Source of the DNA: Candidatus Yanofskybacteria bacterium RIFCSPLOWO2_01_FULL_39_28
GTDB taxonomy: Bacteria; Patescibacteriota; Minisyncoccia; 2-02-FULL-40-12; GWA2-44-9
Length of the DNA: 56,168 bases
Assembly (NCBI GenBank): GCA_001794635.1
Contig: MGKE01000001.1
Span: 1 to 56,168 of the forward strand
Direction of reading: 5' to 3'
The position numbers and the translations under genes are program-made. The number at the start of each line of letters is the position of its first letter. The stretch's first letter is position 1. The notes beneath the pieces are model-generated. The model was not told the DNA's origin and did no database searches. It saw only the letters and a list, made by a program, of their open reading frames with translations. This document shows, piece by piece, positions 1 through 56,168 of the stretch.

Positions 1-161
1 ACTTAGAAAAAAGCTGTTTGCTGGTGCTAAATTTACAAGAAATGAGCTACAATAGAGATACTGATTTCGGTAACACTTAATTATTGTCTAACAAGGACCA
101 AACAAAAAAAGACCGAGCTAAGCTCAACGAACCGGATGATAAATTAAAGAGGCGAGAGGGA

Positions 162-1019
162 TTATTTCCCCATAAAAAGTTTGATTTTGGCAGAAACCAC
201 CTTCTTCATTTCTTCTACCCCCGGTTTGAGATACTTGTAGGGCGTAGTTTCACCTGGTTTGTCGTGAAGAGCTTTGTGGAGACCTTTGGTATAAGCCACC
301 CGAAGTTCAGTATTGAAATGGACATTAGTCACACCGGCTTTAATAGCCGCCTGAACATTAGAATCTTCAAGTCCGGAAGCGCCATGTAATACATAATAAA
401 CATTTGGCACTGTTGCCACTATTTTTTTAAAATGATCTATGTCTAATTTTTCTTCTTGTTCGGTAACAATACCATGAATATTGCCAAAAACAACCGCTAG
501 TTGATTAACCCGCGTTTTGTCGTAAAATTCTTTCGCCTCTTCCGGTTTGGTAAAATCAGCTGACGTTATTTCAACTTTAGTTTGAACCTCGGACGAACCG
601 CGAAGATATCCTATTTCCCCCTCAACCAAAGTCTTGCCTCCGACAGACTTGGCGTATTCCACAACTTTTTTAGTAGCAGAAATGTTATCGGCAAATGACA
701 TCTTTGACTCATCTATAATTACGGAGTCATAACCGGCATCGATCGCTTCCCGGCACTTATCAAAACTCTTAAAATGGTCGGCGTTGAGAAAAACTGGGAA
801 ATTAAAATGCTTCCTAACTGCACCAACTAAGGCTACCGCCTCATACATTCCAAAAAATTCTACCTCACCCTCTGATGTTCCAACCATCACTGCTGGCGCT
901 CCAGCATCCCGCGCCGCTTCAACAATCCCCCTCAAAACATCTTCAGTGGAAAAATTAAAATGCCCAAGAGCATAACCACCCTCACGAGCGTTTTTTAAAT
1001 ATTCACTAAGGGTGTTCAT
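162..1019 (-). CDS. fba: Class II fructose-bisphosphate aldolase
   Basis: Motifs ALGHFN, DH (FLNADH), DSVIID, VEGEIG, GNIHG, VLHGASG, NTELR; 285 aa. Confidence 0.93.
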   Translation of the reverse strand: MNTLSEYLKNAREGGYALGHFNFSTEDVLRGIVEAARDAGAPAVMVGTSEGEVEFFGMYEAVALVGAVRKHFNFPVFLNADHFKSFDKCREAIDAGYDSVIIDESKMSFADNISATKKVVEYAKSVGGKTLVEGEIGYLRGSSEVQTKVEITSADFTKPEEAKEFYDKTRVNQLAVVFGNIHGIVTEQEEKLDIDHFKKIVATVPNVYYVLHGASGLEDSNVQAAIKAGVTNVHFNTELRVAYTKGLHKALHDKPGETTPYKYLKPGVEEMKKVVSAKIKLFMGK

Positions 1020-1043
1020 ATATTTAAAGCGGGTCTATATCCT

Positions 1044-2303
1044 CTAGAGCTCAATAAAGCCACGAATGATATTCTCGTCAATCAACCGATTCATGGTTTC
1101 CCGTCCCATGTACTCAGAAAAAATCTTGTTCCAGAGGGCCTCTTGATGATGATAAAGGTATTTAATGTGTCCCTTTTTAACTAGGGACATTGTAAGATCA
1201 ATAAAGTTAAAGCTGACTAAAACTTCTTCCCCGTTTCTGTCTTTAAAAAAATCTCCGACAAAATCTAATCCTGTCCAACAACTTAAACTTACTCCTCCGT
1301 CGTCTTTCTTTAGCATCCTGGATAATCGCTGGAAATCACCTTCGGCTCTAAACCAATGTTCGGCTTCCGGATTAACATGGGGTTGAAATAAACGAGGGTC
1401 GTTTTCGTTGTCTTTAGCTAAATACCTCTGGACTATTCTCCAGATAACTTGACCGCCTTCCATGATTTGTCCTGATGGAACATCACCCCGCAATAGTGAT
1501 TTAAACTTAATGTTAAAATCAGAATCACCTATGTAACGCCTAAACAGAGCCGAATAAAACGGCACTTCATGCAAATAGTGAAGAATGAGAGTGAACATTC
1601 TTGATGTTTCTCCTGGAATGTCTATCTTAATCGGGGTTATAAATATAACTCCAAACTCCTTGAGGTGGCTAACATTGTGATATTTCTTCTCAAGATACTT
1701 TTCTGCCACTTCAACCCACTTTTTGTCTAAAACAATCAATTCAACGTCCCTTTCCTCAAAATCGGTTGGCTTCAAGTCACTATAGGCTTCATCAAAAAAC
1801 TTATGCATCCACTCCTGGTCTTGAGCAAAACGAAGAGCGCTGACAACCGAAGCAAAACCTTCTTTTTCAACTAACTCACCGACGGAAGAATAGCCAAAAT
1901 GTTTTAGAAGATTATCTGGTTTGTATTTATTTAAAAGCTCTGTAACTTTTTCGTTTTTTATAAAAAGGCCCTTTGGAGGAGCAAAGACTTGAAAGGCCAC
2001 TTCGCACATTTTACCGCAAGTTGATGACATGTTTCCCAAATCCGGCTTATCTAAAAGCTCAAATAAGTGCTTATCAATGTGGCTTAGTTTATTAATCAAG
2101 GCCCCATATATTTCTTCGGCCAAAGAATCTTTGGGTAATCCTAATTCAACCAAGGTTTTCTCTACCAGAGCATTATTTTCGGCCACAATAGCATCTATTA
2201 CACTTGCCTGACCGGTAATAGATGTCATCTGTTGATCCAAATTCATAAGATCTCCCTGGGAGATTCGCAAAATTTTAGCTACTTTAACAAAAGAATTATT
2301 CAT
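1044..2303 (-). CDS. Hypothetical protein (419 aa) inside the sugar-phosphate operon
   Basis: Long ORF co-oriented and tightly packed between pfkB and fba; no family recognised. Confidence 0.85.
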   Translation of the reverse strand: MNNSFVKVAKILRISQGDLMNLDQQMTSITGQASVIDAIVAENNALVEKTLVELGLPKDSLAEEIYGALINKLSHIDKHLFELLDKPDLGNMSSTCGKMCEVAFQVFAPPKGLFIKNEKVTELLNKYKPDNLLKHFGYSSVGELVEKEGFASVVSALRFAQDQEWMHKFFDEAYSDLKPTDFEERDVELIVLDKKWVEVAEKYLEKKYHNVSHLKEFGVIFITPIKIDIPGETSRMFTLILHYLHEVPFYSALFRRYIGDSDFNIKFKSLLRGDVPSGQIMEGGQVIWRIVQRYLAKDNENDPRLFQPHVNPEAEHWFRAEGDFQRLSRMLKKDDGGVSLSCWTGLDFVGDFFKDRNGEEVLVSFNFIDLTMSLVKKGHIKYLYHHQEALWNKIFSEYMGRETMNRLIDENIIRGFIEL

Positions 2304-2305
2304 AT

Positions 2306-3331
2306 TTAAATTTCTCTAACTTTAACTTCTACTAACGGCCACGGACCCCATTCGTCTTTATTTAAAATTCCGGCTTTTGCTCCATATTGAGTCACAACAG
2401 AAGAAGCATTGGCGGTAGCAAACTGTATCGCTTTGATAATTGTCTCTTTTTTCTCTTCACTTGTTGCTTGTACCTTGTCCCTTGTCGTCCCTTGTATATA
2501 TTCTACCACAAAACCTGAACTGAAAGCATCCCCAGCCCCGGTTCTCTCCACAACTGGTGAATCCGGTACTCCGGCTGAATAAATATTTTTGCCGTCAGAA
2601 ACAACTACCCCTTCCGGCCCCTTGGTCATAACGAATACGCCATCAATGACTTTATCCATAAATTTAAAAATCTCGTCTTCTTGTTTAAAATCAATACCGG
2701 TCAGTCCGGCCGCTTCTTCTTGGTTCATAATTACAACGGAAAAGTGTTTAAGCAATGGTTTCAGTTTCTCCAGACCGTGAGCCAGTTCTTTACCTCCGGG
2801 GTTAGTCGCTAATTTAACCCCGTTTTCAACTGCCCAATTAACTGATTTCTCCAAAACCTCATAAACACCGCCGAGACTATCCAAAAAAAGCCATTTTGAT
2901 TTTAAATTTTCTAAATCTAGCTTTTTAGGATCAAAATGTTGACCTTCTCCTTTATATGACAAAATAGTTCTCTCACCTCCAGGATGGACCAAAATAACTG
3001 AATAAGCCGTGTAGTTGTCGTCGTGTTTCTGGAAATGTTTAACATCAATATTCTCGCCTTCAAGCTCTTTTAGTATCTCTGCTCCGTTGAAATCCTGTCC
3101 AACTACCCCGATACAAGCAGTTTTGAGACCTTGTCTGGAAAAGGTAACTCCGGCATTAGTACCCCCGCCGCCTGAAGTCAGAACAATTTTTTTCATTTCA
3201 ATCTTTGAACCATAACCAAGACAAATGGCCTCTCCGGTCGGAAAGTCATCCATCTTATTAAATCTCTTCAGTTCATCAGCACTGAATAAAACATCTCTTG
3301 TTGCCGAACCGATTGAAATAATGTCGTACAT
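2306..3331 (-). CDS. PfkB/ribokinase-family carbohydrate kinase
   Basis: GGGGTNAG N-terminal signature and RTGAGDAFSSG C-terminal signature; likely start ATG 3331 (MYDIISIG), not 3376. Confidence 0.92.
   Translation of the reverse strand: MYDIISIGSATRDVLFSADELKRFNKMDDFPTGEAICLGYGSKIEMKKIVLTSGGGGTNAGVTFSRQGLKTACIGVVGQDFNGAEILKELEGENIDVKHFQKHDDNYTAYSVILVHPGGERTILSYKGEGQHFDPKKLDLENLKSKWLFLDSLGGVYEVLEKSVNWAVENGVKLATNPGGKELAHGLEKLKPLLKHFSVVIMNQEEAAGLTGIDFKQEDEIFKFMDKVIDGVFVMTKGPEGVVVSDGKNIYSAGVPDSPVVERTGAGDAFSSGFVVEYIQGTTRDKVQATSEEKKETIIKAIQFATANASSVVTQYGAKAGILNKDEWGPWPLVEVKVREI
2458..2495. repeat. Heptamer tandem repeat in frame within pfkB
   Basis: Coding strand ACAAGGG-ACG-ACAAGGG-ACAAGGT-ACAAGCA-ACAAGTG. 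Confidence 0.8.
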
Positions 3332-3345
3332 AGAATAAAGATTAG

Positions 3346-3483
3346 TTACAAAAATGGTAATGGGCCAATCCAACAATCAGAAAAATAACATATAACCCTT
3401 GCCGTATATTCCGGAGCAAAAAATAAGATAATAATTATTAATAAAATTAAAATTAAAAATGACAATAAAAAACTCTTTTTCAT
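3346..3483 (-). CDS. Small membrane protein (45 aa), absent from the ORF track
   Basis: Hand translation MKKSFLLSFLILILLIIIILFFAPEYTARVICYFSDCWIGPLPFL*; fills the rpe-pfkB gap. Confidence 0.55.
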   Translation of the reverse strand: MKKSFLLSFLILILLIIIILFFAPEYTARVICYFSDCWIGPLPFL

Positions 3484-3487
3484 GGTT

Positions 3488-4126
3488 TTATTTTAAAATT
3501 GCCCCATTAAGCTCTTCGATGGCTTTCTTAAAATTCTGACTCTTAACAATATAACTCCCCGATACCAACACCGAGGCTCCGGCTTTGACCAATTTAGGAG
3601 CAGTTTCAGATGTTATCCCACCATCACACATAATCATTATATCAGGATATTTCTTGTGAAATGCTGATATTTTATCAACAACTTCGTTAACAAAATTACT
3701 GCCCTGAAATCCTGGGTGAACGGTCATAAACTGGACAAAATCAATTTCGTTAAGATATTGTTCAATTTTATCAACATAAGTTTCAGGATTTAATGACAAA
3801 CCTACTTTTCTGTTGCGTTCTTTGATATCTTTTATGATTTCGTTCAAATTTACATCCGATTCCGCATGAATAATAAATCTTTCAGCTTGAGTGTTAAACC
3901 ATTCTTTTATAACTTCTTGGGGTCTTTTTACCATCAAATGGACGTCAAATTGAGCAGATGATTTTATTTCTCTTAAATCATTGTAACCCTTAATGGTTTT
4001 GTTAGGCACAAAATCACCATCGGCAATATCAATATGAATTCGGCCAGTATGAAACTCTAGTTTATGAACCAACTCTCTGAATTTATCTGACGAGTCAGTG
4101 AGAATAGCAGGAATGATTTCGGTCAA
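3488..4126 (-). CDS. rpe: Ribulose-phosphate 3-epimerase
   Basis: IHIDIADGDFVPN, DVHLMV, MTVHPGFQG, DGGI, LVSGS; TTG 4126 is the likelier start because the track start 4156 lies in a tandem repeat. Confidence 0.93.
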   Translation of the reverse strand: MTEIIPAILTDSSDKFRELVHKLEFHTGRIHIDIADGDFVPNKTIKGYNDLREIKSSAQFDVHLMVKRPQEVIKEWFNTQAERFIIHAESDVNLNEIIKDIKERNRKVGLSLNPETYVDKIEQYLNEIDFVQFMTVHPGFQGSNFVNEVVDKISAFHKKYPDIMIMCDGGITSETAPKLVKAGASVLVSGSYIVKSQNFKKAIEELNGAILK

Positions 4127-4200
4127 GCTTGTAAGCACATAAGCTTGTAAGCGCATAAGCTAGCTAATCAGCTTACTGGCTTACCAGCTTATTAGCTTAT
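4127..4200. repeat. Octamer tandem repeat between the dehydrogenase and rpe
   Basis: Minus strand CTAATAAG CTGGTAAG CCAGTAAG CTGATTAG ... CTTATGCG CTTACAAG CTTATGTG CTTACAAG. Confidence 0.8.
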
Positions 4201-5160
4201 TAAATTGGGGGGTGTCCTTCCTTCAAGCGCTTCAATGATATTTTGAGCGGCCATTTCGGCCATTTTATTTCGAGTTTCTTCGGTAGCCGAGGCAATATGA
4301 GGAGTGAGTATTACGTTGTCTAAATTTTTTAATTCGGGTGTAATCTCTGGTTCAAATTCAAAGACATCAATCGCCGCTCCGCGAATAACCCCATTTTTCA
4401 AAGCTTCGGCCAGATATTTTTCGTCAACAATCTGACCACGGGAAGTGTTGATGAGGTAAGCCGTTTTTTTCATCATCTTGAGTTTTTCTTCGTTTATCAA
4501 ATGATGGGTAGAATCTAAAAGAGGGACATGAATAGATACAAAGTCACAATGAGGCAACATGTCGTCTATTCTTTCAAAATATTGAGCTCCAAACTCTTTC
4601 TCAAATTCTGGATTAGCTTTGGGATCAGTATATAAAATTTTCATTTCAAAACCTCTAACCGCATGAAGGGCAACTCGCGTACCAATACGGCCCAAACCAA
4701 CTACTCCGAGCGTCTTGCCGGATAAGTCAGTCCCCAAAAGCAAACTCGGTCCCCAAGCTTTATATTTATCGGCTCTGGAAAACCGATCAGCTTCGCTTAT
4801 CCGATGAGCTATTGAAAGCATCAAAGCAAAGGTGTGCTCGGCCACAGTGTTAGTAAGAACCCCGGGTGTGTTAGTAACCATCAAATTACTTTGCTTGGCC
4901 GCTTCCAAATCAATATTATCAAAACCAACGGCGTAATTAGCAATTATTTTTACCGTCGGAAGTCCAACTTCCATAATTTCGGCGTCAATCTTATCGGTTA
5001 ATACCGACAAAATTGCATCAGCGCCTTTAATTCCGACCATCATCTCATCCTTGGTAGCCGACCTGTTTTCGGCTTTCTCGTTAATCAAAACCTCGTAGCC
5101 CTTGGCTTGAAGCATTTTGATTCCTACTTCTGGTATCGGTCTTGTTACAAATATTTTCAT
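4192..5160 (-). CDS. D-isomer-specific 2-hydroxyacid dehydrogenase (glyoxylate reductase/D-glycerate dehydrogenase type)
   Basis: AVGFDNID, GLGRIG Rossmann motif, LINTSRG, DVFEFEP, TPHIAS. Confidence 0.92.
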   Translation of the reverse strand: MKIFVTRPIPEVGIKMLQAKGYEVLINEKAENRSATKDEMMVGIKGADAILSVLTDKIDAEIMEVGLPTVKIIANYAVGFDNIDLEAAKQSNLMVTNTPGVLTNTVAEHTFALMLSIAHRISEADRFSRADKYKAWGPSLLLGTDLSGKTLGVVGLGRIGTRVALHAVRGFEMKILYTDPKANPEFEKEFGAQYFERIDDMLPHCDFVSIHVPLLDSTHHLINEEKLKMMKKTAYLINTSRGQIVDEKYLAEALKNGVIRGAAIDVFEFEPEITPELKNLDNVILTPHIASATEETRNKMAEMAAQNIIEALEGRTPPNLIS

Positions 5161-5168
5161 ATATAACT

Positions 5169-5615
5169 TTAATTATTAGATTCTATTTTTTTTATTTCTT
5201 CCAGACGGCGTTCATATCTTTCTTTTGTATCATATTCTGCCGCAAGAAAAGCTCTAGCTATCTCTATCGCCTTGTCCTCACTTAAAAAATCGGCTGATAA
5301 CGCCAAAACATTTAAATCTTCATCGTGAACCGAGGCCTTGGCTTGATCTGGCTCAGATATAGTTCCCGCTCTAATACCGTCTATTTTGTTGGCGGTCACA
5401 TCAATACCTATACCTGAACCGCAAATTAATATACCCCGATTACCTTTTCCCGATACGACTTTTCTAGCCACCGCTTCGCCAAATTTAGGATAGTCGTCAT
5501 CTTTATCATACTCAAAAGGCCCAACATCTTCATACTCATAGTCCCATTCAGTCAATTTTTCTTTTATTTTTTCTTTAAGGGCAAATCCCTTATGATCGCT
5601 TCCGAGATATATCAA
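5169..5615 (-). CDS. rpiB: Ribose-5-phosphate isomerase B
   Basis: GSDHKG, DYP, GILICGSGIG, ANKIDGIRA, RYERR; TTG start. Confidence 0.92.
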   Translation of the reverse strand: MIYLGSDHKGFALKEKIKEKLTEWDYEYEDVGPFEYDKDDDYPKFGEAVARKVVSGKGNRGILICGSGIGIDVTANKIDGIRAGTISEPDQAKASVHDEDLNVLALSADFLSEDKAIEIARAFLAAEYDTKERYERRLEEIKKIESNN

Positions 5616-5620
5616 ATGAA

Positions 5621-5683
5621 TTTGGAATTTGGAATTTTGAATTTGGAATTTTCTAGATTCTAAATTCTAGATTCTAGATTCTA
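5621..5683. repeat. Heptamer tandem repeat between trxB and rpiB
   Basis: TTTGGAA-type x4, then ATTCTA-type x5. Confidence 0.85.
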
Positions 5684-6661
5684 CTTTGAAAGTTGATTTA
5701 AATATTGAACCGCTGAAAGAGTTGCTAAACAGCCTTGGCCGGCGGCAATTACTATCTGCTTAAAGGGAACATCGGAAACATCTCCAGCGGCGTATAGTCC
5801 AGGAATATTGGTTTCACATCTGGTATTAACTTTTATCTCCCCAAAAGGATTTTTCTCAACATTATCGGGAGCAATACCAGAATTTGGAACCATGCCGATA
5901 TGAACAAAGGCTCCGTCTGTTTGGATTTCATATTCCTTACCTTCTTTGTCTATGTATTTAATACCGGCCAGGAATTTGTCACCAACAAATTCTTTTGTTC
6001 CAGCTTCATAAATTATTTCTACTTTATCCTTGGGTTGAAAACTTAATTTTTTAATTAAAACGTCATCACCTTTAAAAGCTGGGTTTTTATTTATCACATA
6101 AACCTTCTTGGCAATATCAACGCCCATAAGAGCTGATTCCAAAGCCGAATTGCCGCCGCCAATAACCGTTACGGTCTTGCTCGTAAATAAAGGCATATCG
6201 CAAGTTGAACAATAGCTGACACCCTTGTTGCGAAACTCCTTTTCTCCGGTAATTCCTAACTCTCGTGGATGGACGCCGGTAGCAACAATAACTGCTTTAG
6301 CAATATAGTCACATTTCAAAGCGCTTTCGTTTCCATTCGGCACCTTGTCGGCCGCTTTCTCTGTTTCGTTTCCTTTTTTAGTAGAAACGCAAAAAGTGCC
6401 GTCTTCCTGCTTGGTAATTTTATTAACCCAAACACCTTCTTCAATGTCAACTTTATAATATTCAAGGTGTTTCTTGAATTTATCAGATAATGTGATGCCG
6501 TCGGTATTGCCATCACCGGGCCAGTTGCCTATTTCCCCGGAAGTGGCAACTTCCCCGCCAAAATCTTTGGTTATTATTTTTAGATTCAAACCCCTACGAA
6601 TACCATATATACCAGCAGTTGTTGCGGCGGCTGAACCGCCAATAATAAGAAGGTCAAACAT
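5681..6661 (-). CDS. trxB: Thioredoxin reductase-family FAD oxidoreductase
   Basis: IIGGSAA, GVSYCSTCD (CxxC), VIGGGNSA, GLYAAGD; likely start ATG 6661. Confidence 0.9.
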   Translation of the reverse strand: MFDLLIIGGSAAATTAGIYGIRRGLNLKIITKDFGGEVATSGEIGNWPGDGNTDGITLSDKFKKHLEYYKVDIEEGVWVNKITKQEDGTFCVSTKKGNETEKAADKVPNGNESALKCDYIAKAVIVATGVHPRELGITGEKEFRNKGVSYCSTCDMPLFTSKTVTVIGGGNSALESALMGVDIAKKVYVINKNPAFKGDDVLIKKLSFQPKDKVEIIYEAGTKEFVGDKFLAGIKYIDKEGKEYEIQTDGAFVHIGMVPNSGIAPDNVEKNPFGEIKVNTRCETNIPGLYAAGDVSDVPFKQIVIAAGQGCLATLSAVQYLNQLSK

Positions 6662-6667
6662 AATGAA

Positions 6668-6765
6668 AAATGTAAATATCAAAATGTAAAATGACAATTC
6701 AAAATATTAAAATTTTATAACTTTACACTGTCATTTTGATTTTTTCATTTTGAATTTTAAATTTA
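6668..6765. repeat. Imperfect inverted repeat built from heptamer-like units
   Basis: AAAATGACA/TGTCATTTT and TCAAAATG/CATTTTGA arms. Confidence 0.7.
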
Positions 6766-6791
6766 GCTAAATATATTATATCATAATAATC

Positions 6792-8147
6792 ATGAACAAA
6801 AAGTATCTCGTGTTAATATTGTTAGCCCTTAGTCTTATAACTCGTTTTATGTTTTTCGGTTATCCCAGTGAAACTGTTTTTGACGAAGTGCATTTTGGCA
6901 AATTCATCTCTGGCTATTATACCAGAGAATATTTTTTTGACATCCACCCGCCAGGTGGAAAACTGGCAATTGCCGGTTTTGCTAAATTATTTGATTTCAA
7001 ACCAGGATTTGCTTTTTCTGAAATAGGCAACGAGTATCCCGATAAACAATATTTGATATTGCGTTTTTTGCCAAGTTTAGCCGGGGCTTTGCTGCCTTTA
7101 GTAATATTCTTACTTTTAGTTGAACTGGGGATAAGCCGTTCAGCGGCCTTTTGGGGTGGCTTACTTATAGTTTTTGAAAACGCTATCCTAACGCAGTCTC
7201 ACTACATCCTTCTTGACTCGCTTCTTTTACTCTTCGGCTTCTTATCTTTATTGTTTTACTTTAAATCCAAAAACTACTTTCTACTTTTTGGCCTCTTCTC
7301 TGGCCTTGCTATTTCAATTAAATGGACAGGGTTAGGATTCTTGGCTTTACCTCTTTTTGTTGAATTTATTCAGATTATAAAAAACAAAAATCCCAAACAA
7401 ATTATAGAAAAAATCATATTCCCCTTAATTGTTGCTGTATTTGTTTATTCTGTTATTTTCCTAACTCACTTAGTTATTTTGGATAAATCTGGTCCGGGAA
7501 ATAATTTCATGAGTCCGGGATTTCAAAAAACTCTTTCAGAAAATCGTTTTGAAAAAGATTCCCAAGTAAAAAAATCCAATCTTTTCCAAAAATTCACAGA
7601 ACTGAATGCTGAAATGTATAAATCCAACCAGCGTTTAACCGCCCAACATCCTTACTCAAGTAGTTGGTACTCTTGGCCATTTATGGCCCGGCCGATATAT
7701 TATTGGGTTAACGAAAATGCCAGAATTTATTTTATTGGAAATCCTGTTATATGGTGGCTATCTACTGTGACGGTTATTTTTGCCCTTATTTCTTTGATTC
7801 AAAATTTAAGATTTAAAATTCCCGCTCCTTTGGAGCGAGGCTCGCTCAACAAAGTTGAGTGGCAAGATTCTGTTATTGTTTTTCTGACCGCCGGTTATGT
7901 TGTTAATGTGCTTCCCTTCATAGGCGTAAAACGGGTCATGTTTCTGTATCATTATTTAACTGCCTATATTTTTGCCCTCATGATTCTTGTCTGGTTTGTT
8001 TCTCAACAAAAAAACTCTGAAAAACTATTCAGAGCCCTAATAATCGCTTCGGTAATTTCTTTTATTTTCTTTGCTCCACTTTCTTACGGTTTAGATCTTT
8101 CACCCAACGCTTACGAATACCGCGTCTGGTTTTCTAGTTGGCGTTAG
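6792..8147 (+). CDS. Dolichyl-phosphate-mannose-protein mannosyltransferase (PMT/GT39)-like
   Basis: VFDEVHF, FFDIHPP, KWTG, HPYSSSWYSWP, GNPVIWW, MFLYHY; multi-TM. Confidence 0.9.
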   Translation: MNKKYLVLILLALSLITRFMFFGYPSETVFDEVHFGKFISGYYTREYFFDIHPPGGKLAIAGFAKLFDFKPGFAFSEIGNEYPDKQYLILRFLPSLAGALLPLVIFLLLVELGISRSAAFWGGLLIVFENAILTQSHYILLDSLLLLFGFLSLLFYFKSKNYFLLFGLFSGLAISIKWTGLGFLALPLFVEFIQIIKNKNPKQIIEKIIFPLIVAVFVYSVIFLTHLVILDKSGPGNNFMSPGFQKTLSENRFEKDSQVKKSNLFQKFTELNAEMYKSNQRLTAQHPYSSSWYSWPFMARPIYYWVNENARIYFIGNPVIWWLSTVTVIFALISLIQNLRFKIPAPLERGSLNKVEWQDSVIVFLTAGYVVNVLPFIGVKRVMFLYHYLTAYIFALMILVWFVSQQKNSEKLFRALIIASVISFIFFAPLSYGLDLSPNAYEYRVWFSSWR

Positions 8148-8246
8148 ATTTTTGTTTTGCCGTATTCTCCAAAGGCTAAACAACAAGTACTTAAAAACAA
8201 ACCGAGAACCATTCAACGAACATCCCCCACATCTTACCAAATAAAA

Positions 8247-8822
8247 TCAGCCCGTCAAAGGCTGTAGTAGTTCCTCTAGCAAGTCGTCGACTTCAAGTTT
8301 TATGGCTTGCTTTTTGAGGTAGTTAAAATTCAGTTTTTTTCCTGAAGACTTCAAAATCGATCTCACATCTTCTAACTGAACAGCCGACCCGCCTTGATTG
8401 TGCCACTCTAATTTATTTAATATAAGGTCCTCCGGAGATATGAAATATATCTTCACCCCCTCAATATTTTTTAATACCCGTCTACGAAATTCGGAAAGTG
8501 ATTTTTCGTTATTTTTGGCAACCCAAAAATCAACTTTTAAGCCACTGTCCGGATCAATGAAATTAAATTCGCCTTTATTTCGTATAGCTTCTTTAGCCGT
8601 ATCTTCATCAATATAGCCCAATCTTGATATTTTCCTTAAGGCTTTGGCCAACAGACTGACTTGAGATTCAAGAATTTTAATAACAACATCTATGTCAGAT
8701 GTGGAACGGGGCGTACCCCAAACAGCCCTGGCAAGACCACCAGTAATAAAATATTCAATCTTGAGTTGATCGAGTATAGATACTACTTGAATGAGTAACT
8801 TTTCCGGATTTACTATTTTCAT
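8247..8822 (-). CDS. Nucleotidyltransferase-fold protein (AbiEii/DUF6036-like)
   Basis: ITGG-x(8)-R-x-T-x-DID motif; SPEDLIL-x-KL; LEDV. Confidence 0.75.
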   Translation of the reverse strand: MKIVNPEKLLIQVVSILDQLKIEYFITGGLARAVWGTPRSTSDIDVVIKILESQVSLLAKALRKISRLGYIDEDTAKEAIRNKGEFNFIDPDSGLKVDFWVAKNNEKSLSEFRRRVLKNIEGVKIYFISPEDLILNKLEWHNQGGSAVQLEDVRSILKSSGKKLNFNYLKKQAIKLEVDDLLEELLQPLTG

Positions 8823-8964
8823 TAAGATTGTGAAGTTTAAGGCAAAGCACGGTTAGTTTTGAAGCTAATTTCAACTTCTTACCCGCTGGCATTTCCCTAA
8901 AAATCTCATCTTGTATCTCTTGGCCAGTTTTGCCTTTATATTTTTTAAAATTAATCGAGTTCAT
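8755..8964 (-). CDS. Small protein (69 aa) overlapping the NTase start; possible antitoxin-like partner
   Basis: ATG 8964; QDEIFREM-x(3)-KKLKL pattern; 68 bp overlap with the NTase gene. Confidence 0.6.
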   Translation of the reverse strand: MNSINFKKYKGKTGQEIQDEIFREMPAGKKLKLASKLTVLCLKLHNLNENSKSGKVTHSSSIYTRSTQD

Positions 8965-9565
8965 ATTTTTTGGCCTTTTGGTAGAGTTCTTCTATCTTGT
9001 CCCAATTGAGATTGTCAAAAAATGATTTTATATAAGTTGCTCGGTCGGAACCGGTATCAATGAAATAGGAATGCTCGTAGACATCCATGCACAAAACTGG
9101 AACTGTGCCCCAAATACCGCCATGATTCTGAGCATCACAAGTAAAAATACGCAGTTCTTTTTCGTGCATATCCCAAGCCAACACAGCCCAACCCCGAGCT
9201 GCCATCCCACAAGCTGAAAAATATGTCTTGAAACCGTCAAAGGAACCATACCTATCGGCTAATTTGGAAACAATTTCTCCTCGTGGCACACCGTCACCGC
9301 CAAGAACGGCGAAATAATTCTCGTGCAAATAAACTCCGTTATTAGCAAATGATTCTCCATTCTTAAGTCCTCTCAATTCACTATATGTCTGATTGCCTTC
9401 GGCTTTACCGCTCTGAACTATCGGCCTTAACTTTTCCTTGATTTCATTGGATTTATCAACATATCCTTTATAAAGTTTACCATGATGAATCTCAATCGTC
9501 TTTTGAGAAATTCCCTTTAACGAATCTGGGGCATAGTTTAATTGTTTAAATTCCTTTTTTGCCAT
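8951..9565 (-). CDS. sod: Fe/Mn superoxide dismutase
   Basis: IHHGK, LHENYF, GWAVL, DVYEHSY metal-ligand motifs. Confidence 0.9.
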   Translation of the reverse strand: MAKKEFKQLNYAPDSLKGISQKTIEIHHGKLYKGYVDKSNEIKEKLRPIVQSGKAEGNQTYSELRGLKNGESFANNGVYLHENYFAVLGGDGVPRGEIVSKLADRYGSFDGFKTYFSACGMAARGWAVLAWDMHEKELRIFTCDAQNHGGIWGTVPVLCMDVYEHSYFIDTGSDRATYIKSFFDNLNWDKIEELYQKAKKYELD

Positions 9566-9632
9566 AATTGCTTATGAACGCAGTGAATAACTGCAATTAT
9601 GAGCATCCCGCCGAAGCCTTGGCGAAGGCGGA
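9565..9632. repeat. Two adjacent family A hairpins with symmetric GAA internal loops
   Basis: ATAATTGC...GCAATTAT enclosing TTATGAACGCAGTGAATAA; CCGCC-GAA-GCCTTGGC-GAA-GGCGG. Confidence 0.75.
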
Positions 9633-9642
9633 TGGCTCACAT

Positions 9643-9879
9643 TTATTTTATATTTAGTATTTGATTAATTTCTTCCTTATCAAACCCGACGATAATTTTC
9701 CCATCTATATCAATAACCGGCACGCCCATCTGACCGCTTTTGTCTATCATTTCTTTCTGAGCTTCTTGGTTTAATGAAACATCAATACTCTCATATTTAA
9801 TTTCTTTTTCATCTAAATACTGCTTGGCTTTTTTGCACCAAGGACAAGTTGGAGTTGAATATATTTTTATGTTAGCCAT
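9643..9879 (-). CDS. Glutaredoxin-like protein (NrdH/YruB type)
   Basis: CPWC, GQMGVPVI, IVGFD; likely start ATG 9879. Confidence 0.92.
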   Translation of the reverse strand: MANIKIYSTPTCPWCKKAKQYLDEKEIKYESIDVSLNQEAQKEMIDKSGQMGVPVIDIDGKIIVGFDKEEINQILNIK

Positions 9880-9944
9880 ATTATCTGATCTGATTATATC
9901 ATAGATAAGTAAAAACAAGAAGGTGAATTACTAAATGATTAAAT

Positions 9945-9973
9945 TTGCAAAAAATCAAATTATGTAATATAAT
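9945..9973 (+). promoter_or_regulatory. Sigma70-like promoter
   Basis: TTGCAA-17nt-TATAAT upstream of the ORF at 10007. Confidence 0.65.
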
Positions 9974-10006
9974 ATCGGGAGTATTTTTAAACTTAAAAAG
10001 TGTATC

Positions 10007-10708
10007 TTGATGTCTTTCAAATGGAGGTTGTTATTGCTGTGTGTGATTCTATCGGCTTATCCCAGCCCGCCGATTTTAGCCCAAGAAACAATCGCCAAAT
10101 TGCTGGTAGACAAAGGCCTGGCTAAAATTAATGTTGAGCCTAGAAAAACGATAACAACAGATGTAGTTTCCGTAACCGAAGAATATGCTAATAAAGAGGC
10201 CTACGACAACAAGAGATCCAAATCAATAAAAACAAGCAGGAAAACAATTACTGGAAGGCCAAAACTTGGCTATCTAAACGTGGATGAATTGTACCAAGCA
10301 TTTGCAACCAGGTTTGATTTCTTAATTGAGAACAATGATAGTACTGGGGTAATCAATGACGTCCAATGTGCATTAATAAAATTCACTCCTAAGCCCAATT
10401 TGACCAGCAAAACAGTTACTGATGCTTTTATCAATCACACTGCCGGCAAAGTATATATAAACCTGGACAACTTTGAGATCATCAGAATTGAAGGCGGCAT
10501 CAACAATCATTTTGTAACCACTTGGAGAGCTTGGTGGTCACCAATTGCCTTTGATGTTGACGTATATGAATTCAGTTTTTCGATAGACTATACCATATTC
10601 AATAATGTAGTTATAGAGAAGAATCTGGAAGGCATGGCTGATTATGAGATAAGGAATAGGGGTATTGATAGGCACATTTATACGCTTAGTAATTACAGAA
10701 TAAGATAA
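10007..10708 (+). CDS. Hypothetical secreted protein (233 aa)
   Basis: Signal-peptide-like N-terminus, beta-rich pattern; own promoter and terminator. Confidence 0.8.
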   Translation: MMSFKWRLLLLCVILSAYPSPPILAQETIAKLLVDKGLAKINVEPRKTITTDVVSVTEEYANKEAYDNKRSKSIKTSRKTITGRPKLGYLNVDELYQAFATRFDFLIENNDSTGVINDVQCALIKFTPKPNLTSKTVTDAFINHTAGKVYINLDNFEIIRIEGGINNHFVTTWRAWWSPIAFDVDVYEFSFSIDYTIFNNVVIEKNLEGMADYEIRNRGIDRHIYTLSNYRIR

Positions 10709-10732
10709 ATCCGTCCACAAGACGGATTTTTT
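10707..10732 (+). terminator. Intrinsic terminator
   Basis: AAATCCGTC-cacaa-GACGGATTT followed by T run. Confidence 0.7.
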
Positions 10733-10797
10733 AAAAAATTTATAACTATATCCTAGGATAAGATTATAAATAATCTAATTTTTATAAATCAGCTGAT

Positions 10798-11949
10798 ATG
10801 CATATGTTCACTATCATAAAAAAGGATAGAAATTCAAAAGCCCGTTTGGGTGTTTTAAAGACGGCTCACGGAATTGTCAAAACCCCATCTTATGTAATAG
10901 TTGGGACTTACGGCCAAATAAGATATCTCTCGCCTTCAGATATTAAAAAAACAAAGACCCAATTAATTATTGCCAATACTTTTCATCTTTGGAAAGTTGC
11001 CAACAAAAAACCTCTTAAATTCGGCAAAATTTCAACCATGACTGATAGTGGCGGTTTTCAGGTTTTATCATTGGCTTTCAGCGATAAGAACAAAGCTGGA
11101 AAGTTTATGACTGGGACCCCAGACGCTAATACCAAACTCAAAAGAGACAAGATTAAAATAACTTCTAATGGCGTATATTTTGCTTTTAACGGCAAACGAC
11201 TATTTCTCGGTCCAGAATTATCAATGAAAATTCAAGAAAAAATCGGGGCTGACATTGTTTTCGCTTTTGACCACATTACCTCCCCCCTAGACACCTATGC
11301 TTACAATAAAAAAGCACTAGAACTCACGGATAAGTGGGCAAAAATTTGTTTAAAACATAAAGGTAAAAACCAGGCCTTGTTTGGCATCGTTCAGGGAGGA
11401 CTTTTCAAAGATTTAAGAATAAAAAGCGCCAAATCAATCGGCACTATGACTTTTGACGGATTTGGGATTGGCGGTTCCTACACCAAAAAACAGATTGCCA
11501 AAGTTTTGAAATGGATTATCCCCCACTTGCCAGAAGAAAAGCCACGCCATCTTCTTGGTGTCGGTAAAATTGAAGATATCTTTGAAGCGGTTGAAAACGG
11601 AATAGATACTTTTGACTGTGTTATCCCCACCCGCGAAGCTCGCCATGGCCGCTTGTATACTAAAAAGGGAACAATAGATATCCGCCGAGGATATTTTTCA
11701 AAAGACAAAAAGGTAATAGAACCGAGCTGTGGTTGTCCTACCTGTTCCAAAAAAATATCCAGATCCCAAATAAGCGCATTACTCAAAAATCCAATTCGTA
11801 AGCAAAATACCAAAGGTCAGCGTCTGTGTCTAATGCACAACATGTGGTTTTTTAATAATCTGCTTGAAAAGATAAGAAAATCAATAGCTAAAAATAGATT
11901 CATTGAATTTAAGAAAAAAACTTTAACCAATTTTCTCTCACAATATTAG
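10798..11949 (+). CDS. tgt: tRNA-guanine transglycosylase
   Basis: ARLG, TDSGGFQ, GIVQGG, PRHLLGVG, FDCVIPTR, Zn site CGCPTC...H. Confidence 0.93.
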   Translation: MHMFTIIKKDRNSKARLGVLKTAHGIVKTPSYVIVGTYGQIRYLSPSDIKKTKTQLIIANTFHLWKVANKKPLKFGKISTMTDSGGFQVLSLAFSDKNKAGKFMTGTPDANTKLKRDKIKITSNGVYFAFNGKRLFLGPELSMKIQEKIGADIVFAFDHITSPLDTYAYNKKALELTDKWAKICLKHKGKNQALFGIVQGGLFKDLRIKSAKSIGTMTFDGFGIGGSYTKKQIAKVLKWIIPHLPEEKPRHLLGVGKIEDIFEAVENGIDTFDCVIPTREARHGRLYTKKGTIDIRRGYFSKDKKVIEPSCGCPTCSKKISRSQISALLKNPIRKQNTKGQRLCLMHNMWFFNNLLEKIRKSIAKNRFIEFKKKTLTNFLSQY

Positions 11950-11979
11950 GTAAATTCATCATATGATGAATTTACCTAA
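11946..11979. repeat. Perfect 34-bp palindrome overlapping the tgt stop codon
   Basis: TTAGGTAAATTCATCAT|ATGATGAATTTACCTAA; the halves are exact reverse complements. Confidence 0.9.
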
Positions 11980-11984
11980 CTTCC

Positions 11985-12013
11985 TTGACAAAATTTAAAT
12001 CTTAGACTATTAT
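11985..12013 (+). promoter_or_regulatory. Sigma70-like promoter
   Basis: TTGACA-17nt-TATTAT; AGGAGG RBS before ATG 12052. Confidence 0.7.
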
Positions 12014-12051
12014 ATACTCGCGCGTAAGAAGCCAAACAAAAAGGAGGCAAA

Positions 12052-12354
12052 ATGCGTAAGTACCTTGTAGCAGTTCTGTTGGGTGGGATGTTTGCAATTT
12101 GTGCAGAACATTTTCTTACCATTGATGACGCTCTCAACCAAAAAGTTCAAAATCCATTCTTTGCCACAGTCGAAGCCCAATCACCAATTAGATTTGAAGT
12201 CCAGAAATCCGAATATATTGTTCCAGGCGATAGGTTTTATAACTATAAGTTAACTGCCGTCTGTGACACGGCCACCGGGACGCTACTTTATTCTACCGGA
12301 TACCAAAGCGGATTATGGGGAGTCGCCAATGGCTGCGCCAAAACTAACCGCTAG
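12052..12354 (+). CDS. Hypothetical exported protein (100 aa)
   Basis: RBS AGGAGG, hydrophobic N-terminus, two C-terminal Cys, followed by a terminator. Confidence 0.75.
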   Translation: MRKYLVAVLLGGMFAICAEHFLTIDDALNQKVQNPFFATVEAQSPIRFEVQKSEYIVPGDRFYNYKLTAVCDTATGTLLYSTGYQSGLWGVANGCAKTNR

Positions 12355-12363
12355 TTTTATACG

Positions 12364-12397
12364 AAAAACCCCGACGAATGTCGGGGTATTTTTATTT
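12364..12397. terminator. Bidirectional intrinsic terminator
   Basis: ACCCCGAC-gaat-GTCGGGGT flanked by A and T runs between convergent genes. Confidence 0.75.
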
Positions 12398-12429
12398 AAA
12401 ATTGCATACTACATTCTAAATACTGCCCA

Positions 12430-12741
12430 CTACATTCCTGACTGAGGAGGAACCATGGGCACAGTCTGCTCATTATGTTTCAATGCTTTTTTTGAGAAGA
12501 AATACAAATAGAGTATCTCTAATATTCCTAGTGTATTGATTATTAACAAGGCGATAAACCAGCCCTTCTCGTCATTTTTGGCAGCATGCCAAAGAGACCT
12601 GTATTTCCAATAAAGCGTCCAAAGTATAAGCAGAAGCATAATCGGACCAAAAACAAGTCCGCCGCCAAAGCCCATGCCAAAAGAAGTCCCCAATCCTCCC
12701 CAGTTAGACATACTGTCCCAACCACCCATAAAATTTGCCAT
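12430..12741 (-). CDS. DUF5652-like small membrane protein
   Basis: WK-x-x-SLWHAAKNDEKGWFIALLIINTLGILEILY pattern. Confidence 0.75.
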   Translation of the reverse strand: MANFMGGWDSMSNWGGLGTSFGMGFGGGLVFGPIMLLLILWTLYWKYRSLWHAAKNDEKGWFIALLIINTLGILEILYLYFFSKKALKHNEQTVPMVPPQSGM

Positions 12742-13554
12742 TTATCTTAATAGTTTTAACTTGGTGATGTCTTTTTTTACTTTATCCGGTTTAGTTTCAC
12801 AGATAAAGTCCACCTGGCTAAAAACTTTAATTAAATTTTTAAACCCTTCAATTCCTATTTTACCATCTCCAATGTGATTGTGTCTATCTTTTCTATCCCC
12901 AAGGCCGACTTTTGAATCATTAGCGTGGATAAGTTTAATTTTTTCAAGTCCGATAGTATTTTTAATAATATCAATTGTTTTATTAAATCCATCTTTGCTT
13001 TTAATGTCATATCCGGAAGCAAACATATGAGCTGAATCAATGCAAACATAAATCCTCTCATCATTGCCAATTACCTGTTCAAGTTCCTCAAAAGTATCAC
13101 CCATTACATTCCCTGCCCCAGCTGATATTTCTAATAAAAATTCTGTAGTGCCTTTGTAGCCCATCATCACCGCCCGGATTCCAGAAGCAGTAACTTTAAT
13201 TGCCTCCTCCCGAGACATGTCCTTTGAACTTCCTAAGTGAGTCATAACGTATTTGGCCCCAATCAAACTCCCCCGCTCAAGTTCTTCTCTGACTACTCGC
13301 ACTGAAGCTTCTCTGGTCTTTGGATTAGCTGAAGCAAAATTAATGTAATATGGCGCATGGATATAACAATCGGCTTGTTTCCGTTTCTTCATTTCTTCTT
13401 TAAATTTTTTAATAATTTCATTATCTATCTTCGGAGCCGGACCACCCTGTGGCGACCGAGTAAACATCTGAAAAACCTCGCACCCCAAATCAGCCGCCCG
13501 CTCCGGCGCATTTATAATACCCCCAGCAATAGAAACATGACAACCTATTTTCAT
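12742..13554 (-). CDS. nfo: Endonuclease IV (AP endonuclease)
   Basis: HAPYYIN, LLEISAG, VCIDSAH, HANDS, DRH-x-HIGDG. Confidence 0.93.
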   Translation of the reverse strand: MKIGCHVSIAGGIINAPERAADLGCEVFQMFTRSPQGGPAPKIDNEIIKKFKEEMKKRKQADCYIHAPYYINFASANPKTREASVRVVREELERGSLIGAKYVMTHLGSSKDMSREEAIKVTASGIRAVMMGYKGTTEFLLEISAGAGNVMGDTFEELEQVIGNDERIYVCIDSAHMFASGYDIKSKDGFNKTIDIIKNTIGLEKIKLIHANDSKVGLGDRKDRHNHIGDGKIGIEGFKNLIKVFSQVDFICETKPDKVKKDITKLKLLR

Positions 13555-13883
13555 GAGATCACTCCTTCGTTTTTAAGTTCTTCTAAAATATCCGCCGGAA
13601 TAGGGATTTGTTTTCCAACCGGGCTAACGCCCGGATATCTCCAAGCGGAAATGATTATTTTTTTACTTCCTCTTGTTTGATACATAGTCCAAATTTCTGA
13701 TGGTTTTTTTATATTAGGACCGGGAGTCATTACCGCAATTGTGTTTTCTGCGACTCCTTCTTCAACCCTTTTTGGATTTCTAATAGCTCTTTTTACTCTA
13801 TCCGGCGAAAGGCCGTAAAAAACCATCTTTTGGATGGCGTGATTAGTCCAATGATACTTAGAATCATTTTTAACTTTAAACAT
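13551..13883 (-). CDS. Hypothetical protein, DUF4258-like
   Basis: WTNHA-x-x-KM, RVKRAIRNP; 4-bp overlap with nfo. Confidence 0.6.
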   Translation of the reverse strand: MFKVKNDSKYHWTNHAIQKMVFYGLSPDRVKRAIRNPKRVEEGVAENTIAVMTPGPNIKKPSEIWTMYQTRGSKKIIISAWRYPGVSPVGKQIPIPADILEELKNEGVIS

Positions 13884-13898
13884 ATAACTTGTTCGTTA

Positions 13899-14342
13899 TT
13901 AAAATCCAAGTAACCCCAAAACAGAAGAATCTGAAATCGCTATACTAAAAATGGTTAAACAAATTAGGGCCGATATAATGCACCAAGTACACCAATTCTT
14001 CAAAATAAAAGCCTGGACTAGAGTAAGATAAATTGAAAACATAAAAGCAAGGATCGTCGCAACAAGAAGTCCGTAAGCAACAAAACTAGAATATAGACTT
14101 GGAAATATAATGGCAAGACCGTAGGTCAAAGCTATAAATCCATAGTAAAACATCCCCAGGTTCTCAACTGAAAAACCAAAAAATTTAGAATAGTCACTAT
14201 GAATGACCGTATCACAATTGGCCCTTAGCGGACAGATCAGCGCTTCTTTAATATTTTTTTTGTGATGGCGAATGTAGGAAGCTATGAGAAAACCGACAAA
14301 AGCAAGAAGTATAATAATAACAAAATCAGCTACGTACGGCAT
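13899..14342 (-). CDS. Vitamin K epoxide reductase (VKOR) family protein
   Basis: C-x(5)-C-x-x-V-x-x-S-x-YS and C-terminal WCTWC. Confidence 0.9.
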   Translation of the reverse strand: MPYVADFVIIILLAFVGFLIASYIRHHKKNIKEALICPLRANCDTVIHSDYSKFFGFSVENLGMFYYGFIALTYGLAIIFPSLYSSFVAYGLLVATILAFMFSIYLTLVQAFILKNWCTWCIISALICLTIFSIAISDSSVLGLLGF

Positions 14343-14367
14343 TTTTAAATTATAGCACTAAGTCTTC

Positions 14368-14400
14368 AAACCAAAAACCCCTTTTCGGGGTTTTTGGTTT
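14368..14400 (-). terminator. Intrinsic terminator after the RRM gene
   Basis: AAACCAAAAACCCC-5nt-GGGGTTTTTGGTTT, perfect 14-bp stem. Confidence 0.8.
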
Positions 14401-14406
14401 AGAGGT

Positions 14407-14766
14407 TTAGTATTCCTCTCTTCGGCCTCCGCCGAATCCACCACGGCTTCCACCGAATCCACCACGGCTTCCACCGCTGCCACCACTACTGCCAAAGCTC
14501 CTTCTCGGAGGTCTGTCGGCCAACGGTCTGGCTTCATTGACTACAAGCTTTCTGCCGTCATGCTCTTGGCCATTGAATTTCTCAACAGCTGCATCAGCTT
14601 CTGCATCGTTTGCCATTTCGACAAAACCGAAGCCTCGTGATCGTCCAGACATTTTGTCTATGATCACATTAGCTGATGTGACTTCGCCAGCATCAGCAAA
14701 TAATTGCTTCAAGCTGTCGTCAGTAGCATTATAGGACAAATTACCTACATATAATTTCTTTGCCAC
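14407..14766 (-). CDS. RRM (RNP-1) RNA-binding protein with Gly/Arg-rich tail
   Basis: KLYVGNL (RNP2), RGFGFVEM (RNP1), VVNEARP, RGG tail; GTG start. Confidence 0.95.
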   Translation of the reverse strand: MAKKLYVGNLSYNATDDSLKQLFADAGEVTSANVIIDKMSGRSRGFGFVEMANDAEADAAVEKFNGQEHDGRKLVVNEARPLADRPPRRSFGSSGGSGGSRGGFGGSRGGFGGGRREEY

Positions 14767-14867
14767 TTAATAAAGGCACAAACATTCCACTAAATGAACC
14801 TCTTATTCAGCGTTTCATTTAATAAGAATATGTGCTTAAAATTTTGCAGGAACGACCTCTCGCCTCG

Positions 14868-14897
14868 CCCCCACACTCATTTTATGAGTGTGGGGGC
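14868..14897. repeat. Palindromic repeat family B (CCCCACACTCA) hairpin
   Basis: CCCCCACACTCAT-short T loop-ATGAGTGTGGGGG; related arms at 16328-16461 and 26002-26026. Confidence 0.8.
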
Positions 14898-15012
14898 TCG
14901 TTCCTACTAATTACTCCTTAGAGATACTTAGAGAAACACCCACGAGAAAACCTACACTGGCTATATGATAGCATGTATCGCTTCAAAATGCAAATCAGGC
15001 TATAATTATTTT

Positions 15013-15480
15013 ATGTTTAGAAAAATACTTGTCACAGTCATCATTGCTATCTTTCTTTTAGTCATTGCTTCTTTTTATTTCTTTAAAAATGAAAAACCAA
15101 CGTCAGAATACCCAATAACCAGACTTGAACAAAAAATAATTTATATAAATGGCCGGCCATTGAAAGTTGAGATAGCTGACGAACCACATGAACAATCACG
15201 CGGGTTATCTGGCAGAGAATTCTTGAAAGCAAACGAAGGAATGCTGTTTGTTTTTTCCCAATCGGACAAGCACAGCTTCTGGATGAAAGATATGAAATTT
15301 CCATTAGACATAATATGGATAGACGAAAAAAAGACAATGGTTGATATGGCAAAAAATTTATCTCCAGAAATATTTCCGGCAACATTTTCTCCTTCATCTC
15401 CAGTAAAATACGTCTTAGAAATCAATGCCGGCTGGTCAGACCGCCACAACATCAAAGTCGGGGATACGATATCATTTTAA
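15013..15480 (+). CDS. DUF192 family protein
   Basis: VEIAD, RGLSGR, GMLFVF, FWMKDMKFPLDIIWID, YVLEINAG; likely start ATG 15013. Confidence 0.9.
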   Translation: MFRKILVTVIIAIFLLVIASFYFFKNEKPTSEYPITRLEQKIIYINGRPLKVEIADEPHEQSRGLSGREFLKANEGMLFVFSQSDKHSFWMKDMKFPLDIIWIDEKKTMVDMAKNLSPEIFPATFSPSSPVKYVLEINAGWSDRHNIKVGDTISF

Positions 15481-15688
15481 TTTCCCGCTCTCGCTCTCCC
15501 CATTTCTCATCCGGTTCGCTCGTTAACAAATACGTCAATATTTCCTCATTTTCTTGAATAAAAATTGGGTCCCTTCGAGGGACTACATCCCAATTTTGTA
15601 TTCCACAGAAAATGTCAGAAATATCTTGTATTTGTAGTAAAGTCGCTCAAAGGATTCAAAATGGGAAGAGCTACGCGGTAAATTAAAA
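15475..15688. repeat. About 214-bp imperfect rod-like inverted-repeat element (MITE-like or structured RNA)
   Basis: About 30-bp imperfect terminal IRs plus five nested stems checked by eye. Confidence 0.75.
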
Positions 15689-15705
15689 ATAGCCAAGGTG
15701 GCTAT

Positions 15706-16038
15706 TTAAATCCAAGAACCAACTATTCTCTCTTCTCTACACCCTCTATCACGCACTATTTTACCAAAAGTTTTTTCTCTGCGATCACAAACAAATTCTA
15801 AAGTATCCACCTCTTCACCGGTCCTGTTATCGGTAAGATTCACGTAATAATCATGATGTTCCCAGCTTTTACTTTTCACTTCTTGCCTAGCCAGCTTTGC
15901 CGCTTTCCTAAAAATAAGTTTCTTGTTGGTTGACGCCGCAATAATTACTTCTGCACCTCTGTAATTACTGACGCTAACAAGTACATAATTTCTCATTCTT
16001 TCACCACAAGGAACTAGTTTATAAAAAGATATTAACAA
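15706..16038 (-). CDS. Hypothetical protein (about 100 aa)
   Basis: ORF only; possible start MRNYV at 15999. Confidence 0.6.
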   Translation of the reverse strand: MLISFYKLVPCGERMRNYVLVSVSNYRGAEVIIAASTNKKLIFRKAAKLARQEVKSKSWEHHDYYVNLTDNRTGEEVDTLEFVCDRREKTFGKIVRDRGCREERIVGSWI

Positions 16039-16115
16039 ATAAGTTTAGTTGCGTCAAGAAAATAAAAACCCCCAATTTATATATTGGTTGGGTTTTGTAT
16101 TTATACAACCCGCGG

Positions 16116-16334
16116 CTATTTTACTCCACTAGACCAATTCAGCCACTCTCTGATTTTTTTAAGAAGTTTCCTGCCTTCATGAGTAATACAAACCACGGCG
16201 ACACCAAGACCGATAATAACTATCGGATAAAACAACGACCAAAAACTACCTGGGAAATAAAGTATCCCTAAATTTCTTAATAAAAAAGCTAGACCAAAAA
16301 TAACAACAAATACTCCGAATATATACATCCCCAC
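16116..16334 (-). CDS. Small membrane protein, DUF5668/LiaI-LiaF-like TM region
   Basis: G-x-x-x-V-x-x-GL-x-FLL-x-NLG ... W-x-x-x-x-P-x-x-II-x-x-G. Confidence 0.6.
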   Translation of the reverse strand: MGMYIFGVFVVIFGLAFLLRNLGILYFPGSFWSLFYPIVIIGLGVAVVCITHEGRKLLKKIREWLNWSSGVK

Positions 16335-16469
16335 ACTCAGTTAAGATATCTCCCTCCTGTGATTCAAGAAAAATATCTAAACCGATAATTAAAGATAAAT
16401 TTTGGTTTCCCGCACAGTCACTAATAAATACAAATCACAGATCCTAACTGAGTGTGGGGATACATATAT
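16321..16469. repeat. Family B repeat arms enclosing a spacer of about 95 bp
   Basis: ATCCCCACACTCAGTTA and TAACTGAGTGTGGGGAT; inner stem CTGTGATT/AATCACAG. Confidence 0.75.
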
Positions 16470-16508
16470 TTTCATTATACAACACTTTCTAGCCAAAAAC
16501 CACAACAC

Positions 16509-16537
16509 TTGACTTATCGTATATACTATTATATAAT
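16509..16537 (+). promoter_or_regulatory. Sigma70 promoter of the pilus operon
   Basis: TTGACT-17nt-TATAAT; the -10 ends 8 nt before ATG 16546. Confidence 0.75.
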
Positions 16538-16545
16538 ATAAGGAT

Positions 16546-17775
16546 ATGGCTATAGATATAGTTGATAATCCCTATAAAAAAGAAATAGACGCCGAGTTGG
16601 CAAAAAGTGAAATATCCATAATTAATTTGGTTAGTTGGCTTTTGGCTTATGCTTGCGACGTTAAAGCTTCGGATATTCATATAGATACGGCGGAAAACAA
16701 CATTAGAATTAGGTTTAGAATTGACGGCATTTTAAAACAAATGCTTACCCTTCCGTCATATCTTCAGTCAGAAATTATAAGCCGAATCAAGATTTTGTCA
16801 CACTTAAGAACTGATGAACACCAAGCCACTCAAGATGGACGTTTTAAGGTTACTATGCCCAACTTGGGAATAATTGACATCAGGGTAGCAACCACCCCAA
16901 CATATCACGGAGAGAGTGTTATTCTGCGTATTTTATCCAATAACAACCGGGGTCTTGATTTGGATGCATTGGGTTTCTGTAAAGAAAAACGAGGCAAGAT
17001 TCTAGATGCTATTAAAAAAACTAGCGGTATGATTTTAGCTACTGGACCAACCGGCTCAGGTAAAACATCAACCCTATATTCAATTTTAAAAATATTAAAC
17101 ACGGAAAGTACATCAATAATTACACTGGAGGATCCAATTGAATATTCTTTAGATAATATTAGACAGATTCCCGTCAACAATAGAACTGGCTTAAATTTTA
17201 ATACCGGCCTTAGATCTATATTGAGACAAGATCCTGACATTATAATGGTTGGGGAAATCAGAGATGAGGAAACCGCAAATTTAGCTGTTAACAGTTCTCT
17301 TACTGGACACCTGCTCCTATCTACTCTTCATACAAGCGATGCCGCTACCACGTTGCCAAGATTATTAGATATGAAAATTGAACCTTATTTAATTTCTTCA
17401 ACCGTCAATCTCGTAATCAGTCAGCGGTTGGTTAGAAAAATATGCCCCGAGTGTAAAGTCGCCTATACTCTTAAACCTGAGGAGATAACAAGTGTAACAA
17501 ATCTTAAGCTCTTAATTTTTGACGATGCCAAATTTTACAAAGGAACAGGGTGTCCAGCCTGTGATAATACCGGTTATAAAGACAGGGTCGGTATTTATGA
17601 AGTTATGGTTATGAACGATGATATTAGGCAATGCATATTAAGAAAAGAGTCAGCGGAGAAAATTAAAAAAACCGCCATGATAAATGGCATGGAAACCATG
17701 TTTGAAGACGGATTAAAAAAAGCAGCCAAAGGTATCACCACGATTGAGGAAGTATTGAGAGTAATTAGTGAATAA
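16546..17775 (+). CDS. GspE/PilB-family assembly ATPase
   Basis: ASDIHI, RFRIDG, GPTGSGKT, TLEDPIEY, LRQDPDIIMVGEIRD, STLHT, tetracysteine C-x-x-C...C-x-x-C. Confidence 0.95.
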   Translation: MAIDIVDNPYKKEIDAELAKSEISIINLVSWLLAYACDVKASDIHIDTAENNIRIRFRIDGILKQMLTLPSYLQSEIISRIKILSHLRTDEHQATQDGRFKVTMPNLGIIDIRVATTPTYHGESVILRILSNNNRGLDLDALGFCKEKRGKILDAIKKTSGMILATGPTGSGKTSTLYSILKILNTESTSIITLEDPIEYSLDNIRQIPVNNRTGLNFNTGLRSILRQDPDIIMVGEIRDEETANLAVNSSLTGHLLLSTLHTSDAATTLPRLLDMKIEPYLISSTVNLVISQRLVRKICPECKVAYTLKPEEITSVTNLKLLIFDDAKFYKGTGCPACDNTGYKDRVGIYEVMVMNDDIRQCILRKESAEKIKKTAMINGMETMFEDGLKKAAKGITTIEEVLRVISE

Positions 17776-18838
17776 AATGTTTAATTTTTCTGGAAAATTA
17801 TCTTTTCATGAAAAAGCTGAATTTGCAAAACGCTTAGCTTTTTTAATTAAAGCTAATATTCCGATAGTTGAAAGTTTGCACATATTAAGAGATCAGTGTA
17901 ATTCTAAATCAAGAATAAAGATGTGGGATCAGATTATTGTAGATGTATCTAACGGACAATACTTATCAACCGGTCTTCTAAAACACCGCCAAATCTTCGG
18001 TGATTTTACTATTAACCTAATCAAGATCGGCGAAGAAACTGGAATTCTTCATCAAAACCTTGAGTATCTGTCTGAAGAATTTAGAAAAAAGTATGAACTA
18101 AAGAAAAAAGTCGTAGGCGCTCTGATATACCCCCTATTTATAATGGCTGTTACAATTGGTCTCATTGGGGTAATTGCGCTTTATGTTTTTCCAAAAGTCA
18201 TTCCTATCTTTAGTAGCTTTGGGCCCAATTTACCACTCGCCACCAAAATACTAATAGCCTCAAGCAATTTTGCCGTTAACTACTGGCCATATGCCGGGGG
18301 TGTGATTTTATTACTTGGTTTAGTTTTAACTTTTTTATATAAGAGGGTTAAAGTCTTTAATTTTTACGCTAATAAAGCATCTTTCTTTGTTCCTATTATA
18401 GGTACTCTTTTAAAAAATTATCAGCTGGCAAATTTTTCAAGAAATATGGGCCTTTTGATTAATTGCAACATAAACATTGTATCGGCCGCAAATATTGCGG
18501 CCGAGTCAACCACAAACCCGGTTTACAAAAAAGTGATGTATGAATTAGCAGAAGACATTACCAGCGGTAAAAAAATATCTCAATGCCTCACAATGTCTCC
18601 TTCCCTTTTTCCATACATGGCCAATCATGTAATTTCTGTTGGCGAGAGAACTGGAAATCTTTATGAGGCTTTTATGGACTTGAGCAAATATTACGAAAAC
18701 GAAGTTGATGATCTAACTAAAAACCTTTCTAATTCTCTTGAACCAGTTCTTTTAATATTTATGGGTCTCATAGTCGGGCTGGTGGCCATATCAGTAATTG
18801 CTCCAATATACGAAATTACTAAAAGTATTCATGCCTAA
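17768..18838 (+). CDS. GspF/PilC-family platform protein
   Basis: IGEETG, ALIYP, VGERTG, LEPVLL. Confidence 0.93.
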   Translation: MNKMFNFSGKLSFHEKAEFAKRLAFLIKANIPIVESLHILRDQCNSKSRIKMWDQIIVDVSNGQYLSTGLLKHRQIFGDFTINLIKIGEETGILHQNLEYLSEEFRKKYELKKKVVGALIYPLFIMAVTIGLIGVIALYVFPKVIPIFSSFGPNLPLATKILIASSNFAVNYWPYAGGVILLLGLVLTFLYKRVKVFNFYANKASFFVPIIGTLLKNYQLANFSRNMGLLINCNINIVSAANIAAESTTNPVYKKVMYELAEDITSGKKISQCLTMSPSLFPYMANHVISVGERTGNLYEAFMDLSKYYENEVDDLTKNLSNSLEPVLLIFMGLIVGLVAISVIAPIYEITKSIHA

Positions 18839-19283
18839 ATCCAAAATAAAATTGAATGCTGGTTTTACATTGCTTGAAACAGTAATTGCTCTGGCGATAG
18901 TTGTAATTCTTGTCGGGTTGTATCCTTTTTTAAACATTGATGAACTTATATCAAGGAATTTTGAGTCAAATATAAGCAGTGCCGTAACTTCAATCATTAG
19001 AGCCCGGTCTGAATCTATCAACAACATAGGCAACTCTCCTCACGGCTTTAAAATTATACCGGGCAGTTACATAATATTTGAAGGGCAAGATTATGTTTCC
19101 AGAAATTTATCCAAAGATAAAGTAATACCCCAGGGTAGCAATGATCTGGTTTTTTCTGGAATTGACGAAATCGTCTTTAGCCAACTGTCAGGCGATTCAA
19201 CTGCAAGCGATAGTTTTACAATCACCAGAGGAACAAAAATGGCAACTATTCATATTAACTACGAGGGCAGGATTGATTGGTAA
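18831..19283 (+). CDS. Prepilin-like minor pilin (FimT/GspH-like)
   Basis: Class III signal AG|FTLLE plus hydrophobic helix; likely start ATG 18831. Confidence 0.85.
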   Translation: MPKSKIKLNAGFTLLETVIALAIVVILVGLYPFLNIDELISRNFESNISSAVTSIIRARSESINNIGNSPHGFKIIPGSYIIFEGQDYVSRNLSKDKVIPQGSNDLVFSGIDEIVFSQLSGDSTASDSFTITRGTKMATIHINYEGRIDW

Positions 19284-19284
19284 T

Positions 19285-20724
19285 ATGACTAAAAATAAAT
19301 CACAAAACGGTTTTATTATTTTAGACATAGTAATATCTATGGTCATCATTGTAACGGTTTTAACAACTGTTATTTTGGTTGTTTTTAGTAATCAAACAGT
19401 GGCTTTGGATACTAAACTCAACAGTGAGGCACTGGGTAAAGCTGAGAAAATTATTGAAGATGCCAAAATCCAAAGCCGTTTAGATTATTTTAAAACAGAC
19501 AGTTCTTCCTTGTTTGATGGATTTTTTCAAAAAAACCTGCTGGTACACGATATCAGCCCTTGTTTAAAAAACGCTAAATCAAGCGTTGAATGGCAAACTG
19601 ATCCGAACAGGCCAGGTAAAGTTGAATTAGAAACAATACTAATCAATGTCTTCAGCACAACTTCTTTGTCGGGTGATTGCGGTCCAACAAGTCTTTCAAA
19701 AACCAACTGGGAAAACATAAACTGCCAAGAAGGTTATTTTGATTATCCATCTCCAGATATTGTATCCACCGGAGTAGATTTAATAAAACGTGGACAAAAT
19801 AATTATGCAGTCTTAGCGGCCGAAGGATCAGCTGGCAGTAATAATCTCTGGGTTATTGACATCAATGACGTTAACTCTCCTTTCGCGGTTTCTTCGCTTG
19901 ATACAGGCTCTTCTTTAAATGATGTTGATGTGGCTGGTAAATACGCTTTTTCCATAGGAAATTCATCTGATAGCCAGCTTAGAATAGTTGACCTGACGGA
20001 TTTATCAAATCCGATTTTAATTACTTCTAGGTCATTGCCTGGAACATACGGATCAGAAGGTAGAAAGATATTTTACCATAACAACCTCGTTTATGTGGGC
20101 ACTGATAATACTTACGATAACGAATTTTATATTTACAGTGTTTTAAATCCAGCTAATCCAACATTTTTGGGTGGCTACCAAATAGACGGAAGTGTGGAGG
20201 ACTTATTCATAAGAGAGGAGATTGTTGACGGCTCCCTAAAAACTTTAGCTTACATGACTTTGTCTGCTATTAATAGTGCCTATCCCGAATTTATTGTTCT
20301 TGACGTTTCTGATCCTGGTTTGATTGTTTTTAGAGGATTCTTTGATATGCCGGGAAACAAAAGCGCAAAGACATTATATATCCTTGGAAAGTATGCCTAT
20401 ATTGGCATGGGAAGTGGTGTTGGTGATAATTTATATGTTTTGAATATTTCTAACTTAAACCAGATAAACCTTTCCGATGCAACCACCTTAGACAGTCAAG
20501 AGTTGGGAATCCAAAAAATAATGGCTTCCGGTAATCTTGCTTTCGCCTCAATACCAGGTAACTCAGGAGAAGTAATTATTATTGATACAACCGATAAAAC
20601 CAGTGTAGCCCCGACTTCATCTTGTTATCATAATCAAAATATAACTGATTTTGACTTAGATAATAAATATATTTATACAGCAAATTACAACGAAAGAGGT
20701 TTGGGAATAATAGCTGATAATTAA
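19285..20724 (+). CDS. Prepilin-like protein with C-terminal LVIVD-like repeats
   Basis: NG|FIILD signal; repeated LWVID/LRIVD/FIVLDVS/LYVLNIS units; likely start ATG 19285. Confidence 0.8.
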   Translation: MTKNKSQNGFIILDIVISMVIIVTVLTTVILVVFSNQTVALDTKLNSEALGKAEKIIEDAKIQSRLDYFKTDSSSLFDGFFQKNLLVHDISPCLKNAKSSVEWQTDPNRPGKVELETILINVFSTTSLSGDCGPTSLSKTNWENINCQEGYFDYPSPDIVSTGVDLIKRGQNNYAVLAAEGSAGSNNLWVIDINDVNSPFAVSSLDTGSSLNDVDVAGKYAFSIGNSSDSQLRIVDLTDLSNPILITSRSLPGTYGSEGRKIFYHNNLVYVGTDNTYDNEFYIYSVLNPANPTFLGGYQIDGSVEDLFIREEIVDGSLKTLAYMTLSAINSAYPEFIVLDVSDPGLIVFRGFFDMPGNKSAKTLYILGKYAYIGMGSGVGDNLYVLNISNLNQINLSDATTLDSQELGIQKIMASGNLAFASIPGNSGEVIIIDTTDKTSVAPTSSCYHNQNITDFDLDNKYIYTANYNERGLGIIADN

Positions 20725-21213
20725 ATGACGATTTTAAGCCAAAAAGGGTTCAGTTTGCTAGAGATAGTAATCTATCTTGGTTTAATGTCGCTGGTTATCG
20801 GCGGCGCCTTAATGGCTGCCTACGAAATATTAGGAAATGAATCTAAATTAGAAGAAAAGGTTGTAGTTAGTAATGAAGGTGACTTTTTGGTAAAAAAAAT
20901 CGGATGGGTTTTAAGCGAAATCTCCGATATTAATTATCCCGGTCCTGGTCTATCGGGTAATTATCTTTCAATAAATAAACAAAATTATGCTAAAAATCCA
21001 ATTATACTTGATCAAGTTGATGGAAAAATAAGAATCAAAAAAGGAACAGGCGAACCAATTTTAATCAATAATTCATTCGTCAATGTTTCAAGTTTGAGCT
21101 TTAAGTTTAATCACATTGATAATTTTAAACCTGCGGATTATATTACTGCTTCTTTTTATTTAAATGGGGGATATTTTGAAGTTAATAAGCCCATAGGAAT
21201 ATTGGGGATTTAA
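20725..21213 (+). CDS. Prepilin-like minor pilin (PilW/GspJ-like)
   Basis: KG|FSLLE plus hydrophobic helix. Confidence 0.85.
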   Translation: MTILSQKGFSLLEIVIYLGLMSLVIGGALMAAYEILGNESKLEEKVVVSNEGDFLVKKIGWVLSEISDINYPGPGLSGNYLSINKQNYAKNPIILDQVDGKIRIKKGTGEPILINNSFVNVSSLSFKFNHIDNFKPADYITASFYLNGGYFEVNKPIGILGI

Positions 21214-21217
21214 TATT

Positions 21218-22336
21218 ATGGACAAGATTCATGCAAACAAAAGGGAGAGTGGTTATATAACCTTAATCTCAGCTATTATTATTGCTGGGGTTTTAATGGT
21301 AGCCACTTTTTCTTTGAGTTATGATGGCTTTACTGCCCGTTTCAATCTTCTTGACCGGAACAATAAAGAAAAAAGTTTGCAACTAGCCGAAGGTTGCGCC
21401 AATATTGCTGTTCAAAGATTATTAGAAGATGTTAACTATTTTGGAAATGAGACTATAAGCATAGGTTCGGAGGAATGTTCTATATTGGATATTGACCCAA
21501 TAGATGACACCCGAACCATTAGAACAAGCTCTGTTGTTGGATCTGCTTATACCAACATAGAGGTGGGAGTTATTATCAGCCCTTCTCAGTCATCCACAGA
21601 ACCTGAATCTGGACCAACACCGTCACCCATTCCTAGTCTTTGTGCCGATACAATAATGATGCTCGACCGAACCGGAAGCATGAACGCAACAGCTAGGGCC
21701 GATGAACAGGTAGCAGCTAAAAATTTGATAAATTTATTCTCTGGCGTTTTTCCAACAGCCAAAATTGGAGTTGGACGATTTGGTGATAGCGCCAATGGTG
21801 GAATTGAAGCTGAGATTTTAACCTCAGGTCAATTAACTGACGTCTATGGAGACGATGACCCGGGAAATGATAGCGATAATGACCTTTTTCATGCCGTTGA
21901 AACTGCCACCAACACAAACAGTTCTGTTGGTACAAATTTAAAAGACGCTATTGATGTTGCTCAAGCTGAATTAGAAAGTTCTAGAGGCACCAGTCTTCCA
22001 AACGTAATTATAATCATTTCCGATGGCGACCCAAGCGAACCTACGACCGATCCTTTAACAGCGGCCTCTAATGCGGCAAATTCAGCAAAGGCAGCTGGTA
22101 CTGAAATATTTACTATTCATTTCGGAGATGATCCTTCTGGTCTCGCCGGACAAGAGTTGTTATTATCTATGGCAACAGATGAAAATCATTTCTTTGTTTC
22201 CCCCACCTCGGCCGATCTTCAAGATTTATTTGTGACTATCGCCAATAATATATGCCCGGAAATTTCTAACCCAATATTATCTCCGGCCAGTAGTTATATA
22301 GACATCAACTCTTGGAAAGAAGTCCCTAATTTCTAA
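21218..22336 (+). CDS. PilX-like pilin fused to a von Willebrand A domain
   Basis: SG|YITL plus TM; AEGCA; vWA motifs MLDRTGS and IIISDG. Confidence 0.8.
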   Translation: MDKIHANKRESGYITLISAIIIAGVLMVATFSLSYDGFTARFNLLDRNNKEKSLQLAEGCANIAVQRLLEDVNYFGNETISIGSEECSILDIDPIDDTRTIRTSSVVGSAYTNIEVGVIISPSQSSTEPESGPTPSPIPSLCADTIMMLDRTGSMNATARADEQVAAKNLINLFSGVFPTAKIGVGRFGDSANGGIEAEILTSGQLTDVYGDDDPGNDSDNDLFHAVETATNTNSSVGTNLKDAIDVAQAELESSRGTSLPNVIIIISDGDPSEPTTDPLTAASNAANSAKAAGTEIFTIHFGDDPSGLAGQELLLSMATDENHFFVSPTSADLQDLFVTIANNICPEISNPILSPASSYIDINSWKEVPNF

Positions 22337-23006
22337 AACTTTTGTAACTATTTTTTCCCAAAACTATCCTGCTTAATTGCTTTACCGCTTTCTTTACTTG
22401 TTGACGGTGATGTTTTTCTTTCAAAAAGTGCCAAGCCGGAGGAATAACTGAAGTAAAAACAATGGCCAAAATAATTGGTATAAGATACTGGTCAATATTC
22501 GGTATAGCGCTACCAAGAAAATAACCAGCTAATGGTACTCCTATTCCCCAAGCAAGGCCGCCGATAAAATTATAAAAGAAAAAATCTGAATATTTCATAG
22601 TACCAACTCCGGCCACAATCGGAGCAAAAGTTCTGACAATGGGCATAAAACGGGCCAGAATTAGGGTTTTGCCTCCGTATTTTTTATAATATTCACTGGC
22701 CCTAACGAGATGATCTTTGTGAAATAATAGCGAGTCTTCTCTTTTAAAAATAGCCGGCCCGACTTTCCTGCCAAAAGCATAGCCGAAGTTATCTCCCAAA
22801 ACAGCGGCGCTAAATGTAATAATAATCAAAGGCAAAACATGCAAATAGTCCTGAGCTGCCAAGAATCCAGCCGTAAATAAGAGTGAGTCCCCTGGTAAGA
22901 AAAATCCGATAAATAAACCTGATTCAGCAAAAACAATCAAAAACAAACCAATATATCCGGCCGCTTTTATTAAAGCAATTAAATCAATACCCAATAATTG
23001 ATCCAT
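22326..23006 (-). CDS. dedA: DedA family membrane protein
   Basis: FAESGL, LPGDSLLF, LARFMP-x-VRTF. Confidence 0.92.
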   Translation of the reverse strand: MDQLLGIDLIALIKAAGYIGLFLIVFAESGLFIGFFLPGDSLLFTAGFLAAQDYLHVLPLIIITFSAAVLGDNFGYAFGRKVGPAIFKREDSLLFHKDHLVRASEYYKKYGGKTLILARFMPIVRTFAPIVAGVGTMKYSDFFFYNFIGGLAWGIGVPLAGYFLGSAIPNIDQYLIPIILAIVFTSVIPPAWHFLKEKHHRQQVKKAVKQLSRIVLGKNSYKSFRN

Positions 23007-23035
23007 GTAAAAGTTATATTCTATCCTATACGATA

Positions 23036-25345
23036 CTATACCAACTTATTTTTGTTGCGATTTAGAAAGACCGCAATAAGTATAACAGCTAACAACGCAA
23101 TAAGCCATCGCCAGCTAAACCAACTTAATAATACACCGATAGAGGCCAAAGACTTAATCTCCGGTGAAACTTCGGGTGAAAGTTCTAATGAATCAGATTG
23201 CTTGACAGAATTTTGTTCAGAACCAGAGTCCTGGTCTACACCTGACCCAGCAATTGCTTTTACAATTGTTATATTATCATCAACGGGTCTTGCTATCTGT
23301 ATTGGGGTTAGGATTGGGGTCGGTATCAGAATCGGTGTCAAAACTGGAGATGGTGACGGAGAAGCAAGAGGGCCATTAATAAATTCTCCGATCCAGCCTC
23401 CTCCCCATCCACCTCCACCGCCAGAAGAACTGCCTTCTTCATTATCTCCCCCATTATCGCTTGAGTCATTACCTGAGTTGCTTGTGGTAGCATAATAGGA
23501 AGCCTTAGTCGCCTGGAAGGTACAAATACCTTCGGTAACAGTACAAGTTGCCGGCGATACAATGCCATCACTAGTCCAGTCACCAGTACCGGTTATTGAA
23601 CGCACCACTTCCAGAGACTGGTCATTAAATTCAGTACCGACAAAAATATTAACTGTTATTGGGATACTGAACTTCAATCCAACATTTGGAATCCCCCATT
23701 GGAGAGCGCCATTAATCACAATGCCTGAAGCAAGACCAGCCAAAGAACTAAGATCAACATCAAAAGAAGTAATTTGACCGAAATCAAACGAGCTATCGTC
23801 AACACGAGAAATAACAAGGTCTTTTTCTAAAATAATTTTACCATATGAAGTGCTGGAAGCTTTTATCTCAACGTTCTGAGCCAGAGTAATTTGACTTGTT
23901 GAAGAAGCTGTTGTTCCTTCATACAGAACAAACACATTCTCATCAAGCAGACTTTGAAAATCAAGAGGGACGGCCTCAATTTTTTCTATTGTGTAAGAAA
24001 ATGAAGCTACCGTCGAAACTGATTCCTCATCTGTGCAACCAATAGCGATTATAGTTTTAGTTGAAAATATTGATATCGGTGAATCATAGAGATCGCCAGA
24101 GGAACAGTTGGGTGTGGTATCGTCGGTGGTAAAATTAATATAGTTAGAGTTGGTGGACGAGAGCTCAATCTTTTGGATTGAAAAATAACTTCCAGCTAGT
24201 GGACTTGCTATGGGAGCCAGCGGTAACGGTTCCAAATCACCCCAAACAACCACATCATCTATAAAAATTTCGTCGTTATCAGAATTACCATTAATTTGGA
24301 ACTTAAAACTTAAGCTTGAGACATTGTTTGCTCCGTCTAGGGGTCCAAAAACAATTGGCTCATAGAGAGTATCGTCTGAGTTCCCTGTTTCGCCATTTAT
24401 TGTTTCCAGAGAAGTCCAGTTTTCACCATTGTTGGCAGAATAATACGACTGAAATGATTCATCGGCCTCAAGACTATCAACTCTTCGGGCATATCTGATT
24501 TTAATATTCTTATAGTCATAGGTGTCCAGAGATTTTGTCAATATGCCATCATTTTTAAGACTGATCCCCTGCCCTTTTTCCTCACCCAAATCTTCACCGT
24601 TATCATCTGTCCAAATTTTAGTTACATCCAAATCGTCCTCACTATAGCCAGCATCGTCTTCAACAATACTTACATTTTCTCCAAAAACCCAGCTAGTGGA
24701 GGCCAGGTTACTTTCAAAACCATGATAAAATAGTGCCGGATTCTCTCCTGTTACCGTTAGATTATCAACTCCCACCCTGTCATTGGCATGATTGCCGTTA
24801 ACATAAAATCTCAAGGTGAGTTTTGTGTTTCTATCTGTATTTTCTATCGTAAATTCAATATTTGAATGAGGCTGGCTCGCCGTTAGTGTTTCCAGGACTG
24901 TAAAAGTTCCTCCGTCCAGAGAATATTCTGACTTAAATTCATCGCCGTCGCTAAAACCTTCTATGGTCCTGGAATACATGACCTTAAGTTCGGTATAGCC
25001 AAAAGTTGCTATGTGCCTTTCGGCCCCATCATCAGGATTAGACCCACTCGCGCCTTCAAGAAGCATTCCTTTTGTTCCATCAAGGCCGACAATAAAACTA
25101 TCTGGTGAGTCAGTTGTTTTTCTACTGGGAGCCGATGAACCGCTAAAGGTTACCCAGCCGTTTTTCAAACCGCTTGAATCCTGGTCAAAAGTATCAGAAA
25201 AAATGGCGATTGGTTCCGCATTAGCAATTGGTATAAACCAGTAAAAAATATGAGGCAAGTCAATGTTACTGGACGAGAATAAAACTAGAAAAAACCAGAC
25301 CCAAAACCTTGCTATTTTGTAGCTCTGAACCATAATATTACTCAA
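23036..25345 (-). CDS. Large surface protein: duplicated beta domains, chitobiase/beta-hexosaminidase C-terminal-like domain, low-complexity stalk, C-terminal TM anchor
   Basis: N-terminal hydrophobic segment; internal repeat; P-x-ASP-x-AGSY...FTTD-x-T-x-P motif; S/G and P/T linkers; TM plus basic tail. Confidence 0.75.
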   Translation of the reverse strand: MSNIMVQSYKIARFWVWFFLVLFSSSNIDLPHIFYWFIPIANAEPIAIFSDTFDQDSSGLKNGWVTFSGSSAPSRKTTDSPDSFIVGLDGTKGMLLEGASGSNPDDGAERHIATFGYTELKVMYSRTIEGFSDGDEFKSEYSLDGGTFTVLETLTASQPHSNIEFTIENTDRNTKLTLRFYVNGNHANDRVGVDNLTVTGENPALFYHGFESNLASTSWVFGENVSIVEDDAGYSEDDLDVTKIWTDDNGEDLGEEKGQGISLKNDGILTKSLDTYDYKNIKIRYARRVDSLEADESFQSYYSANNGENWTSLETINGETGNSDDTLYEPIVFGPLDGANNVSSLSFKFQINGNSDNDEIFIDDVVVWGDLEPLPLAPIASPLAGSYFSIQKIELSSTNSNYINFTTDDTTPNCSSGDLYDSPISIFSTKTIIAIGCTDEESVSTVASFSYTIEKIEAVPLDFQSLLDENVFVLYEGTTASSTSQITLAQNVEIKASSTSYGKIILEKDLVISRVDDSSFDFGQITSFDVDLSSLAGLASGIVINGALQWGIPNVGLKFSIPITVNIFVGTEFNDQSLEVVRSITGTGDWTSDGIVSPATCTVTEGICTFQATKASYYATTSNSGNDSSDNGGDNEEGSSSGGGGGWGGGWIGEFINGPLASPSPSPVLTPILIPTPILTPIQIARPVDDNITIVKAIAGSGVDQDSGSEQNSVKQSDSLELSPEVSPEIKSLASIGVLLSWFSWRWLIALLAVILIAVFLNRNKNKLV

Positions 25346-25387
25346 GGCCTAAATTATACTGTATTTTTAACCTAAAGTTAAAAAACC

Positions 25388-25473
25388 CGGAGTCGGATGC
25401 TTAACTGGGAAATGTCCCTCCCCATTTTTTCAAAGAAAAAATGGGGAGGGAAAATATCAAGCATCCGACTCCG
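25388..25473. repeat. Nested inverted repeat (two perfect 15-bp stems)
   Basis: CGGAGTCGGATGCTT/AAGCATCCGACTCCG enclosing CCCTCCCCATTTTTT/AAAAAATGGGGAGGG. Confidence 0.85.
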
Positions 25474-25497
25474 AACTTCTTTGAATTTAATAGGTTT

Positions 25498-25531
25498 AAC
25501 AGAATCCTTGACCATCGTCAAGGATTCTGTT
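25498..25531. repeat. Perfect 15-bp stem hairpin
   Basis: AACAGAATCCTTGAC-catc-GTCAAGGATTCTGTT. Confidence 0.85.
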
Positions 25532-25598
25532 TTCTTGAATTGAATTTTTATTAAAAATCTGGTTAAATGAATAAAAGTTCTTATCAAGGGGCGAAGCC

Positions 25599-26000
25599 AT
25601 GGAAACTAATGAGTCCAATGAAGAATTCCCGTTTCAGATGCTTTTTTATTATAGCAATCAGATGTCAAAACTACCGGCCGATAAGTTTACTTGGAAAGAT
25701 CTTTATATGATAAGGGGGGTAATATTGGTATGTGAATTTTACGCTAAAGAGCGGGCTGAAAAAAAATTACTTGAAAAAGCCTGCTTCTGGTGGAACCAGT
25801 TAGCTGAACACTGGAATAGTAAAAACTATGACCAAAAATTTGAGTTTATTGAGATAAAGGAAAGCGTAACAAAAGAAGTTGCCGCTTTGGCTATCAGACC
25901 AAAATTATCGTTAAACGCCTACGATAGAAAATACCTTCGGTCTCTAAGAATAAGATGGGAAGAAAATGAAGAAGATAAGGATGAAGATGACGGCGCCTAA
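25599..26000 (+). CDS. Hypothetical protein (133 aa)
   Basis: ORF with acidic tail; no family recognised. Confidence 0.65.
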   Translation: METNESNEEFPFQMLFYYSNQMSKLPADKFTWKDLYMIRGVILVCEFYAKERAEKKLLEKACFWWNQLAEHWNSKNYDQKFEFIEIKESVTKEVAALAIRPKLSLNAYDRKYLRSLRIRWEENEEDKDEDDGA

Positions 26001-26001
26001 A

Positions 26002-26026
26002 CCCACACTAATGAATGAGTGTGGGG
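26002..26026. repeat. Family B hairpin between convergent genes (may act as terminator)
   Basis: CCCACACT-aatgaatg-AGTGTGGG. Confidence 0.7.
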
Positions 26027-26680
26027 TTATTTTTTCATAGCCGGTCCGGACTCAAGTTTTGAGTCATCTAAACCCCTAAAATCTTTAAATCCAGAATCTG
26101 GAATTTTTTCCGGACCGGCTATACCACGATAAGCTTCAATAAATTCATGAACTAAGGCCTCGTCAACTGAATCCATCTTTAAAAGGTGTTCCCAAGCCAC
26201 CAAAACAATTGGCGAATCATTAGCCGAACGCGGAGTCATAATTATCCTTGACCCATAACCCTTGGCGATATTAGCCAACATTTCTATTTGTTCAGATGAT
26301 AAATCAGGTTTATGAGCTATCCAGACATGGCTATGTTCCAAATTATGAATCAGCTGTTCATCCGGAAACTCTTTATCGTAAATTCCGGTTTGAGCTGGAG
26401 CATCATAGTGCCAGCCACCGGTTGGAGGATTTGAGTTATAGGCTGGGTGTTCGGCTCCGATATCAATGTGGTCTCTAGATTGAGCTTGGAAGTAAGTTCC
26501 TGGGGCAGGTTTACTAGCTTTATTTGAAGCCGTCTTAAAATAGCTGTAAATCGGCCAGCCAATTAAAGTTAAAGCAACTAAAATCACCAGCCACCGGATA
26601 ACCTTCTGAATAGTTTTCTTTTTACGCTCTTCTTGAACTGCTCTGTCTTTCTCTTCTTTTTTTAAAAAGTATTCGTTCAT
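26027..26680 (-). CDS. DUF3105 domain protein
   Basis: H-I-x(7)-YNSNPPTGGWHY, IHNLEH, AW; N-terminal TM. Confidence 0.85.
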   Translation of the reverse strand: MNEYFLKKEEKDRAVQEERKKKTIQKVIRWLVILVALTLIGWPIYSYFKTASNKASKPAPGTYFQAQSRDHIDIGAEHPAYNSNPPTGGWHYDAPAQTGIYDKEFPDEQLIHNLEHSHVWIAHKPDLSSEQIEMLANIAKGYGSRIIMTPRSANDSPIVLVAWEHLLKMDSVDEALVHEFIEAYRGIAGPEKIPDSGFKDFRGLDDSKLESGPAMKK

Positions 26681-26910
26681 TTTAATCCCAAGGCTTCATT
26701 TATTTTAATCCTATCAAATCCTACTATAAACTTGCCATTAATTTCAAGTATGGGGGCAACGACCATGCCCGTCTTGGACATGACCAATTGTTGAGCCGCC
26801 GGATTACCAACCAAACCTATTTCCTCGTATTTAACGTTTTTGGAGGTAAAATATTCTTTGGCCATCTTGCAATAAGCACAGATTGGTGTTGTATAAATTT
26901 TCACAATCAT
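26677..26910 (-). CDS. Glutaredoxin-like protein
   Basis: CAYC, VVAPILEING, IVGFD. Confidence 0.88.
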   Translation of the reverse strand: MIVKIYTTPICAYCKMAKEYFTSKNVKYEEIGLVGNPAAQQLVMSKTGMVVAPILEINGKFIVGFDRIKINEALGLK

Positions 26911-28241
26911 AGTTTTTTTAATATTTCTCTGGTTTCCCTTTTGTAATCCTCAACCTTCGGCTGATCAAAAGCGTTAACCCCTAATAATTTGGCTAAAAAC
27001 ATGGTTTCAATCATTTTTAATTGTAAATACTGTCCCAGAGTATCCTCGGTAATTTCGTGCATGACAATTTCGGAATACGGCAGGCCGTTTTTATAAAAAG
27101 CGATTTTTACCCCTTCAAAGATAGCATTCGTTATGTCAACTATTTTTTTACCACTAATATCAGGCGCCAGTTCCGGCAAAAAAAGCTCTGACGGAACCAC
27201 CAGTGAATTATCTTTCTGTGAAGCATAAACAAACTGTGTAAATTTATCCCGGGGCCCAGCAAAAAACAACTGGGCCATCGGATGCAAATCAGTAGAACCG
27301 ATTGAAACAATCGGAGTAATTCCAGTATTAACTTTCTGATTATTAAGATCATACTCCTTGCCGATGCTTTCAGCCATCAACTGGGTATACCATTTACCAA
27401 GAGATTTCAACTCCGGATTGAAATAAAAATTGTTATAAATTTTGATTCCCTGCTTATAGTGGGAATAAGTTAAAATAGCCGAAGCTAAAGCCGGATTCTG
27501 ATAACTATCGTGGTTAAGACATTTCTGGACCACCTCTGAAGCTCCTTCTAAAAACCTCTCAATATTAAAATTAGCTAAGCCAAGCGGAAAAAGTCCGACT
27601 GGAGACAAAACAGAATAACGACCGCTGACTTTTTGAGGAATCTCAAGAACATCTATTTTTTTATCCTCGGCCAACTGCCATAATTTTGTGCCTTTGGCAG
27701 TAGTAAACATGAGTCGGTCTTTTGCACTGTCGCCAAAGCGTTTCTTTAAAACATCGTAAATCACCTCAAAGTTAGCAACTGTTTCCGTAGTTTGGCCAGA
27801 TTTGCTAACCATGTTAACCAAAATCTCTTCCGGATTTTTGACTTGATTATTTAAAAAATCAACAATTTGAGCTAAAAGAGGTGGTGAAACGGTATCAGCA
27901 AATATCATTTTAGGGTCGTCTTCATGGATAAAAACATCCAGACGCCCCCTCAAAGCTCGATACAAAGCCATCGTACCAAGATTAGAACCGCCAATCCCAA
28001 CAACAACAACATATTTAAGTTCTTTGTTTCTTCTTTCTTTTACTTTATCAAACAAAACATTCTTGGATTTTTCATCCAAAGACAAGTTAATGGACGACTC
28101 CGGAGTCTCATAGTCCATTGACTTATAAATTTTGCCAAGGTAGTCAATATAATCTCTTAACTTTTCTTTGCCTGCACCCAACTCATCATCTCCGACTCTG
28201 GCGGTATTTTGATAAACTAATTCAATGTCTTTGTGTGCCAT
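26907..28241 (-). CDS. pgi: Glucose-6-phosphate isomerase
   Basis: VGIGGSNLG, SKSGQT, GRYSVLS, QLMAESIGK, FDQP-x-VE-x-YK. Confidence 0.95.
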   Translation of the reverse strand: MAHKDIELVYQNTARVGDDELGAGKEKLRDYIDYLGKIYKSMDYETPESSINLSLDEKSKNVLFDKVKERRNKELKYVVVVGIGGSNLGTMALYRALRGRLDVFIHEDDPKMIFADTVSPPLLAQIVDFLNNQVKNPEEILVNMVSKSGQTTETVANFEVIYDVLKKRFGDSAKDRLMFTTAKGTKLWQLAEDKKIDVLEIPQKVSGRYSVLSPVGLFPLGLANFNIERFLEGASEVVQKCLNHDSYQNPALASAILTYSHYKQGIKIYNNFYFNPELKSLGKWYTQLMAESIGKEYDLNNQKVNTGITPIVSIGSTDLHPMAQLFFAGPRDKFTQFVYASQKDNSLVVPSELFLPELAPDISGKKIVDITNAIFEGVKIAFYKNGLPYSEIVMHEITEDTLGQYLQLKMIETMFLAKLLGVNAFDQPKVEDYKRETREILKKL

Positions 28242-28269
28242 GTTATGATTAAGTTTTATTTAACTTATT

Positions 28270-28665
28270 TTAACTTTTTTTAAAATCTAAGGAAAGGGAG
28301 TTGATACAATATCTTTGACCGCCTTTTTCTTTTGGCCCGTCAGGAAAAACATGGCCTAAGTGCGAACCGCAATTTTTGCATAAAACTTCTGTCCGAATCA
28401 TGCCGTGACTTTTGTCTTCTTTTAATTCCACAAGTTCTCTGTTTACCGGTTCTGTAAAACTCGGCCAGCCGGTACCTGAATCAAATTTTGTATCTGATGA
28501 GAAAAGTTCCTGTCCGCAAGCGGCACAAACATACATGCCAGTTTCGTGATGCTTGTAATATTTACCCGTAAAAGCCGCCTCGGTCCCAGCTTTCCTTAAG
28601 ACCTTATACTGCTCCGGTGTCAGACACGTCTTCCACTCTTCTTCGGTTAGATTTGATTTATCCAT
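28270..28665 (-). CDS. msrB: Peptide methionine-(R)-sulfoxide reductase
   Basis: [30 protein letters not shown]. Confidence 0.96.
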
Positions 28666-28715
28666 TAAAAGAATTATAACATAAATAAAGCCCAGTTATT
28701 TGAAAGCGAGTCTAT

Positions 28716-29474
28716 ATGGAGATTTGGAGCCATCGTTCTAGGGTTAATTTGATTGACTTTGGCAATAGTTTGGCTGGCTTAAGAATGTTAAGGCAAATGA
28801 GAGTGGACGGGGTAGAAGCGGATGTATCGTTTTCAAAAGACAAAGAAATAATAATTTACCACCCGGGAAGCATAAAGCCAGATTTGGTAACCCGTACCTG
28901 GCAAGAAATAATTGCAACCAAGTTACCAATCATAAACTTAACTGATTTGCTTGAATTTATGATTTCTAAACCAGGAATGAAATGTTGCCTTGATATCAAA
29001 CAAAACTCAAAAGAATTGGTCAAAAAAGTGATGGAATTGGTAACTTTTTACGATCTTGAAGACCAAATTTATTTAACTGCTTTTCAGAAAAGAATATCTT
29101 TCCTTCAAATTGAATCAGACAAAATGCTTTTAGAATATGCCAAAGAAATAAATCCAGATATACAGACGCATATTATTGCCACCTGGCCAGTCAATTTGCC
29201 TCAATTGGTTAAAATATACCGACCAAACATGATATCTATTGGCTGGCTCAAAGAACCATTTATTATCAAGGTAATAAGTAGGTCGTTATTTGAGTTGGTC
29301 ACCCTAACAACCGATCTTAGAACTCAAATCGTGGAAGTATCTGAAACAGGAGTTAAGGTATTAGGCGGAGTTGTAAATAGTCCGGACGATATGAATTATT
29401 TTTCTGAATTGGGGGTAGGTGGAATAATGACCGACAGTCCCTATGAGGCAATGCAACTTTTCAAAAAAAATTAA
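28716..29474 (+). CDS. Glycerophosphodiester phosphodiesterase family protein
   Basis: SHR, VEADV, H-x-x-x, LDIK, terminal GIMTD-x-P. Confidence 0.8.
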   Translation: MEIWSHRSRVNLIDFGNSLAGLRMLRQMRVDGVEADVSFSKDKEIIIYHPGSIKPDLVTRTWQEIIATKLPIINLTDLLEFMISKPGMKCCLDIKQNSKELVKKVMELVTFYDLEDQIYLTAFQKRISFLQIESDKMLLEYAKEINPDIQTHIIATWPVNLPQLVKIYRPNMISIGWLKEPFIIKVISRSLFELVTLTTDLRTQIVEVSETGVKVLGGVVNSPDDMNYFSELGVGGIMTDSPYEAMQLFKKN

Positions 29475-29496
29475 AAATCCCGCAACTGGGATTTTT
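29473..29496. terminator. Bidirectional intrinsic terminator
   Basis: AAAAATCCC-gcaact-GGGATTTTT between convergent genes. Confidence 0.7.
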
Positions 29497-30863
29497 TATT
29501 GAGGACCTGACTTCTCCATTTCTTCGGTCAGTTCTCTTATCCGGTCTTTTATCATTGCTGCCCGGTAATAATCCTCGGCTTTAGCCGAGAGACTGACTTG
29601 TTTCTTAAGATTATTTATCATTTGACGATATTCTTCTTTAGTAACAAAGAGCCGTTCTTTTACTTCCATTTTTTCCTGGATCTCTTCGTTCTCATGGCGA
29701 GCTATCTCGTCAACTAAACCGGTTCTTTGCCATTCAAAACCAGTAAAAAGAACATCTTTGTATAATTCTTCGGCTCTTTTTTTGTCTTCTTCTGAAGCAA
29801 TGGCTGACCTGGTAATAATTTGCTTAAGCTCAAAAGCGCCTCGTTCAATCATTTCCAAACTCCACCACGGTTTAGCCGATGACCACCAGTATTGATCGGA
29901 GTGAAGAGCTCTATCAAGCATAGACCGACTCTCTGTGTCAGAAAGATTTTGTTGAACCAGTTTAATAGCTAAATCTGTCAACTCCCATTGTTTTTTCTGA
30001 ACACTATTATCTTCATCTTTCCAGCGGGCAAAAGGTTTGTTTTCTTTTAAATTTTTTCTGGTAGTAGCCCAAGTAGAGTCTTTGGGATCAACAACAACAG
30101 AGTTTGGAAATTTGTTTATTAAATCGCTGACTAATACCGGCTCTATGTCGCTTGATTTAAAAATATCAAACAAAAGCATCTCCAGACCTGGACGATGATG
30201 GCCAAACGTTTCACCGTCCATAGCCGTAACGCTATAAACGTCTGATTTTAATCTTTGTTCTCCTATATAACGTAAAATTGTAGGTAAAATTCCCGCTCCA
30301 ATCTGAGCAGACAAAATAGTAAAAGACAAACGACGATCCCTGAAAAAAACTTTGAATTCATCCAAATCTTTTATTCTATAAATTGCATTATCAGCCGGCC
30401 CACGCTGTGAAGGAAAACCAAGCTCATCTACAATAATCCATTTATATCCCATCTTTTTTGCAACTTGGGCAACTTTCTTTGAATAAGCCATCTCGGGACT
30501 GAAAAAACCGCCCCTTTTCCATGAAGAACCAAAATAATGATTGAGGGTTTCTTCATTTAAAGAGATCTGTCTTTCAATTTCGGCTTCCGGCATCAAGGGT
30601 AAAAAGGCATGGTATTTAGCGCTTCCGGTAAGTTCTATATTGCCCCGATCAACAAGTTTTTTAATATTTTCCAGAACGTCTTTAGCGCCGTATTTTTCTA
30701 ATAACTCACACAATACGCCGTTAATATTCAGCGACAAGCGAGATCTGGGAATATCTAAAAGGCCGGAAAAAATTTTCCGATAGCATTCTTCTGCAATTCT
30801 CTTAATCCAGACCTCCTTTTGAATCGGTGGCTGGTAAATATGAATAAAATTGGCCCAATACAT
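29496..30863 (-). CDS. GH57 family glycoside hydrolase with C-terminal UvrB/C-like coiled coil
   Basis: HIYQP, H-x-x-LPL, GFFSPEMAYS, MDGETFGHH, SDQYWW; tail EDYYRAAMIKDRIREL. Confidence 0.85.
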   Translation of the reverse strand: MYWANFIHIYQPPIQKEVWIKRIAEECYRKIFSGLLDIPRSRLSLNINGVLCELLEKYGAKDVLENIKKLVDRGNIELTGSAKYHAFLPLMPEAEIERQISLNEETLNHYFGSSWKRGGFFSPEMAYSKKVAQVAKKMGYKWIIVDELGFPSQRGPADNAIYRIKDLDEFKVFFRDRRLSFTILSAQIGAGILPTILRYIGEQRLKSDVYSVTAMDGETFGHHRPGLEMLLFDIFKSSDIEPVLVSDLINKFPNSVVVDPKDSTWATTRKNLKENKPFARWKDEDNSVQKKQWELTDLAIKLVQQNLSDTESRSMLDRALHSDQYWWSSAKPWWSLEMIERGAFELKQIITRSAIASEEDKKRAEELYKDVLFTGFEWQRTGLVDEIARHENEEIQEKMEVKERLFVTKEEYRQMINNLKKQVSLSAKAEDYYRAAMIKDRIRELTEEMEKSGPQ

Positions 30864-32362
30864 TATTGGTTGTCTTTATGAAACCTAAGAGCCAGTTCAA
30901 AAAGTTTGACATATTCTTTTGCCGAGTGTTCCCAAGAAAAATCTTCGGCCATAGCTCTTTTCATAAGTTTTTCCCACCCCTTTTTCTGACGATACAATTC
31001 GCTAGCCCGAACAATTGCAATAGTCAAAGAAAAGGGATCATATTTTTCAAAAACAAAACCAGTACCTTCTTCTGTTTCGGGGCTGAAATCTGTGACCGAA
31101 TCGGCTAACCCGCCAACCTTTCTTACAATCGGGATACAGCCATATCTCATGGCCTCCATCTGAACAAGCCCGGATGGTTCAAAGCGGGATGGAATCAAAA
31201 CCGCATCGGCTCCACCAAAAATCATCCTAGGCAAACGAGCATCAAAAGAAAAATGCGTTCCAACTCTATCAGGATACTTGGCTTTTAATTCTTCAAAGTA
31301 ACTGCGATATCCTGGATTGCCTTCACCAACAACAATAAACTGGAAATTGATATTTTCCATCAATGGACCAAGGGCTTGAATAACAAGATCAAAGCCCTTT
31401 TGTTCATCCATTCGGCTAACCATGCCAACAACAAAAACGTCTCCCTTGGTCGCGGGTAAACCGAATTGTTTCTGTAGAGCTACCTGATTTTCTAACCGCT
31501 TATCCAATGATTTAACGGAGTAATTAGCAATGAGGTCTTTGTCTGTCTCCGGATCCAAAGATTCCGTGTCAATACCGTTTAAAATACCGAACAGACGAGA
31601 TTTGCGTTCATTCAAAAGTTTATCCAATCCTTCACCAAATTCTTCTGTAAGTATTTCACGGGCATATGTCGGGGAAACAGTATTAATTACATCGGCATAA
31701 AATATGCCACGACGCATACCGTTAAGTTTTTTTGTTCGTTCATCAAAAAAATCTGTAATTGGAGCTTGACCAGCATCAAAATCCATCTCAGAAACAAATT
31801 TAGGATCAAACAAACCCTGATATCTTAAATTGTGAATTGAAAAAATTATCGGAATCTTTGAAAGAATGGGGTCTTCTTTATAGTCGGTATGAACAAGATT
31901 TGGAATAAAACCTGACTGCCAGTCAGAGGCAATAACCAAATCGGGTTTCCAGTCTGATTTTTTAACAAATTCTAAAGCAGCCTTAGAAAGCAAAATCCAG
32001 CGAACCGTATCATCAGAATAACCATAAACATTGGCTCGCTTCTCGTAATATTCCATATTTTCTAAAAAATAATTAACCCAGCCATCACTTCCATCATAAC
32101 GAAGAATGTTAGAGACCAGTATTCCAAAGGGGTCTCGATCGCCGCTTTCAACTTTTAACTCGTGGATTTCTGTTTTAAGAGGATATTTATCAATATCTAT
32201 GGTGGCATATTTGGGAATTAAAACCCGAGCATCATGGCCAAGATTACGCAAAGCCCTAGGTAAAGAGTTCATTACCTCTCCCAAACCACCAACTTTCACA
32301 AAAGGAGCCGCTTCAGAAGCAACAAAAAGAATTTTTAGAGATTTTTTATTAGGTTGAAACAT
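30863..32362 (-). CDS. glgA: Glycogen synthase (GT5)
   Basis: SEAAPFVKVGGLG, TVSPTYA, GILNGID, SRM-x-EQKG, PSRFEP-x-GLVQ. Confidence 0.95.
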   Translation of the reverse strand: MFQPNKKSLKILFVASEAAPFVKVGGLGEVMNSLPRALRNLGHDARVLIPKYATIDIDKYPLKTEIHELKVESGDRDPFGILVSNILRYDGSDGWVNYFLENMEYYEKRANVYGYSDDTVRWILLSKAALEFVKKSDWKPDLVIASDWQSGFIPNLVHTDYKEDPILSKIPIIFSIHNLRYQGLFDPKFVSEMDFDAGQAPITDFFDERTKKLNGMRRGIFYADVINTVSPTYAREILTEEFGEGLDKLLNERKSRLFGILNGIDTESLDPETDKDLIANYSVKSLDKRLENQVALQKQFGLPATKGDVFVVGMVSRMDEQKGFDLVIQALGPLMENINFQFIVVGEGNPGYRSYFEELKAKYPDRVGTHFSFDARLPRMIFGGADAVLIPSRFEPSGLVQMEAMRYGCIPIVRKVGGLADSVTDFSPETEEGTGFVFEKYDPFSLTIAIVRASELYRQKKGWEKLMKRAMAEDFSWEHSAKEYVKLFELALRFHKDNQ

Positions 32363-32383
32363 GTTATTATTTTAACATATAAG

Positions 32384-33796
32384 ATGAGAAAGTTAATTCA
32401 ACTTATCCCCGCCGGCAGTGTAACTCTTGGCCTAACTACTTTGGTATCATACATATTTGGCCTTTTACGTGATAGAGTTTTTGCCCAAACATTTGGCGCA
32501 TCCCGCGCCCTTGATGCCTATAACGCCGCTTTTTTAATCCCGGATCTTTTGTTTAATATTCTGATAGCCAGCGGCATTGCCGCGGCTTTTGTGCCAATTT
32601 TTACTGAACTTTTTTACCATTCTTCGCAGAAGAATGGTAACCCTTCCGAAGCTTTAGCGAAGGAGGGTAACTATTTCAGTCACAAACGCTCTTACGATTA
32701 TGTCAATTCGGTTATCTCCGCCGCTATCACTACAATGGCCATAGCGGCCTTACTGCTTGCTTTTTTTGCCGAATCAGTAAGTGTTCTGGTTGCCCCGGGT
32801 TTTAATCTGGAAGAAAGATTGATGGTCGCCAAAATATTAAGAATCCTTGCTCTATCTCCTATTTTATTTGGTATATCAAATGCTTTAGGAGCGCTACTTG
32901 TAGCCAAAAGAAGATTTCTTTTTTATGGCCTTTCTCCTATTCTTTACAATCTTGGCATTATAGGCGGCGCTTTGTTTCTATCGCCGACATTTGGAATTAT
33001 GGGCGTAGCCATCGGAACAGTCATTGGAGCTTTATTCCATCTTTTAAGCCGGGCCATTGATGCTTTCTTGTCGGGTTTTAGTTTTAAACCAAACTTTAAA
33101 TTCAAAACTGGTGAATTTAAAAAAACAATTAAGTTAATGATTCCTAAAATGTTCGGCCATCCGGTAGAATTGGCAATGTTCTGGGGATTTACCGTTATTG
33201 CCTCAAGTCTCGGAACCGGTTCAATAGCTATTCTTAGTTTTGCCCGCAACTTCCAAAGTGTTCCGGTAAGTCTGATCGGCATAACTTTTTCAACCACCTC
33301 TTTCCCGATCATGGCCAAAGCTATCGCCGACCATTCTCTCAAAGATTTCAAGAAAACTTTAAAAAACTCGTTCTGGCTCATTCTTGGCGGAAGCACCTTG
33401 GCAGCAATTATTACCTTTTTAATTCGTGAACCTCTAATAAGAATTGTTCTTGGCGGCGGTGCTTTTAGTGAAGAAGCTATTTTAAAAACAGCCGCAATGC
33501 TGGGAATGTTTACTTTGGCTATGCCCACAGAATCTCTCCGCCATCTTTTCGCCAGAGCTTTTTACGCAACAAAAAACACGATTATCCCTGTCGTGTTAAG
33601 CATCTTAGGTCTTGCCATTGCTATTGGCGGAGGATATCTACTTTCTCCAAGATTCGGAATTTTATCTATTCCCATCTCTTTTTCCTTAGCTAGTTTTATT
33701 GAGTTAATCTTTCTAATAACTCTCCTTCCCTACCAGCTCAAAAAACTCCCCTCCTCTCCACAAATTGATTTGGAACTAGATCCGCATCAAAACTAA
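32384..33796 (+). CDS. murJ: Lipid II flippase MurJ/MviN
   Basis: GLLRDR, DAYNAAF-x-IPD, AAFVPIF, RAFYA; likely start ATG 32384. Confidence 0.9.
   Translation: MRKLIQLIPAGSVTLGLTTLVSYIFGLLRDRVFAQTFGASRALDAYNAAFLIPDLLFNILIASGIAAAFVPIFTELFYHSSQKNGNPSEALAKEGNYFSHKRSYDYVNSVISAAITTMAIAALLLAFFAESVSVLVAPGFNLEERLMVAKILRILALSPILFGISNALGALLVAKRRFLFYGLSPILYNLGIIGGALFLSPTFGIMGVAIGTVIGALFHLLSRAIDAFLSGFSFKPNFKFKTGEFKKTIKLMIPKMFGHPVELAMFWGFTVIASSLGTGSIAILSFARNFQSVPVSLIGITFSTTSFPIMAKAIADHSLKDFKKTLKNSFWLILGGSTLAAIITFLIREPLIRIVLGGGAFSEEAILKTAAMLGMFTLAMPTESLRHLFARAFYATKNTIIPVVLSILGLAIAIGGGYLLSPRFGILSIPISFSLASFIELIFLITLLPYQLKKLPSSPQIDLELDPHQN
32639..32668. repeat. Family A hairpin in frame within murJ
   Basis: CCTTCC-GAA-GCTTTAGC-GAA-GGAGG, encoding PSEALAKEG. 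Confidence 0.75.
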
Positions 33797-34560
33797 CCAA
33801 CAATTATTACAACTTTTCTCCCATTATCTATATCCCCGTTATTCCAGTCATGGATAGCATTCATTATAACTGATGAAGAGTAGATAAAGTCAGAGCCCCT
33901 TTTAGTACCAGGGTCATTAGTAATAAAGTTACCCTCTTTGGTGTAACCCTTAATGACTAACATGTGGTATAAAGGCCCCGGCTGGCGGAAATATGGATTA
34001 CCTAACTGCTGACCGGCAGCGGGAATAATAACAGCTTTCTTTTCGGCCAATGCTTTTTTAATATCATTTTCGGTCGGATTATAAACCAGCCTGATTTTAT
34101 CTATTTTGTAAAATTCTCTAAGTATTGTTGCTGTTTCTTCGGCAGAAGTATCTTTGTGATAACCGAATCTTTGTTCTTCAAATAATTTTATTTCAAGCAT
34201 TTTTTGATCGGCAAAATCAGGACCAGCAATAGTTGTGCCAAAAACATAACTCGCCGCCATCAAAACCGATGCTTCTTCGCAAAAATCACCATAAGGATCT
34301 TCCCAATTAGCATAGGGTGCCTGAACTGTAAATGGGACGGCCAAGTTAATTTCTACCGGCATTGAACCAATATCAGTAATTAACTCTGGTTCGGCTGGAA
34401 TAGTTTTTGATGTCACAGTAGATTTGGGTGATTTATAAACCTGAGCTGTCGGTATCGGTTCTTTAATAACCTCCGGCTTGTTTTTATAAAAAACAAAAAA
34501 CGCCCCTATCCCCAGAAAAACAACAACAAAAACAACGATCTTAAACCAATTTTTACTCAT
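33793..34560 (-). CDS. C39-like peptidase, membrane anchored
   Basis: VPF-x-x-QAP, CEEAS, HMLVIKGY, NDPG. Confidence 0.85.
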   Translation of the reverse strand: MSKNWFKIVVFVVVFLGIGAFFVFYKNKPEVIKEPIPTAQVYKSPKSTVTSKTIPAEPELITDIGSMPVEINLAVPFTVQAPYANWEDPYGDFCEEASVLMAASYVFGTTIAGPDFADQKMLEIKLFEEQRFGYHKDTSAEETATILREFYKIDKIRLVYNPTENDIKKALAEKKAVIIPAAGQQLGNPYFRQPGPLYHMLVIKGYTKEGNFITNDPGTKRGSDFIYSSSVIMNAIHDWNNGDIDNGRKVVIIVG

Positions 34561-34662
34561 AGTATTCTTTAATATAGCCGAATTTTAAAAATTTGACAAT
34601 TCATAAAAAAAGTATAAAGTCTAATATCAGAACCTTAACTAAATGACCGAGGTAGTCTTTCC

Positions 34663-36204
34663 ATGACTTGGCCAAAGCCGTTAGGTATTCGTCTCTGTAA
34701 AACTGAATCTCCAGCCTTGGTCTTATTAAAAGCTGACGGCACCAGAATTGAATATTCTTGGGAACAGTATAACACCAAATCTCTTCAGTCCCTTCATACT
34801 CTTAAAACTGAAGGGGTCATGCCGGGAGATTTTATAGCAGTTATTGCAACCAACCTGCCTGAATCTTTCTTCGTAATGTCAGCAATAATTATGGCCGGTG
34901 CGATAATTGTTCCTATAAATTTTCCGGTCGTAAAAGAACCGGGTTACAATGAACTAAAATCAATTTTAAAGGATTGCCAACCTAAATTAGTAGCAACCAA
35001 CGAGTGTCTGATTAAATACCTGCTTGGTTCGGGAATAGGATGTATGAGTTTTGAGGACATTATAAATCTAGGCGAAGGAGAAACTGAACAAGTTACTTCT
35101 TTTGTTAATGACATTCAGGAAGATAAGCTCATGGTTATGCCTTATACTTCAGGAACTACTGGAAACCCGAAGGGAGTCATGCTCAATTATAAGAACATCT
35201 CTAACCGGGTAAAAGCAGTATCAAGAGTATTCGGAATTACGCAGAAGGAACGGCTATTGTCATATCTTCCCCTAGGCCACATCTCTGAACTAGTAGCTAC
35301 CTTTTTTGGACAATTAGACAATGGTTACACTGTTTATTTCACTGAACATATTAAAGAAATAACAGAAAACAGGGAAAACTTCAGAAAAGCGTTCCCTAAA
35401 ATCTTAGCTGATGTGAAACCGACAATATTCCTTGCTGTCCCTAAAATCTGGTCCAATTTAAGAATTGGAGTAGAGAAACAGATTAAACCAATCCCAAACT
35501 TCCTCTTTCAAATCAGTTTTATTAAAAACTTTGTTGCTAACCGAATTAAATCCAAACTCGGTCTTGATAACACCAGATTTTTTATAAGTGCCAGTGCCCG
35601 ACTTTTTCCTGAAGATAAAAAATTTTTCGCTGGACTGGGTATTAATATAAACGATATTTATGGCCAGACTGAAACAGCTGGACCGATTATTATGGACGGC
35701 CAGATAATCGGCGACGCTAATGTGTTTGCCGGTGAAGACAGCGAGATAACTGTTGCCGGAAACTGCGTAATGATGGGTTACTACAAAATTGACAAAACAT
35801 TTGTGAATGGGTATGGCACTGGAGACAGGGGTTCATGGCAATCTGGTCGTGTTCTATTCCAAGGAAGAATTAAGGATGGGTTCAAACTTTCCCAAGGAGA
35901 ATTTGTGTCTGAAGCCAAAATTGAATTACTAGAAAATGAAATTAGAAAAATTGATGGAGTTCAAGAAGTTATTGTCTGCGGTGAAAGCAAGCCCTATATG
36001 GTAGCCCTGATATTCAGTCCCGACCACCAATCAGGATATCTAAAAGAGGACATCCAAAAAGCCCTGACTTTAATCAGCGAAGGGATCTATAAGGTTAAAA
36101 AATTTATTCTGCTTAATCCGTCCCAACTGGAACTAACTTCAACTCTAAAAGTCAAAAGGAGTAAAATAATCCAAAAGTTCCAACAACAAATTGATCAACT
36201 CTAA
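34663..36204 (+). CDS. AMP-dependent long-chain acyl-CoA synthetase-like ligase
   Basis: YTSGTTGNPKG, SYLPL-x-H, YGQTE, TGD-x-G, GR-x-KD; promoter TTGACA 34593 with TAAAGT. Confidence 0.88.
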   Translation: MTWPKPLGIRLCKTESPALVLLKADGTRIEYSWEQYNTKSLQSLHTLKTEGVMPGDFIAVIATNLPESFFVMSAIIMAGAIIVPINFPVVKEPGYNELKSILKDCQPKLVATNECLIKYLLGSGIGCMSFEDIINLGEGETEQVTSFVNDIQEDKLMVMPYTSGTTGNPKGVMLNYKNISNRVKAVSRVFGITQKERLLSYLPLGHISELVATFFGQLDNGYTVYFTEHIKEITENRENFRKAFPKILADVKPTIFLAVPKIWSNLRIGVEKQIKPIPNFLFQISFIKNFVANRIKSKLGLDNTRFFISASARLFPEDKKFFAGLGININDIYGQTETAGPIIMDGQIIGDANVFAGEDSEITVAGNCVMMGYYKIDKTFVNGYGTGDRGSWQSGRVLFQGRIKDGFKLSQGEFVSEAKIELLENEIRKIDGVQEVIVCGESKPYMVALIFSPDHQSGYLKEDIQKALTLISEGIYKVKKFILLNPSQLELTSTLKVKRSKIIQKFQQQIDQL

Positions 36205-36225
36205 ACCCTCTGCCGAGGGTTTTTA
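36203..36225. terminator. Intrinsic terminator
   Basis: AAACCCTC-tgcc-GAGGGTTT plus T run. Confidence 0.7.
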
Positions 36226-36227
36226 AT

Positions 36228-36995
36228 TTATAAAAATTTATTAATAAAAATTTCAAACGCCTGGAAATTATAAAAATAAAGCTTAAAGTAAGTATGAACT
36301 AAAGTAAATTTTCCAAAAATTAACAGAAAACCTATAAAAATCAGCAGCACTCCGGCAATTTTGTTTATTATAGAAAGAAAACTACTCCACCCACTGAATG
36401 CGCCAAAAGCCTTGCCTATTAAAAGAGCGGTTACAAGAAAAGGAATTCCGAGACCGATAGAAAAAACTATTAATAGAAATACGCCCTCAAGAACTGTGCT
36501 TGAAGTTGAGGCCAAAAAAAGAATTGAACCCAAAAGCGGACCAACGCAAGGTGACCAGCCAAGAGCAAATAACGCCCCCAATACAAAAGAATTAAACAGC
36601 GAAACGCGATAAAACAACTGTGGAACACGCACCTGTCTGTCAAAACTAAGCCAAGGAATTTGGAGCCAACCAAGGAGTACTAGTCCGAAAGCAATGATAA
36701 AAAGACTTCCCAGCTTTTCAAGAACTTGACGAATCAAAAAGATTGAACCCAGAAAAGAAAAAACAACTCCAAACAAAATAAAGATGATGGAAAAACCTAG
36801 AACATAAAAAACAGCATTCTTAAAAATTCGGCCGCGTATTTCTTGTGTTTTAGACAGATCATTTAAATCCTGGACTTGAGCACCGGAAATAATGCCCAAA
36901 AAGGCCGGCACCAAAGGCAAGGTACACGGTGCAAAAAAGGTCAATACACCGGCAATAAAAGCAGAAATTGTAATGGCTACATTAAACTCTGGCAT
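36228..36995 (-). CDS. ccdA: Cytochrome c biogenesis CcdA/DsbD-type TM protein
   Basis: AG-x-LTFFAPCTLP and WSPCVGP. Confidence 0.9.
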   Translation of the reverse strand: MPEFNVAITISAFIAGVLTFFAPCTLPLVPAFLGIISGAQVQDLNDLSKTQEIRGRIFKNAVFYVLGFSIIFILFGVVFSFLGSIFLIRQVLEKLGSLFIIAFGLVLLGWLQIPWLSFDRQVRVPQLFYRVSLFNSFVLGALFALGWSPCVGPLLGSILFLASTSSTVLEGVFLLIVFSIGLGIPFLVTALLIGKAFGAFSGWSSFLSIINKIAGVLLIFIGFLLIFGKFTLVHTYFKLYFYNFQAFEIFINKFL

Positions 36996-36999
36996 TGCT

Positions 37000-37947
37000 T
37001 TATTTTATAAGTGCCTCTACCACAACAAAAGCTAAAGCCATAAAAACAAGAGCAAAACCCAGCCATGGTTTAAGGCGACTGTTTTTAAAGCTATAGATTT
37101 GTATGATAACAGCCATCATAGCCGTCAAAGAAAGACCTATAATAGTTCTGGGTAAATTTTCTATAATTATCGGATTAATTAAAGCGGCTAATCCCAAAAT
37201 TAAAGATATATTAACAACGATACTGCCAAAAACATTGCCCAAACTCATAGAACCATGCTCTAGAGAGACGGATTTAAAACTAAATACGACTTCAGGCAAA
37301 GTCGTTCCAAATGAAACTAAAATTCCTACCACAAACAAGGGCAGTGCCCAGTAACTAGCCAACTCAACGGCGTAAGAAACAACAAAAGAAGAGCTGGCAA
37401 GCAAAAGAGCTGCTCCAATTAAAAATAAGAAAAAGTGTTTTAGGGGATTAATCCGCATCGCGTCACTTGGTCTAATCTCATTGAAAACTGATTTCTTGTG
37501 TTCTGTTTTTAATAAATAAATAATATAAAAAATAAAACCCGTAAGAAGAACCAGGCCATCAATACGGCTAATTATCCCGTCAAAGGCCATTAAAACAGGT
37601 GCAACCATAATAACAAAACCAAAGACCATATCCTCTTTTTCAATGGTCTTAGAGGTATCCAAACCCTTAGCAAAAATTATGGCTAATCCCAGAACCAGGC
37701 TGATATTCAGCATGTTTGCTCCGACTATATTACCCAGAGACAACAGAGAAGCCCCGCTCAAGGCCGAATTTATGCCAACAAAAAATTCCGGCAAAGAAGT
37801 GGCAAAAGCCACAAGAATAAAAGAGACAACGTATTCGGAAAGCTGCATATAACGGCCTAGCACCGTTAAAGACCTGACTAAAAGCCCGCCTGAATAGAAA
37901 AGTATCCCTAGTAATAAAACAAAAAAAATGAAATCAAGAACTTCCAT
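37000..37947 (-). CDS. CaCA family Na+/Ca2+ antiporter (YrbG-like)
   Basis: Alpha repeats ATSLPE...GNIVGAN and GTTLPE...GNVFGS. Confidence 0.9.
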   Translation of the reverse strand: MEVLDFIFFVLLLGILFYSGGLLVRSLTVLGRYMQLSEYVVSFILVAFATSLPEFFVGINSALSGASLLSLGNIVGANMLNISLVLGLAIIFAKGLDTSKTIEKEDMVFGFVIMVAPVLMAFDGIISRIDGLVLLTGFIFYIIYLLKTEHKKSVFNEIRPSDAMRINPLKHFFLFLIGAALLLASSSFVVSYAVELASYWALPLFVVGILVSFGTTLPEVVFSFKSVSLEHGSMSLGNVFGSIVVNISLILGLAALINPIIIENLPRTIIGLSLTAMMAVIIQIYSFKNSRLKPWLGFALVFMALAFVVVEALIK

Positions 37948-37950
37948 AAG

Positions 37951-40557
37951 CTAGTCGCCAATAAATTTATTATAAACCCACTTGCCAAATTCTACAGCTA
38001 AAATATTAAACAACCCGAAAGCAAATACACCTATCAACCAATTAATGGGCAGGGGTGTAGTGCCAAGTATTTGGTTAAACCAAGAAGAATAAACAGACAG
38101 CATAGTCAGTCCGACACCCACAGCCACGCCGCCAACTAAATATAAATTTGAAAAAGGGTTAAACGAAAAAATGCTTCTGCGAAGACTTCTTAAGGAAAAA
38201 GAAACTAAAAGAGTGTAAGAAGCGAAAGAGGCAAAAATAAATGTTCGGACTATTTCTGGCTGAAAACCTGAGCCAAGCAATGTCTTATACATTATAAACA
38301 ACAAGGCACTCGTTGCTCCTCCAATAACTAAAATCAAAAATCTAATTCTGGATTCAAACAAATTACCTGAAAACTTACGAGGATTTTTGCCAAGACGATC
38401 CACGCCTTTTTCAAAAGCAAAGGCAATCGCCGGAAAGCTGTCCGAAAATAAATTAACAAATAATATTTGAATGGCGCTAATTGGCAAAGCTAAGCCGGCA
38501 AACATCGCCCCGCCAACTAAAAATATCTCATCAAAAGAATTAGACAACAAATAAACAATAACTTTCTTAATATTATCAAGAATCCGCCTGCCTTGAGCTA
38601 TCGCCACCACGATTGTCTCGTAGTTATTATCTAGAATAACCAAATCAGCCGCACTTTTGGTTACATCTGTTCCTGAACCGATAGCAACGCCGATATTAGC
38701 GGTCTGGAGAGCGGGAGCATCATTTATACCATCCCCGGTCACAGCTACAATATAGCCTTTTTCCTGGTAAAGCTTAGTCAAAACCACCTTTTGTTCTGGA
38801 GTTACTCTTGCATACACCGACACCTCATCGGCCCTAGCCAACAATTCTTCTTTGTTCAAACTATTAATATCATTACCAGTCAATACCGCCCCCTTGCCAT
38901 CAACCAACCCAAGTTCACGAGCAACTGCTTCGGCTGTTCCTTGGTGATCACCAGTAACAATGATTGTTCTTACTCCGGCCTCTTTAATCCCCTGCATTGA
39001 TTCAAAAACGCCTTTACGCAAAGGATCGCGAAAGGTTACCAATCCGTCAAAATTAAAATTTTTAAAATTATGATTATTCAACTTTTCATAATCAGGAGCT
39101 GGTTCAAGAGAAATAACTCCCAGTATTCTTTCACCACTAAAAGCCCTTTCATTTATTTCTTCCACGACTTCTGTCTTATCTTCTTCAGAAAGATTTGTAA
39201 AATTTAGCAGAATCTCGGGAGCACCTAAAAGCATCATCCTTCGGCTTCCGTTATGAGCATGGACAGAGGCGGCATATTTGCGGTCAGAGCTAAAAGTCAA
39301 ACGATCATAAACCTGATTTTTTTCAAAAACATCATTGAGAAAAACTTTTCTTTTTGCCGAACCGCGAACCAAAGCAACCTCCATTAAATTGCCGAACATT
39401 TGCCATTTATCAGGATTTTCATTTGGGTTTTCAATCACAACATCAACTGTTGTTAAAGCTTCTGAAAGCAATTCAACCATTTTTTCAGGTGAAGAATTCT
39501 TGTATGGAATTACTGCGGTCAGTTCCATTTTTCCTTCAGTAAGTGTGCCTGTTTTGTCTGTCAGAATTAAATTTGTAGAACCCAGAGTTTCAGCGGCAAG
39601 AAGCTTTCTGACCACCCCTTTTCTCTTGGCCAGTTGTTCAACGCCAATGGCCATAATAACTGTGAGGGCAATGGGCAGACTCTCAGGGACAACTGAAACG
39701 GCAATCGCAACAGCTATGAGAAACATAACTAACGGATCGTAATTTAAATATAATCCAAAAATAAACAACGTAACCGTTAAAACGAGTAAAATTAACCCGA
39801 CCCAAAAAGAGAAATTTAATATAGCCGTTTGAATGGGTGTTTTGGGTTCTTCCCTTTTCTCAAGAAGAGCGGTAATCCGTCCGAACTCAGTATTCATGGC
39901 CGTGGCAGTAACCACGACATCGGCAAAACCACTCACGGCTAAAGTACTGCCAAAAACCATAGAAAACCTGTCGCCAACCGAAGCGCCGGCAGAAACCGAA
40001 TCAATTTTTTTATCAACCGGAGTTGACTCTCCGGTCAAGATAGATTCGTCAACCTCAAAATTATTAGAAAAAATTATTCTGCCGTCAGCCGGAATTTTAT
40101 CACCTTGAGTAACTCTGATAATATCTCCCGGTATAAGTTTGGAAGCATCAAGAATTGTTTCCTGACCGTCGCGCTTAACTCTGGTCCTGGTTCTAACATA
40201 TGTCTTTAAAAGCTCTAATACATTTTCAGCTTTGTTTTCCTGATAAAATCCAAGGGCAGTATTCACCACCACAGCCGCAAATATTACTCCCATGTCAAGC
40301 CAATCTTTTAAGAAAGCTGTAACCACTCCGGCAATTATCAAAATTAAGATCAGTGGATTTTTAAACTGCTTTAATAGAAGCCTGAACCTGGAAAACCTCT
40401 CTCCGTCTTGGATTTCATTGGTACCAAAGGTTTTTAATCTTTTTTCAGCTTCTTCACCAGATAAGCCATCTTTGGTAACTTCAAGAATCTGAAGAGTTTC
40501 TTCCACGCTCATTGACCAAAACGGCTGTTTAATTACGCCCTTATCCATATATCCCAT
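37951..40557 (-). CDS. P-type cation-transporting ATPase (type II, Ca2+-like)
   Basis: TGES, PESLP, DKTGTLT, TGD, GDGINDAPAL. Confidence 0.93.
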   Translation of the reverse strand: MGYMDKGVIKQPFWSMSVEETLQILEVTKDGLSGEEAEKRLKTFGTNEIQDGERFSRFRLLLKQFKNPLILILIIAGVVTAFLKDWLDMGVIFAAVVVNTALGFYQENKAENVLELLKTYVRTRTRVKRDGQETILDASKLIPGDIIRVTQGDKIPADGRIIFSNNFEVDESILTGESTPVDKKIDSVSAGASVGDRFSMVFGSTLAVSGFADVVVTATAMNTEFGRITALLEKREEPKTPIQTAILNFSFWVGLILLVLTVTLFIFGLYLNYDPLVMFLIAVAIAVSVVPESLPIALTVIMAIGVEQLAKRKGVVRKLLAAETLGSTNLILTDKTGTLTEGKMELTAVIPYKNSSPEKMVELLSEALTTVDVVIENPNENPDKWQMFGNLMEVALVRGSAKRKVFLNDVFEKNQVYDRLTFSSDRKYAASVHAHNGSRRMMLLGAPEILLNFTNLSEEDKTEVVEEINERAFSGERILGVISLEPAPDYEKLNNHNFKNFNFDGLVTFRDPLRKGVFESMQGIKEAGVRTIIVTGDHQGTAEAVARELGLVDGKGAVLTGNDINSLNKEELLARADEVSVYARVTPEQKVVLTKLYQEKGYIVAVTGDGINDAPALQTANIGVAIGSGTDVTKSAADLVILDNNYETIVVAIAQGRRILDNIKKVIVYLLSNSFDEIFLVGGAMFAGLALPISAIQILFVNLFSDSFPAIAFAFEKGVDRLGKNPRKFSGNLFESRIRFLILVIGGATSALLFIMYKTLLGSGFQPEIVRTFIFASFASYTLLVSFSLRSLRRSIFSFNPFSNLYLVGGVAVGVGLTMLSVYSSWFNQILGTTPLPINWLIGVFAFGLFNILAVEFGKWVYNKFIGD

Positions 40558-40602
40558 TCTAACCTATAGTTGCTAATAAAAAAGACCCTCTAGAGTTGTG
40601 AA

Positions 40603-41127
40603 TTACGAGGTTTTTTTATTCTTAAGAAGCCAAGCTGTAATTGCTCCCAAAACAAGTCCTCCGATTCCAGCTCCGATAGCTTGCAGTAAAGCTTGCTGTT
40701 CTAAGTCACCGCCTTGAACTTCCAAAGGAAAAGATGCTTCGGCTAAATTTTTGTCTTCTTTATCCAGAAAACGAACCGTTATTTCATATTGCCCCGCATT
40801 TTGGAAAGTATAGCTCATGCCGGTTAGAAGAAATTCAGGCCGATGCAAAAAACCGGCAAAAGAAAGACCTTTATCCCTTGGGGCTATTTTGACCCAAACA
40901 CTGGTAAAATCTTCGGTGCTAAGTCTATCTTTGGTTAAAAGGTTAAAATCAAAACGAATAGGAACGCCTGCCTCTATAGAATCGACCGCGTCATAACCAA
41001 CATCAATAAAATAACCGTTAACTTCTTTTTCTAACGATTGACCCAAGCCATGAGCCAGACTATTAAAACCAAAAATAAAACTTAAAAAATAAAATAACAA
41101 GAAAGCTGAGAAATGATATTTTTTCAT
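40603..41127 (-). CDS. Hypothetical secreted protein with C-terminal TM
   Basis: Signal peptide ending LAH; YTF-x-x-AG-x-Y-x-ITV Ig-like pattern. Confidence 0.75.
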   Translation of the reverse strand: MKKYHFSAFLLFYFLSFIFGFNSLAHGLGQSLEKEVNGYFIDVGYDAVDSIEAGVPIRFDFNLLTKDRLSTEDFTSVWVKIAPRDKGLSFAGFLHRPEFLLTGMSYTFQNAGQYEITVRFLDKEDKNLAEASFPLEVQGGDLEQQALLQAIGAGIGGLVLGAITAWLLKNKKTS

Positions 41128-41132
41128 ACTTC

Positions 41133-41570
41133 TTATTGTTGGAGAATATAGCCGTCTTTAGCCACTCTTGGTTGAATATCTAAAAGTTCAAATTTATCCA
41201 AACCTCCGTTTATTTTAACCAAAACTTCCAAACCAATCAGCATTGAAAAATCTCTGGCCGTTCTGATATAAATATCACTGTATTGAGAAACAAGCTTAAA
41301 GTTGCCCCTTGAAAGGTCATCAGAGTTGCGAAGCACTCCCTCAAGAACATTGGCCATTATCTCATTGCCCACTGAATTAATCTGTCCTGGAAGATCTTTG
41401 TTTTCCATTATTGTCGTATCTGAATTGTTGTCGCTCTTGGAGACAAGCCCGACAACAATCAAAACAACCCCCACTGACAGCATTGAAAAATATATTTTAT
41501 CTTTCTTTGAGATTGCCATTATATTAATATCTATAACAAACTGGCTCAAAAATGCAACAAATATGGACAA
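41133..41570 (-). CDS. Hypothetical membrane-anchored protein
   Basis: Single TM; start uncertain (MAISKK likely). Confidence 0.7.
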   Translation of the reverse strand: MSIFVAFLSQFVIDINIMAISKKDKIYFSMLSVGVVLIVVGLVSKSDNNSDTTIMENKDLPGQINSVGNEIMANVLEGVLRNSDDLSRGNFKLVSQYSDIYIRTARDFSMLIGLEVLVKINGGLDKFELLDIQPRVAKDGYILQQ

Positions 41571-41633
41571 TTACTTTCCCTTTTTAAACCACCTTGAAAA
41601 CAGAGCAATAAAATCAATGCGGTCCACCTCTAA

Positions 41634-43628
41634 TTAAAACTTATAAGATATTGGCATGTTTATGATAAATTTAGTTCCTTTATCAAGTTGGCTCTCGACA
41701 GAAATAGTTCCGCCGTGTTTTTCTATAATTTTTTTAACAATGGCTAAGCCTAGGCCAGTTCCTCTTGTCTCTAAGTTATTATTATCTTTGACTTGATAAA
41801 ATCGATTAAAAATATTGGCTAGGTGATCCGTGCTGATACCGATACCGTTATCCTCAACAATTAATTCTGCCCGCCCATCTTCCTTACGGAGCATTATGCC
41901 TATTTCTCCTCTTCTTTTGAAAGATGCATATTTAAATGCGTTACTGACGAGATTAGTTATAGCTTCATTCAATTTATGTTTATTGCCATAAATGGTTATG
42001 TCGGATTCGATTTTGGTTCGAATAATAATTTTTCTCTCCTTGGCCAACAGCAAAAAATATTCGGTAAGCTCATTCAGTAATTGACTGACATTGATGACTT
42101 CTTGTTTAAAATCATTGGGGTCTGTTTCGAGTTTAACTAAGCTCATAATGTCGTAAATGAACTTAGATATGTCGTCTATTGATTTCTCGAAAACAAGGAC
42201 ATTTTTGTCTTCGGGAAACTTTTTTTTCAAAAAATCCAACTTGCTCTTTACTATAGTCAAAGGGGTTTGAAGACCGTGAGAAATGTCAGTCATCGTTTGT
42301 TTTTGTTCTTCCTGAAGTTTTCTAATTTGAGCCGTTCTCTCCTCTACTTTTACCTCAAGTTCTTGGGCATGTCCTTTAACTTTTTCGTAAAGCAACGCTT
42401 TTTCTAAAGCGACGGCTGCCTGATACGCGAACGTTTTTAACAGGTGGATGTCTTCATCAGTATATAGATCACCTGACAATTTTTTGCCAATAGCTATGGT
42501 GCCGACGGTTCTATCTTCTATCATTATTAATGTTTGAATTTCCGTTCTATCATCGAAAACTTTTAGATTTTGAGTATCCAGTGTTTTCCCCTCAGCATTT
42601 TTGACAATTATATCTACTTGAGTTGTTTTAAAAATACTTTTAAGTCGATCTGAGGTTTTGCCAATAATCTCTACTTTTTTAACATTTGTGTTTAATATCT
42701 CGCTTAATTCATGGATTGCTTCCGAATAATCATATTTATCTTTAAAAAAGAATTTATCAGTTTTTTGCCGAAAATAGATTTCTATTTTTGGAACTCCAAA
42801 AATTCCCAAAATAGCCGTAATTAGGCCGCCAATAAAATAAAAATTGGATGTAGATTGAGGCACTGCCAATCCCAATATGAAAAGGGTCACAAGGTAAAAA
42901 CCGGTTATAATAACTAATAATATCGAGTAAATTAAACCTCGTTGAATGGCTATTCTAATATCCAGTAATCTGTGACGTAAAATGGCATAAGCAAGAAAGG
43001 ATATCATGAATATCGTCGACAAGGGACCTGCACTATAAAAACGATATTCTCCTAATAAAGGAAGGATGATATCAAAAGTAGTAACTCCAGCCAAAGTAAA
43101 AAAAGTGCCGAGTATTATGTATATAACTTGTGATTTTTCCAATCTAGATAATCTTTTGTAACTCCGTATTAAACGAAAATAGGCTATGGAGTAAATTATA
43201 TAAATTAAAACTAGAGAGATAGTATATATAGGCCCTATAACTATTTGTGCCGGCTGATCATATAAAATAATAACATCTACGGTGCTAAACTTTGAAAAAG
43301 CAAAAAGAGATATCGCTAAGGTCGGTATATTGTACAAAACTATTCTGGAGAACTTTATACTTTTAGTTAAATAACAATCGACGAAGACTAGAAAAAAAGA
43401 AAGAAAGAACAAAAAACTTATTACTGCCATTCCACTCCAAAAAATGACACTCCCATTAGTAATAGAAACGTCTGCAAAAGCGTTAGATAGAGCCCACAAA
43501 CCGGCACTGCCGGTGATAATAGCAATAAATATGGCTAAGGGTTTACCGCTTTTTTCATATAGAAGAAAAGCTCCAAAAGTAAAGCATAAGATGGCAAACA
43601 AACCAGTTATATAACTAAAAATAAACAT
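41634..43628 (-). CDS. Sensor histidine kinase (HisKA_7TM-like input, GAF-like region, HisKA, HATPase)
   Basis: Multi-TM N-terminus; ISHGLQTPL H-box; NLVSNA, VEDNGIGI, GTGLGL, GGTI. Confidence 0.92.
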   Translation of the reverse strand: MFIFSYITGLFAILCFTFGAFLLYEKSGKPLAIFIAIITGSAGLWALSNAFADVSITNGSVIFWSGMAVISFLFFLSFFLVFVDCYLTKSIKFSRIVLYNIPTLAISLFAFSKFSTVDVIILYDQPAQIVIGPIYTISLVLIYIIYSIAYFRLIRSYKRLSRLEKSQVIYIILGTFFTLAGVTTFDIILPLLGEYRFYSAGPLSTIFMISFLAYAILRHRLLDIRIAIQRGLIYSILLVIITGFYLVTLFILGLAVPQSTSNFYFIGGLITAILGIFGVPKIEIYFRQKTDKFFFKDKYDYSEAIHELSEILNTNVKKVEIIGKTSDRLKSIFKTTQVDIIVKNAEGKTLDTQNLKVFDDRTEIQTLIMIEDRTVGTIAIGKKLSGDLYTDEDIHLLKTFAYQAAVALEKALLYEKVKGHAQELEVKVEERTAQIRKLQEEQKQTMTDISHGLQTPLTIVKSKLDFLKKKFPEDKNVLVFEKSIDDISKFIYDIMSLVKLETDPNDFKQEVINVSQLLNELTEYFLLLAKERKIIIRTKIESDITIYGNKHKLNEAITNLVSNAFKYASFKRRGEIGIMLRKEDGRAELIVEDNGIGISTDHLANIFNRFYQVKDNNNLETRGTGLGLAIVKKIIEKHGGTISVESQLDKGTKFIINMPISYKF

Positions 43629-43689
43629 GTCAGTAAAAGCAAGAGGTATTGTTGCATATATTTAAAAATTTAAAAAGGCGGATATACTT

Positions 43690-44415
43690 TTATCCGCCCC
43701 TTGAGTCTTTGAAGTTATAAACCATTAACGCTGTCATATTACAGCTTTCAGGATCATTAAAAGCACTAGGAAAAACATCATGAAGAGACATTTTCATTAT
43801 TTCTGCGAATCGACACAGAACTGGATCTTTTTCTGTAACTTTAATATGTGTAGGAATTGTGATATCAAGTAATCTTGAGCTCATATTTCCTCTGATTAAA
43901 TTGACACAACTTATGGCATAATAAAGGGCGAGTTTCTGAATTGGTGTTGTCGCTTTAATTTCTTCTTTAACTGTCTCCAGAAATTTAGATAATCCAGGAA
44001 GTCTAGCTAATGCAATAAGATAGTCTTGTTTCTTTTCTATGCCCAACTGGATAATCCTTTGCAATATAAGTTTTCCGATTCCTCTATTGGGCATATCAAC
44101 TGCCAAAGACAAACCATTCATAGTATTGCCGCTCGGACAATGACCCGTTCCTTCATAACCACTTTGTAGAAATTTTCTTAGCTGCATATTATTAAAAGAA
44201 TCGGGAGTAAATTCTATATATTCCAAATAAGCATAACCGTGTATATGTCCTTCAAATACGGCAACCAAAAAACCTTCCGGATTAGTGCTGACCCATTTAT
44301 GGAATAACTCTTCAGTAACAACCGGGGCGCCTATCTTTTCCCAAACCTTTTTTTCAAGATTTATGATAGCTTCGCAATCAGCAGAACAAACATTTCTTAT
44401 GACAATCTTGGACAC
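43690..44415 (-). CDS. GNAT-family acetyltransferase (YkwB/YhcX-N-like)
   Basis: LAV-x-x-x-NRGIGK acetyl-CoA motif; DPVL and DPES-x-N-x-x-ALM; RBS AAGGAGG with GTG start. Confidence 0.7.
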   Translation of the reverse strand: MSKIVIRNVCSADCEAIINLEKKVWEKIGAPVVTEELFHKWVSTNPEGFLVAVFEGHIHGYAYLEYIEFTPDSFNNMQLRKFLQSGYEGTGHCPSGNTMNGLSLAVDMPNRGIGKLILQRIIQLGIEKKQDYLIALARLPGLSKFLETVKEEIKATTPIQKLALYYAISCVNLIRGNMSSRLLDITIPTHIKVTEKDPVLCRFAEIMKMSLHDVFPSAFNDPESCNMTALMVYNFKDSRGG

Positions 44416-44438
44416 GCATCCTCCTTGTTAAGGTTCTA

Positions 44439-44816
44439 TCAGGCGGGAAAGCTTTTCCCCCGCTCAATGACATTGACTTCTATCTCTTTAATCTTGTACA
44501 GTTTTTTTATTATATTGACAACCTTTTTATGATCGAATTTTTTGCATGAATAAACGTCCATACTAAAAAACCTCTTCTTGGAATAGGTGTGTATGCTTAT
44601 GTGCGATTCTATAATAAATATGAAACCGGAGATGCCCCTTATATCTCCCTCGGTAAATTGAATAATATGGGGAAAGCCTATTTTGTTCATACCGATCATT
44701 TCTGGAAGTTTATTCAAAGTTTCAAACAAAAAAGTTATATCATCTAATCTTTTCTTGTTAGCGCCATAACCATCGATTGTCAGATGAAGGCCGTAGGTTT
44801 TTACGTCTATTTTCAT
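44439..44816 (-). CDS. speD: Pyruvoyl-dependent S-adenosylmethionine decarboxylase family proenzyme
   Basis: GLHL-x-IDG, G-x-SG, IESHISIHTY autocleavage motif, DVYSC; substrate unproven. Confidence 0.88.
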   Translation of the reverse strand: MKIDVKTYGLHLTIDGYGANKKRLDDITFLFETLNKLPEMIGMNKIGFPHIIQFTEGDIRGISGFIFIIESHISIHTYSKKRFFSMDVYSCKKFDHKKVVNIIKKLYKIKEIEVNVIERGKSFPA

Positions 44817-45496
44817 TTAATTATTATTGGAATTACGATTGTATTACTTTTCCAGTACCGACATTCTTTGGGAGGATTTACCTGGCATATTCTTTTGTCT
44901 ATTTTCTTAAATCCGGCCAACTCAAGTTTATTACGGTGTTCATGAGAAAAATTTCTGATCTCGTCAGAGTAGTAAGTAAACACTCCACTGGGCTTTAATA
45001 GCCGAAAAGCTTCTGGAAAGAACTCGTAATGATTACTGTGAATTTCCTTTTTACTCATAGGATAAGTATCAAATAGAATTCCAGAAAGACTGTTATCGGG
45101 AATGTTTTTTGTCACGTCCTGCCAAAAACCAAAAATGGGCCTAACTGGCTTTATTGAATTCATTTTAAAATCTTGCAATTTTTCAAAAACCGATTTATTG
45201 GCTTCTATAACGATGTGCTCTCTAATCTTATGAGATTGGATATATTCAGCAGAAATACCCATTCCAAAACCAACTTCCATAACTACGCCCCTTTTTGAAC
45301 AAGCTACTTCTGCTAAAGCTTTCATATAATTATCCTCCCAATCTTCCATGACGGGATGATTGTTAATTATCAACCGGTTTTTATCTAAGAAAGCTGGGGC
45401 ATTTTCCCAATTTGTCTTGTCTCTAAAGAACCCGATGTTTAATCTGTTTCTGTAAGTAACCTGCCGTATATCATTAAATCTTTTTGCTTCATCCAT
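44813..45496 (-). CDS. Guanidinoacetate N-methyltransferase (GAMT)/RMT2-like SAM-dependent methyltransferase
   Basis: W-x-x-APA, PVME-x-WE-x-x-YM, EVGFGM-x-I, IE-x-N, G-x-W-x-DV, FDTYP, AFRLLKP-x-GV-x-TY, co-linear with animal GAMT as I recall it. Confidence 0.85.
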   Translation of the reverse strand: MDEAKRFNDIRQVTYRNRLNIGFFRDKTNWENAPAFLDKNRLIINNHPVMEDWEDNYMKALAEVACSKRGVVMEVGFGMGISAEYIQSHKIREHIVIEANKSVFEKLQDFKMNSIKPVRPIFGFWQDVTKNIPDNSLSGILFDTYPMSKKEIHSNHYEFFPEAFRLLKPSGVFTYYSDEIRNFSHEHRNKLELAGFKKIDKRICQVNPPKECRYWKSNTIVIPIIIK

Positions 45497-45664
45497 TCCA
45501 ATTTCTCAGTTTAGTTTAATAACCCCTATATTAATTTTATAAGTTCATTAGAATATTTTTATTAAGAATTGTTAATGAATAGATAAATAAAAGATAAATT
45601 ATTTATAAAATAAATAACCCTATTTAGGGCCATTAATCAGATAAATCGAGTTTTTATATAAAGC

Positions 45665-46333
45665 TTAGTCTGCTATTTTGTAACCACAACCGGAAACTGT
45701 GGATATCAATTTTTTAGAATGTGGGGTATCGATCTTCCGGCGCAGGCTTAGGATGTGAGTTTCTATGGTATTGGAAAAGGGGTCGGTATCCATATCCCAA
45801 ACATGCTCAAGTATCATGCCTCTCGATAGAACCGACCCCTTGTTGCTTAAAAGGTATTCAAGTAACATAAACTCTTTTCTTGTTAAATGAATTTCTTTTT
45901 TGCCACGCTTGACCGTATGTTTTTTAGTTTCCAAGATTAAGTCGTTGGAAGTTAGAACCTCTCCTTTAACTTGTTGTGGCCGACGTATTAGGGCTCGAAT
46001 TCTAGCCATTAATTCTTCAAAAGAAAACGGTTTAATTAAATAATCATCTGCTCCCGCATTTAATAGTTCTATTTTTGTTGTCGTATCTGTCTTAACAGAG
46101 ACAATAATGATTGGGGTATTTTTACCCTTTTTTCTTAGTTCACTACAAATTTCTAGGCCTGATTTCTTCGGCAAGATATTATCTAAAACAATCACATCAT
46201 AATCATTAACAGAAGCCAGATAGAGACCACGTTCTCCATCCTCAACCGCATCAACACTAAAAAGTTCAGCCCCCAGACTGGCTTTCAGAAAATATCTTAT
46301 TTCTTTTTCGTCTTCTACAACAAGAATGCGCAT
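45665..46333 (-). CDS. OmpR/PhoB-family response regulator
   Basis: ILVVEDE, LD (phospho-Asp), GADDYL-x-KPF, winged helix with LTRKEF and I-x-TV-x-G-x-GY. Confidence 0.95.
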   Translation of the reverse strand: MRILVVEDEKEIRYFLKASLGAELFSVDAVEDGERGLYLASVNDYDVIVLDNILPKKSGLEICSELRKKGKNTPIIIVSVKTDTTTKIELLNAGADDYLIKPFSFEELMARIRALIRRPQQVKGEVLTSNDLILETKKHTVKRGKKEIHLTRKEFMLLEYLLSNKGSVLSRGMILEHVWDMDTDPFSNTIETHILSLRRKIDTPHSKKLISTVSGCGYKIAD

Positions 46334-46560
46334 GGGAGGTTGTTTATAGGTGTATTCTAAAAGAAATAGAAATTAAGTTCAATATGACTTTAGAAAAACT
46401 TTATCTATCTTTTACTTTAGATTTAGGTCTATTGTATAAAATTATCAATAGATACTCAAACATAATATAAAAACCAAAAACCATTGCCACGATTAAAAGG
46501 AGGATACAAATCTGGGTTATTTTATGAAAGATCTAAAGTAAACTACCAACCAACACTACA

Positions 46561-47295
46561 ATGTTTCCATTATTTAAAAAATATAAATATGTTTTTCTTA
46601 TAATCCTAATTTTAATTATTTCTACAATGATCCTACTTTTTAGATATAATAAATTGACTCCTCCTCGGGATTCGTTGTCTTTCAAAGTTATCAATGCCCC
46701 AAGTTCAAGGAAATTGACTGCCGCCATCTTGCTTCTTGCGCCTGCAACGGGCAAGTTTTATATTGGCGATACTATCAGTATTTCCTTGCTTGTTAATACT
46801 CTCAACCAATCCATTAATGCCGTGGAAGGAAAAATCACTTTTCCATCAGACAAATTAGAAGTTACCAGTATATCCAAGGAAGACTCTGTGATCAGTCTTT
46901 GGGCTGAGGAGCCAGTTCCTTCTTCAAACCCTATCGCTTTTTCAGGAGGATTGCCTTCCCCTGGTTTTATTGGAACAGGGGGTAAAATTATAACCATATC
47001 ATTCATGGTAAAAAGCGACGGTAACGCGGTAATTGGCATAGAGGATGCACAAGTGCTTGCCAATGACGGATTTGCCACAAATATCTTATCCGAAATAATT
47101 CCAACTAATATATCCCTGTCAAAACCAAAAGATAAAATTGCCGATATTAATGATAATGGCAGAATTGATTTGGTGGATGTTAGTATTCTTTTAACTAACT
47201 GGGGGACTCCGAAAAATCAGAGGGCTGATTTGAATGGAGACGGCCGAGTTGATGTAAAGGATTTGAGCACTCTTTTATCTAAGTGGACGCACTAA
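46561..47295 (+). CDS. Cohesin-domain protein with C-terminal type I dockerin-like repeat
   Basis: INAVEG-x-I-x-F, FSGG-x-P-x-PG; two loops DINDNGRIDLVD and DLNGDGRVDVKD. Confidence 0.85.
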   Translation: MFPLFKKYKYVFLIILILIISTMILLFRYNKLTPPRDSLSFKVINAPSSRKLTAAILLLAPATGKFYIGDTISISLLVNTLNQSINAVEGKITFPSDKLEVTSISKEDSVISLWAEEPVPSSNPIAFSGGLPSPGFIGTGGKIITISFMVKSDGNAVIGIEDAQVLANDGFATNILSEIIPTNISLSKPKDKIADINDNGRIDLVDVSILLTNWGTPKNQRADLNGDGRVDVKDLSTLLSKWTH

Positions 47296-47307
47296 AAAAG
47301 TAATCCT

Positions 47308-47438
47308 TGGTTCCAAAGTCCATTTGCCGTCCGAGAAAAAATCCTGATAAAATCCTACCGAATCTAATCCATCAATCAAAGAAGAAAAATCTCACGAGGT
47401 AAGCAGAATTGATGGGTACGGGAAATTTGGACAAACCA
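47308..47438. repeat. About 130-bp multi-stem inverted-repeat element at the AbiEii 3' junction
   Basis: Nested pairs TGGTT/AACCA, GTCCA/TGGAC, CCGT/ACGG, CCATCAAT/ATTGATGG. Confidence 0.55.
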
Positions 47439-48028
47439 TCCAAAATATACCTGTTGTCCAACTTTTCTAATTACTCGGCCGTCAATCGCAAAACCTCTTT
47501 AAATGTCTTACCTGAACGTTGCTCAACGATTTCTTTGTTGATTGGCCAGTGGTTTTCCAAAAAGTACCAAACATCGTAAATATCCCGACTCGTCTTGCCG
47601 ATCCGCTCATGCATGGCCATCAATTTATGCGCGAACATATCTTCTTGAACCATAACCAACATAGAAATGCCCAACAAAGTCTTTAAATCATATTTCGAAC
47701 CGAACTGCCTGCGATTGACTTCGACTTTAATTTTCTGTGCGCCGGGGGTATACGAAAGAACATTCAATAAGTTGAATTTCTTAATCCTGGATTCTACCAC
47801 CGTTCCATAGCTAGCAATTATTTTTTGAATCTTCTCGAATACTTCCGTTTCTTTTTCCTCGTTCAATAAATCAAAATCCAAATCAACAGAATCACGAGTC
47901 AAACCATAGAACAATAAAGCAGCCGTACTCCCCTTGAATCCTAAATGAGGAGCAATGGAAGTATCGGAATAAATATCCTTTAAAATCTGCAATAAGATAT
48001 TTTTATGCTTTGAGTAATCTAATTTCAT
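47432..48028 (-). pseudogene. abiEii: AbiEii-family nucleotidyltransferase toxin, probably inactivated
   Basis: FKGSTAA (family GG motif altered), RDSVDLDFD, HKL, RDIYD; TAA at 47471-47473 followed in frame by LEKLDNRYILDGL. Confidence 0.75.
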
Positions 48029-48642
48029 ATTTTTTCTGGTTTAGTAGGCTGGTCGCTTTTATAGTGATCAAAATATTGCTTAACTTTCTTTTCCATCCGC
48101 TTATTGTTGTAGATCGGCAAAATCTCGAATACCTTGTCCCAATCCAAAGCATTCAAATTATCAAAATGATAATCTTTGCTCACGTAAATTCTGTCCAAGA
48201 ACGCGCGCTCTTTCGTAGCTGTAGCAATTCCGTCCGCGTGTTCAATTCCGGCCGTGTTGCTTAACACATAATCTTTCATTCGAATAAAAGAAATTTTCTG
48301 ATCATCGGCTTCAATATCACGAGTCACATATGAGGCAACGAAGACGTTGCTGTAAAACTGAAAGTTAATTCCGGCCCTTGTTAAAATAGTCTCGAAGCTG
48401 ATGTAAGAAGGAGTATAAATGCGCGTTGCCAATTCGAAACGGTTATAATTTTTATCCTTGGCATATAAGCCACGGTAAGGACGAACCAACTTTCCGGATT
48501 TAACATACTTCTTCAATCGATCAGTAACCACAGTCTTGTCATTTTCATTCCACAACAAAGCAGCATCTTTGGTTGAAAAGATGGTTTTGGAGGATCTCAA
48601 TAAAACCTCTAAATATTCGCCTTTTGTCGGTATTTTATCCAT
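48025..48642 (-). CDS. abiEi: AbiEi-family antitoxin/transcription regulator
   Basis: N-terminal wHTH-like region, GKL-x-R-x-x-RGLY, PSYISFET-x-L, AT-x-ERAFLD; 4-bp overlap with AbiEii. Confidence 0.85.
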   Translation of the reverse strand: MDKIPTKGEYLEVLLRSSKTIFSTKDAALLWNENDKTVVTDRLKKYVKSGKLVRPYRGLYAKDKNYNRFELATRIYTPSYISFETILTRAGINFQFYSNVFVASYVTRDIEADDQKISFIRMKDYVLSNTAGIEHADGIATATKERAFLDRIYVSKDYHFDNLNALDWDKVFEILPIYNNKRMEKKVKQYFDHYKSDQPTKPEKI

Positions 48643-48647
48643 ATAGT

Positions 48648-48710
48648 GACTGCAAAGGGTGTTTAAGTCCCTTTCCAGTCAATTATATGATATAATTTAT
48701 ATCAACACAA
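48648..48710 (-). promoter_or_regulatory. abiE promoter with two inverted-repeat operator candidates
   Basis: TTGTGT-17nt-TATAAT on the minus strand; IR TGATATA/TATATCA in the spacer; IR GACTGCAAAGGG/CCCTTTCCAGTC between the -10 and ATG. Confidence 0.65.
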
Positions 48711-48938
48711 GTGTAGGGTACGGTTTTTTAAGACACCTTGTCTAAAGAATTAGACAACTGTTTTTAATGATTTTAAATAATTACGCGGTGATGTTTTTAA
48801 CGCAGTATGGATTCTTTGGTTATTGTAGTGATGTATCTGCTGATAGATAGCATAGATTAATTCTCCTAAACTCTCAAATCTGTTCGAATCGCCTAAATCT
48901 ACTTTAAACCTCTAAAAACGTAGGAACTAAAAGACAAA

Positions 48939-48996
48939 AAGACGCTTTAGCGTCTTCTCGTCATACTTGGCTCCGAACTGTTGACTCCGTTTGAAC
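48939..48996 (-). other. Possible att-site/tRNA-3'-like remnant followed by a terminator hairpin
   Basis: Minus strand GTTCAAACGGAGTCAACAGTTCGGAGCCA, then AAGACGC-taaa-GCGTCTT plus T run. Confidence 0.3.
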
Positions 48997-49059
48997 ATGG
49001 ATTCGGGAGAATTATCGGACATATTATGTACCGAAGTTGGAGAGACCTAAAGAAAAATC

Positions 49060-49299
49060 CTAACCCAGCCTTCTTTTAAGCCATTTCTCTTTGAGTTGAG
49101 ACACTGAGGATTCAAGGATCTTGATATCTGCAACGAGTTCGTCTCTACCGTCTTCTGTGACAGTGCTTAATTCCCACAAATCCTTTGTTGCTTCCTCAAG
49201 TTTCCTTTTTATCGCAAGAATAAGAAAATCTCTTTCTTGAGGAGGAACAGTTTCTGCTGGAGACGGGGCTACTACTAATGGTGGTGTTTCTTTTTTCAT
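49060..49299 (-). CDS. Hypothetical protein (79 aa)
   Basis: Pro-rich N-terminus, coiled-coil-like C-terminus. Confidence 0.55.
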   Translation of the reverse strand: MKKETPPLVVAPSPAETVPPQERDFLILAIKRKLEEATKDLWELSTVTEDGRDELVADIKILESSVSQLKEKWLKRRLG

Positions 49300-49462
49300 A
49301 ATCCTATTCTATCCAAAATCTAATCCGATGTCAATTAAAAATAACCTACATAAAATCAAGATTTTTTTGCCTGCTCCCGAGCGTTGGGATAAGTTAGAAA
49401 CGCTTTAATGGCTATAACTGGCCCTTCGCCGTTTAGTTTTGTTAGGAGCTGGTAGAAGATTC

Positions 49463-50428
49463 CTATCGTATCAATTTGAACTTAATCATCTTAACTTCGG
49501 TATCCAAAGTAACTTTATCACCGTAACAGCCTCTATAATGTTTCAGCATATCATCTTGGTCTTTGTATTTTTCGTGTCCTTCAGAATCAGCATCCTTTAA
49601 TTCTCCAAGCTTTTTGATATTTATAGAAGTTATTTCAGTATTAGCGAATATTTTGTTGTTATCAGAGTTTATGAATACTAATCTATCTCCAACCGTAAGG
49701 TCTTTATCGTCAAATAGACGCCAAGTAGAAGTTTTGGAACCACCGAGTATCTTGCCAACTAGGTCATTTTTGAATTTAAGTGACTTTATGATAGGCAAAA
49801 ATGGTATAACCTGCTCCTTCTCAATGAGTTTATAGTCAGAGGCGTTTTTAGTTAAGGCATAAGATATTGCATATAGGTCTTTATTCTGTCTCCTAAGTTC
49901 TTCTAGTTGCTCCGGAGATGGTATTAGTTTTACCCCTATATAACTTATTTCCTTCTTAAAACTTTTCACTTCTTGAACGGCAGATAAAAGGTCGGAGTCG
50001 GAGCTTATTAAGTAAGCTATATCGTATTTGTTTTCTCTCGCAAACCTAATCATCTCAACCGCTATTTGCACATCTACGCCTTTTTCGTGATAGGCTCCCT
50101 TTGAATCTGGGTCTTTGAGTAACTTACCAAACTTAACCGAAATATTTTCTTTCTGTAGGTATCCAACCAACCTTTGCTGGTCAGCATACATTTTTTCTGA
50201 TTTAGCCGAATCTTTGTGGTTCTGATTCCTAAATCTTTTTACCTGTCCGACATAGTAATGTATCTCCACTATTTCAGCTTCTTCTGCCTTGAAAGAATTG
50301 CAAAAATATCGGAACCTAAAATTAATAGTGCTATACCTTTTACCATTCTCTCTAGTATAGTGGTCTGCTACACTTTTAACCCGGTAATATAGGTTATTTC
50401 CATCAATAAAAACAAAAACTCTTTTCAT
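49463..50428 (-). CDS. NYN (LabA/DUF88) ribonuclease domain fused to a C-terminal ASCH/PUA domain
   Basis: FIDGNN, EKGVDV-x-IA, SSDSDL; then LKF-x(6)-IL-x-G-x-KT-x-TWR...GD; likely start ATG 50428. Confidence 0.82.
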   Translation of the reverse strand: MKRVFVFIDGNNLYYRVKSVADHYTRENGKRYSTINFRFRYFCNSFKAEEAEIVEIHYYVGQVKRFRNQNHKDSAKSEKMYADQQRLVGYLQKENISVKFGKLLKDPDSKGAYHEKGVDVQIAVEMIRFARENKYDIAYLISSDSDLLSAVQEVKSFKKEISYIGVKLIPSPEQLEELRRQNKDLYAISYALTKNASDYKLIEKEQVIPFLPIIKSLKFKNDLVGKILGGSKTSTWRLFDDKDLTVGDRLVFINSDNNKIFANTEITSINIKKLGELKDADSEGHEKYKDQDDMLKHYRGCYGDKVTLDTEVKMIKFKLIR

Positions 50429-50599
50429 TAGAACTATTGTAAAACTAAAACCGCCATCCAGCAATGCTAGAGGGCGGTGGGATTAGTAATTCAATTGTAA
50501 GGCATTGCTTAGCTTTATGCAACAGGTGTAGTTATCAACCTCACCTTACAAGCTATATTCTATCATACCCATATTATGTGTCAAATGCCTGAACTTTAT

Positions 50600-50943
50600 A
50601 TAAAGGAGTTTTATTCTTTGCTTTCTTTTATGTTTTTACGCTTTTTATCAAGCCAGTCATCAAATATTAACTCTCCACTAGGGCATATAATCTATCTCTA
50701 ATATCGGGGATTTGTTCGTCAGAGTATTCTTCGTTGCCATCAATGAGTTCCCGGCATTGTTCAATACTAAACATCTTTTTTCTTCTAATTCCTCAAGCCA
50801 TTTTTTCTTGATTGGCCGATAGACGACATTCATCATATTCAAAAGGTTCACGCCAATTTCAAGTGCCTTTTCATCTTAAATATCCTCGTTGTATTCTTTT
50901 TTGTAGATTGCCTGAATTCTTCAATGGTCTCTTTTGATAGCAT
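50600..50943 (-). pseudogene. Two frameshifted small ORFs of integrative-element/prophage type
   Basis: MLSKETIEEF/AIYKKEYNEDI*DEKALEIGVNLLNMMNVVYRPIKK and MFSIEQCRELIDGNEEYSDEQIPDIRDRLYALVE/LIFDDWLDKK, each needing a frame change. Confidence 0.55.
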
Positions 50944-50966
50944 ATTTTACCCTACGGGGCTATTCA

Positions 50967-51335
50967 CTATTTAAATTGAGTTTGTTCCCAATCAGTAATA
51001 ACCTTTAGGGCTTCATCCTCGAACTCTTTAAAAGGGATTAACTCAATTTGTCTTATGCTGGATTTATTTAATTCAAATATATCATGTTCGCCTTCATAGT
51101 ATTTTGGTGAAACACTTTTCCTACCACAGGCAAATACAATCTTGGGAATATGTGCCCAAAATGATGCGGCAAAACACATAACACAAGGTTCTAATGATGC
51201 GTAAAGAATTGCGTCAGTTAAATCACGTTTATTAAGTTTCTTTGAAGCCCCACGAATTGCTGAAATTTCTGCATGACTAGTTGCATCACATAGCTTATTG
51301 ACAGCCAAAACCAAATTTTTGTGCAAGGGCGCCAT
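50967..51335 (-). pseudogene. Zn-dependent nucleoside deaminase (TadA/GuaD-like), N-terminally truncated
   Basis: HAE and EPC-x-x-C motifs present; usual N-terminal helix and PFGA-V strand not seen. Confidence 0.7.
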
Positions 51336-51481
51336 GAAACAAAATCTGACTATCAGAACTGAAACGAGGACACCCCAAAAAGACCATAAAACCTACATTT
51401 TCAATTTTGACTTTATCATGTTTTTGGTGTAACATGGTGTAACATTGTAGTATTCCGTTCCTTTTCATTCCTTTCATTTTC

Positions 51482-51853
51482 GTGAGTACACAACCATCGG
51501 GTATTCTTGGCGTTCTTCCTAAGAGTTATCAAACTTCAAAGAATGTCAGAAATGACGGTTCGATAAACTACATAACATGCATGTGTAAATTCAGCGACAA
51601 AGTTCCGCAAGAGCAACTGGTAGAGGTCGCAAAACAATGGGCTGAAGACCCAAAATATCTTCAACTGTACGTCAGAAAATGTTCAAAAGACCAGCAGTAT
51701 ACCATAGGCTTCATGTACGATTTCTCACATGAAGAGCCTAACGAAGGACAAAACAAGAGATTTATGGACCCAGTAATGAATATATTGAAACGACAATTCG
51801 GTAACGACTTAGTAGGTTGGGATGTTGCATCCCCGACCTGGATAATCAAATAA
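51482..51853 (+). CDS. Hypothetical protein (123 aa)
   Basis: ORF followed by a terminator. Confidence 0.65.
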   Translation: MSTQPSGILGVLPKSYQTSKNVRNDGSINYITCMCKFSDKVPQEQLVEVAKQWAEDPKYLQLYVRKCSKDQQYTIGFMYDFSHEEPNEGQNKRFMDPVMNILKRQFGNDLVGWDVASPTWIIK

Positions 51854-51886
51854 TTAAACTTTAACCAAAATGGTTAAGGATACTGA

Positions 51887-51922
51887 AGCAGAAACCACCC
51901 GGAAAGGTGGTTTTCTGTTTTT
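51887..51922 (+). terminator. Intrinsic terminator
   Basis: CAGAAACCACC-cggaaa-GGTGGTTTTCTG plus T run. Confidence 0.75.
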
Positions 51923-52263
51923 ATTAACCTGCTATACTGAAATTAAAAGTCTGGAATGTGTATTTCCATCGAAGAATCATTTCTTCTATGGTGTTCCATT
52001 CTAGAAACTTGTAGGCTCCCCGTTTGCGCGTCTAGGCTCCCAATATGGAAGTTAATATAAAAAACGGGTGGGGGGCATCATACCCCTGTCAAATATATAG
52101 TGAGTCGTACGGTAGGGTAAATTACAAGCAAGCAAATAGTTGTTTTATGTGAGTCAGGACTAATTCAGGGACAGGAAATGCTTTTGGCCAATCATATTGT
52201 TTAAATGCTCTGATATATGGGTTTAAAGCTGTCCTGCTTGGCGAGGCGGCCATTCTGGTGTGT

Positions 52264-52647
52264 TCAGACCTGAAAAACGGCTACATCTTTTGGGCTAGGG
52301 GGTGAATCGAGATCAAATTCTGATTCTTTGGGATTATTGTATGAGAAAACAAGTTGAGGCGAGTTGCCACGATTGCTTTTTATTACAACATAATCTTCTT
52401 GCGATAGCGGGTGCCTAAAAGATTTTCTGCTGACCTTTCTCCCGATATGAGACTGGACCGTGGTTTCCTGTCCCACCTCTCTTGCAAATTCTGCTCTGGT
52501 TATTAATTGTCGAACGGGAATCTGTTCGTAAGGAATCTTAAAATTAGTACCTTCTAAAGTTGCGGGTAATTCTTCGTCTATGTCCTCCCATACATTTGTC
52601 GACTTTTCTTGCCCTTGAATTGGATGTTCAAATGCTGCTTTATTCAT
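52264..52647 (-). CDS. Hypothetical protein (127 aa)
   Basis: ORF overlapping the 1105-aa gene by 8 bp. Confidence 0.65.
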   Translation of the reverse strand: MNKAAFEHPIQGQEKSTNVWEDIDEELPATLEGTNFKIPYEQIPVRQLITRAEFAREVGQETTVQSHIGRKVSRKSFRHPLSQEDYVVIKSNRGNSPQLVFSYNNPKESEFDLDSPPSPKDVAVFQV

Positions 52648-55600
52648 GGGGAACCATTATGTATTTTTTATCTTCTTTGAATTGTGAGGCTAAATAAACG
52701 TTAAGTTCGGCTGAATTCTTTTGAGGATCTCCTGGTTCCAAAGATAATATATGATCTACGATTCCATCGATGGCAGCTAATCTCTTTAAATAAACTTCTC
52801 TGGAATATGGAACACCAAGTTTTGGCTTAATCGTCCCATCTTCAGACTTCTCAAGCCCCTGAGTTGAACCATAAAAACCAGAGAAAGTATCCTCTATGAA
52901 ATGAACGGCTGGATTTCCAGGTATGCTTTTCCAGATGGGATCAATAGAACCGGTACCCTTTTTAACATCTGATAAATATCCTTCTATACCCTCGTCACGA
53001 GAAGCAGATATTAAATATAAGCTATTCACCTTTTTCTGAGGATATAATTCCTGCAAAGATTGGTGTATGGCACCAAACATTCCAACATCAACAGTTAACA
53101 AATCTTCGCCATCATCCTCCACGCCTAATTGCGAGAGATATTGTTTAAGAGTTGTTTCATCTTCCTGCCAGGTTATATTGCGAGAGAGATGAGCATATTT
53201 CAATTGATCTTCTGTTATTCCTGGGAATTTTCCTTGTCTAACCAACATCCTGGCAGCAATCCAAGGAGCAAGTCCGTCACGGGCAAGAAACAAAACTTTC
53301 TGTCCTGGTTTGGCTCTTTCCAAACACCATCGGGCAAAATCTAAAACTACTGGAGCAACCTTATCTCGTGATACCTCATATAAACGCATGGCGTCTTTAA
53401 GAATTTCACCCTGCTTTTCTTTGCTTATATCGTCAAGGTGCTTCTCCATAAATGATGTGAGTTTTCCTTCTACACGAGTATCTAATGCTGTCCTAGTCAT
53501 CCATTCGTTATCTTCTGAATTTTCTTCGGATTCTTTCTCAACATCAAGCAGAATATCATCCACTGTTTTTTCTGGTAATTGGTCGGATATAAGTCCCTTT
53601 TCTTTTAATCTTTTTAACGTTTCTGGCGATATTTTTAGTTCGGCTGGAAGATGGTCATAATCTAACTTGGGAACAAAATTACGAAAAGATACATGTTCAA
53701 CCACCCAGGCCCGAAGTTGTTCCTTAACGGGATTAGGATTAATTGCTGGATATACTTTTCCATTCTCATCTAGAACTAAATGATCTGGCCTATCTATACT
53801 CTTTGGTCTATCCTCTATGGTCTGTGCAGCATTTGAGCCATGCCTCCTAGCAATCTGCGCTCTACCTGGATGCGAGGAAGATAGAAGTTTGATTTTACTA
53901 TTAACCTCATCATGGGATAAATGAGTATTATCAGCATCAGCCAAGGCCCTAATCGCAAATTCGGGAATAGTTCCACTAAAACCAGTATCTATAAAGTTAA
54001 AATCCAAAGTAACACCATTCTGATGCAAATATTTCGTTGCCATATCTTTTCTTCGTTGATCGTGATGGCCCACCATTGATGATGTAATCACAACATATTT
54101 TTGAACCGATCTTCTCTGCCCAAATTCAGAGGCTTTTAGAGCAGTAAAAAAATACCTGCCATCCCTGCCAAAAACAACATTTCGTTTAGAATCAAAATCT
54201 TTAACGAGTGATTCTCTGGCCTCCCAATATACAGGCACATCTGATTGTTCAACCTTTTTGTAAAGTTCAATTCCTCTTTTATATTCCTCGATTATACTTT
54301 TTAATCTACCAAAAGACGGCCCGCTAACAGGCACTATCTTTTCGTCTTCAGTACCCACATTCTCAATTTTTAATTGAATAGACTGAAGGTTGTGATGGAG
54401 ATCGTTGGCGATATACCATTTGATTTTTTCAGCAAGTAAGTCTCGAAAATCAGCAACCTCACGGACTCTCTTGGTAGAAGGATGGGTAATAAGAAAAGAT
54501 TGAGCACTTTCTGGAATTTCTGGTGGCGGGGTTACAGCCACTTGTTCCGAAAGAAAAACCTGAAGTTGACCTAATTGATCCGTTAAAGACAATAGAAAAC
54601 TGATTTGAGTCGGATCATCAAATTTTTCTGCGCAACTACCTATAAAATCTTTGGCCCTATCGATTTCTGATATGGCATCATCAACTCTTCTTTCAAGAAT
54701 TCCCAGTGATAGACCTCTGGCAAAAGCCACTGCGACTACTTGATATGCCTCCTCAACTTCTTTCAAGGTTGGCAATTCTTCGCCTTCTTTTCTTATATTT
54801 TTTTCGTCAATAACTCCATTTAAAATGCCAAGATAGTGGTCTGGGCTAGAAACTCCAATACCTAAAGTGGCTGTCATACCATCCAAATAATTACCAGTTG
54901 TCATGCCTATTGGCTTTTCGGCCTTCGGCTTGAATCGTCCATATAGATTTAAAAGTCTGCCTCGTTCCCACCTGATTGCATTATCATCTAGCAATGATTC
55001 TGTATGACTGACTTTTTCTTTAGGTTTAGATATGGCTTCTTTAGTTTTATTAGTTTCAGATATGTAGGGCCCTGGAATAATCCAATCATCATTTTCATTC
55101 TTATCTAGATCTTTGAACGGAGAGCCAAACATGTCAGGACTCATTTTATGTTTTTTTGGCGGAGGTGGATTCTTCTCAAATTCTTCTAACTCGGTTTCCA
55201 GGGTCGCAAGGCGTTCATTTTCTGTTACCAAATCAAACTCTTCTACTCTATGACTGCCAAATAAATAAAATTTTATGGAACCATTTTTAATTTTTGCCTT
55301 AATTTTATTCTTTTCTAGCCAACCTTTTAAGGTATTATCCGCTTCAGCAAGACTATCGAGAATATCACAGGTTTTATCTGCTCCTATAATATTTATCATC
55401 GCACTGATAGCGTTATCAAGGTCTGAATCTATATGACTTTTTCGTTTATACTCTGGAGACAAAACATGGTCTATGTATTTTATTATTGTAGCAACACAAT
55501 CCTGGCTTTTTGACTCTCCCATGGCCTGTAAAAGATTATGCATAAGACTTCCGTCTGAATTGGTCCAGACAGCTTCATGATCAAGTATTTCGCTTAAGAA

Positions 55601-55957
55601 TTTATAATCTCCTACACCATAAAGATCCTGGTAAAGAGTAAAATATCTATACGCCTCATAGGCTTTGGCATTTAAATCATCACGTATTTTGTCCTTGAAA
55701 AACTCTTTAAAATTAGTGTCTCCTTCTTTCATTTTTACCCAAATTTTCCTTACCTCTAGGAATGTTTTTTTAAAGGCGAGGTTATTTTCTTCCCAATCAT
55801 GGTAAAATTTTGACCAATTTCCGAGTTTATCAAAAGTCCAATAATGACTAGAGGCTTCTTTAATTAGGGAATCAAAATGCTCTCTCATCTCTGGAGAGAG
55901 TTCTTGTCCCGATGATTCTATGGGGGTGATTTTTGGTTTTTCTCTTAGGCCTTCCAT
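52640..55957 (-). CDS. Large hypothetical protein (1105 aa) with two copies of an RDG / D-x-G-x-x-G / IED domain
   Basis: Uninterrupted ORF; helical N-terminal half; duplicated motif set in the C-terminal half. Confidence 0.85.
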   Translation of the reverse strand: MEGLREKPKITPIESSGQELSPEMREHFDSLIKEASSHYWTFDKLGNWSKFYHDWEENNLAFKKTFLEVRKIWVKMKEGDTNFKEFFKDKIRDDLNAKAYEAYRYFTLYQDLYGVGDYKFLSEILDHEAVWTNSDGSLMHNLLQAMGESKSQDCVATIIKYIDHVLSPEYKRKSHIDSDLDNAISAMINIIGADKTCDILDSLAEADNTLKGWLEKNKIKAKIKNGSIKFYLFGSHRVEEFDLVTENERLATLETELEEFEKNPPPPKKHKMSPDMFGSPFKDLDKNENDDWIIPGPYISETNKTKEAISKPKEKVSHTESLLDDNAIRWERGRLLNLYGRFKPKAEKPIGMTTGNYLDGMTATLGIGVSSPDHYLGILNGVIDEKNIRKEGEELPTLKEVEEAYQVVAVAFARGLSLGILERRVDDAISEIDRAKDFIGSCAEKFDDPTQISFLLSLTDQLGQLQVFLSEQVAVTPPPEIPESAQSFLITHPSTKRVREVADFRDLLAEKIKWYIANDLHHNLQSIQLKIENVGTEDEKIVPVSGPSFGRLKSIIEEYKRGIELYKKVEQSDVPVYWEARESLVKDFDSKRNVVFGRDGRYFFTALKASEFGQRRSVQKYVVITSSMVGHHDQRRKDMATKYLHQNGVTLDFNFIDTGFSGTIPEFAIRALADADNTHLSHDEVNSKIKLLSSSHPGRAQIARRHGSNAAQTIEDRPKSIDRPDHLVLDENGKVYPAINPNPVKEQLRAWVVEHVSFRNFVPKLDYDHLPAELKISPETLKRLKEKGLISDQLPEKTVDDILLDVEKESEENSEDNEWMTRTALDTRVEGKLTSFMEKHLDDISKEKQGEILKDAMRLYEVSRDKVAPVVLDFARWCLERAKPGQKVLFLARDGLAPWIAARMLVRQGKFPGITEDQLKYAHLSRNITWQEDETTLKQYLSQLGVEDDGEDLLTVDVGMFGAIHQSLQELYPQKKVNSLYLISASRDEGIEGYLSDVKKGTGSIDPIWKSIPGNPAVHFIEDTFSGFYGSTQGLEKSEDGTIKPKLGVPYSREVYLKRLAAIDGIVDHILSLEPGDPQKNSAELNVYLASQFKEDKKYIMVPHE

Positions 55958-56168
55958 GATCTACGATAATAAAGTTAACAAAAATCAAGAGAAAATGCCA
56001 GTTTTAAAACAAAAAACTCCCTATCGGGAATTCTTTGTGGGAGTAGCGAGCTACTTGAAGGAAAACAAGATTTTGACCTGGACCCCAAATTTCAGACACT
56101 TGGTCGAAGTTGATATAATGTAAAAATGAATAAATTAAATAACCAAGTGCTTATGGGAAAAAGATATA

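Follow-up and report, generated by a model that had tools for sequence, protein, structure and literature searches.

What is the long hairpin that fills almost the entire space between a DUF192 gene and a small orphan ORF in a genome of Candidatus Yanofskybacteria? It lies at 15475-15688 of the 56,168 nt stretch of DNA analysed (the window), where about 214 nt form a single rod in the MFE fold. The original prediction, for which only the letters had been read, described the rod and proposed either a MITE-like element or an unannotated ncRNA. As a description it was accurate, and the rod is real: the arms TTTTAATTTCCCGC/GCGGTAAATTAAAA, GCTCTCCCC/GGGAAGAGC, ACAAATAC/GTATTTGT, ATATTTC/GAAATAT, CATTTTCT/AGAAAATG and AAAATTGGG/CCCAATTTT, and the apical GTCCC-TTCGA-GGGAC, are all paired in the MFE fold. 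Far from being a weakly folding single copy devoid of homologues and covariation, it is one of many copies, with compensatory variation and a strand polarity. The window hairpin belongs to a family of rod repeats, without prior cataloguing, in one CPR/Patescibacteria order. The reading favoured here, at a probability of roughly 55%, is that the family is a non-autonomous selfish repeat, delimited by its structure and acting as a folded single strand.

The fold is far from what composition gives. As RNA the plus strand has an MFE of −71.8 kcal/mol, where shuffles average −36.5 (z −8.9, with none of 200 shuffles equal), and the minus strand one of −89.5 kcal/mol (z −11.2). With DNA parameters the values are −43.1 (plus) and −49.5 (minus), with z of −8.6 and −9.9. 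The strand that folds better is termed sense in every copy, and in the window it is the minus strand; its advantage of nearly 18 kcal/mol was invisible in the original reading. The covariance model matches the window copy at 15472-15689 of the same strand with 224.8 bits. Nearly the whole gap from the DUF192 stop to that of the 110-aa ORF is occupied by the rod, the rest being a small terminator-like hairpin that overlaps both the rod's last two bases and the ORF stop codon (Table 1). Beyond the end of the 214 nt rod there is no U tract on either strand. With the sense U run that follows it, the apical hairpin was returned by the terminator scan as an intrinsic-terminator-like site (15583-15569, minus), and to judge by its sequence the apex module resembles an intrinsic terminator. 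A scan of the window revealed no tRNA or tmRNA genes. On the far side of the 110-aa ORF is a second inverted-repeat element, at 16318-16470.

Table 1. Features of the window copy and its surroundings, with positions in the window
Feature	Position	Strand	Remarks
Full rod copy	15475..15688	-	RNA and DNA folds, covariance-model match
P1 5′ arm, UUUUAAUUUACCGC	15675..15688	-	locus-specific outer stem; U-rich part extends the U-tract of the upstream terminator
P1 3′ arm, GCGGGAAAUUAAAA	15475..15488	-	holds the complement of the DUF192 stop (TAA 15478-15480, +)
Internal loop 1, 5′ side GUA (C-GUA-G; with next base GUAG/YAG)	15672..15674	-	5′ foot of P2
Internal loop 1, 3′ side GAGA (C-GAGA-G)	15489..15492	-	duplex analysis
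P2 5′ strand, GCUCUUCCC	15663..15671	-	9-bp stem; pyrimidine-rich 5′ side
P2 3′ strand, GGGGAGAGC	15493..15501	-	purine-rich
Conserved 5′ block AUCC-UUUGA-GC	15645..15655	-	unpaired UUUGA 15647-15651; invariant G, A
Conserved 3′ block GC-GAACC-GGAU	15509..15519	-	unpaired GAACC 15513-15517; invariant G, A
Apex module AAAAUUGGG / CCCAAUUUU	15561..15597	-	GC hairpin 15569-15583, 5-nt bulge 15584-15588, then sense U run
Small terminator-like hairpin and T run of the upstream ORF	15687..15707	-	directly 5′ of the rod on the sense strand
DUF192 gene	14965..15480	+	convergent to the rod sense strand; stop inside P1; Pfam DUF192 1.4e-34, to model end
Orphan 110-aa ORF, TTG start	15706..16038	-	upstream of the rod on the sense strand; doubtful gene
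Truncated relic of a second rod, 3′ half only	128..168	+	...CGAACCGGAUGAUAAAU-UAAAGAGG-CGAGAG-GGAUUAU; nhmmer E 0.014

Rods range in length from about 200 to 290 nt. The source genome (0.8 Mb) has six full copies together with fragments, and its sister genomes have up to 13-14 copies. At E<=1e-8 the covariance model detects rods in 22 of 105 genomes of the order, with a patchy distribution and 1-14 copies where they are present (0-14 overall), and its application to 301 genomes of the class found none in the sampled genomes outside the order. No Rfam 15 family matches the window at the gathering threshold; at E<=1 seven loci gave only spurious long-hairpin miRNA models, far under their thresholds. 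Truncated copies exist, some of them fused to a second repeat family, and are read as products of decay and fusion. The partial matches in the source genome are of these kinds, and there is no ORF between half-copies. Viral contigs (exact pattern), phage records and plasmid records were devoid of rod matches, and a phage, plasmid or viral vector for transfer between species was discarded on this count.

The copies have their inner stems in common, and likewise a pair of purine-rich internal loops, GUA/GAGA and UUUGA/GAACC; many also share the terminator-like apex. The basal stems P1 and P2 change in sequence from copy to copy and retain their pairing. Over the alignment 92% of cells are paired and 34 of 66 pairs have changed on both sides, which none of 500 shuffles equalled; slid controls are 41-53% paired. 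(The arms of a DNA palindrome can co-evolve without any RNA being involved, and the covariation has to be seen with that caveat.) P2 is hypervariable and always compensated, with 15 of its 18 pairs changed on both sides and 96% of cells paired. P1 is never common to two copies, yet it is self-complementary (self −7.6 versus non-self −3.0 kcal/mol). Internal loop 1 is present in about 19 of 33 copies by duplex analysis, the region being fully paired in the other 14 or so. On the sense strand, GTAG stands at the foot of P2's 5′ side in 11 of the 33, a proportion that rises to about two thirds with YAG and close variants (GCAG, ATAG). The invariant columns in alignment A2 are G42 and A43 on the UUUGA side and G173 and A174 on the GAACC side. 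UUUGA/GAACC is a 5x5 loop that, from its inferred geometry, can hold tandem G.A pairs. The loop motifs, conserved block and apex are all retained in relatives from other families of the order, while in copies C6, C13, L028 and others the apex is swapped for other modules.

Such conservation is what the foremost alternative would expect, namely that the rods are functional structured RNAs, transcribed on the sense strand and kept by selection at each locus. Their roles there would be as protein-binding scaffold via the purine loops, RNase III substrate, terminator, insulator or 3′-end stabiliser. This alternative is unlikely but has to be taken seriously. The strong compensatory variation, the invariant GA/GA of an otherwise variable internal loop and the retention of loop motifs and apex elsewhere in the order all favour it.

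Strand polarity counts for it, and for the selfish reading as well. In each of the 33 copies studied the sense strand is the more stable, and the MFE folds contain 176 G.U pairs versus 10 A.C mismatches. With a fixed structure the comparison of G.U with A.C is 64 versus 16 cells, and 22 versus 8 pair positions; in the fast-evolving basal stems it is 26 versus 2. Polarity is also kept in five of six distant members. At 11 loci the sense strand is the G-rich one and at 16 the C-rich one, so its orientation is independent of the replication strand, and the polarity is not a replication artefact; replication-strand mutation bias is thereby ruled out as its cause. Transcription-linked deamination from the abutting gene would, on our reasoning, give the opposite polarity. 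The excess of G.U over A.C is as expected for transcribed RNAs, and so is the size of the polarity gap in the window copy, which is larger with RNA than with DNA parameters (17.7 versus 6.4 kcal/mol).

The genomic surroundings are less favourable to RNA genes. Rod copies are always intergenic and, as in the window, 16 of 33 adjoin the stop codon of a convergent gene. No neighbour gene is conserved among the copies, no conserved upstream motif or promoter was found, and orientation relative to the flanking genes is mixed. In about half of the copies, transcription from the abutting gene would yield the antisense, worse-folding strand. On the sense side there is often a terminator ahead of the rod (in 10 of 33 by a crude anchored scan, which undercounts those visible by eye, and in about 13-15 of 33 by eye), the mirror position having one in three of 33. 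A terminator-like apex would, moreover, stop transcripts ahead of the descending arm. What lies upstream on the sense side is in many copies a small ORF (80-150 aa) for which no homologue is found at other copies, not even when their downstream genes are orthologous; these ORFs were called crudely and are possibly not genes. The 110-aa ORF of the window belongs to no Pfam or NCBIfam family, and none of the 61 other genomes of the family has a homologue of it.

How copies relate to each other is the other major consideration. In one sister genome, G005, three loci are 100% identical over 178-185 nt, and in another, G002, two are 99% identical over 230 nt, in both cases with unrelated flanks. 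The unit common to the three G005 copies has its start inside P2 or immediately before it and runs to 7-12 nt beyond the 3′ motif, within or just past the 3′ strand of P2, so that P1 is outside the recently copied unit. Inverted, not direct, repeats flank the identical copies (L038, L039 and L040, and L028 and L029), and no target-site duplication was found. Nested boundaries of identity could, however, be explained equally well by gene conversion between old copies. Copies at the same, orthologous, site are 63-76% alike, while the best matches to paralogues or to other genomes are 90-94%, which counts against maintenance of an RNA locus by locus. So do the patchy presence (22 of 105 genomes), the variation in copy number and the truncated and fused copies. 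On the other hand, the 90-94% identity of rods between species compares with about 70% for coding DNA (69-74% for the one syntenic region compared, between G002 and G005), and this the RNA alternative readily accommodates. Together with the order-wide loop conservation, it could mean a host function, contrary to the selfish reading.

Copy number and positions differ between species. At the site of the window copy, G001 and G005 have plain terminator hairpins and G006 a different long hairpin. One metagenome relative has a rod at the equivalent DUF192 site; with 53% protein identity it is the best such relative, the DUF192 orthologues of the same genus being 46-54% identical. That occurrence goes against the selfish reading and favours an RNA kept in place. 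Presence and absence at the site of the window copy were scored at site level, there being no nucleotide-level empty site because the nearest relatives are too diverged. Within the genus there is no rod-less TTCNGCGTA...TACGCNGAA palindrome (the recurrent P1 type), so insertion into pre-existing hairpins is unproven. In the source genome no copy is more than 93% identical to another, and the window copy is therefore probably an immobile relic.

Both parts of the original prediction are right in part. Dispersal in multiple copies agrees with a MITE, but the defining features of one are lacking, since there is no target duplication, the flanks are inverted repeats and no longer transposase-bearing element with rod ends was found (in a search that covered Y1 and TnpB genes and the partial copies of the source genome). 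Compensatory variation and polarity agree with an ncRNA. The rod is nevertheless unlike a classical ncRNA gene, as promoter and neighbours are not conserved, orientation is mixed and orthologous-site copies are less alike than paralogues. Under the selfish reading, the limits of the rod would be set by its structure, at the stem foot, and not by terminal sequences. Copying or homogenisation would proceed through a folded single strand, always of the same polarity, and the rod would settle at terminator-proximal gene ends where it may do little harm. HUH/Y1 (RAYT-like) transposases are candidate movers, being present in three of four rod-rich sister genomes, both holders of identical copies among them. 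Against the selfish reading, no enzyme is linked to the rods, neither a target-site duplication nor a nucleotide-level empty site was found, and the viral, phage and plasmid collections contain no copy that could account for transfer between species. Once settled, a rod would probably serve, between convergent genes, as a terminator-like barrier or a very strong hairpin.

A wider and rather speculative proposal is that the rods and other hairpins with a GUA/GAGA handle make up a class of structure-delimited single-stranded elements peculiar to this CPR order; the alternative is that the rods are a new class of RNA with a genome-wide role at gene boundaries. As elements, they would be recognised by a dedicated protein that reads the tandem-G.A loop and the loop-E/S-turn-like loop, and would be copied from the stem foot into other hairpins or gene ends, with neither terminal sequences nor target duplication. 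If that were so, the mechanism of mobility or homogenisation would be one so far undescribed.

REP and REPIN sequences, with their RAYT (TnpA-REP) enzymes, are among the closest known counterparts of a repeat moved as a folded strand (Di Nocera et al. 2013, PMC3733652; Corneloup et al. 2021, PMC8266576). They are dispersed intergenic palindromes without coding capacity, mostly after genes or between convergent genes, and in this rods are similar. They also have an unpaired GTAG-type tag at the hairpin foot and one active folded single strand, with which the rods, tagged in only some copies, may be compared. Related Y1/HUH genes are present in sister genomes of the rod carrier. It is improbable that the rod itself is an outsized REP/REPIN with a GTAG tag. 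In that case a Y1/HUH RAYT would have single-stranded rod DNA as its cognate substrate, reading the sense-strand GTAG at the foot of P2's 5′ side and moving the hairpin by cut and paste. GTAG (11 of 33) or a close variant is indeed directly 5′ of P2, opposite the unpaired GAGA, the unit shared by the identical G005 copies starts thereabouts, and the polarity fits a top-strand substrate. However, about a third of the copies lack the tag, and the internal loop is missing from some 14 of 33. REPs are GC-rich, measure 20-40 bp and occur as tens to hundreds of copies (PMC3733652, PMC8266576), while the AT-rich rods, at 200-290 nt, are 5-10 times that length with 1-14 copies. They also lack the replication-strand orientation bias of IS200/IS605-type single-stranded DNA elements.

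The distribution of the enzymes is similarly divided. Four of the seven genomes of the genus, G001, G002, G005 and G003, have respectively 6, 5, 5 and 3 Y1/RAYT-like genes, so called from a best NCBIfam match to REP_Tyr_transpos at 39-66 bits, which is under the cut-off of 80; G000, G004 and G006 have none. The concurrence of such genes with identical copies in G002 and G005 favours a REP-like origin. Against it, the source genome (86% complete, no RAYT-like gene on any contig), G004 and G006 have rods without the gene, and G003 has three of the genes and at most one rod. The RAYT-like genes are flanked by perfect palindromes of their own, with no rod within 1.5 kb of any of them, so nothing corresponds to a REPtron; as the genes occur in sister genomes unlinked to rods, a RAYT partnership was rejected. 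TnpB, and with it TnpB/IS605 as mover, is ruled out by its absence from the genus. Reverse-transcriptase genes are present in five of the seven genomes, the nearest being some 3-4 kb from rods, and as they are not adjacent to rods, a retron or group II link was also put aside.

Very improbable is an attC-like recombination site bounding small gene cassettes, with a site-specific recombinase bringing in the adjacent orphan gene. It would account for the frequency of small orphan ORFs upstream on the sense side, and in the window the 110-aa ORF is on the same strand and is bracketed by the second inverted-repeat element. Yet there are no cassette arrays, the upstream ORF is on the rod's strand in only 12 of the 28 copies having one, no linked recombinase was seen (integrases being outside the search) and the small ORFs are maybe not genes. 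An ordinary long terminator, or a palindrome produced by chance or replication with neither family nor selection behind it, may be dismissed: the convergent location and terminator-like apex suit it, but multiple copies, a conserved core, asymmetric loops, polarity and order-wide spread contradict it.

With regard to longer repeats, bcr1 of the Bacillus cereus group is about 155-310 bp, has 5-bp direct repeats and is transcribed (Delihas 2011, PMC3184786). [quoted passage not shown] ERIC/IRU, Correia (CREE/NEMIS) and RUP are bacterial MITEs, imperfect palindromes of about 100-160 bp (PMC3184786). Like rods they are intergenic, with size variants from internal insertions, and they can be co-transcribed and fold as RNA. 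They differ in that their terminal inverted repeats have a fixed sequence and their targets are duplicated (TA or others); some also have a related IS. A whole rod is an inverted repeat, but its outermost stem, P1, is locus-specific, leaving the family without common terminal inverted repeats. Terminator-mimicking repeats at gene ends are similarly placed, though a rod is twice as long, terminator-like only at its apex, and has conserved internal loops. An intrinsic terminator hairpin also marks the insertion place of class C group II introns, which lie immediately 3′ of it and in its orientation. Roughly a third to half of rods have a comparable arrangement, without intron domains, splice-site motifs or a reverse-transcriptase ORF.

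Genomes of CPR/Patescibacteria rank with the most streamlined known (about 0.8-1 Mb here), and yet the source genome keeps several families of long structured repeats. Between species, rods have diverged less than the one coding stretch compared, and their asymmetric purine loops are kept order-wide, with selection on one strand. They are either selfish elements with an unrecognised, structure-defined manner of spread or a new structured RNA at gene boundaries, and either answer would bear on how repeats are tolerated or used in reduced genomes and on terminator and insulator design in uncultured organisms. In CPR MAGs the family is responsible for broken contigs and for 'intergenic' blocks without annotation, and it merits a model of the Rfam/Dfam type. 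The source genome also has about 32 copies of a three-way-junction module, and other hairpin families in the same genomes have a GUA/GAGA-type 'handle' like that of the rods.

Between a DUF192 gene and an orphan 110-aa ORF, two convergent ORFs of the window, lies a hairpin that had been noticed as a nested, rod-like structure filling the intergenic region. The sequence then given for it is borne out, the window reading identically, and so is its stability: as RNA the + strand forms a single rod of −71.8 kcal/mol (z −8.9; 200 dinucleotide shuffles average −36.5 ± 4.0), and the − strand a mirror rod of −89.5 kcal/mol (z −11.2). DNA parameters give −43.1 (+) and −49.5 (−) kcal/mol. The better-folding strand is here termed sense. 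The original prediction entertained either a MITE-like element or a structured RNA, and the rod is indeed multi-copy: six full copies are present in the assembly under study, G000 (815 kb, 15 contigs, 86% complete), with truncated copies beside them.

Rods and associated features (C, contigs, of G000 unless stated; C1 holds the window; RT, reverse-transcriptase gene)
Feature	Location	Strand	Remarks
Full rod	C1:15475-15688		window copy
Full rod	C5:16774-16998
Full rod	C5:23649-23871
Full rod	C14:68259-68476
Full rod	C6:10364-10653
Full rod	C13:14431-14686
Truncated rod, 3′ half	window 128-168		near contig start; order GAACCGGAUGAUAAAU - P2′ - CGAGAG - P1′
RRM-type RNA-binding protein gene	window 14358-14766	−	repetitive Gly-rich tail, 21-nt tandem repeats at 14423-14485; syntenic with the DUF192 gene in metagenome relative L054
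DUF192 gene, complete	window 14965-15480	+	TAA 15478-15480 within the rod's outer arm
Orphan 110-aa ORF	window 15706-16038	−	ends in small terminator-like hairpin 15687-15707
Separate 153-nt element	window 16318-16470		30-nt inverted ends, 90% complementary, 93-nt spacer; − strand folds better
Diverged second copy of the 153-nt element	C14:154269-154409		one such copy
Three-way-junction modules (examples)	C11:367-469, C5:7551-7616, C14:72201-72264
Module-truncated rod fusions	C15:1563, C11:473, C14:11868
Handle with other cargo	C8:~14360-14501	−	142-nt GC-richer structure
Handle with three-way-junction module	C14:11903-12075
Cluster, G002:C7	RT 22901-23506, rod 26780-27039
Cluster, G001:C9	RT 28357-28965, rod 31966-32230, Y1 gene 34554-34835
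Cluster, G000:C14	RT fragment 72862-73101, rod 68259-68476, junction modules 72015-72319

DNA searches find rods in five or six of the six same-genus sister genomes (G001 to G006), with up to 13 matches, and in one neighbouring genus. At E ≤ 1e-8, a covariance model built from 18 copies (219 positions, 66 pairs) detects full-length rods in 22 of 105 genomes from the order, which represent three of its families. Among 301 genomes of the class, none of those sampled from outside the order has one, and this zero doubles as a specificity control. Distant matches retain the blocks ACAAAU.../...AUUUGU, the UGAGC...GCGA(G)AAC loop and the AAUUGGGAyGUAGUCCC apex. When 185,579 species representatives were scanned for an exact pattern, three sister MAGs were the only matches; Rfam has no family for it, and viral, phage and plasmid collections give no match. 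When the consensus structure is taken as pairs shared by half or more of the MFE folds of single copies, 92.1% of 1180 cells are standard pairs, versus 79.6% in shuffles and 41–53% with slid partners. Both sides have changed in 34 of the 66 pairs, and none of 500 shuffles reaches any of these measures, so that the predicted pairing is upheld by covariation also.

On the sense strand, the outermost stem, P1 (~8–13 bp), differs at every locus. Internal loop 1 follows, with 5′-GUA-3′ facing 5′-GAGA-3′ (with its closing pairs, C-GUA-G / C-GAGA-G; the loop is present in ~19 of 33 copies), and then P2, a hypervariable 9-bp stem whose 5′ strand is pyrimidine-rich and 3′ strand purine-rich. Internal loop 2, a 5x5 loop with an invariant GA on each side, is part of the conserved block AUUUyGAAUCC-UUUGA-GC ... 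GC-GAACC-GGAUGAGAAAU. Loop 1 may resemble loop-E/S-turn motifs and loop 2 tandem sheared G.A pairs. Above are three AU-rich inner stems of conserved sequence. The apex is an exchangeable module: that of the window copy is a GC hairpin and then a U run, which scores as an intrinsic terminator on the sense strand, and other rods have a different apex or extra nested GC hairpins (CCGCCAGCTGGCGG). [Six G002 rods, L027, L028, L029, L030, L031 and L032, enclose small GC hairpins, TCCGCCAGCTGGCGGA and CCGCCATCCGCCAACTGGCGGAGGCGG, either apically or within the 5′ arm, which looks like the nesting of one hairpin in another; the window lacks this motif.]

All copies are intergenic. In 16 of 33, the window copy included, a convergent gene has its stop codon within or right against the sense 3′ end of the rod (distances −18 to +3 nt), and a terminator hairpin with T run is directly upstream on the sense 5′ side in 10 of 33 by a crude scan, or ~13–15 by eye; the mirror arrangement is found in three. 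The usual order is thus gene A and its terminator, then the rod, then the stop codon of a convergent gene, B. Transcription from B would yield the worse-folding antisense, which counts against a role for the rod in the 3′ UTR of that gene. No conserved neighbour gene was found next to rods; upstream, the neighbour is often a small ORF that has no homologue. [Within a coding region, window 32639-32668 is a hairpin, ACCCTTCCGAAG...CGAAGGAGGGT, resembling the terminator-like CCCTTCCGAAG...CGAAGGAGGGG plus T run just upstream of rods L035 and L042 in sister genomes; from this likeness, some rod-adjacent 'terminators' may themselves be members of a hairpin repeat family.]

The sense strand folds better in all 33 collected copies, by 2 to 28 kcal/mol. 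MFE folds contain 176 G.U pairs versus 10 single A.C mismatches, a count biased to G.U by construction; with the consensus structure fixed, the cells are 64 versus 16 and the pair positions 22 versus 8. Across the 33 copies, G.U outnumbers A.C by 26 to 2 in the rapidly varying basal stems, and order-level relatives have the same bias in five of six, with a tie in the sixth. Replication-strand bias is rejected as the cause, the sense strand being G-rich by local GC skew at 11 loci and C-rich at 16, and deamination of the abutting gene's non-template strand would by our reasoning yield the opposite bias. Selection therefore acts on the single-stranded form of one strand, either RNA or ssDNA. The strand asymmetry of the window rod is larger with RNA than with DNA parameters (17.7 vs 6.4 kcal/mol), but G.T is the mildest DNA mismatch, so this difference does not separate the two.

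Recent copying is evident in two sister genomes. G005 has three loci with 100% identity over 178–185 nt, the identity ending at or near the foot of P2 or, in one pair, at the 5′ end of the GUA motif, and G002 has two with 99% identity over 230 nt, loop 1 included. P1 is never common to such copies, and there is no direct-repeat duplication at their flanks. P1 is specifically self-complementary (−7.6 kcal/mol for its own arms vs −3.0 for arms of different copies). Rods at orthologous sites, with the same downstream gene in two species, are only 63–76% identical; the best matches, at 90–94%, are paralogues or copies in other genomes. The window's orthologous site has plain terminator hairpins in G001 and G005 and a different long hairpin in G006, and a metagenome contig with the RRM-DUF192 synteny (53% protein identity) has a rod at the same place and in the same orientation. 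No rod-less palindrome of the recurrent P1 type came to light when such sites were sought, so insertion into pre-existing hairpins is not told apart from gene conversion between old copies; spread could be by either.

The reading we favour, at a probability of roughly 0.55, is that of a non-autonomous repeat whose limits would be set by structure. It would propagate or be homogenised in the form of a folded single strand, and gene ends close to terminators would tolerate it. The window copy is probably an immobile relic. The main rival, that rods are functional structured RNAs, is rather unlikely; it draws on the order-wide conservation of the asymmetric loops and on rods being better conserved than coding DNA, which is 69–74% identical between G002 and G005 in the one syntenic region compared. 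The selfish-repeat and functional-RNA readings are not mutually exclusive.

REP/REPIN, bcr1, ERIC and Correia are lineage-restricted, structured, gene-less intergenic repeats (PMC3184786), and rods are like them in all these respects. REP/RAYT, in which a hairpin with an unpaired GTAG tag is recognised as ssDNA and the sites lie after genes and between convergent genes (PMC3733652, PMC8266576), is by analogy the closest mechanistic counterpart; by their size, copy number and linkage, rods are not members. G001 has six Y1/HUH genes (Pfam Y1_Tnp), G002 and G005 five each and G003 three, whereas G000, G004 and G006 have none. Most of the proteins are ~220 aa, with REP-associated tyrosine transposase as best NCBIfam match, below cut-off. 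Both genomes with identical copies have such genes, and in G000 the closest rod pair is 93% identical, which, across seven genomes, weakly fits a repeat mobilised as a single strand. The RAYT-like genes each have perfect palindromes of their own on either side, and rods are absent from the 1.5 kb around them. [In L136, L139, L141 and L143, from G002, G005 and G003, a ~220-aa gene has a long perfect palindrome on both sides, e.g. TTACAAGGGTCATCCTTGTA...TACAAGGATGACCCTTGTAA; the arrangement resembles a REPtron, and the palindromes are unrelated to rods.] TnpB is absent. RT genes have a distribution similar to that of Y1 genes and are not adjacent to rods. By rough estimate, three genomes have hairpin repeats grouped with RT and Y1 genes over a few kb, and such clusters may be variable islands.

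Fusions occur between truncated rods and another repeat, a more abundant one of ~65 nt (~32 copies in 815 kb), with the core GGGAUUUACGGA-hairpin-GAGUAAAAGrC-hairpin-...GUGCCC, apparently a three-way junction. It sits at the tip of long, copy-specific, compensated stems, has no Rfam match, and is not found inside the window. [The orphan ORF of the window is bracketed by the rod and the separate 153-nt element.] The GUA/GAGA handle can carry the three-way-junction module or a third type of cargo. At C8 and C14 it has the form GCGUAG + variable stem ... variable stem + CGARAGC, as in rods, and it seems to be common to several repeat families.
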